A DNA stretch of 61,652 nt, filler included. It is 5 parts of 5 records of this genome, joined end to end, with 100 filler letters (N's around TTAATTAATTAA, not from the genome) between each part and the next. Parts side by side here need not be neighbours in the genome. Positions count along the whole stretch, not along the records: positions 16,020 to 22,093 come from SRR20825019_610; 4 more parts are not named here. One strand, given 5' to 3'. Both the position numbers and the translations under genes were made by a program. A model generated the notes under the pieces. The model saw nothing but the letters and a program-made list of their open reading frames with translations. It was not told where the DNA came from and did no database searches. Positions 1-61,652 of the stretch are shown one piece after another (the first letter of the stretch is position 1; every line of letters starts with the position of its first letter).

Positions 1-27
1 TGGACCCCGGCTCAAGGCCGGGGTGAC
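1..27. repeat. Alphaproteobacterial REP-like palindrome (TGGACCCCGGCTCAAGGCCGGGGTGAC)
   Basis: 8-bp stem ACCCCGGC/GCCGGGGT with TCAAG loop and TGAC end; resembles the common GTCA(T/C)CCCGG-type intergenic repeats of Rhizobiales; sits at a contig end, as repeats often do. Confidence 0.6.
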
Positions 28-146
28 GGATGCGGGGATGTGAGGTGTGAATTTTATCAACACCGACTCATGAGCCGGGGTTTCAAGCCGGGCGAAGATG
101 ACACAGCCGTTCAACCAGCGTAAAACCAAGCCGGGAGCGGTTGAAC

Positions 147-1067
147 ATGAGTGCCTGTTACCTTGGTTGCGATATCGGCGGCACGGCATCGCGCTATGCG
201 ATGGCGGATGCTACGGGCGCGATCATCGCCCGGGGAACCGCGCCCGGCGCGGGCGGACTGGTTCATGATCCGGTCGCCCGGAAAGCCCTTGAAGCGACGC
301 TTGCCGGGATCGCCGGGGCGATGCAGGGAACGGCGGCGAACGCCGTATTCGGCCTGACCGGCTATGATCCTCAGACACGAAGCGAGGTCGCGGAGCTTAT
401 CTGTCGCGCTTGCGCTCTGCCGCCGGACAAACTGTTCATCCTTGACGATATCGAATTGGCCTATCGCTGCCTGTTTGCGCCCGGCGAAGGGCATATCGTC
501 GTCGCGGGCACGGGGGTGATCGGGCTTCATATCGATGCGGATGGCGGCAGGCTCAGGGTCGGCGGGCGCGGCATGCTGGTCGATGACGGGGGATCGGCCG
601 GATGGATCGCGCTTGCCGCGATCCGCGCGCTCTACCGCAGGCTTGACGAGGACGGCTCGCCGGGTGACATGGCGCGGCTTGCCGAGGCTCTTTATCGCCA
701 TGCCGGCGGCCGTGGCTGGCCGGATATCAAGGCGCTCGTCTATGCCGGCAACCGGGGGCGCATCGGGGAGATGGCCCGGGCGGTGGCGGAGGCGGCAGAC
801 GCGGGTGACGATTTTTCGAAAACTTTGCTGCGCAAGGCGGGGCTTGAGCTTGCGCGTCTCGGCCATCTTCTGCGCAAGCGCGGCGGCGATCACCCGGTCG
901 CCTTTACCGGCGGCGCGTTGCGACTTTCGCCGCTGATCGGCGCGACAATCGTGCAAAGTCTCGGCGACTGCGCGCGTTTTCCGGCGCTTGATCCGGCGGT
1001 GGGAGCGGCAGGTCTGGCGCTCACCGCCAGTCGGAATAGGGGTGTTCTGCGCCACAGTAATCCGTGA
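147..1067 (+). CDS. BadF/BadG/BcrA/BcrD-type N-acetylglucosamine kinase-like sugar kinase
   Basis: ASKHA phosphate-1 motif LGCDIGGT, plus IVVAGTG and RVGGRGMLVDDGGSAGWI motifs. Confidence 0.8.
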   Translation: MSACYLGCDIGGTASRYAMADATGAIIARGTAPGAGGLVHDPVARKALEATLAGIAGAMQGTAANAVFGLTGYDPQTRSEVAELICRACALPPDKLFILDDIELAYRCLFAPGEGHIVVAGTGVIGLHIDADGGRLRVGGRGMLVDDGGSAGWIALAAIRALYRRLDEDGSPGDMARLAEALYRHAGGRGWPDIKALVYAGNRGRIGEMARAVAEAADAGDDFSKTLLRKAGLELARLGHLLRKRGGDHPVAFTGGALRLSPLIGATIVQSLGDCARFPALDPAVGAAGLALTASRNRGVLRHSNP

Positions 1068-2079
1068 CCCGGTATTCACCGTCGCCGGTTTCCTCCAGAT
1101 AGCAGGGGCCGATCGGGGCCTTGCCCTGGCCGCCCGGTATATCGAGCACATAGGTCGGCAGGCAGAGCCCGGAGATCGTGCCCTGCAGCGCCCGCATCAG
1201 GGCCTGGCCGCGCGAAATCGGCACGGCGAAATGGGCGACGCCCTTCGCCTTGTCGAGGTGGTGCAGGTAATATGGCTTGACCCGGTTGGCGACGAGCGTC
1301 TTGAACAGGGTCGCCAGCGTTTCGGCCTCGTCGTTGATGCCCTTCAGCAGCACGGTCTGGGCGAACAGCGGAATGCCGCCATCGGCAAGGCGCGCCAGTC
1401 CCGTTCGCACCGCCTCCGTCAGTTCGCGCGGATGGTTGACATGGATGACGATGTTGACCGTCTTGCCCGCCCCCTTCAGCGCGGCGACGAGATCATCGTT
1501 GATGCGCTCGGGCGTCACCAGCGGCGCGCGGGTGTGGATGCGGATCACGGCGACATGATCGATTTGCCCCAGCGCCAGCATCAGCGCGGCGAGCCTGCGA
1601 TCGGACAGCACCAGCGGATCGCCGCCCGACAGGATCACCTCCCAGATTTCGGCATGGTCGCGGATATAATCAAGCGCTGTGGCAAGTTCTTGCGGGTCAA
1701 GGGCGGCCTCCGGTTCGCCCACGGTTTCGCGGCGGAAGCAGAAGCGGCAATAGACCTGGCAGGCATGGGTCGGCTTCAGCAGCACCCGGTCCGGATAGCG
1801 GTGGGTCACGCCCTTTGCCCGCTCGAACGCGCCATCGCCGATCGGGTCGTCCATTTCGCCGTCATAGGCCTCAAGCTCGCGCACATCCGGCACGAACTGG
1901 CGCGCCAGCGGATCGTCGGCGGCCACCGTTTCGATTGCCGACAGGATATGGGCGGGGATGCGGATCCTGAAATTTTCGGCGACAGTTGCGATATCTTCGG
2001 CGGCCTCGGCCGGCACGAGCCCGCGCGCCACCAGCGCCTCGGTCTGCGTAATCGCCGCTTTCACTTTGCTCTCGGACAT
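1021..2079 (-). CDS. epmB: Lysine 2,3-aminomutase-like radical SAM protein (KamA/EpmB family)
   Basis: HRYPDRVLL, CQVYCRFCFRR (CxxxCxxC), ILSGGDPL, QTVLLKGIND, PYYLHHLD, DIPGGQGK. Confidence 0.85.
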   Translation of the reverse strand: MSESKVKAAITQTEALVARGLVPAEAAEDIATVAENFRIRIPAHILSAIETVAADDPLARQFVPDVRELEAYDGEMDDPIGDGAFERAKGVTHRYPDRVLLKPTHACQVYCRFCFRRETVGEPEAALDPQELATALDYIRDHAEIWEVILSGGDPLVLSDRRLAALMLALGQIDHVAVIRIHTRAPLVTPERINDDLVAALKGAGKTVNIVIHVNHPRELTEAVRTGLARLADGGIPLFAQTVLLKGINDEAETLATLFKTLVANRVKPYYLHHLDKAKGVAHFAVPISRGQALMRALQGTISGLCLPTYVLDIPGGQGKAPIGPCYLEETGDGEYRVTDYCGAEHPYSDWR

Positions 2080-2291
2080 GGCCGCCCCGTCGCTGGTTTC
2101 AATGCGGGCCTTCTAAATGGTTTATGTCGCCAAGCAAAGCCATCAGGGGGCGGACGCGCTGCAAGCGTTTTTCTCAAGCCTGCCCGCGGTTTGGGAAGTG
2201 TTAATCATTCCATGGCTTTGGCGTCGCCTTTCCGGCGCGTGTCCATCGCTCGACGCTTGTCATTGCGCCGGATTTGTCCCACCATCCGGTC

Positions 2292-3680
2292 ATGACAAAA
2301 TGGCGCCCGAATCCCCGGCTGATCAAGCGGCCGGCCTATCTTTCCATCGCTGAGCAGATCGCAGCCGCCGTGCGCAGCGGCCTGCTGATCGATGGCATGC
2401 GCCTGCCGCCGCAGCGCGAGATGGCGGCCGATCTCAAGGTCTCGGTACAGACCGTCAGCCGGGCCTATGAGGAGCTTTCGCGGCGCGGCATGGTGGTCGG
2501 CGAGGTCGGGCGCGGCTCCTATATCAAGGCCGAACCGGTAGCCCCCGAGCGGCCCTACCTGACCGAGGGCGGCAGCGGCGTCATCGATCTTTCGGTTCTG
2601 AAGCCGGTCTGCGAAAGCCGCAGTCTCGCCAAATTCCGCGCGGCCTTCGCCGATCTCGGCGCGACCATGCCGCCGGAACTGGCCTTTTCGATGATGCCCA
2701 ACGCGCTGTTCCGGCGCTATCGCATGGCCGGGATCAACTGGCTTGCCGCCTGCGGGCTGAAGGCGCCCGCCCACGGAATCACGGTGACCAACGGTTCCAG
2801 CGATGCGATGACGGCGGCGTTCATGAGCGTCGTTCCGTCCGGTTCGGCGCTCGCCGTGGAGGCGCTTACCCATCCGATGGTGCGCCCGCTCGCCGGCTAT
2901 CTGGGCATCGATCTCGAGGGCGTGGAGATGGATGAGGAGGGCATCGTGCCGGCCGCGCTGGAGGCCGCTGCCGGCAGGAAGCGGCTCAGGGCGATCTTCC
3001 TTCAGCCGTCCGCCGCCGGCCCGCAGGCGATCGTCATGAGCGCGCCGCGCCGCCGCGCGATCGCGGCGATCGCCCGCAGGCTCGACCTCGCCATCATCGA
3101 AAACGATGTGCTGGGACCGCTCGTCGAAAATCGTCCGCCTCCGGTGGCGGCCTTTGCGCCGGAGCGCACGCTCTACATGACAGACCTGTCCAAGAACACG
3201 ATCCCGGGTCTGCGTTGCGGGTTTCTGGCGGCGCCCGACCGCTTTGCCGCCGCCGTTTCCAACCGCTACCTGGCGGCCAACTGGGTGGCGACCCCGGTGA
3301 TGGCGGAGATCGCCAGCCGCTGGATCATCGATGGCACCGCGATCGAGCTCGTCAACTGGCAGCGCCAGGCTCTGATGCGTCGCCGCGCGATCGCCGAAAA
3401 GTCGCTTGCCGGTATCGCCTGCCGGATGACGCCGGGCGCGCTGCATGTCTGGATTGAGCTGCCGGATGGCATCACCGAGGCGACGATGATCGAGCGGACG
3501 AAAAGCCGGGGCGTCGGGGTGGCGGCCGGTTCGAGCTTCCATGTCGGGCGCGATGCCGCAGCGCCCGCGATCCGGGTGGCGCTTGCCGCCTCGAGCGAAC
3601 TGGAACTCGCCTCATCGCTAACGCTGATCGCGGCCCTGCTGAAGGGCGAACGTCAACTTCCCAAACCGATCATGGCGTGA
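2292..3680 (+). CDS. MocR/GabR-family regulator (GntR wHTH + PLP aminotransferase-like domain), EhuR/EnuR-like
   Basis: RLPPQREMAADLKVSVQTVSRAYEEL HTH; DLSKNTIPGLRCG with the PLP lysine; N-terminus MTKWRP..RPAYLSIAEQI resembles ectoine-utilisation regulators. Confidence 0.8.
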   Translation: MTKWRPNPRLIKRPAYLSIAEQIAAAVRSGLLIDGMRLPPQREMAADLKVSVQTVSRAYEELSRRGMVVGEVGRGSYIKAEPVAPERPYLTEGGSGVIDLSVLKPVCESRSLAKFRAAFADLGATMPPELAFSMMPNALFRRYRMAGINWLAACGLKAPAHGITVTNGSSDAMTAAFMSVVPSGSALAVEALTHPMVRPLAGYLGIDLEGVEMDEEGIVPAALEAAAGRKRLRAIFLQPSAAGPQAIVMSAPRRRAIAAIARRLDLAIIENDVLGPLVENRPPPVAAFAPERTLYMTDLSKNTIPGLRCGFLAAPDRFAAAVSNRYLAANWVATPVMAEIASRWIIDGTAIELVNWQRQALMRRRAIAEKSLAGIACRMTPGALHVWIELPDGITEATMIERTKSRGVGVAAGSSFHVGRDAAAPAIRVALAASSELELASSLTLIAALLKGERQLPKPIMA

Positions 3681-3684
3681 AGCG

Positions 3685-4503
3685 ATGGCGGGAGAGGTAA
3701 AGCCCCTGACGCCCCTGTTCACCCATGGAAGCAGGGAAGACGCGGCCGACCGGCCCCTTGCCGGCGAAACGGCGGTGGCGATGAGCTATGGCGGCTCGAC
3801 CCATGCGGTGATGATGGCGACGCCCGCCGATCTCGTCGATTTCGCCTGTGGTTTCAGCCTGACCGAAGGCATCGTCAGGGATTGCGGGGAGATCGAGGAG
3901 GTCGATGTCGTTGCCTTGGGCAAGGGCATCGATGTGCAGATCACGCTGCGGGCGGATCGGTCCGAGGCGCTCGCCGCCCGCCGCCGCTCGATGGCCGGCC
4001 CTGTCGGTTGCGGGCTGTGCGGGCTCGAGAGCATCGAGGCCGCGGTGCGGGCGGTGCCGAAGGTCGCAGCCCCGAACTTCCGCCTGCGCGACAACGAGGT
4101 GAACGCCGCCGTCGATGCGCTTTCGCGCGCGCAGCCGCTGTTTGCCGCCACCCGCGCGGTGCATGGCGCCGGTTTCTATCGCCCGGGCGATGGCATGCTG
4201 GCGGTCCGTGAGGATGTCGGCCGCCACAATGCGCTCGACAAGCTGATCGGCGCGCTGGCGCGAGAGGGCGTTGATGCGGGCGCGGGCGCGATTGTCGTCA
4301 GCAGCCGGCTCTCGGTGGAAATGGTGCAGAAGGCGGCGATCGCCGGCAGCCCGGTGCTGATCGCGATCTCGGCGCCGACAGCTCTTGCGGTCGAGACGGC
4401 GGAGGCCGCCGGCCTGACGCTGATCGCCACGGCGCGGGGCGACGGCTTCAGCGTTTACACCCACAGCGACCGGATCGTCATGGCGGGATTGCATGAAGGA
4501 TGA
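3685..4503 (+). CDS. fdhD: Formate dehydrogenase accessory sulfurtransferase FdhD
   Basis: AVMMATPADL, GCGLCG, REDVGRHNALDKLIG, SSRLSVEMVQKA motifs. Confidence 0.92.
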   Translation: MAGEVKPLTPLFTHGSREDAADRPLAGETAVAMSYGGSTHAVMMATPADLVDFACGFSLTEGIVRDCGEIEEVDVVALGKGIDVQITLRADRSEALAARRRSMAGPVGCGLCGLESIEAAVRAVPKVAAPNFRLRDNEVNAAVDALSRAQPLFAATRAVHGAGFYRPGDGMLAVREDVGRHNALDKLIGALAREGVDAGAGAIVVSSRLSVEMVQKAAIAGSPVLIAISAPTALAVETAEAAGLTLIATARGDGFSVYTHSDRIVMAGLHEG

Positions 4504-5068
4504 TGTCGCAGAGTTGATTGCGGCGGCATCGGAAAGCCCGCTTCTGAGGCCGTTTCTGGAAAACTGGAGCCTGATCGATCTTCCGGACTGCTGGCTGGTC
4601 GCCGGCGCTTTGGCCCAGACGGTCTGGAACCGCCGGTTCGGCATGGACCCGGCACATGGAATTGCCGACATCGATATCGTCTATTTTGACCCGACTGATC
4701 TTTCGGAACGGGCGGAAGCCGGCCATGCCGCCCGCGTTCGCGCGGCGTTTTCCACTGTGCCGGCCTGGATCGACGTCAAGAACCAGGCCCGGGTTCATCT
4801 CTGGTACGGCGATCGCTTCGGCTTCGACATCGCCCCTTACGAAGGCGTCGGCGAAGCGATCGCCACCTTTCCCACCACGGCCACTGCCCTCGGGATCAGG
4901 CCGAAAGCCGACGGTTTCGATTGCGATGCGCCGTTCGGCCTTGCCGATCTCGTCAACGCAGTCGTGCGTCCCAACAAGACCCAGGTGTCGCGCGAGGTCT
5001 ACGAGAACAAGGTCGAGCGCTGGAAGACGCTATGGCCGGCGCTGACGGTCGTCGGCTGGGATGCGTGA
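4493..5068 (+). CDS. Nucleotidyltransferase family protein (DUF925-like)
   Basis: WLVAGALAQTVWN, DIDIVYFD, DVKNQARVHLWY, WKTLWPAL motifs; start overlaps the fdhD stop. Confidence 0.8.
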   Translation: MKDDVAELIAAASESPLLRPFLENWSLIDLPDCWLVAGALAQTVWNRRFGMDPAHGIADIDIVYFDPTDLSERAEAGHAARVRAAFSTVPAWIDVKNQARVHLWYGDRFGFDIAPYEGVGEAIATFPTTATALGIRPKADGFDCDAPFGLADLVNAVVRPNKTQVSREVYENKVERWKTLWPALTVVGWDA

Positions 5069-5109
5069 GGGACGAAACTGCCCTTCCCATCGCCACGGCC
5101 ATGCCGCAC

Positions 5110-5134
5110 AAAAAAAGCGCCCGGAGGCGCCTTT
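5110..5134 (-). terminator. Intrinsic terminator downstream of gcrA
   Basis: GCGCC-CGGA-GGCGC hairpin followed on the minus strand by a 7-U tract. Confidence 0.6.
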
Positions 5135-5157
5135 CTCGATACCGATCTACTGCGTGG

Positions 5158-5718
5158 TCAGCCCGCGCGGCGGCGGTCGCTGGCCGGTTGGTAGGCCAGC
5201 TTGGCGTGGTAGCTGCAATAGGGCGTATTCTCGGGCGCTTCGCAACCGCAGAAATAGAAATCATCCTGGGTCGGATCGCCGACCGGCCATTTGCAGGTCA
5301 TTTCGGTGAGTTCGGTGAGCGCGACCTTCTTCATGATCGGCACGACAACATTGTCTGGCGCCGACCGCGGCCGCGTCGCCGGAACGGTTTCGGCTTCGAC
5401 GTCGTGCTTGAGCGCGGTGGCGCCGGCGGTGCGTGGCTGCACGGACGCGGTCGGCGGCGCTGCGGCCGGGCGGCGGCCTGCGACCCGTGAGGCGAAATTC
5501 GGCGCTCTCGGCGGGGTGGTGTTGCGCGCCGTCGCCCGTGTTGCCGGCTGTGAAGGCGCGCCGCCGCTCTTGGCGCGACCGGGCAGCGACAGGCGGTGCA
5601 CCTTGCCGATCACGGCGTTGCGCGTGACGCCCCCAAGCTGGTTGGCGATCTGGCTCGCGCTCAGGCCCTCCGACCAGAGTTGTTTGAGTTTTTCGACACG
5701 ATCGTCTGTCCAGCTCAT
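5158..5718 (-). CDS. gcrA: Cell cycle regulator GcrA
   Basis: MSWTDDRVEKLKQLWSEGLSASQIA...VTRNAVIGKVHRL N-terminus; CKWPVGDP...FCG...PYCSYH C-terminus; conserved position divergent from argD. Confidence 0.95.
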   Translation of the reverse strand: MSWTDDRVEKLKQLWSEGLSASQIANQLGGVTRNAVIGKVHRLSLPGRAKSGGAPSQPATRATARNTTPPRAPNFASRVAGRRPAAAPPTASVQPRTAGATALKHDVEAETVPATRPRSAPDNVVVPIMKKVALTELTEMTCKWPVGDPTQDDFYFCGCEAPENTPYCSYHAKLAYQPASDRRRAG

Positions 5719-6100
5719 ATATCGTCTCCGGCTATTGCGGGCGGAATCCGGCGTCATGCTCCGAAACATGTCCGAAACAGGAAAATGTCGCCAATCCGGG
5801 TAATCAGATCCGCCGCTTGCAGTATTCTGTTGGCTCGTAAGGTAGGCCTATGGTCGGGGCGTGGCAAGGTTACGGGGAATCGCGCGAATCGTTTTCCATG
5901 GTTTTCCCCAACTTGGTGATTTTTGTTCTGGCTCGCTGGAAATTTGAGGCCGCAACGCCGAACGGCCCGGACGCCACCGCGTTTGTTGACATTGGAGGCG
6001 GACATGACAATATAAGGCCTGCCGCCGCCTTGAGGCGGCATTTTTAATTTCTGCGGGCGGTCAAAAAGCGCCCCTGTCATCTTGTCGGAGTTTCACCGCC

Positions 6101-7282
6101 ATGTCCGGAGTATCGCCTCTTTATAATACGTTCGCCAGAATACCGCTCAATTTCGAGCGCGGCGAAGGCGTGTGGCTGATCACGGACAAGGGCGAGCGAT
6201 ATCTCGACTTCGCCGCCGGCGTTGCCGTCAATTCGCTCGGCCATGCCCACCCGCATCTGGTCGAGGCGCTGAAGGGACAGGCCGAAAAGCTGTGGCACGT
6301 CTCCAACCTCTATCAGGTCGCGGGGCAGGAAAAGCTCGCCGAACGTCTGACGGCGGCGACGTTTGCCGACAAGGTGTTCTTCTCCAATTCCGGCGCCGAG
6401 GCGCTTGAGACGGCGATCAAGACCGCGCGGCGCTATCATTACGCCAAGGGCCATCCGGAAAAGATCGACATCATTACCTTCGAGGGCGCTTTCCATGGCC
6501 GTACGCTCGGGACGATCGCGGCCGGCGGGCAGGCGAAATACATGGAGGGCTTCGGCCCCAAGGCGCCCGGCTTCATCCAGATCCCGGCCGGCGACCTCGA
6601 TCTGCTGAAGGCCACGATCACGCCGGAAACGGCGGCGCTGATGATCGAGCCGATCCAGGGCGAGGGCGGTGTGCGCATCGTCGACAAGGGCTTCCTTCAG
6701 GCCATGCGCGCGCTTTGCGACGAGCACGACCTGCTGTTGATCTTCGACGAGGTCCAGACCGGCGTCGGACGAACCGGAACGCTGTTCGCCTATGAACAGA
6801 CCGGCGTGGCGCCGGACATCATGGCGATTGCCAAGGGCATCGGCGGCGGTTTTCCCGTGGCCGCCTGCCTTGCGACGGAGGAAGCTGCATCCGGCATGGC
6901 GCCGGGCGTGCACGGCACCACCTTTGGCGGCAATCCGCTGGCGATGGCCGTCGGCAACGCCGTGCTCGACGTGGTCATGGAAGACGGTTTCCTTGAACAT
7001 GTCAGGGAAGTGGGCCTCGTCTTCAAGCAGGGCCTTGCCGGGTTGAAGGACCGCTATCCGGGCGTGATCGCCGAAATCCGCGGCGAAGGCCTGATGCTCG
7101 GCATCAAGGCCAATGTGCCTGCCGGTGATCTCGCTGTCGCCATGCGCGAGGAAAAGCTGCTGTCCGTGCCTGCCGGCGACAATGTCATCCGCCTGTTGCC
7201 GCCGCTGACGGTCTCGGCCGAGGAAGCGCGCGAAGGCATCGCAAGGCTCGGCCGTGCCGCTGAAAAGCTCTCGGCCGCCTAG
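6101..7282 (+). CDS. argD: Acetylornithine aminotransferase
   Basis: Class III aminotransferase motifs [36 protein letters not shown]; upstream of argF. Confidence 0.92.
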
Positions 7283-7356
7283 CGCGCGACCGGTCGCTTC
7301 CGGCTTTCCGTCGCGATGCGTGCAAAACGAAGTTCTATCTGTGAAAGAGTAGTTCC

Positions 7357-8277
7357 ATGTCCAATCCGAGGCATTTTCTCGATCTCTCCGCCGTTTCGAA
7401 ATCCGCGCTGCGTGGCATTCTCGACGATGCGGCGAGCCGAAAGACCGCACAGAAAGCTGGCACTGCGGACAAGCCTCTTGCCGGCAAGGTTCTGGCGATG
7501 ATCTTCGAGAAGCCGTCGACGCGCACAAGGGTCTCCTTCGACGTCGGCATGCGTCAGCTCGGCGGCGATACGCTGGTGCTTTCGGGCAAGGACATGCAGC
7601 TCGGCCGGGCCGAAACGATCGGCGATACGGCGCGGGTTCTGTCGCGCTATGTCGACGCCATCATGATCCGCACCACCGATCACCACAGGCTGCTGGAGCT
7701 TGCCGAAACCGCCACCGTGCCGGTGATCAACGGACTGACGGATGCGACGCATCCCTGCCAGATCATGGCCGATCTGCAGACCTTCGAAGAGCATAACGGC
7801 CCGGTGGCAGGCAAGACCATTGCCTGGACCGGTGATGGCAACAATGTGCTGCACTCCTTCCTGGAAGGGGCGGGGCGGTTTTCCTACCGCATGAACATTG
7901 CCGTGCCGCAGGGCTCCGAGCCGGAAATGCGGTTTGTGGACTGGGCGCGCGCGGAAGGGGCGGAGGTCAATTTCTTCGAGACCGCGGCCGAAGCCGTCGA
8001 AGGGGCCGACTGCGTCGTCACCGACACCTGGATTTCGATGAACCAGGAGCACAAGGCGCGTGGCCACAACGTGTTCCAGCCCTATCAGGTCAATGCCGAA
8101 CTGATGAAAAAGGCGAACGGCAACGCCATATTCATGCACTGCCTGCCCGCCCATCGCGGCGAGGAGGTGACTGACGAGGTGATGGACGGCCCGCAATCGG
8201 TCGTCTTTGACGAGGCCGAGAACCGGCTTCATGCCCAGAAATCCGTTCTGGCCTGGTGTCTCGGCGCGTTCGATTGA
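7357..8277 (+). CDS. argF: Ornithine carbamoyltransferase
   Basis: [28 protein letters not shown] motifs. Confidence 0.95.
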
Positions 8278-8308
8278 AGCGCCGCCTTGCCGGGCAAGGA
8301 GATGAACA

Positions 8309-9298
8309 ATGGAAAATCTTGAAACCCAACTCGGCGAACTCGGTTTCGCCGGCGACGACATGGTTGTGCCGTTCCAGGTGGATGCGCTCGATGTGCGCGG
8401 CCGCACGGTCCAGCTCGGCCCGCTGCTCGACAAAATGCTGGCGCGCCATGCCTATCCCGAGCCCGTCGCCCGCCTGCTTGCCGAAGCCGTGGTGCTGACG
8501 GCGCTGATCGGAACATCGCTGAAATTCGAGGGCAAGTTCACCGTGCAGACCAAGGGCGACGGCCCGGTCGACCTGTTGGTCGCCGATTTCTCGACCCCGG
8601 ATGCGCTGCGCGGCTACGCCCGGTTTGATCAGGAAGCACTCGACGCCGCGATCGCAGAGGGGCGCAGCGAACCGGAAGCACTGCTCGGCAAGGGCGTGCT
8701 TGCCTTCACCATCGATCAGGGTGGCTTCATGCAACCCTATCAGGGGATCGTCGAACTCGACGGGCGCTCGCTTGAGGAAATCGCGATGGCCTATTTCCGC
8801 CAGTCGGAGCAGATCCCGACGGCGGTGCGCCTCGGCGTCGCGAAACTTTTTTCGCGCGACGAAAACGGCCAGCCGCGCGAAAGCTGGCGGGCCGGCGGGT
8901 TGGTGGCCCAGTTCCTGCCGCAGGAGCCCGAGCGCATGCGTCAGCCGGATCTTCCGGGCGGCGACGGCGACGAAGGCTTGCTTTCGCACGATCCGGACGA
9001 TGCCTGGTCGGAAGCCCGCGCCATGGTCGAAACCATCGATCTCGACGAGATCACCGATCCCGAGATCGGTGCCGAGCGGCTGCTCTACCGGCTGTTTCAC
9101 GAACGCGGCGTGGCGGTCTATCCCGCGCACGGGGTTTACGACCGCTGTTCGTGCTCGAGAGAGAAGATCCGCGATGTGCTCGGCGCCTTCACGGGCGAGG
9201 AGATCGAGGAAAGCACCGAAAACGGCAAGATTACGGTGACCTGCGAATTCTGCTCGACGGCATATGAATATACCCCCGAGGAGTTGCGGAAGGACTGA
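8309..9298 (+). CDS. hslO: Hsp33 redox-regulated chaperone
   Basis: YFRQSEQIPT and C-terminal CSCSRE...CEFC zinc motif; conserved argF-hslO order. Confidence 0.92.
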   Translation: MENLETQLGELGFAGDDMVVPFQVDALDVRGRTVQLGPLLDKMLARHAYPEPVARLLAEAVVLTALIGTSLKFEGKFTVQTKGDGPVDLLVADFSTPDALRGYARFDQEALDAAIAEGRSEPEALLGKGVLAFTIDQGGFMQPYQGIVELDGRSLEEIAMAYFRQSEQIPTAVRLGVAKLFSRDENGQPRESWRAGGLVAQFLPQEPERMRQPDLPGGDGDEGLLSHDPDDAWSEARAMVETIDLDEITDPEIGAERLLYRLFHERGVAVYPAHGVYDRCSCSREKIRDVLGAFTGEEIEESTENGKITVTCEFCSTAYEYTPEELRKD

Positions 9299-9304
9299 AT
9301 TCCG

Positions 9305-9342
9305 TCGAACCGCTCAGTTCAATTATTCATTGAATTGAGCGG
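9305..9342. promoter_or_regulatory. Putative TetR operator and inverted repeat upstream of the TetR gene
   Basis: TCGAAC-N6-GTTCAA at 9305-9322, overlapping a 14-bp inverted repeat with one mismatch (9310-9323/9329-9342); the same motif occurs upstream of emrA. Confidence 0.55.
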
Positions 9343-9459
9343 CCCCTCATCGTATGCGTAGATATGTTCCGCATAAGTCAAAAAACGTGTCCGGCGTTTC
9401 GCCGGACCGCAGGAACATTCAAGGCTGGGTTTTCGATCGCACCGGCGAGAGAGGCGATT

Positions 9460-10158
9460 TTGGGATTTGGAAAAGTCAAGGGCGGCTTCTGTCGACCGCA
9501 AGATGAAGTGGGTCGCTGTGTGTTCGGGCGTATCGGCCGGCACGCGGCGGGCGAGGACCCGGCCAAGCGTGCGCAGATACTCGAGGGCGCGCGCCAGGTG
9601 TTCATGAATGTCGGCTTCGATGCCGCCAGCATGAACGACATAACCCGCGCCGCCGGTGTTTCCAAGGGCACAATCTACGTCTATTTCGAAAACAAGGGCG
9701 AGCTGTTCCAGACCATCATCCTGGAGGCCAAGCAGCGTATCTTCGAGGATCTGCTCCAGACCCTGGCCGAGGACGATGCCGTTGAAAACGTTCTGACGCG
9801 TTTTGGCGCGCGGCTTGCGACAGGCATGACCTGCGAGGAGACGATCAGGGCGATGCGGATCGCCATCGGCGTTGCCGAGCGCTTCCCGGAACTGGTGCGC
9901 ACATTCTTCGGCGACCATCCCGATAACTTGATCGATACCCTGACAGATTTTGTGGTCGCACGCTCGAAGGCGGGAGAACTGGCGGCCGCCGAGCCGCGCG
10001 TCGCCGCCCAGCAGTTGCTGGATCTGTGTACCGGCCATCTCTGGAAGATGCGGCTGTTCGGGCTGATGGACGGGCCGCCGCCGCAGGCTGATATCGAGCG
10101 GTTGGCCGAGCGCGGCGTCCGCACCTTCATGAAAAGCTACGGCCCGCAGTCGGCGTAA
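9460..10158 (+). CDS. TetR/AcrR-family regulator (EmrR-like)
   Basis: KRAQILEGARQVF..GFDAASMNDITRAAGVSKGTIYVYF HTH; TTG start after GAGAGG chosen, start uncertain (ORF open from 9364). Confidence 0.85.
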   Translation: MGFGKVKGGFCRPQDEVGRCVFGRIGRHAAGEDPAKRAQILEGARQVFMNVGFDAASMNDITRAAGVSKGTIYVYFENKGELFQTIILEAKQRIFEDLLQTLAEDDAVENVLTRFGARLATGMTCEETIRAMRIAIGVAERFPELVRTFFGDHPDNLIDTLTDFVVARSKAGELAAAEPRVAAQQLLDLCTGHLWKMRLFGLMDGPPPQADIERLAERGVRTFMKSYGPQSA

Positions 10159-10227
10159 GAGCCCTTCGGTTGAGACGCGAAACGTCCCCGCAGCTCGGCC
10201 CGCTTTAAACCTGAAGGCGCGGAAGCG

Positions 10228-11817
10228 CTAGTGGCCGCCGCCGCCAGCTCCCGCCTTGGGTTTGCGCACGAGAACAATGCAGAAGCTCAGGCAGACGAAC
10301 AGCACCGTCAGGATCGTGAAGATATCGATGAACGCCATCAGCCACGCCTGCTGGCTGACGATCTGGTCGAGCTGCAGCACGGCTGCCTTTTCGCCGTCAA
10401 TGCCGTGGCTGTTGTAGAGCCCGGCCAGCGCGTCCACCCATTCCTGCGTCGTCGCGCTTGCCGCGTTCACCGTCTCCGCCAGCCGGTCGAAATGGAAATC
10501 GGTGCGGCGGCTGAGCAGCGTGTTGATGACGGCGAGCCCGACGGCGCCGCCGAGGTTGCGGGTCAGGTTGAAGAGGCCCGATGCGTTCTTGATATCCTGC
10601 GGCGGCAGCGTGCCGAGCGCAATGTTGGAGACCGGGATCATCGAGATCATCAGCGCCACGCCGCGGCCTGCCTGCGGCCAGAACAGGTTCCAGTAATCCC
10701 AGTCGGCGGTGATATGGGTCATTTGCCAGGTGCACAGCGCAAACAGCGCCAGCCCCGCCCCCATCATCAGGCGTGGGTCGAGCTTGTTCTGCAGCATGCC
10801 GGCAACCGGGGCGGTCGCCATCATGAACGCGCCGGTGACGAACATCGTCTCCCCGATCATCAGCGCGTCATAGCCGCGGATGCGGGCCATGTAGAGCGGG
10901 AACAGGTAGACGAGGCCGTAAAGCCCGATGCCGAGCGAGAACGAGAAGATCGAGCCGACCGCGAAGTTGAAATTGCCGAACGCCCTGAGATCGACCACCG
11001 GCGAGGCGCTTGTGAAGGCGCGGTAGAAAAACACGATGCCGCCGACGAGCATGGCGACGAACACATATCGGATGACATCGTCGGTAAACCAGCCCTTGAT
11101 ATTGCCCTCTTCCAGAAAATATTCGAGCGCGCCGAGGAAGGTCGCCATGGCGGCAAGACCCAGCCAGTCGAAGCGCTTCAGCAGAGAAAGGTCAGGCTTG
11201 TCGAAGTCGATCAGCAGCCACGCGCTGACAGCCACCAGAATGCCCGGGATGACGTTGATCAGGAACAGCCAGTGCCACGAAAACGCGGCAACAAGATAAC
11301 CGCCGACGGTCGGGCCGATCGTTGGCGCCAGCGTGGCCACAAGGCCGACGACCGGGATGACGGTCGAGCGCTTGGAGGGCGGAAAAGCGGTGAACGAAAC
11401 CGCAAACACCGCCGGCACCATGCCGCCCGACATGAATCCCTGGAGCGCGCGGAAGACGATCATCTGGTCGATGCTGGTCGCCGTGGCGCAAAGCGCGCTG
11501 CAGGCGGTAAAGGCCGCCGCTGAAAAGCTGAACACGACCCGTGTCGAGAAAATCCGCGCGAGAATGCCCGACAGCGGGATCATGATCACTTCGGCGATCA
11601 GGTAGGAGGTCTGCACCCAGGCGATTTCATCCGCGCTCGCCGAAATGCCGGCCTGGATATCCGACAGCGCCGAGGCGACGATCTGAATATCGAGGATCGC
11701 CATGAACATCCCGAAAGCCATGACGATGAAGGCGATCCATGTGCGCAAAGGAACATGGTCCGAGGGCGGTGCCTCCGCCTGGGCCGTGGCCGGCGCGTTT
11801 TCGGCTGTATCTGTCAT
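10228..11817 (-). CDS. emrB: DHA2-family MFS efflux permease (EmrB/QacA)
   Basis: FMAILDIQIV, WVQTSYLIAE, APTIGPTVGG, ASGLFNLTRNLGGAVG; 14-TMS pattern. Confidence 0.9.
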   Translation of the reverse strand: MTDTAENAPATAQAEAPPSDHVPLRTWIAFIVMAFGMFMAILDIQIVASALSDIQAGISASADEIAWVQTSYLIAEVIMIPLSGILARIFSTRVVFSFSAAAFTACSALCATATSIDQMIVFRALQGFMSGGMVPAVFAVSFTAFPPSKRSTVIPVVGLVATLAPTIGPTVGGYLVAAFSWHWLFLINVIPGILVAVSAWLLIDFDKPDLSLLKRFDWLGLAAMATFLGALEYFLEEGNIKGWFTDDVIRYVFVAMLVGGIVFFYRAFTSASPVVDLRAFGNFNFAVGSIFSFSLGIGLYGLVYLFPLYMARIRGYDALMIGETMFVTGAFMMATAPVAGMLQNKLDPRLMMGAGLALFALCTWQMTHITADWDYWNLFWPQAGRGVALMISMIPVSNIALGTLPPQDIKNASGLFNLTRNLGGAVGLAVINTLLSRRTDFHFDRLAETVNAASATTQEWVDALAGLYNSHGIDGEKAAVLQLDQIVSQQAWLMAFIDIFTILTVLFVCLSFCIVLVRKPKAGAGGGGH

Positions 11818-11867
11818 TGAAGCATCCGTGGGATGGGTACGCGGGCGTCAGGTGCCCGCGATGAATG

Positions 11868-12995
11868 TCAGCGGCTGGCGGCAATCGTTTCGCCGATCGT
11901 CCCGTCGGGGGCGGTGCGGCTGTCGACCTCGGCGGTGACGGAGAGCCCGGCCTTCAGATATTGCCCGTCAAGCACGTCCTTCGGGATCGAGATCCGCACC
12001 GGCAGGCGCTGCACGATCTTGGTGAAATTGCCTGTCGCGTTCTGCGGCGGCAGCAGCGCGAAGACGGCGCCGGAGGCCGGCGAGAAAGATTCGACCGTAC
12101 CGGTGAAGTCGTCCTTCTCGAAGGCGTCGACGGAGACCTTGACCTTCGCCCCGACGCCGAGGCGATCGAGATCGGTCTCCTTGAAATTGGCAACGACGTA
12201 GAGGTCGTCGGTCGGCACCAGCGCGCCGAGCCGCGTCCCGGAGGCAACGAGATCGCCGACCTGGACATTCCTGTTGCCGAACACGCCGTCGAAGGGCGCA
12301 CGGATTTCGGTGAAGCCGAGATTGCGCTTCGCCATGTCGATCGCGAGCTTGCGTTCCTGCAGGGCTGCCTGTTGCTGGGCAAGCTCGGCCTCAGCCGTGG
12401 TGATATTCGATTTCGCCACTTCCACCTCTGCATTGGCGGCCTGGACCTTGGCCTTCAACTGGTCGAGTGCGGATCTTGCATCATCAAAGGCTGCGACCGT
12501 GGCCGCGCCCTTTTCGCGCAGGGTGTCGGCGCGCTGGAGCACGGACTTGGCGTTGTCGATCTGCGGATCGAGCGCATCGCGGTTGGCCTTGGCCTGCGCC
12601 AGCGAGGCCTTGGCGCCGGCGATCTGGGCCTCGGTGGCCTTCAGCGCCACGTTCTGGGCGTTGAGCTGCGCTTCGGCCTGGGCGAGCGCGTTCTGGTAAT
12701 CGCCATCGTCGATCTTGACCAGAAGATCGCCCTTCCTGACCCGCTGGTTGCTTTCAATCGCAACGCTTTCGACGTAGCCGGAAACCTTGGGCGAGATCAT
12801 GGCGATGTCGCCTTCGATGTAGGCGTCGTCGGTGGAAACCATGAAGCGGCCTTCGGTCCACCAGCTATAGCCAAGCCAACCGGCGCCGGCGATGAGCGCG
12901 AGCCCGACCAGCGCGAAAATGGTCTTACGCACCCCGCCTCCGCGTTTCTTCTCAGCCGGGCGCGGTTCAGGGTGCACATCTGTGTCAGTCGTCAT
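11868..12995 (-). CDS. emrA: HlyD-family periplasmic adaptor (EmrA)
   Basis: N-terminal TM, STDDAYI, VRKGDLLVKID, ANFKET, ALLPPQNATGNFTKIVQRLPVRI. Confidence 0.9.
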   Translation of the reverse strand: MTTDTDVHPEPRPAEKKRGGGVRKTIFALVGLALIAGAGWLGYSWWTEGRFMVSTDDAYIEGDIAMISPKVSGYVESVAIESNQRVRKGDLLVKIDDGDYQNALAQAEAQLNAQNVALKATEAQIAGAKASLAQAKANRDALDPQIDNAKSVLQRADTLREKGAATVAAFDDARSALDQLKAKVQAANAEVEVAKSNITTAEAELAQQQAALQERKLAIDMAKRNLGFTEIRAPFDGVFGNRNVQVGDLVASGTRLGALVPTDDLYVVANFKETDLDRLGVGAKVKVSVDAFEKDDFTGTVESFSPASGAVFALLPPQNATGNFTKIVQRLPVRISIPKDVLDGQYLKAGLSVTAEVDSRTAPDGTIGETIAASR

Positions 12996-13053
12996 TTTGA
13001 AAAGAGCCTTTCTGGCGCTGAATGGAGGAGGGTTCAGCACAGCGATAGCGTAT

Positions 13054-13071
13054 TCGAACTGGCGGGTTCGA
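13054..13071. promoter_or_regulatory. Putative TetR operator upstream of emrA
   Basis: Perfect palindrome TCGAAC-N6-GTTCGA about 60 bp upstream of the emrA start. Confidence 0.6.
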
Positions 13072-13269
13072 TTGGTTGGTGTGGTAATGCTCCTCGCGAC
13101 GTTGACTGTCAAGCGGCAGTTCCGCTGGAACCGCTCGGAGCCAAATACGTTGATGGTGGAGTTATGGATTTCGCGCTATAGGACGACTTTCGGGCTGCTC
13201 CGGTTGTTGAGCCGATGAGCGCCTTGCGGATATGGTGCCCGCCCGTTGCGGGCTTTCAGGGAGACTGAC

Positions 13270-14049
13270 TTGAACGATATTCTTGTGTTGGCCGCCCAGC
13301 CCGAGGCATGGGCCGCTCTCGTGACCCTGATCGTGATGGAGGTGGTGCTCGGCATCGATAACCTCGTCTTCATTTCGATCCTCACCAACAAGCTGCCGGA
13401 AGCCAATCGCCAGCGCGCGCGGCGCATCGGCCTCGGCCTGGCGCTGGTGCTGCGTCTCGTCCTGCTCGGCGCGGTCGCCTGGATCGTGCAGCTCACGGAG
13501 CCGGTCTTCACTGCCTTTGGTCATGGTTTTTCGTGGAAGGATATCATCCTGATCGCTGGCGGGCTGTTCCTGGTCTGGAAGGCAACCAAGGAAATTCACC
13601 ACAATGTCGATCCGGAGGAACATGCGGGCGAGATCGTCGGCGGTGCGGTGAAGACCGGCTTTGCCGCCGCGATTTTCCAGATCCTGCTGCTCGATCTGGT
13701 GTTTTCCGTCGACAGCATCATCACCGCGGTCGGCATGACCGACCATCTGCCGATCATGGTCATCGCCGTTGTCGTCGCCGTCACGCTGATGCTGATCGCC
13801 TCGGGCCCGCTCGCCCGTTTCATCGAGGCCAACCCGACCATCGTCATGCTGGCGCTTTCCTTCCTGCTGATGATCGGCATGACGCTGATTGCCGATGGCG
13901 CCGGCTTCCACGTGCCGAAGGGCTATATCTATGCGGCCATGACTTTTTCGGGCCTCGTCGAACTGCTCAACATGCTGGCGCGGCGCAAACGGATGAAGGA
14001 TCGTGCCGCTCGCGGTGAAGCCGCAGCCGGCGCGCCAACGCGTCACTGA
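13270..14049 (+). CDS. TerC-family integral membrane protein
   Basis: [45 protein letters not shown] start after GGGAGA. Confidence 0.9.
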
Positions 14050-14214
14050 ACCTGCCGTTCAGGCCCGGTGGCCGGGCCGGTGGCTTGACGGACAGGGTTG
14101 AATATGGCCTAAGGCTGGCCAGAACGGGCCGCCTCCGCCTGAGACTGTCGCGGCCCAGAGAAATTCAGCATTTCAGGGAAGCCGCCGGCCCGGCCGGCGG
14201 TACGGACAAAAACA

Positions 14215-15681
14215 ATGAGCACAACCGGCCCCCGCCTGCGCATCGCGCCATCTCCGACCGGCGAGCCGCATGTCGGCACCGCCTATACCGCGCTGTTCAA
14301 CTATCTCTACGCCAAAAAGATGGGCGGCACCTTCATTCTCCGCATCGAGGATACCGACGCGACGCGCTCGACCCCCGAATTCGAGAAGAACGTGCTCGAC
14401 GCGCTGAAATGGTGCGGGCTCGAATGGGCCGAAGGTCCGGATGTCGGCGGCCCCTACGGTCCCTATCGCCAGTCCGATCGCAAGGACCTCTACAAGCCCT
14501 ATGTCGATCGGCTCGTTGCCGAAGGCCATGCCTTCCACTGCTTCTGCACGCCCGAGCGGCTGGAGCGGATGCGCGCCGGCCAGCGCGCCGAGGGCAGGGC
14601 GCCGAAATATGACGGGCTTTGCATGCATCTGAAGGCCGAGGAGGTCACCGCCCGCATCGAGGCCGGCGAGCCCAATGTCGTGCGCATGAAGATCCCGACC
14701 GAAGGCGCGTGCAAGTTCACCGACGGCGTCTACGGCGATGTCGAAATCCCGTGGGACGCGGTCGACATGCAGGTTCTGCTGAAGGCCGACGGCATGCCGA
14801 CCTATCACATGGCCAATGTCGTCGACGACCACATGATGAAGATCACCCATGTGGCGCGCGGCGAGGAGTGGCTGGCCTCGGTGCCGAAGCATATCCTGCT
14901 CTATACCTATCTGGGGCTCGAACCGCCGCAGTTCTTCCACCTGCCGTTGATGCGCAATCCCGACAAGTCGAAACTGTCGAAGCGCAAGAACCCGACCTCG
15001 ATCTCCTATTATTCGGCGCTCGGCTACCTGCCGGAAGCGCTGATGAATTTCCTCGGCCTGTTCTTCATCCAGATATCTGAGGGTGAAGAGCTGATGACGA
15101 TGGATCAGCTCATCGAGAAGTTCGACGCCGACAACCTCAACAAATCCGGCGCGGTGTTCGACACCCAGAAGCTCGAATGGTTGAACGGCAGGTTCCTGCG
15201 CGAGACGCTGTCGGAGGAGGATTTCATTCTCCGCGTCGCCGTCTGGGCCTCGGAGAACGCGCGGCTTAAGGAAGGGCTGAAACTCTCGCAGAGCCGCATT
15301 ACCAAGCTTGGCGAACTACCGGCGCTGATGGGCTTCCTGCTGCAGTCCGACATGGTGCCGGAAGCGGAAGCCTTCGCGAAGATCAAGAAGACCAATCCGG
15401 CAGAAATCCTGGAGATCCTGCAGGCGGTGCAGCCGGTTCTCGAAAAGCTCGTCGAGTGGAACGCCGCCACCGTCGAGGAGGCGCTGCGCCAGCTTGCCGA
15501 GGACATGGACAAGAAGTTGCGCACCGTGGTCGCGCCGCTATTCGTCGCCATGTCCGGCTCGTCGCGCTCGCTGCCGCTGTTCGACAGCATGGCGATCCTC
15601 GGCCGCGCCGTTGCGCGCCAGCGGCTGAAGATCGCCGAAGGCGTGGTTGCGAAAATGGTCGCAGAAGAGGCAAAGAAGTAA
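14215..15681 (+). CDS. gltX: Glutamate--tRNA ligase
   Basis: APSPTGEPHVG (HIGH-like), LRIEDTD, KLSKR (KMSKS-like). Confidence 0.95.
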   Translation: MSTTGPRLRIAPSPTGEPHVGTAYTALFNYLYAKKMGGTFILRIEDTDATRSTPEFEKNVLDALKWCGLEWAEGPDVGGPYGPYRQSDRKDLYKPYVDRLVAEGHAFHCFCTPERLERMRAGQRAEGRAPKYDGLCMHLKAEEVTARIEAGEPNVVRMKIPTEGACKFTDGVYGDVEIPWDAVDMQVLLKADGMPTYHMANVVDDHMMKITHVARGEEWLASVPKHILLYTYLGLEPPQFFHLPLMRNPDKSKLSKRKNPTSISYYSALGYLPEALMNFLGLFFIQISEGEELMTMDQLIEKFDADNLNKSGAVFDTQKLEWLNGRFLRETLSEEDFILRVAVWASENARLKEGLKLSQSRITKLGELPALMGFLLQSDMVPEAEAFAKIKKTNPAEILEILQAVQPVLEKLVEWNAATVEEALRQLAEDMDKKLRTVVAPLFVAMSGSSRSLPLFDSMAILGRAVARQRLKIAEGVVAKMVAEEAKK

Positions 15682-15682
15682 C

Positions 15683-15919
15683 ATGAACAACAAGACCGAA
15701 GAGCAGGCGCTTTCCTCCGACGCCACCGAAGTCCGCGCCCAGAAACTCGAAATCCTGCGTGAGAAAATCGGCGACGTCTATCCGGCGCATTTCCACCGCA
15801 CCATCACCAATGCCGAACTGGCCGAGAAGTACGCCGACCTGCCGGACGACGTGACCACAGAGGATGTCGTCACCGTTGCCGGCCGCGTCTATTCGATGCG
15901 CAATTCCGGCATGTTCGTC
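15683..15919 (+). CDS. lysS: Class II lysine--tRNA ligase, 5' fragment (cut by contig end)
   Basis: RAQKLEILRE..YPAHFHRT..VTVAGRV..R..G anticodon-binding OB-fold start; directly follows gltX. Confidence 0.8.
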
Positions 15920-16019
15920 NNNNNNNNNNNNNNNNNNNNNNNNNNNNNNNNNNNNNNNNNNNNTTAATTAATTAANNNNNNNNNNNNNNNNNNNNNNNNN
16001 NNNNNNNNNNNNNNNNNNN
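15920..16019. other. Artificial contig spacer
   Basis: 44 N + TTAATTAATTAA (stops in all six frames) + 44 N. Confidence 0.98.
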
Positions 16020-16047
16020 ACCTAACCTCCCCCTGATAGGGGGAGGG
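16020..16047. repeat. CCTCCCCCT/AGGGGGAGG palindromic intergenic repeat (partial, at contig end)
   Basis: 9-bp stem 16026-16034/16038-16046 preceded by CCTAA; typical alphaproteobacterial REP-like family. Confidence 0.5.
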
Positions 16048-16142
16048 ATCGATCGAGCCTGCCGAGATGATTTTGCGAGAACACTGAAATGCTCCTCCCC
16101 CCTGCTTTTGGGGGCGGTGTCGCGCTGGTGGGTTTAGAGGGA

Positions 16143-17216
16143 TCAAGCCACCGCCTTCTTGTTGACCGCGCGGCGTTTTTGCACGGCTTCGGCCAGGGCT
16201 TCGAGGGCGGTGACGGTAGTGTCCCAGCCGATGCAGCCATCGGTGATGGACTGGCCATAGGTGAGGGGCTGGCCGGGGGTCAGATCCTGACGACCGGCGA
16301 CAAGGTTGGATTCGACCATGACGCCGATAATGCGCTTGTCACCATTGGCGAGCTGGGCGCCGATATCGGCCAGCACCAGCGGCTGGTTTTCGGGGTTCTT
16401 GGACGAATTGGCGTGGCTGGCGTCGATCAGGATGGCGGGATTGACGCTCGCCTTTTGCGCCGCCCTGGCGGCGGCATCGACGCTGTCGGCATCGTAATTG
16501 GGGGTTTTGCCGCCGCGCAGGATGATGTGGCAGTCCTGGTTGCCAGTGGTGGCGGCGATGGCGGAGCGCCCATCCTTGGTGACGGCCATGAAATGATGCG
16601 GCTGGGAGGCCGAAAGCACGGCATCGAGCGCGATCTTGATATTGCCGTCGGTGCCGTTCTTGAAGCCGACCGGGCAGGAGAGGCCGGAGGCCAGCTCGCG
16701 GTGAATCTGGCTTTCGGTGGTGCGGGCGCCGATGGCGGCCCAGGCGACCAGGTCCACCAGATATTGCGGTGTGGTCATGTCGAGGAATTCGCAGGCGGCG
16801 GGCAGGCCGAGATTTGCAATGTCGAGCAGCAGGGTGCGGGCGGTGTGCAGGCCCAGATCGATATTGAAGCTCCCATCGAGGTCGGGGTCGTTGATCAGAC
16901 CCTTCCAGCCCACCGTGGTGCGGGGTTTTTCGAAATAGACACGCATGATGATTTCGAGCCGGTCGCCGAGCCTTTCGCGCAGGGGCGCGAGACGGTTGGC
17001 GTATTCGACTGCGGCCTGGGGATCGTGAATGGAGCAGGGGCCAACGATAACGGCCAGGCGATCGTCCTGGCCGGTGAGGATATTGTGGAAGGCGTGGCGG
17101 GCGGCGATGACCGTGCGGGTGGCCGCATCGGTGCGCGGGTGCTGATGCATGACCTCAATGGGTGTGGTCAGCGGTTTGATTTCGGTGATGCGCAGGTCGT
17201 CGGTGGATTTGAGCAT
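16143..17216 (-). CDS. Class I(alpha) 3-deoxy-7-phosphoheptulonate (DAHP) synthase, AroG/AroF/AroH type
   Basis: VGPCSIHD, RVYFEKPRTTVGWKGLINDP, IGARTTESQIHRE, HIILRGG, DASHANS, YGQSITDGCIGW. Confidence 0.95.
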   Translation of the reverse strand: MLKSTDDLRITEIKPLTTPIEVMHQHPRTDAATRTVIAARHAFHNILTGQDDRLAVIVGPCSIHDPQAAVEYANRLAPLRERLGDRLEIIMRVYFEKPRTTVGWKGLINDPDLDGSFNIDLGLHTARTLLLDIANLGLPAACEFLDMTTPQYLVDLVAWAAIGARTTESQIHRELASGLSCPVGFKNGTDGNIKIALDAVLSASQPHHFMAVTKDGRSAIAATTGNQDCHIILRGGKTPNYDADSVDAAARAAQKASVNPAILIDASHANSSKNPENQPLVLADIGAQLANGDKRIIGVMVESNLVAGRQDLTPGQPLTYGQSITDGCIGWDTTVTALEALAEAVQKRRAVNKKAVA

Positions 17217-17255
17217 TTCTTGTGGTCCTCTGGGAGATGTTCCGGAGGGGCCAAC

Positions 17256-17284
17256 AAAAAAGCCGCCTCGGAAGTCGGGCGGCT
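17256..17284 (-). terminator. Attenuator terminator upstream of DAHP synthase
   Basis: Minus strand AGCCGCC-cgacttccga-GGCGGCT followed by TTTTTG, about 40 nt before the DAHP synthase start codon. Confidence 0.85.
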
Positions 17285-17318
17285 GGCTTGCGATTTTGTG
17301 GTCTTGTCTGGGGTCAGA

Positions 17319-17390
17319 TCACACGCGCGCAATAGCCTCCGCCGGGAGCGGATAGCTAAAATACCAAAAGAAGGTCGCGGTGTTGATCAT
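17319..17390 (-). CDS. Aromatic-amino-acid attenuator leader peptide (23 aa, MINTATFFWYFSYPLPAEAIARV)
   Basis: Hand-translated ATG..TGA ORF; 6 of codons 7-13 are Phe/Trp/Tyr; followed by alternative hairpins and a terminator. Confidence 0.85.
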   Translation of the reverse strand: MINTATFFWYFSYPLPAEAIARV

Positions 17391-17397
17391 GGGCGGG

Positions 17398-17426
17398 AAG
17401 GTAGCGGCGAGTCAGAGGCTTGTCGA
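17398..17426 (-). promoter_or_regulatory. Sigma70-type promoter for the leader (leaderless mRNA)
   Basis: Minus strand TCGACA-N17-TACCTT, then 7 nt to the leader ATG; no Shine-Dalgarno sequence. Confidence 0.55.
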
Positions 17427-17445
17427 GTCCCGACTTTGGTAGGGG

Positions 17446-18246
17446 TCAGCCGCCGGCGCCCTGATAGTTCCTGAGGCAATAGCGCCAGTGGGCGAAGGCG
17501 AGGAGAACGAAGAGGGGGCCGATGGCGAGGGAGGCCGGGCCGGCCCAGTCGCCGAGGATCGGAACGGGTTTGTCCAGCGCCACGGCGGTGGGAATGAAGG
17601 CCAGGAATCCGAGCGGGGCGAAGGTAATCATCATGATCTGCAGCGGCAGGGGGAAGATGTTGAGCGGGTAGCGGGCCAATTCCCAGAAGCCGAAGAAGAT
17701 GGAGAAAAGGTGGCGCGAGCGGACCCAGATCAGCGCGGTTGCCCCAATCATGGTCATCAGGGCCGCCGTGAGCATGGCGGCGCTGATGATGGCGGCGAGG
17801 AAGTAGAGGACGAGGCCGGGCGACCAGTCGATGCCCAGGCTTGAGACCGACCAGACCATGAGGCCGATGGCCAGGGCGATGTGACCGCCATATTCGATGT
17901 TAAGGCCGGAAAAGGCGAGAAAGGTCCAGGGGCCGATGGGTTTGACGAGGATGGCGTCGAAGGTGCCGAGGCGGACTTTCTCTTCCATGTCGCGAAACTG
18001 CACGAAGCTGAGCGATGCGCCCAGGGCGTAGGCCAGCAGATGGAAGGCGAGCAGCAGGGCCATTTGCGGCCAGGTCCAGCCGCCGAGATTTTCAAAGCGC
18101 GCCAGGAGCAGGGCGATGGAGGCATAAATACCGGCATAGCCAATGGCCTGGGCGATCCAGCCGATGAAGAGGGCACCGCGATATTCCATATGGGTGCGGA
18201 TATGGATGCCGATGAGATGGGGGATGACCCTGAGAACACTGGACAT
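17446..18246 (-). CDS. ABC-2 family permease (DUF990)
   Basis: MEYR..F, LGGWT, VRLGTFDAILVKP, ARYPLNIFP, F..PLGFLAFIP. Confidence 0.85.
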   Translation of the reverse strand: MSSVLRVIPHLIGIHIRTHMEYRGALFIGWIAQAIGYAGIYASIALLLARFENLGGWTWPQMALLLAFHLLAYALGASLSFVQFRDMEEKVRLGTFDAILVKPIGPWTFLAFSGLNIEYGGHIALAIGLMVWSVSSLGIDWSPGLVLYFLAAIISAAMLTAALMTMIGATALIWVRSRHLFSIFFGFWELARYPLNIFPLPLQIMMITFAPLGFLAFIPTAVALDKPVPILGDWAGPASLAIGPLFVLLAFAHWRYCLRNYQGAGG

Positions 18247-18248
18247 GA

Positions 18249-19046
18249 TCAGCCTCCCTGCACGATCAGGCGATGGCGCATGCGCGACCAGAGCCAGGTC
18301 AGGACGCCGGTCAGTGCGGCAAGCCAGACACAGCCGATGGCAAGATGCAGGCCGGCGGCGGGCAGGTCGAGTTTTCCGAGATAAACGGCGCTGGGATAGT
18401 AGCTGACCCAGGCGAAGGGCAGATAGCCAAGGACGGCCGCCAGGGGCGCGGGCATGAACCAGAGCGGCACAATGGCGCCCGACGCCACGGCCATGATGCC
18501 ACGCAGGAACCAGTCGAGGGCAAAGGCGGTCAGGAGCCAGAAGGCGAGCATCGCGGTCAGGGTGGCGATGAGGAACATGATGCCCCAGGATACCACCCAA
18601 TAGGCGAGGAAAAGCAGGCCGTGGGCGAGGCTGGCCGGCGGCAGGAGACCAACCGTGAAGGCCACGATGATGGCGACGGGCAGGGTGATGGTCAGTTGCT
18701 CGAAGGCGTTGTTGCCCAACTGGTTGAAGAACAGCAGGGCCGGGTAGTGCAAGGGTTTGAGCAGAAAGGTGGTGACGTCGCCGGTGCGGATGGCATCGCC
18801 CACCTCGCGGATATAGCGGGTGGTGTTCCAGTTGAGCAGCGGGCCGGCGATGAGCACATAGGTGACCATGTCGGGCAGGGTGACGCCATCGACGGTGCCC
18901 CGGCCGACAAAGGCCGCTGTCCAGACCGCAATGAATGCGAAGGTGGCGACCAGTTCGCCAAATACGCCGGACCAGACCTGGTTGCGATAGGCCAGGCGCG
19001 AGGTGAAGGCGGTGGCGGTGAAGGCGGGGTAGGCGCTGAGCTTCAT
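18249..19046 (-). CDS. ABC-2 family permease (DUF990)
   Basis: LAYR, IRTGDVTTFLLKP, SGAIVPLWFMP, LPF..YYP, C-terminal IVQGG. Confidence 0.85.
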   Translation of the reverse strand: MKLSAYPAFTATAFTSRLAYRNQVWSGVFGELVATFAFIAVWTAAFVGRGTVDGVTLPDMVTYVLIAGPLLNWNTTRYIREVGDAIRTGDVTTFLLKPLHYPALLFFNQLGNNAFEQLTITLPVAIIVAFTVGLLPPASLAHGLLFLAYWVVSWGIMFLIATLTAMLAFWLLTAFALDWFLRGIMAVASGAIVPLWFMPAPLAAVLGYLPFAWVSYYPSAVYLGKLDLPAAGLHLAIGCVWLAALTGVLTWLWSRMRHRLIVQGG

Positions 19047-20044
19047 GGTGCCGCCGCCAGATTTGGCTTGTTCTGGTAGAAGGTGCGGATCACCTCTTCG
19101 ATGTCGGGTTCCTCGAGCTTGACGTCCTTGAGGCCGTGGCCGCGGCCGACTTCGTTGAGCACATCGATGATCGAGACGGTTTCGTCTTCGAGGACGAAGT
19201 GCTTGGCGGCGCCGTCGTCTGCGGTCAGGGTTGCGGTGGAGAGCGCAATGGGTCCCGGGTCGGTGGCGAATTCGAGGGTCAGGCGGCGGCGGGAGCCAAG
19301 CGTGGCGCGGAGGTGCTTGAGCGCGCCGTCGAAGAGCAGCTTGCCATCGTCGACCATGATGAGGCGCGGGCAGATTTCCTCGATGTCGACGAGGTCGTGG
19401 GTGGTGAGGATGATGGTGGTGCCGCGCTCGCGGTTGATCTCGGCCAGGAACTTGCGCACCGCATCCTTGGCGACCACGTCGAGGCCGATGGTGGGTTCGT
19501 CGAGAAACAGGATTTTCGGATCATGCAGCAGCGCCAGGGCGATTTCGGCGCGCATGCGCTGGCCCAGCGAGAGCTGGCGCACCGGGCGATCGAGATAGCC
19601 GGCCATGTCGAGCATGGCGGTGAGAAAGGCGAGGTTTTCGGTAAAGCGGTCTTCGGGGATATCGTAGATGTGGCGGTTGAGATCGTAGCTGTCGCGCACT
19701 GGCAGATCCCACCAGAGCTGGCTGCGCTGGCCGAAGACGACGCCGATTTCGCGGGCATTGACCATGCGATTGGCATGGGGTTCGCGGCCGAGCACGGACA
19801 GGGTGCCGGCGCTGGGCGTCAGGATGCCGGTCATCATCTTGATCATGGTCGACTTGCCCGCGCCATTGGGGCCGAGATAGCCGACGGCTTCGCCGGGCTC
19901 GATGGCAAAGGAGATGCCGTCGACGGCGCGGATTTCGGAATAATCGCGGGAGAACAGGCTTTTTATGGCGCCGCCGAAGCCGGACTGGCGCTTGAGCTGG
20001 CGGAAGGTCTTGCCCACGCCAGAGGCGGAGATGATCGGTGACAT
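19043..20044 (-). CDS. ABC transporter ATP-binding protein
   Basis: Walker A GPNGAGKST, VFGQRSQLWWDLP, LSLGQRMR signature, Walker B LFLDEPT. Confidence 0.92.
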   Translation of the reverse strand: MSPIISASGVGKTFRQLKRQSGFGGAIKSLFSRDYSEIRAVDGISFAIEPGEAVGYLGPNGAGKSTMIKMMTGILTPSAGTLSVLGREPHANRMVNAREIGVVFGQRSQLWWDLPVRDSYDLNRHIYDIPEDRFTENLAFLTAMLDMAGYLDRPVRQLSLGQRMRAEIALALLHDPKILFLDEPTIGLDVVAKDAVRKFLAEINRERGTTIILTTHDLVDIEEICPRLIMVDDGKLLFDGALKHLRATLGSRRRLTLEFATDPGPIALSTATLTADDGAAKHFVLEDETVSIIDVLNEVGRGHGLKDVKLEEPDIEEVIRTFYQNKPNLAAAP

Positions 20045-20108
20045 CGGGTTCGCTCCCCTTGGGGAAGGGAAGCTAAACCGATTCTTTGCGCGCTGTGAGC
20101 GTTTTGGC

Positions 20109-20462
20109 TCAGCTGGCCATGTTGAACTGCTGCAGGTTGAGGATGGTCACTTCACCGTCCCATTCGGGCCAGTGCAGGCGGTGCAGTTCGACAAAGCGCT
20201 GGGTCCACTCGACGATTTCGGCGTCCGTATCGAGCTCGTAGATCGCGTAGCCGCCGACCTGTTCCTTGGCTTCGGCAAAGGGACCGTCGGTAATCATTTC
20301 GCCCTTGCGGGTGGTGACGGTGCCGGCCAGGGCCATGCCACCGGTTTCGATCATGCTGGCGCCGGCTTCCATGCCGAGCTGGACGATGGCGGCCATGAGG
20401 GCCGGCGGGGGATAGGGCGCAGTCTCAGGGTTGAGGGTTTTCACCATGGTGATGAATTTCAT
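20109..20462 (-). CDS. YciI/DGPF-family protein
   Basis: TDGPFAEAKEQVGGYAI signature. Confidence 0.85.
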   Translation of the reverse strand: MKFITMVKTLNPETAPYPPPALMAAIVQLGMEAGASMIETGGMALAGTVTTRKGEMITDGPFAEAKEQVGGYAIYELDTDAEIVEWTQRFVELHRLHWPEWDGEVTILNLQQFNMAS

Positions 20463-20492
20463 TGCGGGTCTCCTGGGGGTGTATGCCGATGC

Positions 20493-20519
20493 GACGGATG
20501 GGGTGGGCGGAATTCGACA
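20493..20519 (-). promoter_or_regulatory. Putative ECF42-type sigma promoter of the DGPF gene
   Basis: Minus strand TGTCGA-N17-CGTC about 30 nt upstream of the start; matches the motif described for ECF42 targets, which are DGPF genes. Confidence 0.5.
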
Positions 20520-20537
20520 TTTTTGATGGGCAATGCG

Positions 20538-20599
20538 CCCTCACCCGGCGCTGCGCGCCACCTTCTCCCCTATGTGGAGAAGAATAGGCCGGTGAGGGG
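20538..20599. repeat. CIR/RIME-like intergenic repeat
   Basis: CCCTCACCCGGCGCTGCGCGCCACCTTCTCCCC...GGAGAAG, closed by CCGGTGAGGG (inverted copy of the start). Confidence 0.6.
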
Positions 20600-20607
20600 C
20601 TGACGGT

Positions 20608-22093
20608 TCAGGTCCGGTTGAAGTGATCATACACCAGTTGTGCCATGGCTCTGGAGATTGTCGGCACCGCTTCGAGGTCGGTGAGGGAGGCGCGGGAGAC
20701 GGCTTTGGCGGAGCCGAAATGGTTGAGCAGAGCGCGCTTGCGGGCGGGGCCGATGCCGTCGATTTCGTCGAGCGGGTTCTTGACCACGTCCTTCTTGCGG
20801 CGGGCGCGGTGAGTGCCGATGGCGAAGCGGTGGGCTTCGTCGCGCAGGCGCTGCACATAGTAGAGGACGGGATCGCGGTGCGGCAGCATGAAGGCGTCAC
20901 GGCCCTCGATGAAGAATTTTTCGCGGCCGGCATCGCGTTCCTCGCCCTTGGCGATGCCGATGAAGGTGACTTCCTTGGGCAGGTTCAGCTCGGCGATGAC
21001 GTCGCGCACGGCGTTGAGCTGGCCGGCGCCACCATCGATGAACACCACGTCGGGCCAGTCGGGCATGCCGGTGTTTTCGTCCTCGGCGTCGGTCTGGCTT
21101 TCGGTGGCGAGGCGGGAGAAGCGGCGGGTGAGCACTTCGCGCATCATGCCGAAGTCATCGCCGGGGGTGATGTCGGTCGATTTGATGTTGAAGGTCCGAT
21201 AGTGCTTTTTGGAAAAGCCTTCCTCGCCTGCCACGATCATGGCGCCCACCGCATTGGTGCCGGAAATGTGGGAGTTATCGTAGACCTCGATGCGGCGCGG
21301 GGTTTCTTCGAGGCCGAAGGTTTCGGCGACGCCTTCGAGCAGGGTGCGGTTGGAGGCGCCTTCGGCCAGTTGGCGGCCAAGGGCCTCGCGGGCATTGTTG
21401 AGGGCGTGATTGACCAGATCGCGCTTCTCGCCGCGCTGCGGGGTTTCGATGCGCACCTTGCGGCCGGCGCGGGAGGATAGCGCTTCCTCGATCAGCGCGG
21501 GTTCGGCCATGTCATGGCTGAGCAGGACCAGCCTGGGCGGCGTGCGATCCTCATAGAACTGGACGAGGAAGGCCTCGAGCACTTCGGCATCGGTGAGACT
21601 GTCATCGGCCTTGGGGCGGAAGGCGTGGTTGCCCCAGTTCTGGAAGGCGCGGAAGAAGAAGACCTGCACACAGAACTGGCCGCCTTCGTGGTGGATGGCG
21701 AAGACGTCGGCCTCCTCGACAGCGCGGGCGGTGGCATCGCCCTGCGACTGGATGAGCGCAAGGGCCGAAAGGCGGTCGCGAATGAGGGCGGCGCGCTCGA
21801 AATCGAGATCTTCGGCGGCCTTGTTCATGTCGGCCTGCAGGTGGTTGCGCACCGCGTCGGACTTGCCGGAGAGAAACTGGCGCGCATCCGCGACCAGTTC
21901 GGCATAGCCTTCGAGGCTGATTTCGCGCGTGCAGGGGCCGGCACAGCGCTTGATCTGGTATTGCAGGCAGGGCCGGGTGCGGGCGGCATAAAAGCTGTCC
22001 GAGCAATTGCGCAAGAGGAACGCCTTTTGCAGGCTCGCTATGGTGCGGCTGACGGCGACGGCTGAGGCGAAGGGGCCGAAATAGTCGCCCTTG
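20608..22093 (-). CDS. uvrC: Excinuclease ABC subunit C, 3' part (5' end cut by contig end)
   Basis: [58 protein letters not shown], Hh[10 protein letters not shown]. Confidence 0.95.
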
Positions 22094-22193
22094 NNNNNNN
22101 NNNNNNNNNNNNNNNNNNNNNNNNNNNNNNNNNNNNNTTAATTAATTAANNNNNNNNNNNNNNNNNNNNNNNNNNNNNNNNNNNNNNNNNNNN
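22094..22193. other. Artificial contig spacer
   Basis: 44 N + TTAATTAATTAA + 44 N. Confidence 0.98.
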
Positions 22194-23323
<1,130 letters not shown>

Positions 23324-23428
23324 GCTTCTACATGTCACGCGCGTCCACCACCCGCATGAATAACTTTCCAAGATTTAAACCATATACCTGCACAATACCG
23401 CTCCGTCTCACCGGCAAAAGCGAATGAT

Positions 23429-24484
23429 ATGACACGAACTGTTGGCGAAGTAGTTGATTTGTTTTGTGGCGTAGGCGCGCTCAGCCATGGCCTTCGTCGC
23501 GCAGGGTTCGAGATCAAAGCAGGCTATGACATTGACGATGACTGCAAATTTGCCTTTGAGGAAAATAATCTAGCACCGTTCTTTTCTAGGGATGTATCAA
23601 GGCTGTTGGCTTCCGAGATTAAGGGACACTTTTCAGGGAAGGTGCCAAGCGTTCTTGCAGGATGCGCCCCTTGCCAGCCTTTCTCTACATACAAGCAACG
23701 ATATGATGAGGACCCACAGTGGTCTCTAGTAGGTAAATTTGCTGAGCTGGCTGTTGCTGTGCAGCCAGACTACATCACCATGGAGAATGTTCCCGCACTG
23801 CTAAAATATAAGGAAGGCGCGGTATTCTCTCATTTTAAAGAGAAACTTGCTACGGGCGGATACAACGTAAGCTTTAGTATCGCAAAGTGCGAGAACTACG
23901 GCGTCCCTCAACGCCGCCGACGTCTAGTAGTTGTAGCCTCTCGCAAAGGTCAAATCCCCCCCCTTGCACCACAAGTGACCTCTCCTCAAACGGTTCGCGA
24001 GGCCATTGGGCACTTAGTTCCTGTCGCCGCCGGCCAAGCCGACCCACTTGACCCCCTCCACACCGCATCTCGGCTATCGGAACTCAATGTACGCCGCATA
24101 AAGGCCTCGCGACCCGGTGGAACATGGAAGGATTGGCCCAACGAACTCGTCGCTGACTGCCACCAGAGAAGTACCGGGCAAACCTATCCCGGCGTCTATG
24201 CGCGAATGGAGTGGGACAGCCCTGCGCCAACGATGACCACCCAATGTTACGGGTATGGAAACGGACGATTTGGGCATCCCACTCAGGATCGGGCAATTAC
24301 CCTCAGAGAGGCGGCCATACTTCAGTCCTTCCCCCCTGAGTACAAGTTTGTGCCGGAGGGAAAAAAACCTTCCTTCAAGGCCGTGGGACGCTGGATCGGA
24401 AATGCAGTTCCTGTAAAGCTAGCCGAATCCATAGGATACTTGATCAGGGACACAGAGAGCCACGCGAATGAGCAACGAAACTGA
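23429..24484 (+). CDS. DNA (cytosine-5)-methyltransferase
   Basis: Motif I DLFCGVG, motif IV GCAPCQPFS, motif VI MENV, motif VIII GVPQRRRR, motif IX REAAILQSFP, motif X IGNAVP. Confidence 0.93.
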   Translation: MTRTVGEVVDLFCGVGALSHGLRRAGFEIKAGYDIDDDCKFAFEENNLAPFFSRDVSRLLASEIKGHFSGKVPSVLAGCAPCQPFSTYKQRYDEDPQWSLVGKFAELAVAVQPDYITMENVPALLKYKEGAVFSHFKEKLATGGYNVSFSIAKCENYGVPQRRRRLVVVASRKGQIPPLAPQVTSPQTVREAIGHLVPVAAGQADPLDPLHTASRLSELNVRRIKASRPGGTWKDWPNELVADCHQRSTGQTYPGVYARMEWDSPAPTMTTQCYGYGNGRFGHPTQDRAITLREAAILQSFPPEYKFVPEGKKPSFKAVGRWIGNAVPVKLAESIGYLIRDTESHANEQRN

Positions 24485-26132
24485 TGAAGAGAATTACCAG
24501 TTCCAGATTTCTCTAAGCGTCCTCAACCATCTCGGCCGAAACCTTTACAGAAGTTTCATAACCGTACTTGCGGAAGCCATATCAAACTCTTGGGATGCTG
24601 GTGCGAACAATGTTTGGATACACGTCGATAAGTCGAGTTCCACCTTTTGGATCATTGACGATGGGGGCGGAATGTCCCCCGATGATTTCCAAAACAAGTT
24701 TCTTAAGATTGGGTACTCGAAGCGGAAGACCCTAGGAGACAGAACCCAATCGGGACGACCATACATAGGCGCTAAGGGTATAGGAAAACTGGCGCTACTT
24801 TCCTGTGCACGACGGATAACCGTTGTTAGCAAAACCCTAAAGAGCGGACTTACCGGGGGTGTCATCGATAATGCCGGACTTGATGCGGCAATAAAGAACG
24901 ACCTCATTCCCGAAGATTATCCGCTCGAAACTCCAAGTCCGGACTTAGTTGCTCTGGCAGAAATTCCAGGTGAGCACGGAACTGCGATCTTTTTTGAGGA
25001 AACAAAAGATCAGATAAGAAACTCTGAGCAGCAAATTAGAAAGCTTCTTGCGCTCTCGTTCAGGTTCTCGCTGCACGATTCAATATTTATGTGAACGGCA
25101 CGAAAACATCTGCCGAAGACTTATCTGATCTTTGCAACACCACTCAGTTCCTATGGTCGATTAACAGATTTGGAGACGACTTTGTTGGTCGCCTTACGTC
25201 ACTGAAGGAGCCACCCCAACCGCTTGAGACGAAGCTTTCAATAACCGGCTTTCTGGCAACAGTGACAAAGCCGAGAGATCTAAAAATTACTGGAACAGAC
25301 GAGCGGGCAACCGTAGATCTATTTGTAAATGGACGAATAAGGGAAAGAAATATACTACGCCATGTACCAACCCAACGCATCGTTGAGAGTTATTTATATG
25401 GACAAATCCACTTCGACGAAATGGATTCTGACGGCGCCGACCCATTTACTAGCAGCAGAGAGGGGGTCGTTGAAGATGATCCGCGCTTTCAGGCGTTGCT
25501 TGATCTCCTCAAGCGTGACTTTCTCCCCAAAGTAATCGATCAATGGGATGAACTCCGACTTAAGCACAGAGAGGGGGGGCGACGAAGAAAACAAACGGAG
25601 GTCTAAAAAGGAACGAAAAGTTGCGGAGGCAGTATCAGCTGCGTCGGAAGAATTTGACGTTGGCGAGACAAAAGCAGCCAAAGATCAAATTGATCAGTGG
25701 CTTGGGGATTTGGCGACCGATGCTGAGTACAACATTTCATCATATGTTGACTGCTTCTTGGCGGAGAACCTGGTGCGCAAGTATCTTGCTGACACCCAGA
25801 CGCCACTGAGTACTGTGGCGCAGAAGGAAGCTAGAAAATGGAAGGATCAGGAGCAATTAAAAAGGCAAGAGGCGAACTTAAATTTCGAGATTCGCAAAGA
25901 TGTCTCTGACTTAAGCTATCTCGGGATGGATGAGCTATCAATTTCTGCTGAAGGCCAAAAAATGAAGGATGGAAAACCTACACCTCTATTTGCGGATGCC
26001 GTAAATTATCGCCCTGTTCGAAATGTCATAGGACACACGGGTCTACTTACTGCAAACGCAAAAACGTATTTAAGTTTGCGACTAGAGAACATCAAAGGAC
26101 GGCTTAAGGTAATGCTTAGGGCCATTCACTAA
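24468..26132 (+). pseudogene. GHKL (MORC-like) ATPase with putative C-terminal HEPN domain, split by two frameshifts (real or assembly error)
   Basis: ORFs 24468-25094, 25091-25606 and 25548-26132 join into one protein of about 550 aa; GHKL motifs EAISNSWDA, DDGGGMS, GAKGIGK, GT; S5-like LFVNGR..YLYGQIHFD..TSSRE; C-terminal ENLVR..LSYL..RNVIGH. Confidence 0.75.
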
Positions 26133-26246
26133 GCGCGCGGCCCGGGCATCGGAGGGCCGGAAGCCGTTCCGATCCGATCCAAAAAACTTCTCCCCGCCCC
26201 CACTCGCGTGCGCAACACTCTCCCCAAACCCTTTGGGAGACCCACC

Positions 26247-26612
26247 ATGCGCAAAGATTGGCGGCTCAAGCACGGCCGCATTCCCTTCAACCAGATTCCC
26301 TTCAATCAGCTCGACACCTGGCGCCATCTCAAGGTCGAGATCGACCAGCTTGAGGCCCGCTGGCGGCAATTGCCCGAGGCGATGCCGCCGTCACCCCTGC
26401 TGGTCGAGATGGTCCGCCTGTTGCGCGCCGATCTCTTTCACCTCGTCTCGCGCGAGGTCGGCGCCCGCGCCCTCAAGCGCCCGGTGCCCGACACTGCCGA
26501 CAAGGTCCTGCTGGCCCAGAACCTCGATGAGGCGCGCCTGGCCCTCACCCGCTTCCGCGAAGCACATTCCGCCCATTGGTCCGAGCGGGACGATCAGTGG
26601 CTGATTGACTAG
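26247..26612 (+). CDS. Hypothetical protein (121 aa)
   Basis: GGAGA RBS, host-like codon usage; 15-bp tandem duplication encoding IPFNQ twice. Confidence 0.6.
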   Translation: MRKDWRLKHGRIPFNQIPFNQLDTWRHLKVEIDQLEARWRQLPEAMPPSPLLVEMVRLLRADLFHLVSREVGARALKRPVPDTADKVLLAQNLDEARLALTRFREAHSAHWSERDDQWLID

Positions 26613-26752
26613 AATTATCCCAGCCCGCGAAAATCCAGTCATGCTGCACTCAAAAACGAGACAGCATGGAAAACGAGGCCAATTCTCCGGTAGCGACATC
26701 AATCTCTGGGATGATCACAAATGTCTGAACCTCTGTCTGAATCGGTGATCTC

Positions 26753-26992
26753 ATGAACATTGATCTCGCCCGCGCAATGGTCCGCACGGCTTTCGAAGCC
26801 AACCGCAGCCTGCAGGCCATCTTGCCCACGCTCAAGACCGAGCTGCCCGATGCAGACTATAAGGCTGCCGCCCACGATGTGGCGGTGGCCATGGATCAGG
26901 TGAACACGGCCCTCCTGACCCGCGCCATCGCGGCCCATCCTTCATTGGAGCAGGAAATAGACGACGCCATCCGCGACCATGGTCGGTACTGA
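26753..26992 (+). CDS. Hypothetical small helical protein (79 aa)
   Basis: GGTGA RBS-like site, GC3-rich codons; no recognised motif. Confidence 0.6.
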   Translation: MNIDLARAMVRTAFEANRSLQAILPTLKTELPDADYKAAAHDVAVAMDQVNTALLTRAIAAHPSLEQEIDDAIRDHGRY

Positions 26993-27153
26993 TGCGCCGC
27001 GGCCACTCTGCCACTCGCGCATAGCGATCATGGAGTGTCCCGAAGGGCAAGTCGCGCCGGCACGATGTGCGCGCCACGCCAGAATGGACGTCCGCACGCC
27101 TTGATGTCGCCATCCCCTTTGCGCATCAAGGCCCAAACACCTCCGGAGGCCCC

Positions 27154-27522
27154 ATGCGCGCCCGCACAGCATTCATCCTCGCCGCGCTCGCCAGTGCCGC
27201 CCTTGCCGGCCCGGCTCTGGCGCTCACCGTCACCGCCCGCGTTTCGGGTGGCAATATCGCTGTCCATGCCGGGCCCGATAATCGCTTCGAAATTGTCGGT
27301 CATCTGCGCGAGGGGCAGGAAATCCCCGTAGATCGCTGCACCCAGACCGACAGCGACAGCCGTGCCGGCTCCTGGATCGGCGACGCCGGCCACACCCTCT
27401 GGCCCAATGGGTCCACCCAGTGGTGCCGCATCCCCGACTACGGCTGGGTCGACCGCAGCTACATCGTCGGCCGGGGCCTCGTCAACGTCACCCCGCCCGA
27501 TTTCGTGGGGCCTGGGTGGTGA
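27154..27522 (+). CDS. Secreted SH3b-domain protein
   Basis: Signal peptide (..AGPALA), NIAVHAGPDNRFEIVGHL, C...WC...GWV..SYI; GGAGG RBS. Confidence 0.75.
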   Translation: MRARTAFILAALASAALAGPALALTVTARVSGGNIAVHAGPDNRFEIVGHLREGQEIPVDRCTQTDSDSRAGSWIGDAGHTLWPNGSTQWCRIPDYGWVDRSYIVGRGLVNVTPPDFVGPGW

Positions 27523-27547
27523 CTTCGCCGGCGGTGTGCGCAGCACA

Positions 27548-27636
27548 TGAAAGGCTCCGGTGGAGCCTTTCAAGCCTAGAAGGCCATGAGAGCTTGGAGC
27601 GCCCATAGGGGCAAATCTCTCCGGTGGAGAGATTTG
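27548..27636. repeat. Pair of 11-bp palindromes sharing a TCC-GGT-GGA core (REP-like)
   Basis: TGAAAGGCTCC-GGT-GGAGCCTTTCA (27548-27572) and CAAATCTCTCC-GGT-GGAGAGATTTG (27612-27636) between convergent genes. Confidence 0.7.
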
Positions 27637-27662
27637 AGCGAACAAGGCTCGAATGGCGAGCG

Positions 27663-28685
27663 CTACAGCCACCCAGCCAGTTCCCGCCGCACCATGGACT
27701 CGATAAAATCCATCCCACCGGGCGAGGCATTCAAACACGGGATATAGGCGAACTTCTCCCCGCCCGCTTCCATGAAGCTATCCTTGCCGCCCATGGCGAT
27801 TTCCTCGAGCGTCTCGATGCAATCCGCCGAGAAGGCCGGCGCCAGGATCGCGACCTTCTTCTTGCCCTGCCCCGGCAGCGCTTCGAGCGTCTTGTCTGTA
27901 TAGGGCTGCAGCCATTCGGTCGGCCCGAACCGGCTCTGGAACGTGACCATCAGCTTGTCCTTGTCCCAGCCCAGATATTCGCGCACCAGCCGCGTGGTCT
28001 TGTAGCACTGGCAATGATACGGGTCGCCGCGCTGGAGATATTCCACCGGCATGCCGTGATAGGAGGTAATCACCACATCCGGCTCGAAATCCAGCGCCGC
28101 AACCCCGTCGCGGATCGAATTGCCAAGCGTCTCGATATATTTGGGATCATCGAAATAGGCCGGCGCCGTCCGCACCGCCGGCTGCCAGCGCATGGTTTTC
28201 AGCGCATCGAACGCCTTGTCATTCGCCGTCGCCGTCGTCGTCGCCGAATATTGCGGATAAAGCGGCACCAGCAGGATCTTCTGGCACCCCGCCGCCTGCA
28301 TTTTCTCCAGCACCGACTGGGTCGAGGGATTGCCATAGCGCATGGCAAATTCCACCATGATCCCGTCGCCACTCAGCCGCTCGGCCAGGCTCTCGGTCTG
28401 CTCGCGGGTAATCACCCTGAGCGGGCTTTCGTTCTTTTCCTTGTCCCAGATCTGGGCATAGGCATGCCCGCTCTTTTGTGGCCGGAACGAGAGAATGACC
28501 AGATTGAGGATCGGCCACCACAGCAGCTTGTTGGTCTCGATCACCCGCGGATCGGAGAGGAACTCCTTGAGATACCGCCGCACGTTCCAATAATCGGTGC
28601 CATCCGGCGTCCCCAGATTCAGCAGCAACACGCCGATCTTCTGCTGGGGCACAGGCGGATGGTTCGGGGGGAGCTGAGCGGACAT
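27663..28685 (-). CDS. hemH: Ferrochelatase
   Basis: GVLLLNLGTP, YLKEFLSDPRVI, AMRYGNP, PLYPQYS, SYHG, FQSRFG..WLQPY, ADCIETLEEI. Confidence 0.95.
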   Translation of the reverse strand: MSAQLPPNHPPVPQQKIGVLLLNLGTPDGTDYWNVRRYLKEFLSDPRVIETNKLLWWPILNLVILSFRPQKSGHAYAQIWDKEKNESPLRVITREQTESLAERLSGDGIMVEFAMRYGNPSTQSVLEKMQAAGCQKILLVPLYPQYSATTTATANDKAFDALKTMRWQPAVRTAPAYFDDPKYIETLGNSIRDGVAALDFEPDVVITSYHGMPVEYLQRGDPYHCQCYKTTRLVREYLGWDKDKLMVTFQSRFGPTEWLQPYTDKTLEALPGQGKKKVAILAPAFSADCIETLEEIAMGGKDSFMEAGGEKFAYIPCLNASPGGMDFIESMVRRELAGWL

Positions 28686-28844
28686 CAAGCACCAGTTTGG
28701 AAATGTTCCAGAGTTCGCCGCACCATACGCATTTCGCTCCCCCGCGCAAAGCGGCTATGGGTCGCGCCGCGCCGGTGATCCAGTCCGGAGCGCTGCCAGC
28801 AAAAGTGGTGCCTTTGCGGTTCGGCAGCGCGACAGAACGGAGAC

Positions 28845-30428
28845 TTAAAGACTGGCAATCAGCAGCAGCACGCCAAAGCCCAGCACGCACACCGCGCCCG
28901 CCAGCTCGGCCCACCAGACGATTGCGCCGGCCAGGGCACTGTCCGCCCCGCCGATCCGCCCCGCCAGCCCCTTGGCCGTCACCGCCAGCGTCGCCAGTGT
29001 CGCCACGGTAATCGCCGTGCCCAGCCCCATCAGCAGCACCGAGGCGATCCCGGCGGCCAGCACGCCTTGCGACAGCGCAAACACCAGCACCACCAGCGCC
29101 CCCGAACAGGGCCGCAGCCCCACCGCCAGCACAACGCCCAATTGCTCGCGCCAATTGCCCCGAATATCCTGCGGCGCAATCGCATGGTGCATACCGTGGT
29201 CATGATGTGCGTGTTCATGCGCGTGATGGTGATGGTCATGGTCATGGTCGTGATGCGCATGGCTGTGCCCCCAGCCAAAGACCTTGCGCATCACCAGCCA
29301 CACGCCGAGCAGCGCCACCATGGCATAGGAGACCACGCCAACCCAATGCGCCGCCTCGCCCAGCGCCGTGCTGGTCAGGTTCAACACCCCGGCCAGCACC
29401 AGCACAAAGCCGATCGCCACCAGCGACTGCATCAGCGCCGACAGCCCGCTCAGTGCAATCCCGCGCCGCAACTGGCTCTCATTGGCCAGCACATAGGACG
29501 AGATCACCACCTTGCCATGTCCCGGCCCGGCCGCATGGAATATGCCATAAAGAAAGCTCAGCCCGCCCAGCACCCAGAACGCCGTCCAGTCGGTGCGCAG
29601 CGCATCGAGCGAGGCGGTCAGCGCCGCATAAAAGTCCCGCTGCTGGTTCTGCAGCCAACCGAAAAACCCACTGCGTGGCAGATTGATCCCCACCTCCGGC
29701 GGCGGCCCGCCAAACGGTGCCGCAGGCCGCGCCCGCGCCACATCGGCAGCCGCCTCAGCTGCAGTCGTCGCCCCGCTGGCCGCGCCGCAGGAGACCACCA
29801 CCAGCCCCTGGGTTCCGCGCATGGCCGCCGCCAGGTCTGGCGGCAATTCCAGCACCTCCGGCCCCAGCGCATAAAGCCGCTCCTCGACCTCACGCGTCAT
29901 CGGCACCGGCGGCTCGACCCGCACCGCGCAATCCTCCGGCGCATTCTCCAGGGTCACATCCGCCGCATCATTGACCGTGATGGCCACATAATATTCGGGA
30001 TCATAAACTCCCAGCTCGAACCGCTCACCCGCCGCCTGCGGCTGGTCGGCCGTAATGGAATAGTCCAGCGTGACGCGATTGTTCTCATAGGTCATGCGCT
30101 GGTCGCCGACAGCGGCGAACGCCATATCGTCGCCGGCATAGGTATAAAACCCGTACTCGGCCAGCCCGACCATGTTCTCGTCCGCCAGCGCCTGCATTTC
30201 GGCGGAACTGACGCTGCCATCGCCATCGGAATCGAGCCCCTGCACCATCCACACCGAAAATGCGGTGTCGAATGTCCAGCTATGGTGCAGCCCCGCCACG
30301 CGGCCCTGTTCGTCGAACCGGATCGTCGCCTTGGCGTCGATCATGATATGCGGATGGGCCAGTGCCGGCTGCGCAAAGAAAACTGCCGCCAGCGCGGCCA
30401 TCGCCGCCCCTCGCCGAAATCCGTTCAC
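28845..30428 (-). CDS. Fusion of DUF1007 periplasmic domain and NicO/RcnA-type Ni/Co transporter
   Basis: Signal peptide + AHPH..W.FD..FS..YDPEYY (DUF1007); then YGIFHAAGPGHGK, His-rich loop, GLRPCSGA (RcnA/NicO) in one frame. Confidence 0.85.
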   Translation of the reverse strand: MNGFRRGAAMAALAAVFFAQPALAHPHIMIDAKATIRFDEQGRVAGLHHSWTFDTAFSVWMVQGLDSDGDGSVSSAEMQALADENMVGLAEYGFYTYAGDDMAFAAVGDQRMTYENNRVTLDYSITADQPQAAGERFELGVYDPEYYVAITVNDAADVTLENAPEDCAVRVEPPVPMTREVEERLYALGPEVLELPPDLAAAMRGTQGLVVVSCGAASGATTAAEAAADVARARPAAPFGGPPPEVGINLPRSGFFGWLQNQQRDFYAALTASLDALRTDWTAFWVLGGLSFLYGIFHAAGPGHGKVVISSYVLANESQLRRGIALSGLSALMQSLVAIGFVLVLAGVLNLTSTALGEAAHWVGVVSYAMVALLGVWLVMRKVFGWGHSHAHHDHDHDHHHHAHEHAHHDHGMHHAIAPQDIRGNWREQLGVVLAVGLRPCSGALVVLVFALSQGVLAAGIASVLLMGLGTAITVATLATLAVTAKGLAGRIGGADSALAGAIVWWAELAGAVCVLGFGVLLLIASL

Positions 30429-30437
30429 GATGCGCCC

Positions 30438-31337
30438 CTAATGAATGGGGTGTGTGGCGAACCACTCCACCAGATGATCGATCAATGCCCGCACCTTGCC
30501 CGCCAGGTGCCGCCGATGCGGATAAACCGCCTGCAGCGTCTGCCCGGTCGGCAGGAAGTCGGCCAGCACCGGCACCAGCTCGCCCTTCTGCACGCTGGGC
30601 TCGGCCAGATAGGACGGCAATACGACAAAACCGAGGCCCATGGCCGCCGCTGTCCGCGCCGCCAGGGGTGAATTGACCCGCAACGGTCCGGTCACCGGCA
30701 CCGAGATGGTCTTGCCCTCCTCGGTGAACCGCCAATTGGACTGCCCCTGCAGATTGACATCGACAATGCAGGGCAGATGCCGCAGCTCCTCGGGGTGTTT
30801 CGGCGTCCCCACCCGCTCGATCAGCGCGGGCGCTCCGCCCATCACCACATGCATATCGGCGATCTTGCGGGCAATCAGCGAGGAATCGGCCAGCGTCGAA
30901 ATGCGCAGCGCCACATCGATCCCCTCATCGACCAGATCGACATAGCGATCCTCCAGTCGCAGGTCGAGCGTCACTTTGGGAAACTTGGTCAGATAGGCAA
31001 AGATCGCTGGCGCCAGCGTGCTTTCGCCGAAATTGCGCGGCGCGGAAACGCGCAGCAGGCCGCGCGGCTCGGCCGTCTGGTCCGCGATATTAGCGTCGAG
31101 GTCGTCGAGCTGCTGCAACAACCCCGAGGCCTCGCGATAATAGGCTTCACCCGCCTCGGTCAGGCTCAGCTTGCGCGTCGTGCGGTTCATCAGCCGGACG
31201 CCCAGATAATCCTCGAGATCGGTGACATATTTGCTCAACAGCGCCTTGGAGCGCCCATGCTGCCGGGCGGCGGCCGAAAACCCACCCGCGTCGAAGACCT
31301 GCACAAAGGCGCGGATGCGGGAAAGGTCCTGCGACAT
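30438..31337 (-). CDS. LysR-family regulator (CrgA-like)
   Basis: GGFSAAAR..LEDYLGVRLMNRTTRKLSLTEAG, DLVDEGIDVALR. Confidence 0.92.
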   Translation of the reverse strand: MSQDLSRIRAFVQVFDAGGFSAAARQHGRSKALLSKYVTDLEDYLGVRLMNRTTRKLSLTEAGEAYYREASGLLQQLDDLDANIADQTAEPRGLLRVSAPRNFGESTLAPAIFAYLTKFPKVTLDLRLEDRYVDLVDEGIDVALRISTLADSSLIARKIADMHVVMGGAPALIERVGTPKHPEELRHLPCIVDVNLQGQSNWRFTEEGKTISVPVTGPLRVNSPLAARTAAAMGLGFVVLPSYLAEPSVQKGELVPVLADFLPTGQTLQAVYPHRRHLAGKVRALIDHLVEWFATHPIH

Positions 31338-31484
31338 GGCGGCGTCCGTTCACTCATAGATGGTCAATGGACGCATAACTCATCTGCATGGGGTGAACAA
31401 TAACGCCCCTTGGTCGTTGAGCGATTAACGATAGGATAGATGCCCAATCGACGGCGACAAGGAGATCGGACTATTTTCCCGCCT

Positions 31485-31907
31485 ATGGCCAGACCCTCCT
31501 CCCGCTCAGCGCTCTACCGGCTCATCGAAGCCGGCCAACTTGCGCACAAGGCGCTGCTCTTGCCGCTGGTCGAGAAAGGTCTCGAGCCTGGCGATGATGC
31601 CATATTATTCGTGCTGGGCCGCGCGGGGACAACTGAAGCCGACCTTGCGCGCGAACTCGGGCTCACCATCGACATGCTCGCCACAAGGCTCGAGCGTCTC
31701 GCCAGCCGCGATTTCATTACCCGTCAGGCCGTCGGTCCCGAGCTTGAACCGGGCCTGGCCCTCACCGAACGCGGCCTGCGCATCCGCAATGCCCTGGCCG
31801 ATCACTGGGCCCAGCTCGAAGAGGCCCTGATGGGCGAGCTCAAGACCAAGCAGCGCAAGAAATTCTCCGAGGCCCTGGGACGCTTCGTCGATCTGCTGCG
31901 GCTTTGA
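31485..31907 (+). CDS. MarR-like winged-helix protein
   Basis: EADLARELG..RLERLASRDFITR..LALTERG pattern. Confidence 0.65.
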   Translation: MARPSSRSALYRLIEAGQLAHKALLLPLVEKGLEPGDDAILFVLGRAGTTEADLARELGLTIDMLATRLERLASRDFITRQAVGPELEPGLALTERGLRIRNALADHWAQLEEALMGELKTKQRKKFSEALGRFVDLLRL

Positions 31908-31920
31908 CGCGCCGATCCAG

Positions 31921-31948
31921 CTTAACAATTCGTTCAGCTTGGGTTCAG
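31921..31948 (+). promoter_or_regulatory. 11-bp-phased direct repeats upstream of the SH3 gene (OmpR/PhoB-type site?)
   Basis: CTTAAC, GTTCAG, GTTCAG at 31921, 31932 and 31943. Confidence 0.4.
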
Positions 31949-32010
31949 GCGCGATGGGCTTAATTGGGGTCAAGGCTTGATCGCCACCCCATTCGGAAGG
32001 AGTCCCCCGC

Positions 32011-32472
32011 ATGACCTTCAAGACCAAACTGATCGCCGCCGGCATCGCCACCATGGCTGTGCTGGGCACCACAATAGCCGCGTCGGCCGCGCCCGCCGTC
32101 GCCACCGGCAATGTCAATGTGCGCTCCGGTCCCGGCACCGGCTTTCGCGTTGTCGATACGCTGCGTCGTGGCGAGCGCGTGGATATCCAGCATTGCCGCG
32201 GCAGCTGGTGCTTCGTCGAAAAGCGCGGTCCCGATGGCTGGGTGTCGGCCAATTATCTGAGCAACGGCCGTCCCGGCTGGGGCAATGACTGGGATGATGA
32301 TGACCACTGGGAACGCCCGCGTCCCCCGCGTCCGCCCCATTGGGATCGCCCCAACCATCCGCGCCCACCGCACTGGAACCCGCGTCCGCGTCCCCAGCCC
32401 ATCTATCCGAGCAATCCGGGCGCCAGCATGTGCTTTAATGGTCCCAATGGCTATTTCTGCATCGGCACCTGA
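32011..32472 (+). CDS. Secreted SH3b-domain protein with Pro/Arg/His/Trp-rich tail
   Basis: Signal peptide, NVNVRSGPGTGFRVVDTL, C..SWC..GWVSANYL, C-terminal CFNGPNGYFC; AGGAG RBS. Confidence 0.85.
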   Translation: MTFKTKLIAAGIATMAVLGTTIAASAAPAVATGNVNVRSGPGTGFRVVDTLRRGERVDIQHCRGSWCFVEKRGPDGWVSANYLSNGRPGWGNDWDDDDHWERPRPPRPPHWDRPNHPRPPHWNPRPRPQPIYPSNPGASMCFNGPNGYFCIGT

Positions 32473-32491
32473 CTTCGGATCCAGGCAAGTC

Positions 32492-32520
32492 AAGCGCCGT
32501 CCCTTTGGGGGCGGCGTTTT
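32492..32520 (+). terminator. Intrinsic terminator after the SH3 gene
   Basis: GCGCCGTCCC-ttt-GGGGGCGGCGT then TTT. Confidence 0.6.
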
Positions 32521-32530
32521 GCGTTGGCCG

Positions 32531-32971
32531 CTATTCCACCATCAGCCGGTCGATCTCGATTCCGCGTTTTTCCAGCGGCGCCCGCATCCGCCGCGCCAAA
32601 AATTCATTTGTGCCATAGGTCACGATCGCACCAATGGCCGCGGCCGCGCCAAAGGCCAGCCAACCCTCCTCGCTGCCCAGCACCGAAGCACCCAGCAGCG
32701 TCGCAATGCCCATGCCGAACACGATCCATTGTTTGCGCTGCTCGGCAATCTTGAGGTTGCGCGCGCCTGAATGCAGCAGATCGCGCAACTCCATGTCGGT
32801 CATGGCCGCCAATTCGGGCGAACGGCGCTCCCGGCGAATGGTTTCGATATAGGCATCCACCCGCCGCATGGTCAGTGCGTCGCGCTTGTCGTTTTGCCGC
32901 CCGCGCGTCAGCATCGTCCAGCCACCGCCAAGCAGCAGCAACACCAGGGCAATTTCGATGAGCCAGATCAT
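32531..32971 (-). CDS. Hypothetical membrane protein
   Basis: AGGAGG RBS, N-terminal TM plus a C-terminal TM pair. Confidence 0.7.
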   Translation of the reverse strand: MIWLIEIALVLLLLGGGWTMLTRGRQNDKRDALTMRRVDAYIETIRRERRSPELAAMTDMELRDLLHSGARNLKIAEQRKQWIVFGMGIATLLGASVLGSEEGWLAFGAAAAIGAIVTYGTNEFLARRMRAPLEKRGIEIDRLMVE

Positions 32972-33148
32972 TGCGCGCCTCCTTGGCTGCAGACATGCCC
33001 TCTCAATTGGCCAAGTGCAAGACCAGAGCCTTGTACGAAAAAGCCGATCCGGCGCTCCGCACATTCCGCTCCAGTCGCATCATCCGGCGTTCCGGCAAAA
33101 AAACGCCCCGTAGCGCCGCCACGGAGCGTCAATTGCGTGTCGCAGGGG

Positions 33149-33469
33149 TCAGGCCTTGGCCATGGCCGACTTGATGATGCCGGCAATCGCAGTCAGCAGA
33201 CCGCCACCGACTAGGCCTGTCGCGCCCTGTCCTGCCAGCGCACCGAAATCCAGTCCGCCTGTCGTTCCTGCTGCGCCGGCGGCTGCACCCACCAGCGAGT
33301 CAAGGCCCGGTATCATTCCGGCCAGCCAGGTCCCGACGAGGCCGCCAATGGCGCCGACAATTGAATTGCCAGCGGTGCCGAGATTGAGCTGTTTTGCCAA
33401 TTGCCCGATGACATTGCCGCCGGCCCCGCCAGCGATCAATTGCACCAGGATCGGCACGATGACTTCCAT
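33149..33469 (-). CDS. Small glycine-rich membrane protein
   Basis: GAGGGGG RBS; LIAGGAGGN..LGTAGNSIVGAIGG glycine-zipper-like repeats; hairpin plus U-tract downstream (about 33097-33130). Confidence 0.75.
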   Translation of the reverse strand: MEVIVPILVQLIAGGAGGNVIGQLAKQLNLGTAGNSIVGAIGGLVGTWLAGMIPGLDSLVGAAAGAAGTTGGLDFGALAGQGATGLVGGGLLTAIAGIIKSAMAKA

Positions 33470-33652
33470 GCTAATCCCCCTCTGTGATTGCGCAGGGCCT
33501 CCCGCCCTGCAACACAATCACGCTACGCCTGTTTTAAGTTCGGGCAAAGTATAAATCCCTGCTGCCAGACTTTGACCCGCACCCACATTACCGCCACGGT
33601 CCAGACACTTGACCGATTGATGAGCTCACCCTTCCCACCTATGGTCCGCCCG

Positions 33653-34441
33653 ATGTCCAGTTCACCATTTCCCTTCCCGAATCACGATCAGGCGGTCGCC
33701 CTTGTGACCGGTGCCGGTGATCGCATCGGCGCGGCCATCGCCAGCGCCCTGGCCGATGCCGGTCATGCCGTCATCATTCATTTCCGCTCCGACGAAGATG
33801 GCGCCAGCGCCGTGCGCGACCGCATCCGCAAGGCCGGTGGACGCGCAGAGATCGTCCAGGCCGATTTGGCCGATCGCGGCGCGCGTGCCGGCCTGATCGA
33901 AAAGGCCGCCGGCCTGTTTGGCCCGCTGACTCTCCTGGTCAACAACGCCTCGGCCTTCGAGCCGGACAGCGCGCAGGATGTCGAAGAAGCCTTGTGGGAC
34001 ACCCATTTCGCCGTCCACGCCGAAGCCCCGGTATTTCTCGCCCGCGACTTTGCCGCGCAACTACCGGACAGAGTTGAAGGCAACATCATCAACATCGTCG
34101 ATGAGCGCGTGCTGCAGCCCAGCCCGGCCTTCTTCAGCTACTTCCTGTCCAAATCCGTCCTCTGGACCGCCACCCAGACCCTGGCTCAGTCGCTGGCACC
34201 GGCCATCCGCGTCAATGCCATCGGCCCCGGTCCCGTGCTGCCCAATGCCCATCAGACCCAGGCTGAGTTCGAGCAATCAATTGCCAGCCTGCCATTGCAG
34301 CGCAATGCCGGCCCCGAAGCGATTGCCCAGGGCGTGCTGGCGATCCTTTCAATGCCGTCCTATACCGGCCAGATGCTGGCACTCGATGGCGGCCAGCATT
34401 TGAGTTTCCCCGCCCGCCGGGGTCCGACCCCACGACCATGA
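33653..34441 (+). CDS. SDR-family oxidoreductase (pteridine reductase-like)
   Basis: [19 protein letters not shown] (YxxxK), IRVNAIGPG; conserved position upstream of uvrC. Confidence 0.88.
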
Positions 34442-34795
34442 CTGACGTTCCCGCCACCCCTGCCCCGCCACCCTCCGGCCCGGAGGTGATCCGCGCCTTT
34501 GTCCGCACCCTGCCGGCGGCCCCCGGCGTCTATCGCATGCTCGATGCCGATGGCGGCGTCATCTATGTCGGCAAGGCGCGGAGCCTGAAATCCCGCGTCA
34601 CCAATTACACGCGCCCCGAAGGTCTGCCCGTCCGCATCCAGCGCATGATCGCGGCCACAGTTTCCATGGAGTTCGTCCGCACCGAGACCGAATCCGAAGC
34701 GCTCCTGCTCGAAGCCAATCTCATCAAGCGCCTGAAGCCCCGCTTCAACGTGCTGCTGCGCGACGACAAGAGCTTTCCCTATATCCTGATCACCG
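34438..34795 (+). CDS. uvrC: Excinuclease ABC subunit C, 5' part (cut by contig end)
   Basis: GIY-YIG domain [40 protein letters not shown]. Confidence 0.95.
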
Positions 34796-34895
34796 NNNNN
34801 NNNNNNNNNNNNNNNNNNNNNNNNNNNNNNNNNNNNNNNTTAATTAATTAANNNNNNNNNNNNNNNNNNNNNNNNNNNNNNNNNNNNNNNNNNNN
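34796..34895. other. Artificial contig spacer
   Basis: 44 N + TTAATTAATTAA + 44 N. Confidence 0.98.
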
Positions 34896-36296
<1,401 letters not shown>

Positions 36297-36302
36297 TCAA
36301 TC

Positions 36303-36327
36303 AGTAGGGGCCGATTTGGCCCCTACT
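36303..36327. terminator. Perfect 10-bp hairpin between convergent gyrB and mprF
   Basis: AGTAGGGGCC-gattt-GGCCCCTACT, overlapping the mprF stop codon; no long U tract. Confidence 0.45.
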
Positions 36328-38932
36328 TCCCCACAATCCCGCGCGCCGAGCCTGCGATCAGGCGGGCGGCGTCGGTCAGCGGGCCGACGGGCGGCAGGGC
36401 AGAGCGGCAGCAGAAATAGCGTGGTTGCCAGACCGGGTCGAACTTGGATTTGAACCGTCGCAAACCTTCGAAACTGTAGAACCTATCGCCGTGGCTGTAG
36501 ACCAGGCTGCCGAACCGCGCCCACAGGGTTGCGCCCCGTCGCCCGGACAGGCCGGCAAAGGGCACCATGCCAAGGCTGAAGCTTTCGCGGCCTTCAGCCT
36601 TCAGTTGCAGCAGCAGATCGGTGAACAGAAATTCCATCGTGGCGGCGGGGACATCGGCGTGGTGGCGCATCATGTCGACGGCGCTGCTGCGGGTTGCTTC
36701 CATCAGGTTGGCAAAGGCGCAGATCTCGCCGTTCAGACGCACCAGCGCGATGCGGGTGCGGTTCAGCCAAGCGGCATCGAACCGGCCAACCGAGAACCGC
36801 TTTTCCCGTGCGGCGTGCTGGGCCATCCAGTCGTCGGAAATGTCTTGCAGCGTGTCGATCATCTCGGGCGCGTGCGGGGGCGAGAGCAGCTCGACGCTCA
36901 GCCCGTCGCGTTGGGCGCGGTTCCAGCTGGCGCGCAGTTTCTTGCGCTCGGGCCCTTCCAGCGTAAAGCCGGCAAGCGGCACAATCGCCTCTTCGCCCAT
37001 CTTGTGCAGGGTCAGACCCATGTCGATGGCCTGTTCGGTGAAAGCGGCGGATGTTTCGTAGAACACAGGCCGTGCACCGGCGGCGCGGGCGGCGTCGTGA
37101 AAAGCCCAGGACAGGTCCTCGACATCCTCACCGTCCCCGACCGGCGCGCCCATGACGATCCACGATCCACCCTTGATCCCGTAGGACAGCACCGATTGCT
37201 GCGCGGGGCCAAACATCAACATCTTGTCCCCGGTCAGCGCAATCGCATCCGATCCCTGCCCGTGCGCGTCAATGATCGCCTGCGCAGCCCTGAACGCGGT
37301 TTCATCGGGCAGCGGTGCCTTAACCCGCGCAACGCGGAAACCGGAATACAGCAAGGCAGCGCTCAGGATCACGCCAGCCGTCAGCGCAGCCCGCCAGGCC
37401 GCCACCGCGGGTCCGTCCCCCGCCAACTGCCACCACATCAGATCACGTGCGGCGCCGTCGGTGTGGACCAAATACCACAGCAAACCCAGCGAGATCAGCG
37501 TTGACAGGGTGAACACGATCCAGCGGGCAGACAGAACGCCCTGGGTCAGCCGGGCGCGGCGGTAGAACTCGCGCCGACAGGGCCACAGGATCAGCGTCAT
37601 CGCCAACAAGATCGCAGCCCGTTCCAGATCCTGGGTCTTGAAAGCGGCCACGCCGATCCCGACCACCAATGCGGCCAGAACCGACCAATAAGCCTGCCGC
37701 GAGCGGCGGAACACCGACACGGACAGCACCGCCAGCAGGGAGCCGATGATCGACGACACCAGCGGGCCACCCTCGATCATCGTCAGCGGCAGAAAAGTCT
37801 CGATCTCTTCGGCGCGCCCTGCGGGAATGGGGATCAACCCGGCAAACATCATGAACAGGCCCGAACCCAGCACCAGCACGCCCGTGGCCATGGGAATCAG
37901 CGACCGGCCCGCCGATACCATGGGCGCAAGGCCCGGAACGGTCGGCAAACGCGCGCCTGCGGCACTCCAAACCTCGGTCAGGGAAAGCAGCAACAGCGCC
38001 AGTACAAAGGGCAGCAGGAAATAGATCAGCCGGAACAGCAACAGCGCCGTCACCGCATCGTTCACCGGAACCGAGGCCGGCAGCGCCGCAATCACCACGC
38101 TTTCGAACACGCCAATACCGCCCGGCACGTGACTGGCCACGCCCACCATCATCGCCACCGCAAAGACCGCGAGCATGTTGGCAAAGGGCAGCGCACCGGT
38201 GGGCAGCAACAGGTGCAGAACCAGCGCCGCCATCACCATGTCGACTCCGGTGATCAGCAGTTGGCGCAGCAGGTCCCCGCCTCGTGGGGCCGACATCCTG
38301 AACTTGCCCCAGGCAATCGTCCCGCCCCGGTGCGACACAGCAGCCAGCGCGATCACGGCCACCAAAAGAGCCGCAATCGCGATCAGGCGCAGTGTCTCGG
38401 GTGCGATGTTCACAAGCACCTGCAAGGCGGCGGGATGCACCGCCACCGCGCCCAGACCGATCAGCGTCGATCCGATGCCAAAAGACATCGCCGCAAAAGT
38501 GGAAATCGCAGCAACATCATAGGCATCCAGCCCCAGCGCCGAATAGATGCGATAGCGCACGGCCCCGCCGGACACCACGCTCAGCCCGATGGTGTTGCCC
38601 AGCGCATAGCCCAGAAACCCGCCCAGCGCGATCGAACTGGCCGGTGCGGTTTTGCTGATATACCGCAGCGCCGACCAGTCGTAACCGATCAGCGCAACAT
38701 AACCCGCCGCCGTCGCGGCCAGTGCACCGGCGATCAGGTGCGGTGGCGTGGCCTGCAACTGCGCCAGCACCACCCGCATGTCCAGCGGAGCCAGCAGATG
38801 ATACAGCGCATAGACCCCCGCAATGAACAGCAGACCCGTCAGGATCAGCGGCCCGTGCTGGCGCAACAGCGCGCGCAGACGGTTGCCTGTGTCAGGTTCC
38901 GCTGTCGTGGGTCCATCGGCGTGCTGGGTCAT
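36323..38932 (-). CDS. mprF: Bifunctional aminoacyl-phosphatidylglycerol flippase/synthase MprF
   Basis: SGGAVRYRIY, HVPGGIGVFE, FRLIYFLLP membrane domain; GDK, KMGEEA, EKRFSVG, DMMR, LGMVP, YSFEGLRRFKSKF synthase domain. Confidence 0.92.
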   Translation of the reverse strand: MTQHADGPTTAEPDTGNRLRALLRQHGPLILTGLLFIAGVYALYHLLAPLDMRVVLAQLQATPPHLIAGALAATAAGYVALIGYDWSALRYISKTAPASSIALGGFLGYALGNTIGLSVVSGGAVRYRIYSALGLDAYDVAAISTFAAMSFGIGSTLIGLGAVAVHPAALQVLVNIAPETLRLIAIAALLVAVIALAAVSHRGGTIAWGKFRMSAPRGGDLLRQLLITGVDMVMAALVLHLLLPTGALPFANMLAVFAVAMMVGVASHVPGGIGVFESVVIAALPASVPVNDAVTALLLFRLIYFLLPFVLALLLLSLTEVWSAAGARLPTVPGLAPMVSAGRSLIPMATGVLVLGSGLFMMFAGLIPIPAGRAEEIETFLPLTMIEGGPLVSSIIGSLLAVLSVSVFRRSRQAYWSVLAALVVGIGVAAFKTQDLERAAILLAMTLILWPCRREFYRRARLTQGVLSARWIVFTLSTLISLGLLWYLVHTDGAARDLMWWQLAGDGPAVAAWRAALTAGVILSAALLYSGFRVARVKAPLPDETAFRAAQAIIDAHGQGSDAIALTGDKMLMFGPAQQSVLSYGIKGGSWIVMGAPVGDGEDVEDLSWAFHDAARAAGARPVFYETSAAFTEQAIDMGLTLHKMGEEAIVPLAGFTLEGPERKKLRASWNRAQRDGLSVELLSPPHAPEMIDTLQDISDDWMAQHAAREKRFSVGRFDAAWLNRTRIALVRLNGEICAFANLMEATRSSAVDMMRHHADVPAATMEFLFTDLLLQLKAEGRESFSLGMVPFAGLSGRRGATLWARFGSLVYSHGDRFYSFEGLRRFKSKFDPVWQPRYFCCRSALPPVGPLTDAARLIAGSARGIVGK

Positions 38933-39152
38933 GGTCTGATCTGCTTTCCTGGTCCGGTGTCCATGCTCTGTCTATAAACACCAGAGCATTGCAGTGCAGG
39001 TGTTATCTTTGTCGTCCCGTGTCAAAGACGGATGACGCGCAGCACCCAAGGGGGAACTTTGTTAAAATTTTTCCTTTGTGGCAGCCCCGATAGTCCTTAG
39101 TCTTTGCCGCAAGGCCAGGGTTTATGGCCAAGTCCAAGCTGGGAGACTTTTA

Positions 39153-39494
39153 ATGGGCAAACGTGACGACCTGATTGCGCAATATGCGGATGATCTGAAA
39201 AACAAATGTGGCATGACGCCGGATATGGACCTTTTGACAAAGGTGACCATTGGCTGCGGCCCTGCCATCTACAATGCCGATGCCTCGACCGTGGCCGGTT
39301 CGCAGCCGTCCGAGCTGGAAACCGTCAAGGAAAACTTCCTGATCAAAAAGCTGGGTCTGGCCGATGGCCCGCAATTGATGGAAGCGATCAACAGCGTGAT
39401 CGAAACCTATGGTAAATCCGAGCGCAACAAATACCGCGCCGTGGTCTACTACATGCTGACAAAGCACTTTGGCAAAGACAGCGTTTACGGCTGA
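39153..39494 (+). CDS. DUF2853-family protein
   Basis: LLTKVTIGCGPAIYNADASTV..ELETVKENFLIKKLGL..RNKYRAVVYY. Confidence 0.85.
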   Translation: MGKRDDLIAQYADDLKNKCGMTPDMDLLTKVTIGCGPAIYNADASTVAGSQPSELETVKENFLIKKLGLADGPQLMEAINSVIETYGKSERNKYRAVVYYMLTKHFGKDSVYG

Positions 39495-39518
39495 GTTCGC
39501 CTTGTCAGAGACTGTTTC

Positions 39519-39543
39519 AGGCCCGCATCACGCGGGCCTTTTT
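39519..39543 (+). terminator. Intrinsic terminator
   Basis: AGGCCCGC-atcac-GCGGGCCT then TTTT. Confidence 0.7.
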
Positions 39544-39547
39544 CGTG

Positions 39548-39946
39548 TCAGGCAAACAGGGTCAGCACGCAGCCGATAATTGCGCAGCCAAAGGTGGCAT
39601 AGCCGCCGTCAATCAACGTCAGCTTGAACGGTCGCCCCGGATAGGCGTTGTTGATCATGATCCACGGGCTGATGAAAAACAGTCCCACGCCCAGGCCGGA
39701 CACCAGCCCCTTGTCCAGCGTATCAATCCCCGACAGGGCAAAGATGTGGCGCATCATGCCTGCCACCACGATCATGGCAATGGCGGACAGGATGAACGGA
39801 AGCGCCGAGCCATTGCCCTGCGGCTTGCCATCCGGTCCCATCGCAATGCCGGCGGCGGCCATCCACGGTTTTGACAGCGCCATGTACCACACCGCGCCAA
39901 AGATCCACGCCGCAGCACCTGCGGCAATCACGGAAAGAACACCCAT
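39548..39946 (-). CDS. DUF1761-family membrane protein
   Basis: FGAVWY..KPWM..LTLIDGGY; four TM segments. Confidence 0.8.
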   Translation of the reverse strand: MGVLSVIAAGAAAWIFGAVWYMALSKPWMAAAGIAMGPDGKPQGNGSALPFILSAIAMIVVAGMMRHIFALSGIDTLDKGLVSGLGVGLFFISPWIMINNAYPGRPFKLTLIDGGYATFGCAIIGCVLTLFA

Positions 39947-40008
39947 TTCATGCTCCTTAGCATCTGGTCCTGAGTTTCTGCCCGAAAGTGTAGCAGAAAA
40001 TCACAAAA

Positions 40009-51772: not shown

Positions 51773-53746
51773 TTAGAAGCTTGAGAGCAAGGGAAGTTGG
51801 TTGGGATCGCTGCTACATTCGGAACCATCATCACTACCCTCGCCAAGGTGGAGGAACTCATACATTTTCTCGGGAACAGGCAGCTTCAGTGCCTCCATCA
51901 CCTCAATGGCGGCACGCTGACCAGCCTGAATTGCACCACTCATGTATCTGCGAGGCGATTGGTTGGTTCGGAGAAACTGACTCAAACAGAACGTAACGTA
52001 CCCATACCACAAAGTGGCCATCTCCGTTCCAGCAAAGACAACGCGACCATGTGCCTTTCTCAACTCATGGCCGTACTACACACACACAGGCCTTTGTTAA
52101 AAGCGTTGCGGAATGAGCACATCTAGCATACCTGGGTAATTGTTCCGGCGTTCATGGATCCCACTGGGCAGCCTCCGGTGTACGGCTCAGTACCCCAGTC
52201 TTGTTCAATGTAACTCGCGTAGTTGTGGGCCTCGTCGCCGAAGTACTGGGCAAACAACTGAATAACCCGGTCGCGGCGGTCATTCTGGGAACGGGATGTC
52301 CACTTGCTTGAGTAAGAACCACCTACAAAGCACAGCAGCGCGGGGGTTCCGTCTTTGGGAGTGTCATCATAGCATACATCGATTGGCTCGGCGTTAGACA
52401 CAATCTCGCCGGAGAATCCTGTGGAGTCGCAGTTAGCAAGGAATATGGGAGGAATCGATGGCTGCGCGCACCCTTCTCCTTCCAGAATGCAGTAGGGTAG
52501 GTCACAATGATCTTCATGAGATGACCCATAGTCATCCTAGAGTAGAGGTGATCCTTGACGGGATTGAAAGGAGGATCAAAAGAAATCTTGTTGGTCATAT
52601 GAGGAGGGGTTGCCATGACCACATGCTTAGCTTGGTAGCGGCCTTTGTTGGTGGTCACAGTGACAAGGTCATCTGGAAAGCAGTCATTAAATGAGTTTTG
52701 GCCAAGTAGCCTTTGCTCCGTAAGGTACCTGACTGGGACACGGCAAACACTGGCTCTTCAAATTGAACATTAAGACCTTCCGCTAGCCTCTGTGAGATTT
52801 GCTGGGTGCCACCAACAACCTTGAACTCCTGTGCCCCGCCCTTGGTGGAGTCCAGCACTGCCTGGAATCAGCTACCCGAAATGAAAATGTCGACATCATA
52901 CTCACATGGCATGATGCCGGCTCCACACTGAACGTAGTGAAGGAAATACAAGATAGAAAGCTCGGATGCATCCTTTCCAAAGACAACACGAGAAGTGATG
53001 TCAAGCATATCTTTGACGTCCTTCAACCAAGGGAACTTAGACACATAAGATGCCACGGTGGTAGAGTCGTAGGCAAGCGCATTCTTCATTTCATACTGTA
53101 CACAGAAACAACAAGATCAATAAGACAAGAGCTTTTCGAGATTGCTTAGAATGCATACCGGGCAATATCTGGGAACCTGCTTTCTCAGGTGTTCGGCTAC
53201 AACAAATGAGTAAGTAGTAGTTTCAACAAGAGTGGGCAGTTGTACCTTTAAGCATGAAGGCACCCAAATCAATCATCTTGAAGAGAGATAGACTTGGAAT
53301 GACGGACTTGTAGTGCTTTACCTTTCCATTGAGATCCAAAATTTTTGTCCCAGTAATGTACTGCGAGTAGGTCTCCAAACCAAGCTCCTTAATTACTTCC
53401 ATGATGTGCCGCTGAGGTGTTCCTACCTAGTCCATGGTTAGCGTTGTGCTCGAGCTATTCAAAACTAGTGACCTACCCACTGACCGCCAAGATCGAAGTC
53501 ATCGCTGCCAAACTTCTTTGTGAAAGTACGACCACCGACACGCTCTCTTGCTTCCAAGACCAAAACAGATGCATTCGTGATTTCCTTCTGCAGTTGACGG
53601 GCTGACCATAAACCGGACAAACCGCCACCCACAACTACGACATCGTACACCGGAGAGTCGGCACTCTCTAAAGTCATATCCACACCAGCGTGCACTGAGT
53701 GCATCAGAGCACTGGAAAGGAGGAACACCAGAGTCACTATCTTCAT
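51773..53746 (-). CDS. Flavin monoamine oxidase family protein with signal peptide, multi-exon
   Basis: DVVVVGGGLSGL, VLEARERVGGR, DLGGQWVG, GGAQE, YTGGCP, FAGTE..GYMSGAIQAG. Confidence 0.88.
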
Positions 53747-54769
53747 GGTGTTCTGCAAGTACAGGAACCTTATGAGGTGTGTCGGGCACTATATAACGAG
53801 TCTGTTTGTGAACAAATTGAAGGGAACGCGGGTTGGGCATCCACATGGACGAGCAGCCTGAGGACGGTCGTGCTAGGTCGTGGCCACTGAACGATATGAG
53901 TGACACAAGACTGGACCGTGCACATGCTCGAGGGCCACCAACACTGACTGAACCCTTTCAACTCTGCGGCCGTTGACTGATGACAGCTAGCACCCTGGGT
54001 GCCGGGAGGCTGATGAATCGGACAATCGGGCCAGCTCACGGGTCTGGGAATTCGCGCGCCGCGGCAGTCCCCCGCGCGATTCGAGTCGCACTGCAGGGCC
54101 GGTGGTTGCAGCCGGCGACAGGCCCGGCCGTACTGACCCTCCGTGTCACCCGGCGGCCACCTGACGAGGGCAGCGGGCGGGCAGCAGTCACCTTGGGCCG
54201 GCTGCCGGGCCCGTCCGTCATTCGATACCCAGGGCGTCAGGACGTCTGGTGACACAAATTCACTCCGCCCGGCAGCCGGGTCTGGGCAGTCGCGTCGTCC
54301 GAGGAACAGGCCTCGAGAGGAACCATTGAGGACGCCATACGGAAGAGGGCAGAAAGCCGCCCTACTGGAAGACTCCAAATGGCTCAATTCCCACCTGGCC
54401 TGTCCAGCCCGGGCGCCGGCCTCGCGGGCCGGCGCCCGCGGGCTCGGCTCGCCGGGCGATCAGCCAAGCACCCCGGCCCCGCCAGCCGGGTGGGACGGGC
54501 GTGAAGGGGCCCGCGCCGGGCCGGCCGCCGGGCGGGCCACACGGCCTGGCCGCCTCTTCCCGGTGGCGCTCCTGGCTGGTAACAACGGTGCGCAGCAGGC
54601 CCCCGAACCGTCCCGGCCGGCAGGTAGAGCCACACTCGGCGAATCACCGCACGAGCCAGCCTCGCCCTACCCCCACGTGACTTCGGTCATACTGTGTCAG
54701 CCAACTGTTTTCGGGTTTGAAATAATGATGTGCAGACAGGATGAACACATATTGCATACTTGCTGCAGA

Positions 54770-55519
54770 ATGAACTCAGTCCCTGACGGCACCTGGCATA
54801 CTGCCTTAAAGAGAAAATACAAGACCCACCGAATCCGTGCTCATGCAAACCCCCTTAACGACTTGCATATGGATTATCCTTTGTGGCCATCGGAGTTTGA
54901 CTTGAAAAAATACTATCCAGAGTTGGACATTCCAAAAGAAGGGCCTGTTCCTCGTGTGACCATGGCCGACATCGGTTGTGGCTTCGGTGGACTAGTACTA
55001 TCATTGAGCACTGCGTATCCTGATGAAGTAGTTATGGGCATGGAAATCCGGTCAAAGGTGTCATGCTACGTGAATGAGAGAATTGAGATGTTGCGAAAAG
55101 CATCAACCAGTGGAGAGTATAAGAATGCAGCAGTGGTAAATACCAACGCAATGAAGTATTTGCCAAACTTTTTTGAAAAGGGGCAACTGAAGAAGATTTT
55201 CTTCTGCTTTCCTGACCCCCACTTCAAGAAGGCTAATCACCGCAGAAGAATTATCAGTAAGCCATTGCTGGCGGAATATGCCTATATTTTGGGTGTGGGG
55301 GGCATTGCCTATACGATTACAGATGTTGAGGAGCTGCACATTTGGATGAGGGACCACTTTGATGAACACCCGCTCTTTGAGCGCATTCCTGAGGAAGAGC
55401 TTGCGGACGACGTTGCGGTACGCCTTATCGCTGAGACAACGGAGGAGAGTAAGAAGGTAGATAAGGTGGAAGGGCCGAAGTTCAAGGCCATATATCGGCG
55501 AGTGGCTGGAAAGGATTAG
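54770..55519 (+). CDS. TRM8: tRNA (guanine-N7)-methyltransferase Trm8/METTL1
   Basis: RIRAHANP, ADIGCGFGGL, GMEIR, NAMKYLPNFF, FPDPHFKK, YTITDV, TEESKKV; start codon uncertain. Confidence 0.92.
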   Translation: MNSVPDGTWHTALKRKYKTHRIRAHANPLNDLHMDYPLWPSEFDLKKYYPELDIPKEGPVPRVTMADIGCGFGGLVLSLSTAYPDEVVMGMEIRSKVSCYVNERIEMLRKASTSGEYKNAAVVNTNAMKYLPNFFEKGQLKKIFFCFPDPHFKKANHRRRIISKPLLAEYAYILGVGGIAYTITDVEELHIWMRDHFDEHPLFERIPEEELADDVAVRLIAETTEESKKVDKVEGPKFKAIYRRVAGKD

Positions 55520-55682
55520 TGGTGGTAATTGACGATAGGTGTGTGTATCGCCATAGCCAAACAGCACAAACAAGGCAGGCGCTGTTTATCCGCGTGAACG
55601 CGCGGTGTGGAAGCTGGCAGTTCCCCCTGTGGGCTATGCTATGTAAAGCTGACAACAACATTCCGATATCCGTTCATAAGAT

Positions 55683-57784
55683 TTACACAAACTGTTTCAC
55701 TTGAGACGCTCGGCGCAAAAGGGAGCCAGATTCTTCGTCCTGGTCATACAAAGCCTGCAAATGACATTAGTTATATCGTCGGTATTCGCTAGTTCGCAAT
55801 GACTCACCTGCACATATAGCTGGGTGATCCTCTTTCGACTCCATGCATACCATTCGTGGAACTGAACCCCATTGTCGATGGCCTGCTGATACAACTCGAT
55901 GGGACTGACTTCAACTTTACCGAACTTCAGTTAGCTATTATTCTGGGAGTTATCCAACGATTCAACACACCTAAGTCTTCATCCATTTCCACAAAGCTAA
56001 GCTTCACAGCCATCACTATCATTACAAAGAGCTCCATGGTGAACGTATCCCCTGCATCTTGGCTCGCTTCCTCACTCTTCTTTCTGCGCTGAGTTTCCTC
56101 CTCGACAGTGGCTGTCGCGGCAGTGCGAAGTTCATCGTATAGCATTGTGCCACTGGGCGGCTGAGTGGGGGTTGGAAGGTTACTGCAGCAGCAGGGTTAG
56201 GGGGGCTACATGAGCAGTACTTCGTAGCTCACATGTTGCGCATGTGCTCCTGCATGTCACGAATCTGCTCCTCAAAGTCGGCCTTCTCTTCCTCGAACCT
56301 TTCAGCCTTGAACTGCATGGACTCCAGCTCACTTTCTGAAATTTAAGTTAGAGATAATCACGCAACCAACAGGCAAGACTACCCTTGTCGTTGAGCTGAT
56401 TCTGTAAATTCACGGCTTCCCGAATCGCATTGTCTGCATCTCCCTTGACTTTAGCTATGGTCTCGTGAGCTTCTTCCAGCTCCTGCTCCAGCATCTTTCT
56501 GCTGGCTTCCAGTGGTTTGAGCCTGGCCACAATGAGCGCGACCATTAGCACAGGACTTGATTCATGCATAGATTCATGCATATGATCCTTACCTTCCAAC
56601 TTCTTTATGGAGTTCATCCCTTGCAGTTGTGATGCTCTCTAGGGTCTCTTTCAACTTTTCGATTTCATCTGCAATCACCCATAATGGCGGGTCAGGCACA
56701 CATTTTACTCCATCAGTACACCACAGAGCGACTGCACCTTCCAAACGCTGGTTGTCATCACAGAGCTTCATGTTCTTTTGCTTCTCCTTGCGATACTCCT
56801 CAGCTTGGGACTCGACTGAAGCACTAGCCTGCTCTGAAGTTTCTTTGAATGCTTCTTCGAGCTGCACAGTGCGCGCTCGTGCCCTTTGACTGGACGATCG
56901 CTCTAGATTCAATTCCTGTGTCACAGCCTCGAGCCTGTCCTCTAAGCACCCAACCTCGACCTCATACTCTGCAATCCTTCGCTGCCCACTATTCATTTCC
57001 CTTTCCAATCTAGAGATCGTCTATCGCCCGAGTTGTCAGCGCACGCGGGAGGCTCTGGGCCTGATCCAAAAGAGTCTCACCTCTGTGGCCTGTGCATACT
57101 TGCGTTCCAACGATCGAGAGTCCTCCAAAGCTCTGTCTGCATCCTCTCTGCAGCCCTGTTAGTCGGAGATCCCTCCTCGCTCAAAAAATAAGAACCACTA
57201 ACCGATCTTTTTCTGTCATTTCAATGACTTGATTAAGTCGGGCCTGGGCAGCTTCAGCCTGAGCCTTGTAATGGTCTGCCTGGGCCACCGCTTCGTTGCC
57301 TTTTTGCATTAGCATTTGGCCCAGCTCTGCAAGTTACGGTGTCACACGTAAATACAACAAAAACACTGGCCTCAATACAGACCAGCCGCAAGTTGTAGGT
57401 CATTGTCCTTCTCTTCAATGACCTTATAAAGGTACTCCAGCTCCGCCTTCACATCAGTGGACTTCCCCGCACGTTTCTCACGAGTTTTTGAGGCTTGGGA
57501 ACGCAGGTAAGTTCAAGAAGAGGATGTGGAAGCAAATACCCAACCTAAACCACGGAGTGCCGACTCCACCTTGGTTCCAACCACCTTTCGGGAGGCACTT
57601 GAGGGTGACTGGGGTGTATATGGTGTTATGGGAGTTTTCAGGTTGTCCCATGATCTGGAAGGCGACTCGCGAGTCACTGTGGGAGACTCCGCTGGTTCAA
57701 AGTCAGAAACCCGAAGACTGCACTTCAACCTCATCTATCACCTTCGACGGGAACTATAGACGGGCGAGACTTCCCCTCGCTCAT
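55683..57784 (-). CDS. Multi-exon coiled-coil protein of unknown function
   Basis: Exons joined via GT-AG introns from MSEGKSRP to ..QVKQFV*; E/K/Q-rich heptads; C-terminal LYQQAIDNGVQFHEWYAW segment. Confidence 0.65.
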
Positions 57785-58654
57785 AATGTTATGTTGCCCA
57801 CTGTGCGTTGAGCAAGCCTATATGCGCAATGAGTGTACTGTAGAAAGGAGGGCCAAAGCTACGGAAATAGATATGATTGGCCCGGCGCCGGCCGGCGGGG
57901 CGCTCAGGCTCGCCCAGGCCAGGGGCAACCGGACTGGACCGCCGGACCTGGACTGGGAGCTGAGGACAGCGCCCTGGGCCGGGGTGACGGACTGACTGCT
58001 GACTGGCGGGCACGCCGCCCGGCGGGGCCCGTCACGGCTGATGACGGTCGTGCGCCCCGGCCGGGCCGGCCGGCCGGGGCAGCCCGGCCGAGCCTCAGCA
58101 AGTCACGGCGCGCAGGCGGCGCCGGGGCCCGGGGGGAGCGGACGGGAGTTCTCGGGCCAGTTCGGGAGGGTCGGCGGTACACGGGACCCGGCCGGCCGCC
58201 CCGGGCAAGGCGTGGGTGCTGCCGCGCCGGCGGACCGGGACGGACCCAAGAGTGCATCATCGATGAGTGGTCACGCTCATCCGGCATCACCGTCACCGTA
58301 CTGACTCGGACCGCCGCGGACTAACCCGCCGACCAGCACGGGCCAGCCCGTGTCCGGTCAGTCAGCCCGGGGCTCCGCGGCATGCCCCTCGGCAGGCCGG
58401 GCAGCGGACGGCCGCAGCCCGGACTGCCAGTGGCGGCGTCCGGGTGCCGCGCAGCCGAACTGACTTGGGCCCGCCCATTGCGAGGCTTCAGGCCGATGAC
58501 CGGCGCCGGCCGCCGGGCGGGCGGGTCACTTCCGTTTCGCCGGGGGTGGCAGGCCGCGGCGCCGCGGCCGGGTACAAGTAAGCGCCTGGCTCAAACCCAA
58601 TATCATGGACACTGCAGTGGTGAGAAACAACACCGGACACTCACAGGTTTAATA

Positions 58655-59408
58655 ATGTCTTCTGATTGGCCTAGCTCATCAACAGCCTTTGCATTCGCCG
58701 ATGTGCTTGGCCGGCTAAAAGTGAGTTCTAACCGGTGGTGGAGACCAAAGTTTAACATGACAACAGACAGAGAAAAGGACAGGTTGGGTTAACCATAAGG
58801 TGAGCCGCCCCGAGTCTATTGCGGATCATATGTATCGAATGGCTGGTCTGTCATTTCTCTTTGTGGGCCAAGAGGGTGTTGATAGCACGAGGTATGGCTC
58901 ACTAAAAGACTTTGTTCACAATTGTGTGCTCACACGATGGGAACTCAGACTACTTAAGATGGCTGTTGTGCACGACCTGGCAGAGAGCTTGGTGGGGGAT
59001 ATAACTCCTCACGATGGAGTCACAAAGGAAGAGAAACATCGCATGGAAATGGTGAAGAGACAGTGAATGCATGCTGACTATACCTCCGGGATTAATTGGA
59101 GCTTACGACAGGAAGCCATTGAGAAAATTGCCAACATTCTCCCAAATAAGGCGGGGACTGAAGAGATTCTAGAGCTATTCAATGAGTATGAAGGGGCAAG
59201 TAGCTCAACTGCACGTTTGTGTAAGGACCTAGACAAACTAGATATGTTGATTCAGGCCGACGAATATGAACGTGCCCAGCCTGGTCTCGATCTTTCTTCA
59301 TTCTTTGAGACCACCACAGATGACAAGTTTTATAGCGAAGAGATCAAGGGATGGGTACAGGATCTAAGGCTAAAGCGCAGTCAAAGACTAGCCCACCATG
59401 CGATGTGA
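58655..59408 (+). CDS. HDDC2: HD-domain 5'-deoxynucleotidase (HDDC2-like), 4 exons
   Basis: LK..RTGWV..PESIADHMYRMA, VHDLAESLVGDITP, KDLDKLDMLIQADEYE. Confidence 0.88.
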
Positions 59409-59526
59409 GCCTTGAACCATCGACCACATTGTATGTGCTACGTGCTCGCGGTATGTCGGTTGTGGATGTGCTCACTAGAAAGGGACATCTCACCTCACGA
59501 GTAACCCACTCCTCACTTCAGCAAAA

Positions 59527-61272
59527 TTAAACAATGTCATTGTCTGGCAAAGTCTTCTCAAGCAGGCGAAGAGCATTGCCACCCATGACTAAGCCAATGT
59601 CTTCCTCACTCAAACCCGCCTTCAAAAGCCCGTCCGTCACTACAGCCATGTCACTGATAGTGAATGGAGTGCTCACAGATCCATCAAAATCTGACCCAAG
59701 TGCGACGTGCTCAACTCCCACAACATCGATAGCATGCTTAATAGCGTTGATGATACCAACAAGTCCATGGCATATTGCTTGCTTAAAGAAACCTAAAAGA
59801 GTTTCATCAATCCCATGCGAAATCAAAGGTACGGGTGGGATATTCTACCGATGCTGATGATGCCACCAGTGGCCGCGACTCCTCTCAGCTGCTCATCAGA
59901 TAGATTCCTCACATTGTCGCATGTCCCTCGCACGCCAGTGTGAGATGATACAACAGGGCGCTTAGCAATCTTCAGAACATCCTTAACAAGATTTTCTAGG
60001 CAAAGACGAAGAGACTTGAGATATAATCAAATATACCAGAAGCAAAGTACCTGATGCATGCGAAATATCAACCAAGATGCCAAGCTGTTCCATACGTCTC
60101 ACAAACTTGATCCCCGTCTCGGTGATACCATGTCTGTGCATGTGTAAAAATAAATTCAGGTTTGAACGATAACCTCATCATACTTGTATTCGCCATGAGC
60201 AGAGCCGCCGGCTTCATTGTCGAAAAAGTGTGTTAGCCCAATCATCCGTATTCCCGCATTAAAGAGCTTGTCAATGTTCTCCACTTTGCCTTCCGCACAA
60301 TGTGAACCTTCAACACCAAGCATACCAGCAGTGAACTGAGGTATGACTCCCTGCGAAATCATGTCTTTCCTACAGTAGTGTCAATTCATCAGTCTCTCAA
60401 GTTTTGAAAAGGTCGGTGCATACCTCCTTTTGGTATACATCTTCAGTTGTTTCTTTGTTGAAATTACAGAGAGTTGCCCATCCGACGCCTTAGAAAGCTC
60501 ATGTAAGCGCTTAGCTTGGAATAGCGCACGCTCTAAGAGAGATGAATAGGTGACAATGGGCCAACGTTGAGCAACTGCAGCCAATGTGAAAACATCACTG
60601 TCATTTTTGTTGCTTTCAAAGTTCATATTGAATGGGGCTTTGGTTACTATTGTGAACATTTGCAGAAACATATTCCCTTCTATCATTCGAGGAATATCAA
60701 CATGACCACTAGGGTACTTTGTCAATAGATCCCGATAGCTCCACATTAAGGAGTCTGAGTGCATATCCACAACGTTCAAGTTCTATGGTGCGCTTAGTTT
60801 CTTGGTGCACGTCCCACTCCAAAGTACCAACCTCGTGGAGAACAAGAGCTTCCGCCGAAGGTTTTGGAATATTGTCCTCGGTAATGCCATTGACGATACC
60901 TTCCAGTAGAGGAGGTACAATTATGAAAACAGTTCTAACCAATAATGAGAAGGCGTAGCGTTATAAAACGGTAAACTTACGACAAAATGAACACAAGCAA
61001 CAAGGGATAATAGAACATTAAACGTTTCTTCCTATGCATGACGGTGTAGACGACTTCCATGGGAATCTTTTGGTTGGGTCCCTTCTTTGTGAGCGAAGGA
61101 CCAAAGCAAAACTTTGCCAAGTCATACAAGAAAGCAAGGACGGCCAAAACAATTATGAAAAAAGAGGCGATAATTAGATTATCCTATTCTTCAAGTATGA
61201 GCAGTAGTGGTGATTCCCTACACATAATGCAATACATACTACTATATCATCAGTGACATCTTTGCTAGCCAT
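59527..61272 (-). CDS. Membrane dipeptidase (peptidase M19) with two N-terminal TM segments, multi-exon
   Basis: VVDMHSDSLMW, GHVDIPRM, LGVEG, GLTHFFDN..GGS, DISHAS, SHTG, HVALGSDFDG, MGGNALR; first exon MASKDVTDDIV inferred by splicing. Confidence 0.85.
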
Positions 61273-61652
61273 CGTGAATGCAGACGCAACTTGACACTGT
61301 TCGAGAGAACCACATACATAATGTTGAAGTAGGTCCCGCTATGACTATTGGAGGCCGCTGCCGCCACTGATGATGAGGCACCGCCGCCGGCCGCGCCGAG
61401 CCCGGTCAGTGAGCCGTCTCCCGTTCAGGTTAGTTGGCGGGACTGGAGGCCCGAGTGCGACTCCGCGCACGGCACGGCACCGGGCCGGCCGGCGGCACTG
61501 AGGGCCGCCCCGGGCTCCGGGCGCCGCGCCGCGCCCCCGTCCGGTCCTCCGTTCGGCAGTTCAATTTGATTCAGCCCGGCGGGCCTGCCAGTGAATTGCA
61601 CGCATGGGACGGGCCATAGGGGCCCCGTTGGAATTTCCATGGAGAAATTATC

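Follow-up and report, generated by a model that had tools for sequence, protein, structure and literature searches.

DAHP synthase is the first step common to the three aromatic amino acids and sets the flow of carbon into all of them. In E. coli, expression of the DAHP synthase genes is under the repressors TyrR and TrpR, according to the available text of PMC5343134. A locus in the Devosia genome analysed here raises the question of whether a gene of this class can be governed by a translated leader and, if so, which amino acids that leader would sense. The earlier note on this DNA had proposed a ribosome-dependent attenuator that reads Phe, Trp and Tyr together upstream of a DAHP synthase gene. 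We examined the proposal within the window, by which we mean the whole 61,652-nucleotide stretch of DNA (filler included) along which all positions below are counted, and among related loci from other genomes. We consider it highly likely that the element attenuates transcription through a translating ribosome, in the manner of pheL and trpL, and acts on a monocistronic aroG-like gene; which amino acids trigger it is held much less firmly.

The putative regulated gene lies at 16143..17216 on the minus strand and encodes a class I (AroF/G/H-type) DAHP synthase of 357 amino acids, as the earlier note had claimed for the gene downstream of the leader. The protein matches PF00793 (DAHP_synth_1) with an E value of 1.2e-93 (313 bits) and scores 521 bits against the class I-alpha (AroF/AroG/AroH) model TIGR00034 aroFGH, for which the cut-off is 173. 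With 544.6 bits the protein falls slightly short of the cut-off of the AroG equivalog model NF006723 (568), while with 490.5 bits it exceeds that of the AroH subfamily model (463), so that allosteric specificity for Phe, Tyr or Trp is not readable from these scores. A Shine-Dalgarno sequence, GAGGA, can be read at 17226..17230 (minus strand), 9 nt 5′ of the ATG. Upstream, an ABC-2 permease gene (PF06182) occupies 17446-18600, and the leader ORF begins 55 nt downstream of it; the DAHP synthase gene starts 102 nt downstream of the end of the leader ORF. The leader and terminator cassette, closing with a U6 tract, ends 39 nt upstream of the DAHP synthase gene. Among the enzymes of the 80 related loci considered below, the closest is that of Devosia marina (94% identity), which assigns the window to a Devosia; in D. 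marina the next ORFs 3′ of the DAHP synthase gene in a mechanical ORF list are on the opposite strand, which suggests a monocistronic unit.

The leader ORF at 17319..17390 (minus strand) was taken from the ORF listing and from reading the sequence, and it has exactly the extent described in the earlier note: an ATG start, 23 codons and UGA, with the peptide MINTATFFWYFSYPLPAEAIARV and an aromatic cluster at codons 7-13. The regulatory run F7 F8 W9 Y10 F11 S12 Y13 (UUC UUU UGG UAU UUU AGC UAU) is found at 17352..17372 on the same strand and contains six aromatic codons. When small ORFs of 10-60 amino acids were counted in six frames over the whole window (n=850), the leader ORF was the only one with 6 aromatic residues per 8; one other ORF among the same 850 reached 5 per 8.

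Promoter-like elements stand close to the start of this ORF. A putative −35 element, TCGACA, is located at 17421..17426 and a putative −10 element, CTACCT, at 17399..17404 (both minus strand), the latter 8 nt before the leader ATG, with a spacing of 16 nt between the two. Related motifs recur at corresponding distances in relatives: of 75 upstream regions, 39 have GACA at −34/−33 counted from the leader ATG, and 57 have YTAB at −15 to −13. A scan with the E. coli promoter consensus returned 0 sites. Only seven of the 75 upstream regions carry a Shine-Dalgarno-like motif before the leader ATG, the other 68 being without one. From the spacing of the −10-like motif to the ATG, transcription probably starts at or beside the leader AUG, and the mRNA would be leaderless or nearly so.

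Three mutually exclusive structures can be formed by the RNA downstream of the start, and the coordinates proposed earlier for the protector, antiterminator and terminator all proved exact on re-reading the sequence. The protector hairpin (regions 1:2) spans 17333..17358 on the minus strand, is formed by UAGCUAUCCGCU and GGCGGAGGCUA, and has a free energy of −12.9 kcal/mol when folded alone. Region 2, whose sequence GGCGG A GGC UA UUGCG (GGCGGAGGCUAUUGCG from 17343) supplies the 5′ arm of the antiterminator, covers 17328..17343 (minus strand), and region 3 (CGCAA GCC AG CCGCC), at 17278..17292 on the same strand, serves both as the 3′ arm of the antiterminator and as the 5′ arm of the terminator. 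The antiterminator, 17343-17278, folds alone at −25.6 kcal/mol. The predicted intrinsic terminator at 17256..17284 (minus strand) consists of a AGCCGCCCG/CGAGGCGGCU hairpin and U6 and folds alone at −15.1 kcal/mol; within it, CCGCC (region 3) begins at 17282 and GGCGG (region 4) at 17267, the hairpin occupies 17284-17261 and the U6 tract 17261-17256. A simple terminator scan of the minus strand did not flag the bulged leader hairpin. The whole 224-nt leader folds only marginally more stably than shuffled versions of itself, and not significantly so (z −1.55; an equally good fold was reached by 14 of 200 shuffles).

At equilibrium, the complete leader forms the terminator with a probability of about 1 under every ribosome mask. 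Since equilibrium always favours the terminator, read-through must be kinetic, that is co-transcriptional, with the kinetics assumed in our model; the switch in the E. coli trp leader is likewise kinetic. The full-leader equilibrium fold is uninformative on such a kinetic model, and folding was therefore done with region 4, the 3′ arm of the terminator, withheld, which represents the state while polymerase is still transcribing the terminator. The ribosome was represented by a mask of 28 nt, extending from −12 to +15 of the P site, and was placed on each codon in turn.

In the absence of a ribosome, this model gives the antiterminator a probability of 0.16 and the protector 0.84 (0.835). Placing the A site on any of codons 6-12 (T F F W Y F S) raises the antiterminator probability to 0.90-1.00, and it falls to 0.03 at codon 13 and to 0.000 at codons 14-22, with 0.20 at codon 23. 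A ribosome with its A site on the stop codon leaves the antiterminator at 0.006 and the protector at 0.98. F7, F8, W9, Y10 and F11 are accordingly inside the modelled productive stall window, with values of 0.90 for W9 and 1.00 for Y10, and Y13 is outside it. The modelled leader reproduces the three classical states of superattenuation, read-through under starvation and termination in plenty, and the fold with ribosome-footprint constraints suggested by the earlier note gave a clean geometry for the window leader.

The result for the wider family is mixed. A ribosome on an aromatic codon brings the antiterminator probability to at least 0.5 in 62 of 74 distinct leaders, and a ribosome at the stop codon suppresses the antiterminator (to 0.1 or less) in 40 of the 74; stall and stop behaviour are both as expected in 29, and 23 leaders have no effective protector in the footprint model. 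This is probably in part a limit of the model, in which folding allows a 5-bp helix to form around a ribosome-bound loop.

Conservation was assessed at 80 loci, each encoding a relative of the DAHP synthase at 59-94% identity. The cassette, comprising an aromatic-rich frame, CCGCC...GGCGG and a U run, lies upstream of the gene in 78 of them. A complete aromatic-rich leader ORF followed by the CCGCC...GGCGG hairpin and U run is present in 76 loci; at one further locus the leader is interrupted by a contig end (95.2 bits with the family model R1), and a divergent copy was found in a Deinococcales MAG (39.3 bits with R1). Neither motif search nor R1 found the cassette at the other two loci, L056 and L058. 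The hosts include alphaproteobacteria (Devosia, Mesorhizobium, Rhizobium, Sinorhizobium, Kaistia, Methylosinus, Rhodopseudomonas, Inquilinus and Geminicoccus), betaproteobacteria (Burkholderia, Paraburkholderia, Alcaligenaceae, Comamonas and Undibacterium) and gammaproteobacteria (Rhodanobacter, Dyella and Pseudoxanthomonas). The upstream neighbour varies by locus (ABC-2 permease, PNP-oxidase-like protein, SDR, UvrD-like helicase, MFS, solute-binding protein, TldD or TPR) and is not the same even between the window and D. marina. Because the upstream genes vary and aroG is constant, the element belongs to, or travels with, aroG, and its recurrence in 78 of the 80 loci argues that the leader is not a chance feature. 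The alignment of ortholog upstream regions proposed in the earlier note thus shows a conserved aromatic cluster. In the window itself, an R1 search revealed no second copy, and the other matches covered the terminator part only, with E values of at least 0.2.

Alignment A1, from which R1 was built, has 77 rows, the number of loci with a complete leader being 76. A1 shows little or no variation in GGCGG of region 2 (columns 81-85), CCGCC of region 3 or GGCGG of region 4. This would be predicted if region 3 must pair alternately with two partners, and core helices that never vary provide no covariation signal. The covariation anticipated in the earlier note was seen in part. Compensated changes occur at the outermost pair of the terminator, with 50 sequences having G-C, 25 A-U and 2 G-U, and at one pair of the outer antiterminator helix, with 72 having G-C and 3 A-U; the cores are invariant or almost so, and on the MAFFT alignment pairing of the inner antiterminator helix reaches only 55.7% of cells. 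The outer antiterminator helix, by comparison, is paired in 98.4% of cells (76 distinct sequences). RNAalifold recovered only the terminator from the 77-row alignment, with a consensus of 6 pairs, since alternative helices cannot be represented in a single consensus.

The low pairing of the inner helix on the MAFFT alignment reflects a helix register that differs by clade. In the group to which the window belongs the helix is GGCU..UUGCG/CGCAAGCC, and elsewhere it is GGAUU/AAUCC (Mesorhizobium), GGGAA/UUCCC (Alcaligenaceae) or GGAUUUCG/CGAAGUCC (Rhodopseudomonas). An alignment-free duplex test was used instead for this reason, pairing the 18 nt after region 2 with the 18 nt before region 3. 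Duplexes between cognate flanks averaged −9.25 kcal/mol, those with shuffled flanks −6.82 and those with non-cognate flanks −7.38, and z was below −1.64 in 18 of 64 distinct pairs. These values lend moderate support to the view that complementarity of the inner helix has been kept despite the differences in sequence among clades.

The spacing of the parts is also conserved. The last codon of the aromatic run lies 8-15 nt from region 2, except in 9 rows whose last aromatic residue comes later in the peptide. The stop codon mostly follows region 2 at a distance of 11-23 nt (commonest 20, one 5), and between the stop codon and region 3 there are 19-39 nt (one 50). The parts of the element, their mutual exclusivity, their conservation and the position of the ribosome footprint relative to them are established in silico, and the trpL/pheL-type architecture put forward in the earlier note, with its leader ORF, exclusive helices, terminator and position before the gene, has passed these computational tests with conservation across three proteobacterial classes.

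Codon choice in the leaders differs from that in the adjacent DAHP synthase genes. Phe is encoded by UUU in 78% of leader codons (179/229) versus 10% (43/444) in the genes (Fisher p 2e-73), and Tyr by UAU in 59% versus 37% (Fisher p 4e-7). For the window, the Phe codons of the DAHP synthase gene are six UUC and no UUU, and those of the leader are two UUU and one UUC. The excess of UUU fits selection for slowly decoded regulatory codons and is an indirect sign that the leader may be translated; a U-rich signal in the RNA, independent of decoding, could also account for it. In A1, F-to-Y exchanges and synonymous changes keep the run aromatic.

From these features we infer the following course of events. 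With transcription starting at or next to the AUG, the leader would be translated as a leaderless mRNA. Under a shortage of charged Phe-, Trp- or Tyr-tRNA, a stall at codons 7-11 (F F W Y F) would leave the ribosome over region 1, and the freed region 2 (GGCGG..GGC..UUGCG) would pair with region 3 (CGCAA..GCC..CCGCC), so that no terminator forms and polymerase reads through into aroG. With charged tRNAs plentiful, the ribosome is predicted to move over region 2 to the UGA, allowing regions 3 and 4 to pair and transcription to stop at the U6 tract, 17261-17256. If the leader is not translated, the 1:2 protector would hold region 2 and termination would again result.

The evidence on which of the three amino acids would set this switch points in more than one direction. 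That one leader jointly senses Phe, Trp and Tyr is plausible on the modelled geometry, at rather less than an even chance. All three residues are present in 50 of 65 distinct leader peptides, and UGG keeps the same place inside the run in 61 of the 77 aligned rows; both observations, together with the productive stalls modelled at W9 and Y10 of the window leader, speak against the same attenuator being effectively a sensor of Phe, or of Phe and Tyr, to which the single Trp codon and the Tyr codons contribute little. We nevertheless regard that narrower specificity as a real contender, also at rather less than even chance. Phe is the commonest regulatory residue, with 229 Phe versus 180 Tyr codons across 73 distinct leaders, Trp is missing from 15 of the 65 peptides, and the leaders of Alcaligenaceae have almost pure Phe (Phe/Tyr) runs. 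Additionally, Y13 falls outside the modelled stall window, the sub-threshold Rfam likeness described below is to Phe_leader, and the aroR-aroF attenuator of Corynebacterium glutamicum, the only analogue that is known to have been studied, responds to Phe and not to Tyr in the available text of a review (PMC11802643). The leaders of Rhizobium and Sinorhizobium have Tyr and Phe only. The window leader itself has only one Trp codon, placed where the modelled stall is productive.

The remaining explanations depart further from control of aroG through tRNA charging. A nascent-chain sensor like TnaC, in which an aromatic-Pro-x-Pro sequence arrests the ribosome in response to the free amino acid, would draw on the presence of aromatic-P-x-P after the run in 35 of the 65 distinct peptides and on the use of all four codons for the first Pro (CCG 24, CCU 5, CCA 4, CCC 2), a sign that selection may act on the residue itself; yet the CC(G) bases also serve the pairing of region 1, the motif is absent from 30 of the 65 peptides, and the residues after the run vary widely. 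Arrest past the run would moreover place the ribosome over region 2, so that termination is favoured (antiterminator 0.03 or less at codons 13-22), the opposite of what a response to starvation requires, and we hold this mechanism to be very improbable. We judge it improbable, too, that the leader RNA or peptide acts mainly in trans, as rnTrpL/peTrpL does in Sinorhizobium meliloti, with cis control of aroG being secondary. The closest alphaproteobacterial precedent, trpL, gives rise to a leaderless sRNA with trans functions in the available text of PMC10117765 and PMC6614838, and parts of the leader show very strong nucleotide conservation, but the conserved bases are those needed by the three cis helices, and the element always lies directly before aroG whatever the upstream gene. 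A chance small ORF beside the terminator of the upstream ABC transporter operon would explain the hairpin, which follows the ABC-2 permease gene at a distance of 160-190 nt and might also terminate that operon, and would sit well with the unremarkable single-sequence fold statistics. Against it stand the recurrence of the ORF and terminator beside unrelated upstream genes, the rarity of so aromatic a small ORF within the window, and the conserved spacing of the run, region 2, stop and region 3, and we regard it as exceedingly improbable.

Beyond the attenuator itself, a bolder extension of the preferred reading may be offered tentatively: the element could be an ancient, laterally mobile cassette, distantly homologous to pheL and leaderless, that forms the main transcriptional control of shikimate entry in many alpha-, beta- and gammaproteobacteria, with scarcity of any one of the three tRNAs sufficing. 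Jointly with this, it is possible, on an equally tentative footing, that wobble-decoded UUU and UAU codons and the aromatic-Pro-x-Pro sequence tune its sensitivity.

If the attenuator operates as modelled, the comparison of loci would suggest that leader-peptide attenuation is used instead of the E. coli repressors in many other Proteobacteria, among them rhizobia, Burkholderia, Alcaligenaceae and relatives of the Xanthomonadales. Adding the family to libraries would improve genome annotation and the reconstruction of regulons, and the element would account for unannotated short transcripts upstream of aroG. For metabolic engineers it would be an obvious element to delete for higher aromatic output, and as a small natural system it lends itself to testing how a leader with mixed codons balances several amino acids. 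The breadth of the family and its absence from the libraries searched make it worth recording, and it is easy to test.

Searches of existing collections place the element outside their curated families. Rfam 15 at gathering thresholds gave 0 matches over the whole window, and Trp_leader had no match in a permissive search of the locus (16900-17700). RcsR1 (18.6 bits, E 0.38, gathering 60) and asX2 (14.3 bits), the only two families raised by the permissive search of 16900-17700, were rejected as likenesses of the terminator only. A scan of seven leader peptides against NCBIfam returned 0 families at E values up to 10, and of eight exact leader peptides sought in a collection of 15 billion proteins, seven were absent and the eighth was listed as a 'hypothetical protein'. 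A matching small ORF was not found among the entries listed in the supplement of an S. meliloti Ribo-seq paper. In the open papers searched, among other ways with six peptide strings, no description of this proteobacterial aroG leader was found, though subscription papers or regulon databases could hold such a prediction. The caution about novelty in the earlier note was apt, an attenuator of a DAHP synthase gene having already been described in Corynebacterium (available text of PMC11802643).

Among curated families, the nearest is that of pheL. The Rfam Phe_leader model (RF01859) detects two betaproteobacterial relatives, L080 at 40.8 bits (E 0.0025) and L064 at 33.2 bits (E 0.11), both below the gathering score of 55 and hence outside RF01859, and it gives no match to the window leader even at E values up to 10. 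Conversely, R1 searched against an 8-kb region of E. coli K-12 retrieves exactly the interval of the pheL attenuator (L081 3585-3721) at 15.4 bits, with an E value of 0.0056 under a rough calibration. In both E. coli pheL-pheA and the window leader, a short ORF with an aromatic run (Phe in pheL) is followed by Pro and then by antiterminator and terminator. The regulatory codons of E. coli pheL are Phe only, and pheL controls pheA, in a terminal branch, whereas the window element precedes DAHP synthase. The window element would thus function like pheL and may be distantly related to it, without being RF01859 as curated.

Within the same order (Hyphomicrobiales), the closest precedent is trpL of S. 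meliloti, a leaderless ORF whose transcript starts with the AUG according to the available text of PMC10117765. This trpL/rnTrpL is a ribosome-dependent attenuator, leaderless as we infer for the window leader; it differs in having Trp codons only, in controlling the anthranilate synthase gene trpE(G) and in having demonstrated trans functions. For the target gene, predicted attenuators from the Merino database precede aroAI-alpha_Y > tyrA in two Vibrio species (Table 7 of PMC1173090, as available). As described there, they place a terminator and antiterminator before a class I-alpha DAHP synthase gene in Proteobacteria, as in the window; unlike it, they are database predictions for an operon with tyrA, listed in that text with neither leader peptide nor codons.

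The aroR-aroF attenuator of C. glutamicum was reportedly described by Neshat et al. in 2014. Its leader peptide, aroR, carries Phe-Tyr-Phe upstream of aroF and acts by ribosome stalling, as set out in the available text of the review (PMC11802643), which reports a response to Phe limitation and none to Tyr availability; the attenuator was also predicted in PMC4046766, in the text available. In functional description, aroR resembles the window leader in placing aromatic codons ahead of a DAHP synthase gene, and it differs in belonging to an actinobacterium and in having three regulatory codons and no Trp. The attenuator class to which the window element would belong is already known, and its DAHP synthase target has a precedent in C. 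glutamicum.

The leader, a Phe/Trp/Tyr-rich open reading frame of 23 codons on the minus strand (17390–17319), is preceded by promoter-like elements that keep a constant spacing to its ATG, both in the window (17391–17426) and in the upstream regions of 74 of the fetched loci encoding relatives of the DAHP synthase. A Shine-Dalgarno sequence before this ATG is absent in 68 of these 75 upstream regions. The fixed spacing, together with the missing Shine-Dalgarno sequence, suggests that the leader is translated from a leaderless mRNA, with its AUG at or next to the 5′ end of the transcript. The Burkholderia and Paraburkholderia loci differ, with a TATAAA box positioned approximately 35 nt upstream of the leader ATG, and the terminator in these loci lies 136–152 nt from the gene.

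Ahead of the leader lies an ABC-2 permease gene in the window (17446–18600) and in D. riboflavina, but in D. marina (L001) its place is taken by a pyridoxamine-phosphate-oxidase-like gene (2164–2664). The DAHP synthases of the window and D. marina are 94% identical despite this difference. A recent rearrangement has occurred directly next to the promoter end of the cassette, the unit of leader and terminator. On the other side, the genuine flanking sequence of this gene runs out at a contig end 123 nt past the DAHP synthase stop codon. The adjoining positions 15920–16019 consist of two N runs (16019–15976 and 15963–15920) around the linker TTAATTAATTAA (15975–15964), which shows that the window is made of separate contigs that have been joined. 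Two G/C-rich inverted repeats, CCCCC..GGGGGG and CCCTCCCCC-TATC-AGGGGGAGG, directly follow the stop codon on the minus strand (16020–16140) and adjoin the contig end; they could form a terminator or belong to a repeat element that interrupted assembly.

The record of locus L015 is titled Mycobacterium sp. KBS0706, yet it has a 72%-identical enzyme together with a leader peptide that does not differ from the one in Inquilinus ginsengisoli (L016), which is odd for that label. A divergent copy of the cassette in a Deinococcales MAG (L067) scores 39.3 bits against R1, the family model built from the leader alignment. Lateral transfer, mislabelling or bin contamination could account for these cases. 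Separately, the Sinorhizobium locus L078 has a sub-threshold Rfam match to the Brucella sRNA CI27 (RF02600; 37.9 bits versus a gathering threshold of 59.8, E 0.00011) at 1281–1438 on the minus strand, approximately 1.4 kb upstream of its leader; this match is unrelated to the attenuator.

Across the window and the 80 loci, UUU makes up 78% of Phe codons in the leaders (17352–17372 in the window) versus 10% in the adjoining DAHP synthase genes, and UAU 59% versus 37% of Tyr codons. In the leader alignment, conservation of the consensus UUUUGGUAUUUU is seen at the nucleotide level. Of 65 distinct leader peptides from the same set, 35 have an aromatic-Pro-x-Pro motif after the codon run, represented in the window by Y-P-L-P at codons 13–16 (17343–17354), and all four Pro codons are in use. 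Candidate readings of this constraint place it either at the peptide level or at the RNA level. The PheL leader peptide of E. coli likewise carries Phe-Pro at its end.
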